DNA from: Bdellovibrionales bacterium RIFOXYD12_FULL_39_22
GTDB taxonomy: Bacteria; Bdellovibrionota; Bacteriovoracia; Bacteriovoracales; Bacteriovoracaceae
Length of the DNA stretch: 20,000 nt
Reading direction: 5' to 3'
Assembly: GCA_001770205.1 (NCBI GenBank)
Contig: MEQL01000051.1
Span: 60,984-80,983 of the forward strand
Position 1 is the first letter of the stretch; the number at the start of each line of letters is the position of its first letter. This document shows, piece by piece, positions 1 to 20,000 of this stretch. A program made the position numbers and the translations under genes. Below the pieces are notes generated by a model. That model worked only from the letters and a program-made list of their open reading frames with translations, made no database searches and was not told the origin of the DNA.

Positions 1-281
1 AACATAAAATTGTCTACACTGGCCCCATCTATGGGCCACAAATGCTATCTCCAAAAGACGAAGCACTGGCCCGAGAAGAATCCATTTTGCTAGAAGAACA
101 AATTGATAAATCACTCTTTAACACCAAAGAAACTCCAGGTGCTAGACGCGAGGCCTTGCTCTATCCAGCTATTAACGTTACTAATTATGATAAAGGCCAC
201 CAAAAATTACAATTATGCTTTACGCTACCACCAGGTGCCTATGCGACCATTGTCTTACGAGAGTTTTTAAAAAATGACTAG
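1..281 (+). CDS. truD: tRNA pseudouridine(13) synthase TruD, C-terminal part (5' truncated by window edge)
   Basis: The frame is open from nt 3 (HKIVYTGPIYGPQM...). It contains the TruD C-terminal signatures TGP, G.RR (GARREAL) and L.F.LP.GAYAT.VLRE. Its stop overlaps the convergent gene's stop by 4 nt. Confidence 0.88.
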   Translation, partial: HKIVYTGPIYGPQMLSPKDEALAREESILLEEQIDKSLFNTKETPGARREALLYPAINVTNYDKGHQKLQLCFTLPPGAYATIVLREFLKND

Positions 282-1615
282 GGATATGGTACTCGTTCTA
301 GCATTGAGAGCATCTTGCGAAATTTTTCTTTGGTATACTTAGAACGCAATTTGATCATCGTCTGCAGGAGGTCAAACTTTCCTTCCGGTGCATTTAAAAT
401 TTCATGGACATAATCTTCGGCAATCATAAACATGGCCACTAGCGGAGATAGATTGGCCTGAAGATTGGAAGTAAATCCTATCCCGTTTAACTCACCATGA
501 TGTTGCCTGATTAATTGATCGACTCCTAACGGCGCTCGCGGATATTTGGCGACTAGTTCTGCCGCGTCAAAAGCATGTCGACCAACTTTTAATTTATCAT
601 TATCCGAAATCGTACTACTATCCAATTCGGCCTGAGAATTGATGCAAACTAGTTCATCACGATCTAAAGTTATATCATGGAAAAAGGCCAAAAAACCTAA
701 CTTGTCAGCTTGCTCGGAAGATCCCCACTCCACCTGTTTGTTTAAAAGATTAGTTATATAGGTAATCAGCAAACTATGTTTAAAGGCAAAAGATGATTGA
801 TTCTTCAAAAGACGAGCAAGCAACAATTTGAGTGTGGGGGAATCATTAATGCAAGTAACAATCGATTGAATGGTTACATCACAAAGCTGCACCACTTCTA
901 GTGTTAATCCATCATTGTTAATTTTAAAAGAGGCCAGCTCCATTCCCACTTCTGTGGCCGATAAACGATCATCCTTATCTAAGTTTTTATCCGTTAAGCG
1001 CTCAAAAAGGCCCGAAGTTACTGCCGCCGTCACTTTCAAGCGATCGGCCTTATCGACATAAAAATCCATTGTTCCTTTCTCGATAAAATCATTAATCAAG
1101 GTCTCCTCAAATTCCAGGCCAGCAAAGAGCACTTTGGTATAGATAAAATTTCCCGCCGACTCTTTATGTCTTATGTAAACATCACAAGGCGCAGTATGAA
1201 TATTTTTAAAATAAGAGGTGGGCATCGGAAAATAGTGCGGCACCATCTGCGTGGCCATATCTAGCGCCGTCACTCCAAGGGTCTTTGCCGCTAATTGCAC
1301 CACATCACGCATTTCAGCATTTTCTTCCAAAAAATCTACATGCAAATCATTAATTCCTTCTTCTTTTCCTAAGACAATCATAGGAATAGTGCGCGAACTA
1401 CCTTTTAAATCGGTGTAAAGTTGAAACGCCACATCTTTAGTGGCCACTTTAGCATAAGTAATGATCAGGGCAATTTTATCAATTACTTTTAAAACTTCCT
1501 GGGCCTTATCCAGACTATTTTTTTTTATAACCCCCGCACCGGAATACATCTCCAAATTTAAAGAAAACATATCCTGCCTTTTTGCATTGTCATCCACGAG
1601 TAAAATAAGATTCAT
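278..1615 (-). CDS. Pseudo-receiver + degenerate HD-GYP domain protein
   Basis: N-terminal REC-like start (ILLVDDN), C-terminal FFHDI (HD) and QHHGELNGIGF (degenerate HHExxDGxGYP). Start moved from 1654 to the ATG at 1615, which follows the RBS-like AAGGAAGG. Confidence 0.72.
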   Translation of the reverse strand: MNLILLVDDNAKRQDMFSLNLEMYSGAGVIKKNSLDKAQEVLKVIDKIALIITYAKVATKDVAFQLYTDLKGSSRTIPMIVLGKEEGINDLHVDFLEENAEMRDVVQLAAKTLGVTALDMATQMVPHYFPMPTSYFKNIHTAPCDVYIRHKESAGNFIYTKVLFAGLEFEETLINDFIEKGTMDFYVDKADRLKVTAAVTSGLFERLTDKNLDKDDRLSATEVGMELASFKINNDGLTLEVVQLCDVTIQSIVTCINDSPTLKLLLARLLKNQSSFAFKHSLLITYITNLLNKQVEWGSSEQADKLGFLAFFHDITLDRDELVCINSQAELDSSTISDNDKLKVGRHAFDAAELVAKYPRAPLGVDQLIRQHHGELNGIGFTSNLQANLSPLVAMFMIAEDYVHEILNAPEGKFDLLQTMIKLRSKYTKEKFRKMLSMLERVPYP

Positions 1616-1712
1616 CGCTAAAACCTTCCTTATCCAAAAACCGGCAACATCCAATAACTTATTATCGGCCGAGCATAAATTTAAATCAAGTAAGAAAAAT
1701 TAAAGAATTTAA

Positions 1713-3425
1713 CTACGATATTTTTTGTTTTAGAATATCATTTAACTTTTTTATTAACAGATCATCTATTTTAGGAATAAGTGCGTCTGGCCCTTTTTTC
1801 AAAACAAATTTTTCCTCTTTTGAGTAGATCTTAGAAAGAGCACTCAAATTACCGGAGTAAATCTCTTTAATCAGTGATTCATCCTCACCCTCAAAAAAAT
1901 AGGCCAAAATTTTTGCAGATAATGTTGGTAAAAAAGGACGCATCATCACACCGAGTACAAAAACCAGTAGCGCACTTTGAGCAATGGTCTCCTTGGCCGC
2001 ACTCTCATCGGACTTTATTTGTGCCCAGGGAGCACGATCAGAAAAAAAGTTATTGGACATATGGCCAATTGCCATTACTTCCTCTAATGCCTTTCTAATA
2101 TGATAACTGTCCAAATCACTATTAATTTTTTTTATTGATTCTAGAAGTTGTGCATTAATTGGCAATGAGGCAAATTGGGAAAAATAGCGAGACTCAATTC
2201 CCTGTGGCCAATTTTTTTGCCAAAACTTCAAAACGCGATTGACCAGATTCCCAACATTATTGGCCAGCTCATTGTTGATCTTGGCATGAAAATGATCCCA
2301 GGCAAAACTAGAATCAGCACTTTCCGGAATAATGGAAATCAGATAGTAGCGCAAAAAATCGGCCTCAAAATCATCTAATGCTGCTTTTGCATCAATGTAC
2401 CAACCAGTTGATTTAGAAAATTGCTTACCCTCTAAATTAACATATTGATTGGCCGGAAGATCAGAGACGGCCTGAACACGGCCTGAGGCCAGCGACATTA
2501 CAGGAAAAATAATTCCGTGAAAAATAATATTATCTTTTCCCACAAAATTAACAATAGTGGTATTAGCATTATCCCACCAATCATTTAAGTAGTGATCGGA
2601 ACTTCCAATGGAGCGCAAATATTCCTTAGTATTAGAGACGTAACCAATCGGGGCATCAAACCAAACATAGAGTTTTTTGCCGGCGGCCTGCGCCAGTGGA
2701 ACATCAATTCCCCAATCTAAATCGCGGGTAATGGCACGATCATGCAAATTTTCATTGGTTAGAGAATCTACAAATGGATAGACTGTTTTTCGCCAACTCT
2801 CTTTTTTGGGTTCAAACCAGTGCCGAAACTCCTTATGAAATTTAGACAGCAGCAAGTAGTATTGCGAAACAGAGACCAGTTCAATATTATGACTGCCACA
2901 AATTTTACAAACAGGATTTTTCAAACGAGAGGCCTCAATCCATAACCCGCAGGCCGGACACTCATCACCTCTGGCCGCACTATATCCACAAGAATAACAA
3001 ACACCTTCCACAAAACGATCCGGCAGATGATTTTTACAATCGCTACAAAATAACTGATCAGTATCTTTGGGCGCAATATATCCTTTTGCATGCAAAAGTT
3101 TAAACCATTCCACTACCTCTTCTTGATGATATTTAGCAGAGGTTTGGCCAAAAAAATCAAATTTAATATCATATCGGGCAAAGAGTTCAGCATGCTCTTT
3201 ATGCCAAAAATCAACATACTCTTTATAATTTTTTTTCTCTTTCTGAGCATTTAACATAATGGCCACACCATGCTCATCGGACCCACAGATGAACATAACT
3301 TGCTGCCCTTGTAACCTCTTATGTCGAACCACCACATCCGCAGGCAAATATGCACCGGCCAAATGGCCAAAGTGCAACGGGCCGTTAGCATATGGCAAGG
3401 CCGCCGTGATTAAAAATTTTTGCAT
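1713..3425 (-). CDS. metG: Methionine--tRNA ligase (two-knuckle type, no C-terminal tRNA-binding appendix)
   Basis: ALPYANGPLHFGH (HIGH motif), GSDEHG, four CxxC motifs, YVWFDAPIGY, GKDNI and QFSKS (KMSKS motif). Confidence 0.97.
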   Translation of the reverse strand: MQKFLITAALPYANGPLHFGHLAGAYLPADVVVRHKRLQGQQVMFICGSDEHGVAIMLNAQKEKKNYKEYVDFWHKEHAELFARYDIKFDFFGQTSAKYHQEEVVEWFKLLHAKGYIAPKDTDQLFCSDCKNHLPDRFVEGVCYSCGYSAARGDECPACGLWIEASRLKNPVCKICGSHNIELVSVSQYYLLLSKFHKEFRHWFEPKKESWRKTVYPFVDSLTNENLHDRAITRDLDWGIDVPLAQAAGKKLYVWFDAPIGYVSNTKEYLRSIGSSDHYLNDWWDNANTTIVNFVGKDNIIFHGIIFPVMSLASGRVQAVSDLPANQYVNLEGKQFSKSTGWYIDAKAALDDFEADFLRYYLISIIPESADSSFAWDHFHAKINNELANNVGNLVNRVLKFWQKNWPQGIESRYFSQFASLPINAQLLESIKKINSDLDSYHIRKALEEVMAIGHMSNNFFSDRAPWAQIKSDESAAKETIAQSALLVFVLGVMMRPFLPTLSAKILAYFFEGEDESLIKEIYSGNLSALSKIYSKEEKFVLKKGPDALIPKIDDLLIKKLNDILKQKIS

Positions 3426-3445
3426 AGTATCCCCGTTTGCTTGTT

Positions 3446-4018
3446 CTACTTAATTAACTCCGCAAATTTCCCCTTACTTTTTTCTAAAACTTCTGCGTGC
3501 AAAGATCCTCCATGTGAATCCATGGTGACCACGCAAGGAAAATCTACCACCTGTAATTCCCACATTGCTTCCGGAGAACCCAGTTCCATCAAATAGACAT
3601 TATCTACTGAAGTTATTCTTTCCGCTAATACTTGCGCTGCCCCACCAATGGCATGGAAGTAAACACAACCATATTTTTTACAACCATCTAACGTTTTCTG
3701 GCCCATGCCACCTTTGCCGATGACCCCCACAATCCCATAATCACGCATCACCTCCCACTGGTAGGGCTCTTCGCGAATGGAGGTAGTTGGCCCAGCGGCC
3801 ACCACTTTATATTTTTTTGTTTTGGGATCTTGTAGCATAACTGGCCCACAATGATAGATCATCTGATTTTTCAAATCTACTGGTGGTTTATTCCCATCAT
3901 GTAAATATTTATGAACAGCGTCGCGGCCAGTGAACATTTTTCCGCTGATAAGTACCATGTCACCAACCTTTAACTCTCTAATTGCTTCTTGCGTAAATGG
4001 ATAATTTAATTTTTTCAT
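3446..4018 (-). CDS. Fe-S fumarate hydratase / tartrate dehydratase, beta subunit (Fumerase_C)
   Basis: GRDAVH, YHCGP, AGPTTSIREE, IGKGGMG, GG.A, PEA.W and DSHG motifs. Lies directly downstream of the alpha subunit. Confidence 0.92.
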   Translation of the reverse strand: MKKLNYPFTQEAIRELKVGDMVLISGKMFTGRDAVHKYLHDGNKPPVDLKNQMIYHCGPVMLQDPKTKKYKVVAAGPTTSIREEPYQWEVMRDYGIVGVIGKGGMGQKTLDGCKKYGCVYFHAIGGAAQVLAERITSVDNVYLMELGSPEAMWELQVVDFPCVVTMDSHGGSLHAEVLEKSKGKFAELIK

Positions 4019-4049
4019 ATCTTTTCATCCTCTGCTTATACTTACAATT

Positions 4050-4943
4050 TTAATAAAGCCACTTGCTTATTTTGCTAGCACCATTGAGCACGACTCCCTG
4101 TCGCCTAAAGGCCCAACACATATAAGATACCGAAACAAAATAACTGGCCGGAAGACGATTTAGTACTCCAATCTTGCAACCAAGTAAGGTAGTCTCTCCC
4201 CCAAACCCCATCGGCCCAATTGCCAATTTATTAGAGGCAACTACAATATCTTTTTCTAACTCATCAAGGACTGGATTGGGATTTTTATCATCTAATTTTC
4301 GCAACAGTTGCACTTTGGATTCAATATAACCATCACCGCGATCACCCCCAATGGCCACCCCTAAAATGCCTGGGCCACATCCTTTTCCTTGTGCTTTGAC
4401 CACCGCATCCAAAATAACTTTACGAACTCCCACAATATCTCGATCGGCAGATAACTCGGTATGAGGTAGAGAGTATTGTGCACCCATATTCTCGCACCCT
4501 CCCCCTTTAAGCATTAGCCTTACCTCCAAGGAATTGCCTTCATGTTCATGAAAATGTAAGCTGGGATGCCCTGGGCCTACATTGTTTCCACTATTTTTAC
4601 CAGTAAGCGAGTCCACGGAATTTTGTCGTAAATATCCCTTGCTGGTGGCATTCATCACTGCTTGTTTAGCGGCCAGAGAAAACTTTCCCTGATTAAATCC
4701 TGGAGGATGGTAAACATTAAAAATAATGGTTCCAGTATCCTGGCAAATTGGGCCAGAATTTTTTTCTGCCAGCGCAATATTTTCGTTTATAATCTGCATG
4801 GCATATTTTGCATTGGTCCCCTCTTTTTCGCGTGCATGTGCTTCCTTAATAACTTTTTTTACGTCCGCAGGAAGGGTTGAGGAGGTGACTCTGATCAACT
4901 CTAAAAGGGACTCGACTAAGCTCTGATCTGGTGTGTTGTCCAT
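4050..4943 (-). CDS. Fe-S fumarate hydratase / tartrate dehydratase, alpha subunit (Fumerase)
   Basis: PICQDTG, LRQN, KGGGCEN, GCGPG, IGPMGFGG and CWA.R motifs. Start moved from 5012 to the ATG at 4943, which follows GGAG. Confidence 0.92.
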   Translation of the reverse strand: MDNTPDQSLVESLLELIRVTSSTLPADVKKVIKEAHAREKEGTNAKYAMQIINENIALAEKNSGPICQDTGTIIFNVYHPPGFNQGKFSLAAKQAVMNATSKGYLRQNSVDSLTGKNSGNNVGPGHPSLHFHEHEGNSLEVRLMLKGGGCENMGAQYSLPHTELSADRDIVGVRKVILDAVVKAQGKGCGPGILGVAIGGDRGDGYIESKVQLLRKLDDKNPNPVLDELEKDIVVASNKLAIGPMGFGGETTLLGCKIGVLNRLPASYFVSVSYMCWAFRRQGVVLNGASKISKWLY

Positions 4944-5036
4944 AAAGAAACTCCGTTTGAATGTATAACTTTTTTGATGAGCGATTTTAACAACTACCTC
5001 GGCCATTTGCATAGAGTTTTTTTTAGATAATTGACT

Positions 5037-5065
5037 TTGACTCTTCTAACTCTATTGCTTATGCT
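5037..5065 (+). promoter_or_regulatory. Putative sigma70 promoter of the helicase gene
   Basis: TTGACT (5037-5042), 17-nt spacer, TATGCT (5060-5065), 30 nt upstream of the ATG at 5096. Confidence 0.5.
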
Positions 5066-5095
5066 CCCGACAAAGAAAAAATAAAAAGGTTACTA

Positions 5096-7132
5096 ATGTT
5101 TTCATTAGACGGATTAAATAAAGAACAAAAAATGGCCGCCGGCAAAATTGATGGCCCACTTCTAATTTTGGCAGGAGCAGGTAGTGGAAAAACTAGGACT
5201 GTAACCTACCGTATTGCTCACATGATAGACAATTTGGCCATCCCCTCAACTCAAATTTTAGGAGTAAGTTTCACCAATAAGGCCGCGCGCGAGATGGTGG
5301 AGCGAATGCATGGGTTATTAGGTGCTGAAAAATGTCGAGGCCTAACCCTTTCTACTTTTCACTCTCTCTGTGTGCGCATTTTGCGCGAAGATATTGAAAA
5401 AGTTGGACTTAAAAAAAATTTCAGCATCTACGACACTTCCGACCAAATCTCCATTATCCGCCAAGCACTGAAGTGTTACAAAGATGCTGCCAAATTTGAA
5501 AAACAACGCATCTTAAGCAAAATTGGATTTCTAAAAAATCAAGGCATTGATCAAATAGATTTTGCCAATAGCACTTTTTTTGATCCTGATAGTGGTTATG
5601 ATCATGCGACAAACCACTGCTACCACTTCTATCAAGAAAAACTAAAATTTTATAACGCCATTGACTTTGACGATATTCTCTTCCTGACAGTGCGTCTATT
5701 TGCTAAATTTCCGGAGGTAGCAAAAAAATATTCTACTCGCTTCAAATATGTAATGATTGATGAATATCAAGACACCAACGATATGCAGTTTGAGTTAGTG
5801 CGTGGACTAACCTCCACTCATCAAAATATCTGTGTCGTAGGCGATGATGATCAGGCCATCTACTCCTTTCGCGGCGCCAATATCAGCAATATCTTAAATT
5901 TCGAAAAGCAATTTAAAAATGCTACGGTTATTAAACTAGAAGAAAATTATCGCTCAACACGCCCAATATTGGCCTTGGCCAACAGTATCATTGCCCAAAA
6001 TAAAAATCGCAAAAATAAAATGCTACGCGCCCAGATTGACTCCGATCACCGTCCCATACTGTGGGCCTGTGGCGACCATGATCATGAAGCAAAAGTCGTA
6101 GCAGAAGAAATCGTGGGCCATCGCCAACGAGGCGGCAAACTAAAAGATATTGCTGTACTATATCGCGGGAAAATGCAAGCGCCAGTACTTGAAGATGCCA
6201 TGCGAGAGAGTCAAATTCCATATACCATAATTGGCGGCCAAAAATTCTATGATAAAAAAGAGGTCAAAGATCTCATTGCCTACTTATCGGCCATCGCCAA
6301 TCCCAATGACGAAATTTCGATGCGTCGAATTTTAAATGTTCCAAATCGCGGCATTGGCAATACCACCCTTACTAAATTTTTAACCAAGGCCGAGCAAGAA
6401 AAAATCTCTCTTTTTTCCTCAATGGAACGCTATCCAATACTTGCTGGAGGACAAAGTGAACATATTGAAACGTTTGTTAAACTTATTCGAAAATTCCAAG
6501 CTATTTTTAAAACTATCCCCTTGAATGAGGCCATCTCTAATTTAGTAGAAGAGATCAGTTACTTTGACTTTATTGACAAACAGCACTCCGAAAACGCAAA
6601 GCAAGCAGAAGTACGCAAAAATGATATATCCTACTTTATTGAATCGGCCGGACGCTTTGCCGCACTGGGGCCCGAGTCTTCCCTGCGTACTTTTATGGAA
6701 AAAATTATGCTACAAGATTCACAAGATCGAGAAAAAGATGGAGAAGAGAAAAATCAAACTAATGCTAATCAAGTAACTCTGATGACTCTCCACTCCTCCA
6801 AAGGATTAGAGTTTGATATCATCTACCTAGTAGGCCTAGAAGAGGAAATTTTACCGCATAAAAAAACCATTAACGAAGGTAATGATATTAGCGAAGAATT
6901 GCGCCTCTGCTACGTTGGAGTAACTCGCGCCCGCAAAAAACTTTTTATGACTTACTGTAAAGAGCGCCAATTTTATGGAAAAAAAATTGCCCGTTTTAAG
7001 TCACGTTTTATCAGCGAAATAGATAAATCACTCTACCTCGAACAAGACCGCACTACCTTCGGACATCTATCTCCAGATGAGGCACGGGTGTATAAAAGTC
7101 AATTTTTTTCAAGTTTAATTGATAAGCTTTAA
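5096..7132 (+). CDS. SF1A DNA helicase, UvrD/PcrA/Rep family
   Basis: LAGAGSGKT, FTNKAAREM, DEYQDTN, VVGDDDQAIYSFRGA, LEENYRS, TLHSSKGLEF and YVGVTRA motifs. No C-terminal Tudor-like extension, so Rep-like in length. Confidence 0.95.
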   Translation: MFSLDGLNKEQKMAAGKIDGPLLILAGAGSGKTRTVTYRIAHMIDNLAIPSTQILGVSFTNKAAREMVERMHGLLGAEKCRGLTLSTFHSLCVRILREDIEKVGLKKNFSIYDTSDQISIIRQALKCYKDAAKFEKQRILSKIGFLKNQGIDQIDFANSTFFDPDSGYDHATNHCYHFYQEKLKFYNAIDFDDILFLTVRLFAKFPEVAKKYSTRFKYVMIDEYQDTNDMQFELVRGLTSTHQNICVVGDDDQAIYSFRGANISNILNFEKQFKNATVIKLEENYRSTRPILALANSIIAQNKNRKNKMLRAQIDSDHRPILWACGDHDHEAKVVAEEIVGHRQRGGKLKDIAVLYRGKMQAPVLEDAMRESQIPYTIIGGQKFYDKKEVKDLIAYLSAIANPNDEISMRRILNVPNRGIGNTTLTKFLTKAEQEKISLFSSMERYPILAGGQSEHIETFVKLIRKFQAIFKTIPLNEAISNLVEEISYFDFIDKQHSENAKQAEVRKNDISYFIESAGRFAALGPESSLRTFMEKIMLQDSQDREKDGEEKNQTNANQVTLMTLHSSKGLEFDIIYLVGLEEEILPHKKTINEGNDISEELRLCYVGVTRARKKLFMTYCKERQFYGKKIARFKSRFISEIDKSLYLEQDRTTFGHLSPDEARVYKSQFFSSLIDKL

Positions 7133-7264
7133 AGTTAAATTAACTACCTATAAAAGCATAAAATAATTACACAACAACAGATCGCTTGTTGACTCAAACT
7201 CAAAAAATTGCAATAAAGTCATGCTTCTTAGATTTTTATCTGTTTTAACGATGGAGGACACATT

Positions 7265-7549
7265 ATGAAAAAGTTTTTTTTAAGCATTGCGCTTTTAACA
7301 TTTTTTAATGCTTGGGCCAATGATCTATTAGAGTCAACTGACTATTCAAGAGAAGCTGTACGAACAATAGCACTATCATATATCGCGGGACATCTTGGCC
7401 GTTCGGCCGTAGATCTAGCAAAAGAAGTCGATGAAATAATCGTCAACGACCAACGAGGGATTGCTCTCTATGCAGTAGAAGTTTCCTTAACAAGTGGTAG
7501 TTATTATGAAGTAACTTTCACTCAAATGCTGCCAATAAAAATAGAGTAA
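7265..7549 (+). CDS. Small secreted protein, PepSY-like
   Basis: Strong RBS (GGAGGA) and a Sec signal peptide (MKKFFLSIALLTFFNAWA). AVRTIAL...LYAVEV..SGSYYEVTF resembles the PepSY pattern. Confidence 0.55.
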   Translation: MKKFFLSIALLTFFNAWANDLLESTDYSREAVRTIALSYIAGHLGRSAVDLAKEVDEIIVNDQRGIALYAVEVSLTSGSYYEVTFTQMLPIKIE

Positions 7550-8635
7550 TCACTTAAAGGAATCTCGCCCCTTATTCAGTGATTTGAATTTATATTCAAC
7601 AATCTCATAAACCCAACGGCCATTTCTATTATTGAAAATATTTGCTTTATCACGCGCCAATAACATCTGATTAACTTTTTCTAATTCTGCTTTATCGGCA
7701 TCTTTATTTAGCTGAACTTGTGCTGGAAGTTCATTGATATTAGAAGAAATTCGACAATAGTATTTTTTGTCTTTATCAGTGCTTCCACCAACACCAATTT
7801 CCACCAGATAGGCCATCGCATCCGCCATTTTAACTTCATAGCGACTTTCAAATTTGACTGATTTAAGTTTAGCATCATCTGCCGCTATAAACTCTGTGAA
7901 AGAGATATTATTAAAGGCACGCACAAACTCGTCAATCTTACTTTGATCAACTTTTTCAGCAGGAGCAGTGGCCAAGACGAATTTAGAGACAGAAGTACTC
8001 GCTGAACCATCACTGGCCGGTGCCAAATCTTTTTTTACCACAAAACTACCAAATTCACCTGCCGCTGAAATGGTAACAATATCTTCTGTCTTGAGATTTA
8101 AAATTGTTTTATCAATGAAAAAATCCTTCTCGGTTTCGATAGAAAGGCCTTCCATGGTTAAATAGGTATCCGAAGAGGTGACATTTCTAATGTGACTGCC
8201 ACCATTATTATTGCGACTGCCGAGATAAAACTCCACAAGCTTACTATTTTCTTTTCCATATAAAGCAACCGTAGCATCCGCAATTCCTTCGGCCACTCCA
8301 TAAGCGTTATATGATTTATCAGAACTAGATACTTTTTCAGCAATCTGGATGCTGGCAACCTTGTATAAAAATTCATTAATTTTTCCCGTATCTGCCGGAA
8401 AGCTATTATGGCCGGCCAATACAAAGGTCGGGCCTTCTTTAACAAAATCCAATTCTCCCTGGCCGGCCTTGCTTTTAATTACTATTCGTTCAATCTTAGA
8501 AATATCTAGTCCGGAGATAAACTCTGCTCCGGCCACTAGATCATAACCACGACGATGTTCAATATAATAGGTAAACAGCGAAACAAAAAATAGCGCAACG
8601 GCAATGCTTAAAAGTTTTTTTGTAATTGTACTCAT
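7550..8635 (-). CDS. DUF4340 domain protein (Gld-like ABC operon accessory component)
   Basis: N-terminal TM anchor, FPAD..KI..FL and YGV motifs repeated in two lobes. Occupies the usual position after a GldG-like gene. Confidence 0.75.
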   Translation of the reverse strand: MSTITKKLLSIAVALFFVSLFTYYIEHRRGYDLVAGAEFISGLDISKIERIVIKSKAGQGELDFVKEGPTFVLAGHNSFPADTGKINEFLYKVASIQIAEKVSSSDKSYNAYGVAEGIADATVALYGKENSKLVEFYLGSRNNNGGSHIRNVTSSDTYLTMEGLSIETEKDFFIDKTILNLKTEDIVTISAAGEFGSFVVKKDLAPASDGSASTSVSKFVLATAPAEKVDQSKIDEFVRAFNNISFTEFIAADDAKLKSVKFESRYEVKMADAMAYLVEIGVGGSTDKDKKYYCRISSNINELPAQVQLNKDADKAELEKVNQMLLARDKANIFNNRNGRWVYEIVEYKFKSLNKGRDSFK

Positions 8636-8639
8636 ATAA

Positions 8640-10580
8640 TTATACCCCTTTTACTCTTTTCTTCTCGCGCATAGAAAAATAGATTCCCACAATTAAAATA
8701 ATTATCGGCACTAGTAGTGTATTAATATTTTGCAAAAAGGCCCCCAGATTTTCCACCTTTTCACGGCCAATCCGCTTAACCTCTCGCAGCTCCCCCTTAA
8801 GAAGGGCAATTTGAGCTGCCAACTCTTTTTTCTTTTTAATACCTTCATTTTGAATAAGGGCAACACTCTCTCCGCTTCGTCCTAGCTGATTTAGCTCTTG
8901 AGTAAAACGTTCTATTTGTCCGTTAATTTCTGAAACCTTTGATTCAGTATCTTTTTGAGCATCCAATTCAATCTGATCAACTACATCAAAATTTCTCGAA
9001 AATTTTCCTCTGGAACGAATCGACATTAGATCATTAGATCCGGCCAAATTATCCAATGAGTTCAAAAATAATTTTGCATTATCGTTAACCATGGAAAGGC
9101 CAAAGATGGTGGAGCGAAAAGCATTTTGATCGTGAATAAAATCAACATCAGCAATGACAATCACCGCCCCCTCTTTTTTTGATTCGCTTATCGCTTCTAA
9201 TTTTCTGCTTGCTGCTTTCTTTACCTTATTTTTTGTTTTATCATCTTCTGCTTTTTCCTCATCAACCACTGTTATGCCAGAAGGAAAAGCACTCTTAAAC
9301 TTCCCTACCACTTTATATCCCACGATAACTGGTTTAGCTCCGTCCGTGAACTTGTTCATAAGTGCCACTGGGTTATTTAATTCGTACCCCATTGCTTTAT
9401 AGGTGTTACCCTTCTCTGAAGTTCCAATTATAGGAGTAAATGTATGGCCCGTATCCTCTCCCATCGTACTAAGTGCTCCTGGATAAATAAAGGCCATATT
9501 ATTAATTCCACTAGAAACAACATCTTTACTCACCTGGGTGCAAGTCTGATTACACTCTAAAAGAGGCAACAAGCGAACAGGAGGTGAGAATTGATCCATC
9601 CGTCTAACTCCAGACAAATAACGATCTCCAGTAAAATCACTCTTATCGTATTTTATTCCCCAGGTTGCCAACAGAGGAGCTAAATCTGAGCTATAATCAG
9701 GTTGCATCTGCATTCCCATTTGCGGCGGATTTATCGCCTGTTCCACAATGGCCAAAGGGTCTACCAATACCAGAAGCTTGCCTCCTTCTAATAAGTATTG
9801 ATCAATCGCAAATAAGGTCTTTTCTGAAAAATTCTTAGGATGAATAACCACTAAAAGATCTATTGCAGAAATTTTCTCCGTCTCTGGTAAAACTTCTTTT
9901 ACACTATAAAATTCTTGCATCATCTTGGTTATAATCCAAGATTCTTCTGCATTCTTACCTTGCATTCTCATCATTTGAGCAATATAGGGAGAAACATCTT
10001 CGCTTAAAACTTTTAGAGAAGAAATTATTCCTACATTTATTTTCTTTGGATCCGTGGCCTGATAAATAAGCTTAGTTATATCATATTCAACATTGGCCTG
10101 CATGTTGGGATCAAAAAACTCAATGACTTTTTCTGTTCCATTTTCACTGCGCACTACTAGTCCAAAAAAATATTTTTCAGTTTCTGAAAGAGGAAAACGT
10201 TTCAGGCCGGCAGCAATTGCCTCCTCCTCCTCTTTAGTATCTGGCCGAGGATCTATTACTTCCAGCTTTAGATTGTTTCGTGAATTGGCCACATATTCAT
10301 CTAACAAATCCTTGATATAGTAATAATAGTTATTAAATGCACGAATGCCCTCCGTTCCCTTATTGGCCGCTGTTTTTGAATAGTAAAATTTTAATGTCAT
10401 TGGAGTACTAAGCTTGTGTAAAATGGCCTTGGTGCCATCGGATAAAGAGTATAGTCGCTCCTGAGTAATATCCACCTTAACTTTTTTCCCAATGGTGGTG
10501 CCAATATATGTGGCAAAAACCACAATTAAAATTGCTAAAAAAATATTTAAATATGCTTCCTGTTTACGCTCTATCTTCAT
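8640..10580 (-). CDS. gldG: GldG-family ABC transporter auxiliary protein (ABC_transp_aux)
   Basis: DIT.ERLYSLSDGTK.IL, IDP, FFGLVV, EYDIT..I, IDQYLL.GGKLLVLVDP and VIAD.DF motifs. Has N- and C-terminal TM segments and a C-terminal coiled-coil. Confidence 0.85.
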   Translation of the reverse strand: MKIERKQEAYLNIFLAILIVVFATYIGTTIGKKVKVDITQERLYSLSDGTKAILHKLSTPMTLKFYYSKTAANKGTEGIRAFNNYYYYIKDLLDEYVANSRNNLKLEVIDPRPDTKEEEEAIAAGLKRFPLSETEKYFFGLVVRSENGTEKVIEFFDPNMQANVEYDITKLIYQATDPKKINVGIISSLKVLSEDVSPYIAQMMRMQGKNAEESWIITKMMQEFYSVKEVLPETEKISAIDLLVVIHPKNFSEKTLFAIDQYLLEGGKLLVLVDPLAIVEQAINPPQMGMQMQPDYSSDLAPLLATWGIKYDKSDFTGDRYLSGVRRMDQFSPPVRLLPLLECNQTCTQVSKDVVSSGINNMAFIYPGALSTMGEDTGHTFTPIIGTSEKGNTYKAMGYELNNPVALMNKFTDGAKPVIVGYKVVGKFKSAFPSGITVVDEEKAEDDKTKNKVKKAASRKLEAISESKKEGAVIVIADVDFIHDQNAFRSTIFGLSMVNDNAKLFLNSLDNLAGSNDLMSIRSRGKFSRNFDVVDQIELDAQKDTESKVSEINGQIERFTQELNQLGRSGESVALIQNEGIKKKKELAAQIALLKGELREVKRIGREKVENLGAFLQNINTLLVPIIILIVGIYFSMREKKRVKGV

Positions 10581-10599
10581 ATAAAAATTCTCCGTAAAA

Positions 10600-11346
10600 C
10601 TAATTGGATTTTTTTTCTGTTATCAATAAAATAGTTCCATAAAGCCATCCACCTATCATTAAGGCAAAAAAGAAAAGATCTCCAATAACAATTACCCCTC
10701 TGCCCATCGACTCAAAGTGGTTCATAATGCTAAGTGATTCGAATATTTCCACTAAAAATTTAGGCAAAAAGGTAGAAATAAAACCCAAGATAGGAGGTGA
10801 TCCGGCCATAAGCAGTACATAACAAAAAACTACTCCCAATATAAAACTCACCACCTGATTTTTAGAAATGGCCGAAAAGAAAATTCCAATGGCCAAAAAC
10901 GCTCCTGCCAATAATGCCGCTCCCAGATAGCCTAGAATCACAACTCCCAAATCAGGACTTCCCAAATAAATTACCGTCAAAACTAGCGGAAAAGTTCCGG
11001 CCAAGGCCACTGCCACAAAAAGCCAAGCCGCCAGAAACTTACCAAACACGACCTGAGCTTCCGTCACTGGCATGGTTAACAACAGCTCTATAGTGCCACT
11101 CTTGCGTTCTTCGGCCAAAAGCCGCATAGACACTGCAGGAACTAAAAATAAAAAAAGATAAGGAACATATCTAAAAAAACTACTCAAATCCGCCTGACGC
11201 ATTAGAAAAAAACTTCCACTGCCTGGCTCAAAGGTAACATATCCAATCGCAAATAAAAAAATAATTAAAAAAACATAACCAAGTGGAGAGGCGAAATAAG
11301 ATTTAAACTCTCTGCGCACAATACTTTTTGTCACTTCTGCTATCAT
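10600..11346 (-). CDS. gldF: ABC-2 type permease, GldF-like
   Basis: RREF.SYF.SP.GY, PA.SMRL.AEERKSGTIELLLT.P, GKF and NQVV.F motifs with multiple hydrophobic TM segments. Confidence 0.85.
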   Translation of the reverse strand: MIAEVTKSIVRREFKSYFASPLGYVFLIIFLFAIGYVTFEPGSGSFFLMRQADLSSFFRYVPYLFLFLVPAVSMRLLAEERKSGTIELLLTMPVTEAQVVFGKFLAAWLFVAVALAGTFPLVLTVIYLGSPDLGVVILGYLGAALLAGAFLAIGIFFSAISKNQVVSFILGVVFCYVLLMAGSPPILGFISTFLPKFLVEIFESLSIMNHFESMGRGVIVIGDLFFFALMIGGWLYGTILLITEKKSN

Positions 11347-12080
11347 AAATTAACCCCCTGTACGGACTCTCCAGTGGTAATGGCCCGAAATACATCATCC
11401 AATTTATGTTGCTTTGATTTTGATTTCAAATCGGCCGGCGTTCCATCGTAGAGTAACTTGCCCTTGGCAATTATGATGGCCCTTGTACAGACTTCCTCCA
11501 CTTCTTCTAGAATATGGGTGGAAAGCACAATACATTTATTCCCTGATAACTGGCGAATCAATGTTCGCACCTCATGTTTTTGATTGGGATCTAAACCATC
11601 CGTTGGCTCATCCAAAATCAAAACCTCTGGATCATGAATCAGTGCTTGCGCCATCGAAACCCGACGGCGAAACCCCTTTGAAAGCGTTTCGATTTTCTGA
11701 TAACGTACAGATGTTAGTGCACAGAGATCAATCACCCGATTAACGCCGGCCTCGATTTTGTCGGCGGCCATTTGGCGCAACTCTCCAGCGTAACGCAAAA
11801 AATCCTCCACATACATATCATCATAAAGCGGAGCATTTTCTGACATATAACCAATTAATCCTTTTGTCACTGTCGGAACTTCCTGCACTTTCTTACCACA
11901 CACCAGTGCCTCTCCATCACTCGGCAAAATAAATCCGGTGATCATTTTCATAGTAGTGGACTTTCCTGCTCCGTTTGGCCCTAAAAATCCTAAGATCTCT
12001 CCTTTGCCTGCCGCAAAGGAAATATCATCTACGGCCATAATGGATTCGAATCTCTTAGAAAGGTGATTTACTTCTATCAT
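11343..12080 (-). CDS. gldA: ABC transporter ATP-binding protein, GldA-like
   Basis: Walker A GPNGAGKST, signature LSKGFRRRV, Walker B ILDEPT and STHIL. ATGA overlap with the permease gene. Confidence 0.88.
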   Translation of the reverse strand: MIEVNHLSKRFESIMAVDDISFAAGKGEILGFLGPNGAGKSTTMKMITGFILPSDGEALVCGKKVQEVPTVTKGLIGYMSENAPLYDDMYVEDFLRYAGELRQMAADKIEAGVNRVIDLCALTSVRYQKIETLSKGFRRRVSMAQALIHDPEVLILDEPTDGLDPNQKHEVRTLIRQLSGNKCIVLSTHILEEVEEVCTRAIIIAKGKLLYDGTPADLKSKSKQHKLDDVFRAITTGESVQGVNL

Positions 12081-12199
12081 TTATCTTCTCCATCTTTATG
12101 TTTGATAAAATAAAAACCCAAAGCAATGCAATTATTGTTACGAAATATCTTATTAACTTTTAGGCATTTGGCAATATTTTTTAATAGGGTGATTATTTT

Positions 12200-12238
12200 T
12201 TGACAAAGTTTTTACAAAATCTTTACAAACTTTTTACA
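12200..12238. promoter_or_regulatory. Four TT(G/T)ACA direct repeats at 11-bp period; PhoB/OmpR-family-type binding site upstream of the Gld-like operon
   Basis: TTGACA at 12200 and TTTACA at 12211, 12222 and 12233, spaced exactly 11 bp apart. Confidence 0.6.
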
Positions 12239-12278
12239 GAGAGCGAAAAAATAAATGTACGCGAGTTAGCGAAAAACG

Positions 12279-13781
12279 TCAATCACTACTTCCTCTATGC
12301 CCCATATTTAACATTTCAACACTCATAAGTTGTGCTTGGCGAAAATAGTCTATTGATTCGGCCAAAATACGAGCTGCTTCCTGTGGAGCATGAAATCCCA
12401 TGGAATTTTCGGCGGCCACAAAATCCAAACGCCATTGGGCCTTACGATGAAGCTCCGCTATTTTGTTTAGATTAACTTGATCCTGAGATGACTCTACCTT
12501 ATCCGCACTAAATGATTTCTTAAGTTGTTTATAGCTATCCAAAAATTCCGTCAGCGCATTACCTGCGCGCAGAAGTAGATCAAAGTTCCTTTTTTGTATG
12601 GCCGCCACTCTATCTTGTAGTTCCTTTTCATTCCAAGCATGACATTGCTGACAAGATTGATTGGCCATGAGCAGGGGTGAACGAACATAGTGATCTGAAA
12701 CTTTTATTGCGCCTTCTTTTGTATATGGCATATGGCAATCTGCACACGCAACTCCTGATTGTGCATGGATTCCTTGTCGCCACAACTCAAACTCCGGATG
12801 CTGGGCCTTTAGTAACTCTGCGCTTGTTTCACCATGTTGCCAATCAAAAAAACGATGCCCATCAGTAAATTTATACTGCTCATAATAACTTTCTATCTCC
12901 TCCACTTTTACCCCATTACCCCAGGGGAAAAAGAGCGTAACTTTTGGCCCACAATAGTACTCAACATGACACTGAGCACAGACGTAGGTTCGCATCTCCG
13001 CCCTACTTGCATCTCTATTCACATCAAAATTTGCAACCCCCTCAGAGGCCTTAAGCGCTCTAATTCCGGCAACAAATCCTGGCCGGTTAACTTGTAGCCG
13101 CATAGTTTTTGCATTATGACAATCTGTACAAGAGACTGGATGAGCTCCCTCTTGAACTAAAAACTCTCCAACCGCGGCTCCCACTTGCGGATTCAATGAT
13201 CCCGTTTTTTCCAATTCTTTATGTGCCTCATGATATGGCAGTTTAACAATTTTCTCAAATCCACTCCAAATTATATTTTCAAAATATTGATCGGCCGCGA
13301 CCTCTCCACCTCCCATTCGTACCAACGTAGGGATTATAGAAGCGTGACAATGCAAGCAAGCACCTGACTGTGGACGCTCAGTTACTCTGCGTGTTTTTTC
13401 TTGATCAGATAACATATAGGCATGCCCTCGCCTATCTTTGAAATCAAGAGAAAATGCATAACCTGAAAACATACGAGTCAAAAAAGGAAACATCTGAGAC
13501 TTTTGAGCTGGATCAGCATCTCCTCCTCCAAAATTAGTTCTAGAAGCATTGGCAGTTTTTTTATATTGCTCAAAGTGTATTGGCCAATTATTCCCCCAAT
13601 ATGCAGAGTCAGTAGTTGCCTGCTTAACTTCAACTAAGCGCAAATACGGATTTTTCGCTTCCGTCTTATGACGAAAAATAGATACCAATAACATGGTTAA
13701 CAAAAAAACCACCACGCTCACGGCAATAGCAATGCCAATTAATCCCTTTCGACTGTTTACAAAACTATTTTCTAGGTTCAC
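12279..13781 (-). CDS. nrfA: Pentaheme cytochrome c nitrite reductase (ammonia-forming), CXXCH-type heme 1
   Basis: Five heme motifs (CLHCH, CTDCH, CAQCH, CADCH, CQQCH) plus RGH, CHVEYY, KAQHPEFE and ENSMGFHAP. GTG start after GGAG. Confidence 0.95.
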   Translation of the reverse strand: MNLENSFVNSRKGLIGIAIAVSVVVFLLTMLLVSIFRHKTEAKNPYLRLVEVKQATTDSAYWGNNWPIHFEQYKKTANASRTNFGGGDADPAQKSQMFPFLTRMFSGYAFSLDFKDRRGHAYMLSDQEKTRRVTERPQSGACLHCHASIIPTLVRMGGGEVAADQYFENIIWSGFEKIVKLPYHEAHKELEKTGSLNPQVGAAVGEFLVQEGAHPVSCTDCHNAKTMRLQVNRPGFVAGIRALKASEGVANFDVNRDASRAEMRTYVCAQCHVEYYCGPKVTLFFPWGNGVKVEEIESYYEQYKFTDGHRFFDWQHGETSAELLKAQHPEFELWRQGIHAQSGVACADCHMPYTKEGAIKVSDHYVRSPLLMANQSCQQCHAWNEKELQDRVAAIQKRNFDLLLRAGNALTEFLDSYKQLKKSFSADKVESSQDQVNLNKIAELHRKAQWRLDFVAAENSMGFHAPQEAARILAESIDYFRQAQLMSVEMLNMGHRGSSD

Positions 13782-13793
13782 ACATACTCCTGG

Positions 13794-14261
13794 TTATTGT
13801 ATCGGCATATGTCCAATATTTTTATGACAATGAATGCATAAATTCATTGAATGCCCTTCTTTATACAAATTTAAAAGCGTATCTTCCATTAAAGCTTGAT
13901 GGCAGCGAATGCAATTTCTTTGCAAAATATTTTTATTATACTCTTTTATCTGAATGGGCCGATGATAATTTTCTAAAGTAAATGCAACAGAATGATTCCA
14001 CCCGTTGAGTGCTTTGGCCAAGAGCTTATTAAAACTTGTACTTGGCATATGACAGTCATTACAAGTCGCAACATGATGATGCCCCGAAGCAATCCAAGAA
14101 TCATATTGATGATTCATAGCATGGCAGTTAGCACATACTGCTGGATCACTAGAGGCATAGGAAAATCCTTCTCCATAATAAAAAACAAACATCCCTAGTC
14201 CTAAAACAATTCCAAAACAAAACGCCAACACATAGTTAATTTTAAAATAACTTTTACGCAC
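13794..14261 (-). CDS. nrfH: Tetraheme NapC/NirT-family quinol oxidase subunit of nitrite reductase
   Basis: N-terminal TM segment and CANCHAM, CNDCH, CIRCH, CIHCH motifs. Immediately upstream of nrfA. GTG start after AAGGA. Confidence 0.93.
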   Translation of the reverse strand: MRKSYFKINYVLAFCFGIVLGLGMFVFYYGEGFSYASSDPAVCANCHAMNHQYDSWIASGHHHVATCNDCHMPSTSFNKLLAKALNGWNHSVAFTLENYHRPIQIKEYNKNILQRNCIRCHQALMEDTLLNLYKEGHSMNLCIHCHKNIGHMPIQ

Positions 14262-14305
14262 AAAACCTAATTCCTTTTATTGAACTGCCATCTGAGGTAA
14301 AAATT

Positions 14306-14601
14306 TTATGGCCAACTTACTAATCGTTCAATCTCTAAAAGCTCTTCCAGCGACAGATCTGAGAAATTATAATTAACAATATCCTCTACCGTATTTCGAG
14401 AAACTCCCATATCCTGCAACCATTCTAAAAAAGATCAAAATCAACATTAAATCTGAGATTATTTATCGTGCTGCAAACTTGAAATTTAACTTTTTCTGCT
14501 TCTAATTTTGCAAGCGGCCGCTCTTCATCCGGGAGGGAAATATCATCATCTGTAAAGAAATCATCTTGCAAGGGGGATAGATTTCCCAAAAGTTCCTTCA
14601 T
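14306..14601 (-). pseudogene. XRE/HTH_37-like small regulator interrupted by a 1-nt frameshift in a T6 tract
   Basis: ATG at 14601 after GAGAGGAAGGG. A 58-aa frame ends at CTT TTT TAG (stop 14425-14427). The -1 frame continues LEWLQDMGVSRNTVEDIVNYNFSDLSLEELLEIERLVSWP to TAA at 14306-14308. One extra T gives a 98-aa ORF. Confidence 0.6.
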
Positions 14602-14645
14602 TTAAATTCCCTTCCTCTCATCTGCAAATAATACAAAGTTAACTT

Positions 14646-15521
14646 TTATTTGCTATCAGCAAACCAGCAGGCCGGACGTAGACCTATCTGATCTCCTCGC
14701 CGTTTATGGCAGGCCCCATCAACACTATTTCGATCACTCAACTCCTCAGTAATGGGCCTATTACAAAGTGCTCCCTGCCAATAAGTATCTAATCGACACT
14801 GGGCATCTGTATGTTTGTCTTCGTTTTCCTCCACAACTTCCCTGCTTGGAGTATCAAAAGAAATCTCCATTCCACCATCAATTTCTAAAGCAAAAAGATC
14901 GGCCAATGATTTTCCGGCCATCGCTGCGCGCACACAAATTGCCTTCTCATCATCGTGTTTATAAGTCAGCGCACAACGCTCGGTTACTCCATGATCTATC
15001 TCCATCGCAGAGATGATGCCAATATTATCATCATTTCTAACTATATTTCTAAAACATTTCAAGGAAGCAAAGTAGTCTGATGCTCCCTCCGAAGAAGGCC
15101 ACTTAAAAATAATACCTCGCGTTTTGGGTGCTCCTCCTAGATGGTGGCCGAGTTCATGACAGACTGCCAAAAGCACTCCATCTCTTGTCACCAAAGGATG
15201 ACGGGCCAGGCCGCCATAGATGGTTACGCTATATAAGGGGCCTACTCGTTGAGCATAGGCATTAACCTCATCAAAGGCCCAACCATTTTGAATGTGTAAA
15301 ACTCCTAATTTTTTTTTCACCACTGGTGCATAAACTTCACTGGCCCGCTTTAGAATTTCTGCAAATTCTTCGCGGGTAATATCATTGGCCAAAAAAGAGT
15401 AGGGGGGAATTTTGAGACTATTTTCGGGCAACAGTTGTCCAAATTTTTGCGGGACAACCATTCCAATATAAATAGAAAAAAAGAAGAATATTGCAATAAA
15501 GATAGGCAAGCGAACCTCCAT
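14646..15521 (-). CDS. Secreted Cys-rich zinc-metalloprotease-like protein (HExxH)
   Basis: Hydrophobic N-terminus, VNAYA, YGGLAR, VCHELGHH, EG.SDYFA, several Cys and a C-terminal RP.CWF. Confidence 0.7.
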   Translation of the reverse strand: MEVRLPIFIAIFFFFSIYIGMVVPQKFGQLLPENSLKIPPYSFLANDITREEFAEILKRASEVYAPVVKKKLGVLHIQNGWAFDEVNAYAQRVGPLYSVTIYGGLARHPLVTRDGVLLAVCHELGHHLGGAPKTRGIIFKWPSSEGASDYFASLKCFRNIVRNDDNIGIISAMEIDHGVTERCALTYKHDDEKAICVRAAMAGKSLADLFALEIDGGMEISFDTPSREVVEENEDKHTDAQCRLDTYWQGALCNRPITEELSDRNSVDGACHKRRGDQIGLRPACWFADSK

Positions 15522-15717
15522 GATTAATAATTTTCTGAATCAAAAGCAGTCATTAGTCTACTCCTAAAAAATCTCGATAATCAAGCATTGAAAAAATATC
15601 CGACCCTTTTGCTCAGGCAGAGAGCAAAGACTCGCTACACTCGGATTTAAGATTATGCCAGGCCAAATACGAATTTCCCATAGATACAAGAAATAAATTC
15701 GCTACGCAATATACTAT

Positions 15718-15760
15718 TTGACCATACTCCATTTTTAGCAGACAATAATGGAGTATGATC
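15718..15760 (+). promoter_or_regulatory. Sigma70-like promoter overlapped by an inverted repeat (operator) covering the start of the AAA gene
   Basis: TTGACC (15718-15723), 17-nt spacer, GACAAT (15741-15746). Perfect 11-bp inverted repeat CATACTCCATT (15723-15733) / AATGGAGTATG (15747-15757). Confidence 0.62.
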
Positions 15761-16963
15761 CGACAATTTACAACGATTCCCAGACTACTCACCCCTCTGA
15801 AAACCCGAAGTTTTTTTTTATTCGGCGTTAGAGGATCTGGCAAATCAACCTTTATTAATTCACAGTTTCACCCAAAAAATTCAATTTCCATTAATTTACT
15901 CCGACCAGAAATAGAAAATCGATATGCCCTAAATCCAGAAAGCCTTGAACAAGAAATTGATATACTCAAGCGCAAACCAGATTGGGTGTTTATTGATGAA
16001 ATTCAAAAAGTTCCAAAGTTGTTAGATGTGGTACATGATTTAATCGAAAGAAAAAACATCCGTTTTATTCTTACTGGATCTTCAGCGCGTAAATTAAAGC
16101 AAGGTGCCGCCAATCTCTTGGCCGGACGGGCCAATGTTTATTGGATCCACCCTCTTTCTTATCTTGAACTATCTCCTCCATCGAAAACAACTTCCCTCTT
16201 TTCGCTATTAGAATATTTGCGATGGGGTGGACTCCCTTCCATACAATCAATGTCTAGTGAAAGAGAAAAAATAGCATTCTTAAATTCCTACGTATTAACT
16301 TATTTAAGCGAAGAAATTAAAGCAGAACAAATACTAAGAAAGCTAGATCCATTCCGTTCATTTTTACAAATATTAGGCCAAGTCTCTGGGAAAATAATCA
16401 ACCATCAGAAAATCGCGAATGAAGTTGGAGTGGATAGCAAAACTGTACAAAACTATTTTCAAATTTTGGAAGATACGCTTCTTGGATTTTATCTCCCAGT
16501 GTTTCATCAATCAGTAAGAAAGAGTCAAAGATTATCACCCAAATTCTATGTTATAGACACAGGGATAAAAAAGGCACTGGAAGGTAGTCTGGATCAAAAA
16601 CCAGCACCTCGCACTTCTGAATATGGAGAACTTTTTGAACATTTTGTAATATCTGAGATAAAAAAGCTCAACGATTATTTTGAAAAAAATTTTCGCTTTT
16701 CATTTTTTTCTACAAAAAATCAAGTCGAGATTGATCTAATCCTAACAAAAGCAAATTCTAATATCCTGATAGAAATTAAATCCACCGAAAAAATTGATCG
16801 CCAAGAAATAAAATCTCTCGCTAAAATTGCTACCGATTTTCCAGGGGTGCGCGGTGTTTATTATTTATCGAGAGATCCAATTTCTTACAAAATTGACGGT
16901 GTTCAGTGTCTTCCTTGGGATCTTTTTCTTAAAAAATTCAAACAGATTTCGCGAGAGAGGTGA
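15755..16963 (+). CDS. AAA_14 ATPase with DUF4143 / C-terminal PD-(D/E)XK-like domain
   Basis: GVRGSGKST, IDEIQK, LTGSSARKL, LAGRA, GGLP, a wHTH-like segment (KIANEVGVDSKTVQNYF), PKFY..DTG, GELFE and EIDLI...IEIKS. Confidence 0.9.
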   Translation: MIRQFTTIPRLLTPLKTRSFFLFGVRGSGKSTFINSQFHPKNSISINLLRPEIENRYALNPESLEQEIDILKRKPDWVFIDEIQKVPKLLDVVHDLIERKNIRFILTGSSARKLKQGAANLLAGRANVYWIHPLSYLELSPPSKTTSLFSLLEYLRWGGLPSIQSMSSEREKIAFLNSYVLTYLSEEIKAEQILRKLDPFRSFLQILGQVSGKIINHQKIANEVGVDSKTVQNYFQILEDTLLGFYLPVFHQSVRKSQRLSPKFYVIDTGIKKALEGSLDQKPAPRTSEYGELFEHFVISEIKKLNDYFEKNFRFSFFSTKNQVEIDLILTKANSNILIEIKSTEKIDRQEIKSLAKIATDFPGVRGVYYLSRDPISYKIDGVQCLPWDLFLKKFKQISRER

Positions 16964-16993
16964 TTGGACAAACTACTTACAATCCCAGTAATT

Positions 16994-17470
16994 TTATGTG
17001 AGGACCGGATGGACAGAACCTTTGCGGCGAAATTCTAAAAAGCCTTCAACAAATAATCGTTGAAACTTATTCATATTTTCAGGCAAGTTATTCAGTGGAA
17101 AAAATTCTATTTTAAGGGATTCATTGGATTTTGCAATTTTTCCTTCAAATGTATTCGTATAGAACCCCATTGCGACAGATAATGTTTCATCTCCATTTGG
17201 ATATTTTGCTTCAAACTCGGGTCCAGAAAAAATGCCGAAGAGTTGTAGATTTTTTATCGATAATCCAGTCTCTTCGAACACTTCTCGTTGAGCACTTTCT
17301 GCTGCTGTTTCTCCAATATCCATTAAACCTCCAGGAAGTCCCCAGGTATTAGAGTCGTCTCTCAAATGCATTAATAGATTATCACCTTTATCTAAAATAA
17401 CGACAGCAGTACTCGGTATTAAAACTTTATCATGACCAACTTTCATTCTGATTTTTTTGATATATTCCAT
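16994..17470 (-). CDS. Nudix hydrolase
   Basis: Nudix box GGLMDIGETAAESAQREVFEETG plus YPNGD motif. The ATG at 17470 is preferred to the TTG at 17476. Confidence 0.92.
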   Translation of the reverse strand: MEYIKKIRMKVGHDKVLIPSTAVVILDKGDNLLMHLRDDSNTWGLPGGLMDIGETAAESAQREVFEETGLSIKNLQLFGIFSGPEFEAKYPNGDETLSVAMGFYTNTFEGKIAKSNESLKIEFFPLNNLPENMNKFQRLFVEGFLEFRRKGSVHPVLT

Positions 17471-17506
17471 AACCAACAGTTTTGCTACTAATTAAAGATT
17501 GGTCAA

Positions 17507-17610
17507 CAAGCTAATATTAAAAATTTGGTCCATGCCTGCGTATTTCTCAACTTTCGTGATCTTGCGCAGAAAAGCTCGCCTTTCTGCGCAAGATCTATTA
17601 TCCGCCAACG
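17507..17610. repeat. Structured direct repeat, copy 1 (contains a perfect 15-bp hairpin)
   Basis: Matches 19314-19416 at about 80/104 positions by manual alignment. Stem GATCTTGCGCAGAAA (17558-17572), 8-nt loop, TTTCTGCGCAAGATC (17581-17595). Confidence 0.85.
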
Positions 17611-17732
17611 TTTTTGAGCACAAACCACTTGCGATCTAGTGGTTTTAGGGTGAGCCCTTTTTATGTAGGGTAATCAGCTTGTCTAAAATAAGCATTTTAT
17701 ATATAGTATTTACTAAATTACAAATGAGAAGT

Positions 17733-19295
17733 ATGAAAAAAGATATATTTGCAGTTCAAATGTCAGATGGGATCACTCTTAAAACATTCGTTTATTCTGC
17801 GGACGAAAATTTATCTGTACCACTTCCCGTAGTCTTGTTGCGAACACCATATTTATTTAAGGATGGTCAATTTAGAGATGATCGTTATGAAAAGGAGGCC
17901 GAATACTATATCGCCCGAGGGTACCTTTTTTGTGTTCAATCAATACGAGGAACTCATGGTTCCGAGGGAACTTTTAAATTACTTCACCCAATTGAAATTT
18001 CTGATGGAAAAGATACTCTTTCCTGGTTAGCGGTTCAACCGTTTTGCAATGGGAATGTTGCGGTAGTTGGCAGTTCCTATGAAGGATTTACTGCTTTAGC
18101 CGCTGGAATAACTGGCCATTATATTTTGAAAGTTGTGTTTGCATCTAGCGCACCGGCAAGTCTTTATGATGATTATTTTTTGAATCGTGGAATATTAAAT
18201 TTAACCACATTAGATTATTTAAGATATATTCAAACAGGTCAGGGATGGGTAAATACTAAGGATTTTAATAAAATCATTGATGAAAAATGTAAAAATATTG
18301 CTGATATTAGAACCTATGATGAGGCCGTCTTCAATCTAAATATCCCAGAGTGGAAATTGATATCCAGAAATTATTGTGATCCCAATGCTGTTTTTTGGAA
18401 AGAGCGACAAATCGTGGATCAACTAAAGAGTATCATCGTTCCGACTTATCATATGGCAGGGTTACAATATGACGGAAATTCGGCAGATACCGTTCGCAAT
18501 TTTGTAGAAACACAAAAGAACTCTAAAAATAAGTCACAACACCACCTCCTTTTGGGGTTTTGGAATCATGGCCAGTCTATGCCACACGGAGACGGATCAA
18601 ATGCCTCAGAATTCATAAAAGATAAATATGATAGCCTGCTTAGATATTATTTAAAAAATGACAAAACTGCTAATTTAGAAAATCAACAAGTTTGTATACA
18701 ATCAAACTTTGATAACAAATTTTTAAATGACACCCAATATCCTTTAAGCTCTTTGAAGGAGTTGAAATTATTTTTAAATCATAATGGAGATAAGGGGTCT
18801 CTAGAACATTCAATTTGTTCTTCTAGAAATGAATCTTTATATAATTTTTTTCCTCTAGAAAAAAATATGTATGACGGAAAACAACATGTTGAATTCGAAT
18901 GTGCCGTCGATAGAGATTTTTGTTTTTTAGGAGGTATTGAAATTGACGTCTATTGCAAACTGCCGGTACCGCAAGGTGACATTATGTTTTTCTTTTATAA
19001 AATTGATAAGCAAGGTGAGCGACATTATTACGGCGACAGATCCGCAATTAAAATTATAGCTGACAGCTTGAATATAAGTCATATTAATATTGAGTCTAGT
19101 CCTATGATGGATAAATTAGTCTCTGGTGAGACATTTGGAGTTGAAATAACCAGCAATAACTTTCCAGTCAGAGCAAGAAATACAGGAAGAGAAATGGTGT
19201 CTTTCTTCAATGGTTTTAGTGATACTCAAATATCAATTCTTCATTCTTATGAATATCAATCGTCGTTAACCTTTAAAATAGAGTCATCACTTTAA
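17733..19295 (+). CDS. CocE/NonD family (peptidase S15) alpha/beta serine hydrolase
   Basis: MSDGITL, P.VLLRTPY, RGT.GSEG, nucleophile GSSYEG, GFWNHG and a C-terminal GVEITSNNFP. The ATG at 17733 is preferred to the TTG at 17679. Confidence 0.9.
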   Translation: MKKDIFAVQMSDGITLKTFVYSADENLSVPLPVVLLRTPYLFKDGQFRDDRYEKEAEYYIARGYLFCVQSIRGTHGSEGTFKLLHPIEISDGKDTLSWLAVQPFCNGNVAVVGSSYEGFTALAAGITGHYILKVVFASSAPASLYDDYFLNRGILNLTTLDYLRYIQTGQGWVNTKDFNKIIDEKCKNIADIRTYDEAVFNLNIPEWKLISRNYCDPNAVFWKERQIVDQLKSIIVPTYHMAGLQYDGNSADTVRNFVETQKNSKNKSQHHLLLGFWNHGQSMPHGDGSNASEFIKDKYDSLLRYYLKNDKTANLENQQVCIQSNFDNKFLNDTQYPLSSLKELKLFLNHNGDKGSLEHSICSSRNESLYNFFPLEKNMYDGKQHVEFECAVDRDFCFLGGIEIDVYCKLPVPQGDIMFFFYKIDKQGERHYYGDRSAIKIIADSLNISHINIESSPMMDKLVSGETFGVEITSNNFPVRARNTGREMVSFFNGFSDTQISILHSYEYQSSLTFKIESSL

Positions 19296-19313
19296 AGTCA
19301 TTCCACCGTTTTT

Positions 19314-19416
19314 CAAGCAAATATTTAAATTTCGGGCCATGCCCGTTATTTCTCAACTTTTATGTTCTTACTCAGAAAAGCTCGCCTTGCCGAGCATTAC
19401 TCACTATCCTCCAGCG
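19314..19416. repeat. Structured direct repeat, copy 2 (diverged)
   Basis: Shares the identical blocks TATTTCTCAACTTT (14 bp) and CAGAAAAGCTCGCCTT (16 bp) with copy 1. Starts 18 bp after the cocE stop. Confidence 0.85.
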
Positions 19417-19626
19417 ATTGCAGCCACCGAAATCGGCAATTATGGAGTTACCAGCACTGCCACAAACTGGCCCATCTACTTTATAAACATTTAATCGGAT
19501 ATCTCCAGCACCGCGACTAATTCCAACAATTGATTTCATTGCAACTCTCACGCGAGCAATATCTTGCTCTGGACTTGCAAATGCAGATAGTGATATTAAT
19601 GCACATAGGTGATCGGTATTTTTCAT
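19372..19626 (-). pseudogene. Probable truncated gene for a small secreted protein, running into repeat copy 2
   Basis: LCALISLSAFA-SPEQD looks like a signal-peptide cleavage region. The last ~15 codons and the stop lie inside the repeat. No clear RBS. Confidence 0.45.
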
Positions 19627-19755
19627 GTTGCGCGTAAACTAAGAGTTTGCCTGTGTAACAAAGCTGCTGAAGGGGCATTTAGGGTCGACGGCCAAGGTAC
19701 CGACTGCCTTTCCTCAAGATATTATAAATTTTTTCATTTAAATAACTTCCACTAA

Positions 19756-20000
19756 CTATGTAAGAGCTTGCTTTAGCAGATACGAAGTCGGCCGGTTAAG
19801 GATCTCTTTTTTTAGTGGCTTAAAGCGATCTACTAAATCCGGAGGAGGTTTAAACTTGAGATCAGGAAATAGTTTTTCTATTATATTGATACTCATCGCC
19901 AGCACCGATGAATATAGATCCATTACTGTAGGATTCTTAAATTTCTTTTGCGGATTTTTTAGCACGTATTGCAGGGCGATTTTAATCTCGCGAGGGGATG
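19756..20000 (-). mobile_element. 3' end of a probable REP-associated tyrosine transposase (RAYT) / IS200-like Y1 HUH enzyme (5' part outside window)
   Basis: The frame stays open to the window edge and reads SPREIKIALQYVLKNPQKK...DLYSS. This matches the RAYT/Y1 catalytic-Tyr helix (Y-I/V-xx-NP) and the downstream Y/W-SS motif. The HUH motif is not visible. Confidence 0.68.

Follow-up and report, generated by a model that had tools for sequence, protein, structure and literature searches.

Does the Y1-type transposase gene at the edge of this locus build the gene array that lies next to it? The window, that is, the whole stretch of 20,000 nucleotides analysed here from the genome of Bdellovibrionales bacterium RIFOXYD12_FULL_39_22, contains copies of a structured repeat at gene boundaries close to that gene. 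The preliminary description interpreted them as an integron-like array run by a Y1 enzyme instead of IntI. As will be discussed below, the integron-like behaviour appears to be borne out and no IntI was found, while the role given to the Y1 enzyme is not upheld. Integrons, the textbook gene-cassette arrays, are detected by way of attC and IntI.

Repeats and Genes in the Window

The two direct, diverged repeats are real, with 80 identical bases in an alignment of 104 and 103 bases. Their presence was thus correctly noted, but their extent and polarity have to be revised: instead of 17507-17610 and 19314-19416, they occupy 17513-17639 (copy 1) and approximately 19320-19430 (copy 2), both on the minus strand. 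Copy 1 is complete and consists of CTAG (17639-17636), hairpin 1, hairpin 2 (ca 17556-17593), an A-rich box, hairpin 3 and AATATT (17518-17513). Copy 2 has its AATATT at 19320-19325 and has lost the CTAG end, with the result that the upstream secreted-type ORF reads into the repeat. A third remnant, comprising 21 bases of the start of the element, was found at 16968-16988 (minus strand), 5 bases past the Nudix stop codon, and it ends where the oppositely oriented ATPase gene ends. Its pattern, allowing at most 2 mismatches, has 7 matches in the source genome, and the other 6 are inside known copies.

Read on the minus strand, the window array begins with the truncated secreted gene and a repeat, continues with cocE in inverted orientation and a further repeat, and closes with the Nudix gene and the remnant. 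The secreted-type protein gene (19372-19603, minus strand) is of the cassette type and lacks its 5′ end, the ORF being cut within the signal-peptide region by an IS4-bounded element; the lost part was found neither across this element nor elsewhere in the assembly. The gene of the CocE/NonD-family hydrolase (17679-19295, plus strand; TIGR00976 174.8 bits, cut-off 66.3; probable ATG at 17724) is flanked by two repeats, yet it lies on the strand opposite to their polarity. Its stop codon (TAA, 19293-19295) is separated by 18 bases from 19314, as had been stated, and hairpin 3 of copy 2 together with the plus-strand T's could terminate its transcription. The Nudix hydrolase gene (16994-17476, minus strand; PF00293 66.7 bits; probable ATG at 17470) is of the cassette type and follows the array direction. 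Beyond the truncated gene, the 18-bp terminal inverted repeat of the IS4-derived element is located at 19604-19621 (plus strand). Inside the element, the 3′ end of the RAYT-like Y1 transposase gene occupies 19756-20000 (minus strand), where the window ends together with the contig. The stop codon of this edge ORF is 340 bases from 19416, matching the ca 340 bp given previously. The head of the window array was probably removed by the IS4/Y1 insertion.

Copy Number and Spread of the Repeat

Whether the repeat has further copies in the genome, a point raised in the preliminary description, was answered by a profile search, which yields 33 copies on 22 contigs of the source genome. The shuffled genome has 0 matches, and the repeat is therefore not due to chance. 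Within the family, it was matched in 30 of the 151 genomes searched, with a patchy distribution. The full repeat is also carried by 16 of 20 distinct metagenome loci, 14 of them identical to the source genome and 2 absent from it. Exact-pattern scans gave 4 GTDB matches and 1 viral match, none of which fits the repeat profile; the family pattern had 0 viral matches, and no repeat match was obtained in plasmids and phages.

A coding origin of the repeat was ruled out, as the copies differ by indels of 1, 2 and 7 bases. Rfam has nothing near threshold in the window at 16900-20000 and 0 matches in seven array loci. The foot motif of REPs is GTAG/GGAG, and it is present in 0 of 113 copies, which agrees with the earlier suggestion of a new family without the REP foot. 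No published description of these arrays was found in the articles searched (main texts, mostly of open-access journals).

Architecture of the Site

The spacer between co-oriented genes is roughly 130-165 bases long and is built from CTAG, three hairpins and ATT. Across 21 genomes, conservation is 83-98% in the columns of CTAG and ATT. The upstream gene has its stop codon in CTAR, as the TAR, in 36 of 93 cases, and in 77 of 93 the stop lies between −25 and +20 bases; the next start codon is located 20-34 bases past ATT in 68 of 74, with a ribosome site in between.

Variation in the arms of the core is compensatory and the hairpins covary, which fits a folded structure better than a fixed binding site for a protein. 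When the diverged alignment was folded as a consensus, no structure emerged, since hairpin 1 sits in two registers. With RNA parameters, folding is better on the sense than on the antisense strand in 85 of 103 copies, and with DNA parameters the top strand is lower in energy in 88 of 103. Hairpins 2 and 3 of the window copies are terminator-like by score. It can also be noted that the central inverted repeat is readable as 11-6-11 bases, and that a 3-base TAG/TTA pairing of the two site ends is possible, but not variable.

Arrays and Their Cargo

Around the 113 near-full copies, the nearest upstream gene is co-oriented in 99 cases versus 4, and the nearest downstream gene in 92 versus 7. The ends of the arrays are truncated in a polar manner: the 5′ part of the site is missing from the first element in 18 of 40 arrays and from the last element in 0 of 39, and the 3′ part is missing from 11 of 39 last elements and from 0 of 39 middle elements. 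Heads thus keep only the 3′ part of the site. Related heads (4 in two genomes and 3 in a third one) remain similar as far as ATT(A), and this similarity is lost over the next few bases. The source genome's own head element ends in an AATATT-type motif, as do the related heads. In genome G026, one of three heads starts matching at CTAG, which means that both ends of the site may be boundaries. An extra gene without a repeat often comes after the last repeat.

Five pairs of cassette genes share 77-91% identity between genomes, and their neighbours on either side are non-homologous. For four such shuffled pairs, the partner repeat of the shared gene ranked from 2nd to 96th of 111-150 and never first; for one shared-gene pair, the upstream repeat is the one in common. 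The two ends of a cassette do not covary (2.34 versus 2.34 for shuffled ends, 70 cassettes). The expectation that the copies sit between variable genes is supported, the gene content of relatives varying unit by unit at the repeats. The arrays are probably made of units that move one by one. The assembled contigs of 8 runs over two arrays contain no excised or circular cassette, but contigs drop rare forms and this is no evidence of absence.

The flanking ORFs are small, and 213 distinct ones fall into 198 families. By a loose rule, 182 of them are signal-peptide-like, with a genome background of 31%, and the DNA of the signal peptides is alike between cassettes. Of 100 cassette genes scanned, 87 have no Pfam match. 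In these relatives of predatory bacteria, the arrays thus point to a large stock of small secreted-type proteins that can be exchanged, and these proteins may be candidates for prey interaction.

Several arrays are located on islands that also encode a tyrosine or large serine integrase, a MOB-C/Replic_Relax relaxase and sometimes a coupling protein, in which they resemble integrative mobilisable elements. The islands act here as vehicles, however: other arrays are found between chromosomal genes without such a module, and most genomes with the relaxase have no repeat match. Many insertion elements land in or beside repeats, with IS110 inserted directly after ATT in two copies.

Comparison with Integrons

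Judging from their sequences, the arrays appear to behave like integron cassette arrays, because identical heads are followed by different genes beyond ATT and a given gene has different neighbours in different genomes. As far as the consulted sections of PMC5027507 describe integrons and CALINs, the likenesses comprise co-oriented, apparently promoterless single-gene units parted by a repeated site, a stop codon within the start of the site, a distinct head element, mostly unknown cargo, insertion sequences at the sites, and arrays without an adjoining integrase. The co-oriented single-gene cassettes with a head site that define an integron array are thus present.

The arrays are nevertheless not integrons, because they have no attC motifs and no IntI was found. 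According to the same sections (PMC5027507), attC is defined by the core motifs RYYYAAC and GTTRRRY at its two ends. In the 113 copies, RYYYAAC occurs in 1, GTTRRRY in 2 and both together in 0. The conserved ends here are instead CTAG and ATT, and there are three separate hairpins in place of one long hairpin pairing the ends. Moreover, the bottom strand is favoured for attC, whereas here the sense (top) strand folds better. The best TIGR02249 score in the source genome is 52.7 bits in the genome search and 81.5 for the whole protein, compared to a cut-off of 265, and 0 of the 151 family genomes have an IntI at E 1e-40, a limit at which no control genome scored. As the arrays share the logic of integrons without attC or IntI, standard searches would miss them.

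Proposed Joining of the Cassettes

We now consider how the cassettes could be joined. To us, the chances are about even that the three-hairpin spacer is the recombination site of an integron-like system. Here, a cassette would be a promoterless single gene plus its downstream spacer, joined to the next at the terminal ATT of the spacer, by an enzyme that acts from another location. For the joining being site-specific as such, the balance tips slightly in favour. The definition of the site, the heads and the probable joining point is now precise enough to permit a recombination assay and an enzyme search.

In this explanation, the most likely enzyme would be an Xer-like tyrosine recombinase of the host rather than the adjacent Y1 protein. 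An Xer-like recombinase with intact motifs, together with a catalytically altered one, is found in 5 of the 5 genomes examined, and the host Xer-like tyrosine recombinases, as the only candidate enzymes found in all five, are the putative array enzymes. The closest parallel is given by the pdif sites of Acinetobacter, which, in the consulted part of PMC13141974, are described as sites of 28 bp with an 11-6-11 layout and alternating orientation that match the chromosomal dif and are run by the host XerC/XerD. With these sites (PMC13141974), the present arrays would share the shuffling of gene modules by a host enzyme located elsewhere, and they share the 11-6-11 reading of the central inverted repeat. 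The present sites differ from pdif in being 130-165 bases long and all direct within arrays, in having variable covarying arms, and in that no matching dif was found; in the fragmented assembly of the source genome, no chromosomal dif-like site resembling the repeat core was detected. In addition, an Xer cut in the central inverted repeat would not place the crossover at ATT, and tyrosine recombinases, being near-universal (149 of the 151 family genomes), cannot explain a repeat present in only 30 genomes. We regard the joining of the cassettes by a host Xer-like enzyme as a tentative and rather doubtful assignment. Somewhat better than this, but short of even, stands the broader view that the arrays represent a lineage-wide, integron-independent capture system, with a three-hairpin site, its own heads, an enzyme class new to cassette arrays, and a stock of uncharacterised secreted proteins, numbering in the hundreds, that is exchanged between genera.

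Another option is that there is no dedicated recombinase at all. The spacer would then be an RNA-level module, with mRNA-protecting hairpins, antisense terminators and a ribosome site, and the arrays would grow and shuffle by RecA-type recombination between spacers of 55-90% similarity and between similar signal-peptide starts. This would agree with the better folding of the sense strand (85/103), the covariation of the hairpins, the terminator-like hairpins 2 and 3 and the similar signal-peptide DNA, as well as with the fact that no flanking repeat consistently tracks its gene and no enzyme tracks the arrays. It is important to note, however, that unrelated genes come up to a few bases from CTAG and ATT, an arrangement that homologous recombination does not create from scratch. 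The sharp divergence of the heads at ATT and the truncation of first and last elements on opposite sides also speak against this scenario, which we consider unlikely.

Less probable still is a dedicated, unrecognised enzyme that acts on single-stranded DNA to join the cassettes, the genomes without it holding relic arrays. It could be the MOB-C/Replic_Relax relaxase of the islands, or else a nuclease or recombinase that is not annotated. Array heads do often adjoin the relaxase operon of integrative islands, the patchy occurrence of the repeat in 30 of 151 genomes is as expected of a mobile system, and the hairpin with a fixed ATT ca 10 bases further on would resemble a nick site. The relaxase is, however, present in 96 of 151 genomes, most of them without the repeat, and it was not found in the array genome G013 (9 contigs, 99%) or in G057; it was thus rejected. 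No other family recurs beside arrays, and no enzyme gene was found at a fixed position next to them.

A number of further candidates were also considered and rejected. Serine recombinases are the commonest array neighbours (11 genes in 7 genomes), but none was found in G068, G013, G073, G010 and G094 (0/5). Reverse transcriptases occur in 44 of 151 genomes; none was detected in G000, G010, G013, G022 and G026, or in genus g11 (0 of 6 genomes). A third Xer-like family occurs in 73 of 151 genomes and not in G000, G018, G022 and G026. IS110, found in 2 of the 5 array genomes examined, is read as a hitchhiker, and an IS91-type Y2 enzyme was found in 1 of 5 by a search in which the control was silent.

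The Y1 Transposase Gene

Finally, we turn to the Y1 gene itself. The 80-residue edge fragment alone has no Pfam match. A full Y1_Tnp gene at another place in the source genome matches it at 94% identity, and a metagenome contig identical to the window end supplies the whole gene (PF01797 38.6 bits, cut-off 23). The full protein has the HLH and YVLKNP motifs, aligning with TnpA-REP 4er8 (E 0.015), and its best NCBIfam and PDB matches are of the REP-associated type. The curated family thresholds are not reached (NF047646 51.5 bits versus 80, IS200 model 22.1 versus 55). The RAYT/Y1 assignment made from the fragment is accordingly right as to a real Y1 fold with its motifs, but falls below the cut-off of the curated RAYT family.

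The gene is situated inside an element with 18-bp inverted repeat ends and an IS4 transposase fragment, which in locus L040 is 1456 bp long and without target duplication; no repeat is present beyond the Y1 gene there. With 2 full copies and 5 partial matches in the assembly (86-100% identity), the gene is multi-copy; by a rough measure, the depth of the Y1 contig is 5-6 times that of its flanks in two runs. The RAYT/REP and REPIN systems, as portrayed in the consulted part of PMC5581495, have in common with this locus a RAYT-like Y1 gene, here at the edge, and an intergenic, multi-copy hairpin repeat. In contrast to the single-copy, sedentary RAYT genes, the present one is multi-copy and IS4-bounded, and the repeat has no foot, does not flank other Y1 genes and is present in genomes without a Y1 match. 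REPs are not known to delimit single-gene arrays.

The proposed association of the repeat with RAYT loci was not observed, as 0 of 34 other Y1 loci have a repeat within about 1.5 kb. No PF01797 match was obtained in G068 (3 contigs, 99% complete), G073 and G010, which carry 7 to 20 repeat matches. Comparing the 20 genomes with at least 2 repeat matches to the other 131 of the 151, a match to the window's Y1 was found in 4 and 34, respectively, that is, without enrichment. The Y1 gene thus has an origin separate from that of the arrays, its position beside the repeat most likely reflecting an unrelated insertion, and the RAYT idea is no longer the leading explanation. Construction of the arrays by the adjacent RAYT-like HUH enzyme, through cleavage of the hairpin repeats, is very improbable and already largely refuted. 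Although the enzyme is a real Y1 protein, with its gene 326 bases from copy 2, and multi-copy elements can drop out of fragmented assemblies, the gene resides in an IS4-bounded element that broke a cassette gene; many other insertion elements likewise land in or beside repeats. One observation in favour of the Y1 enzyme is a second IS4-end/Y1 remnant on contig C50, 1.2 kb from a partial repeat.

The repeat and its distribution

The preliminary description of the window had placed structured repeats at gene boundaries beside a Y1 gene, and this observation holds. The two copies are identical at 80 of 104 bases, with the spacings it had stated. Both lie on the minus strand, one at 17513–17639, running in full from CTAG at its start to AATATT at its end, and the other at 19320–19430, without the CTAG end; a 21-base remnant (16968–16988, also minus) directly follows the stop of the Nudix gene. 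Of the adjoining genes, one encodes the Nudix hydrolase, one is read from the opposite strand and encodes a CocE/NonD hydrolase, and one is a secreted-type gene in truncated form; the 3' limit of the window is the end of the contig. The repeat is also multi-copy. A profile made from both copies finds 33 on 22 contigs of this genome and none in shuffled sequence of it, and 25 of the 33 are at most 3.3 kb from a contig end.

The anatomy was examined in 21 genomes with 113 near-full copies, 103 of them distinct. The start columns C, T, A and G are conserved at 93, 97, 97 and 83%, the fourth being otherwise A, and the end columns A, T and T at 98, 97 and 98%. Three hairpins of at least five pairs are found, the first in 92 of 107 copies, the second in 108 of 112 and the third in 65 of 110. 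Folding exceeds that of shuffled sequence in all three regions, but not in the linker that follows hairpin 2. In a 71-row alignment, hairpin 2 is paired in 76.8% of cells, compared to 67.6% when shuffled and 37–52% when slid, with 105 two-sided changes versus 48, figures that are inflated by the relatedness of the copies and by the helix being taken from the consensus itself. Both strands fold better than shuffles, and the sense strand is the better folded in 85 of 103 copies with RNA parameters and in 88 of 103 with DNA parameters. The folding data fit RNA structure and single-stranded DNA structure alike.

In a BLAST search of 100 family genomes with the window copy, a single strong match came from a genome other than this one. 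Using sequence-only models, diverged copies were found in three successive rounds in at least 7, at least 26 and then at least 30 of 151 family genomes, and in at least 18 of the 69 genera; the genome counts are lower bounds because scoring covered only the best 19–20 candidates of each genome, and families that have diverged further may escape. Outside the family, 4 of 127 genomes in a phylum sample have one hit each. The repeat was not found in the plasmids, phages or viral contigs searched, and Rfam gave no match.

Arrays and their genes

The proposal had been that the adjoining Y1/RAYT enzyme captures cargo genes at the repeats in the manner of an integron. Its cassette part is largely borne out, in that co-oriented genes lie between repeats and their neighbours differ between genomes, but the attribution to RAYT is not. 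The nearest upstream gene is co-oriented with the repeat in 99 cases versus 4, and the nearest downstream gene in 92 versus 7. The TAR of CTAR is the stop codon of the upstream gene in 36 of 93 cases, a start codon follows ATT by 20–34 bases in 68 of 74, and arrays reach nine genes in length, for example in the relative G026. The flanking ORFs (213 distinct, 198 families, median 147 residues) are signal-peptide-like in 182 cases by a loose rule, which also passes 31% of the genome's ORFs. From a random 110 of the 213, 100 remained for a Pfam scan after removal of 10 duplicates or fragments, and 87 of these had no hit.

The cassette genes with a hit include an ADP-ribosyltransferase-domain protein, a beta-lactamase-family (PF00144) protein and an M4 metallopeptidase, the loci of which, listed together, are L022:546–1358 (contig C41 of this genome), L258:82–1488 (G097) and L257:190–1131 (G018). 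Cassette genes of G026 (loci L107, L142 and L144) have a near-identical signal peptide start, MKKLL.GLL.LGS.SSFA, and unrelated mature parts.

We now consider movement unit by unit. The 5' part is missing from the first element, or head, in 18 of 40 arrays and from the last in 0 of 39; the 3' part is missing from the last element in 11 of 39, and never from middle elements. Related heads are alike up to ATT(A) and then diverge within a few bases, and this genome has a head element of its own in 7 places, with an AATATT-type motif at its end. Homology among the flanking ORFs links 19 pairs. In five of them, which are 77–91% identical across genomes, the genes on either side are not homologous; four further cross-genome pairs (93–100%) have a common neighbour or a context too unclear for a judgement, and the remaining pairs are either distant or confined to a single genome. 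Two genes that are side by side in the relative G073 sit in separate arrays in G010.

Four shuffled pairs were used to ask which repeat moves together with a gene, and the repeat of the partner came 2nd to 96th in rank, never first. One gene pair has its upstream repeat in common, from the CTAG onward. No covariation was found between cassette ends, one G026 head begins matching at CTAG, and cocE is inverted relative to its array. No excised cassette form was seen among the assembled contigs of 8 runs. The ambiguous travelling unit, the non-covarying ends, the CTAG-matching head and the inverted cocE speak against the cassette model in its simple form.

Several unrelated insertion sequences sit within repeats or immediately next to them (in this genome at C34:146, C49:2585, C36:about 4000 and C54:19477; in relatives at G073 L110, G010 L145 and G164 L162). 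IS110 is directly 3' of ATT in two copies, and IS3-like elements lie within the A-rich box. Known mobile elements target attC sites, and the insertions at these repeats parallel them.

Comparison with known systems

The arrays work like integron cassette arrays, but the attC motif pair, as defined in the available text of PMC5027507, is present in 0 of 113 repeats, and no IntI was found for them, the search having covered this genome and the 151 family genomes at a limit that had no positive control. According to the available text of PMC12642874, IntegronFinder gave no integrons in a Bacteriovorax genome, which may or may not carry such arrays. Unlike pdif sites, the repeats are direct in orientation and five times longer, and the arrays are not REP/RAYT. 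No published description of them was found in the literature listings searched. The arrays are apparently undescribed, family-wide and integron-like, with a non-attC site; that they form a system separate from the known kinds is possible, a little short of probable.

Candidate enzymes

By elimination, a host Xer-like enzyme is the best single candidate, albeit a weak one. It is favoured because all five genomes examined have in common two Xer-like recombinases, one whose motifs are intact and one with altered catalytic residues, and because the central inverted repeat allows an 11-6-11 reading, which is the pdif layout in the available text of PMC13141974. It is weak because Xer-like genes are near-universal in the family, because no dif site matching the repeat's core was found in this genome, and because heads diverging at ATT would not be explained by cleavage within the central repeat.

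One XerC-like gene with altered catalytic residues is conserved (loci L235, L232, L225 and L221; C2:26192–27124 in this genome). In 3 of 4 relatives' loci examined it immediately precedes ribD, and in G073 a divergently oriented array lies just upstream of it.

No gene was found at a fixed position beside the arrays, their recurrent neighbours being insertion sequences and island modules (tyrosine or serine integrase, Replic_Relax relaxase, coupling protein). For each of reverse transcriptase, serine recombinase, IS110, IS91-type Y2, relaxase and a third Xer-like family, there is at least one array genome in which the search found none. Integrative islands of one family, with an integrase, an excisionase-like HTH and a MOB-C/Replic_Relax-like protein, are present in this genome at C13:47436–51042, C19:38619–42074 and C45:16607–20405, the first adjoining an apparent tRNA gene (by eye), and the island relaxase family occurs in 96 of 151 family genomes, in up to 13 copies.

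Turning to the Y1/RAYT protein, its role as the array enzyme is not borne out, since the presence of Y1 does not follow that of the repeat. Among 34 other Y1 loci, not one has a repeat closer than about 1.5 kb. A PF01797 search gave one match each in G013 and G094 and none in G068 (3 contigs, 99% complete), G073 or G010; the blanks in G010 and G073 are weakened because fragmented assemblies can miss multi-copy elements, while that in G068 is hardly affected. Searching with the Y1 protein gave a match in 38 of 151 family genomes: 4 of the 20 with at least two repeat hits versus 34 of the remaining 131.

The Y1 gene and its element

Other contigs of this genome carry two full Y1_Tnp genes, with which the Y1 fragment at the window's edge shares 94% and 80% identity, and the edge gene itself is present in full on L040, a metagenome contig identical to the window's end and extending beyond it. 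The Y1 assignment was confirmed by this rightward extension, the full gene scoring 38.6 bits with PF01797. The protein gives 51.5 bits with the REP-associated model (cut-off 80) and 22.1 bits with the IS200 model (cut-off 55), both below cut-off, and a weak match to TnpA-REP.

The gene lies in a 1456-bp element (L040:10271–11726, window 19604–20000 and beyond), which is bounded by two copies of an 18-bp inverted repeat and is without target duplication; a fragment of an IS4 transposase lies at its far end. The left inverted repeat, at window 19604, interrupts the secreted-type gene within its signal peptide. With up to 3 mismatches allowed, the inverted-repeat motif occurs at 17 places in this genome, of which two, the window's and one on C50, are at most 1.3 kb from a repeat. 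Depth over the Y1 gene is 78.9 versus 14–15 on the flanks in one run and 46.5 versus 7–9 in another; contig depth is a rough measure, and the excess is consistent with several copies. The Y1 gene of the window behaves as a mobile gene. RAYT groups vary in duplication and in REP association, according to the available text of PMC5581495.

The element is composite: between IS4-type inverted repeats, a RAYT-like Y1 gene takes the place of the first part of the IS4 transposase. In some family genomes, related Y1 genes reach 10 copies. Directly past the element is an RNA-ligase-like gene (L040:11759–12568; PF09414 23.7 bits, below cut-off).

Other features of the window

A short stretch, CTCAC..AAAA, just before CTAG is common to some copies (window 16994–17002 and 17640–17660; C52:195 and C34:290 in this genome) and takes in the last codons of the Nudix gene. 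An AAA_14 and DUF4143 ATPase gene (window 15755–16963) ends at the point where the third repeat, the remnant, is cut, and similar ATPase genes are also near arrays on C5, C39, C41 and C47. The protein encoded at 14646–15521 resembles a secreted metalloprotease, the commonest phylum in its clusters being Bdellovibrionota, and a homologue is 10 bases from a repeat in the relative G126. The stretch 12279–14261 holds a multihaem cytochrome c pair that, by eye, we take to resemble the nitrite reductase NrfA/NrfH.
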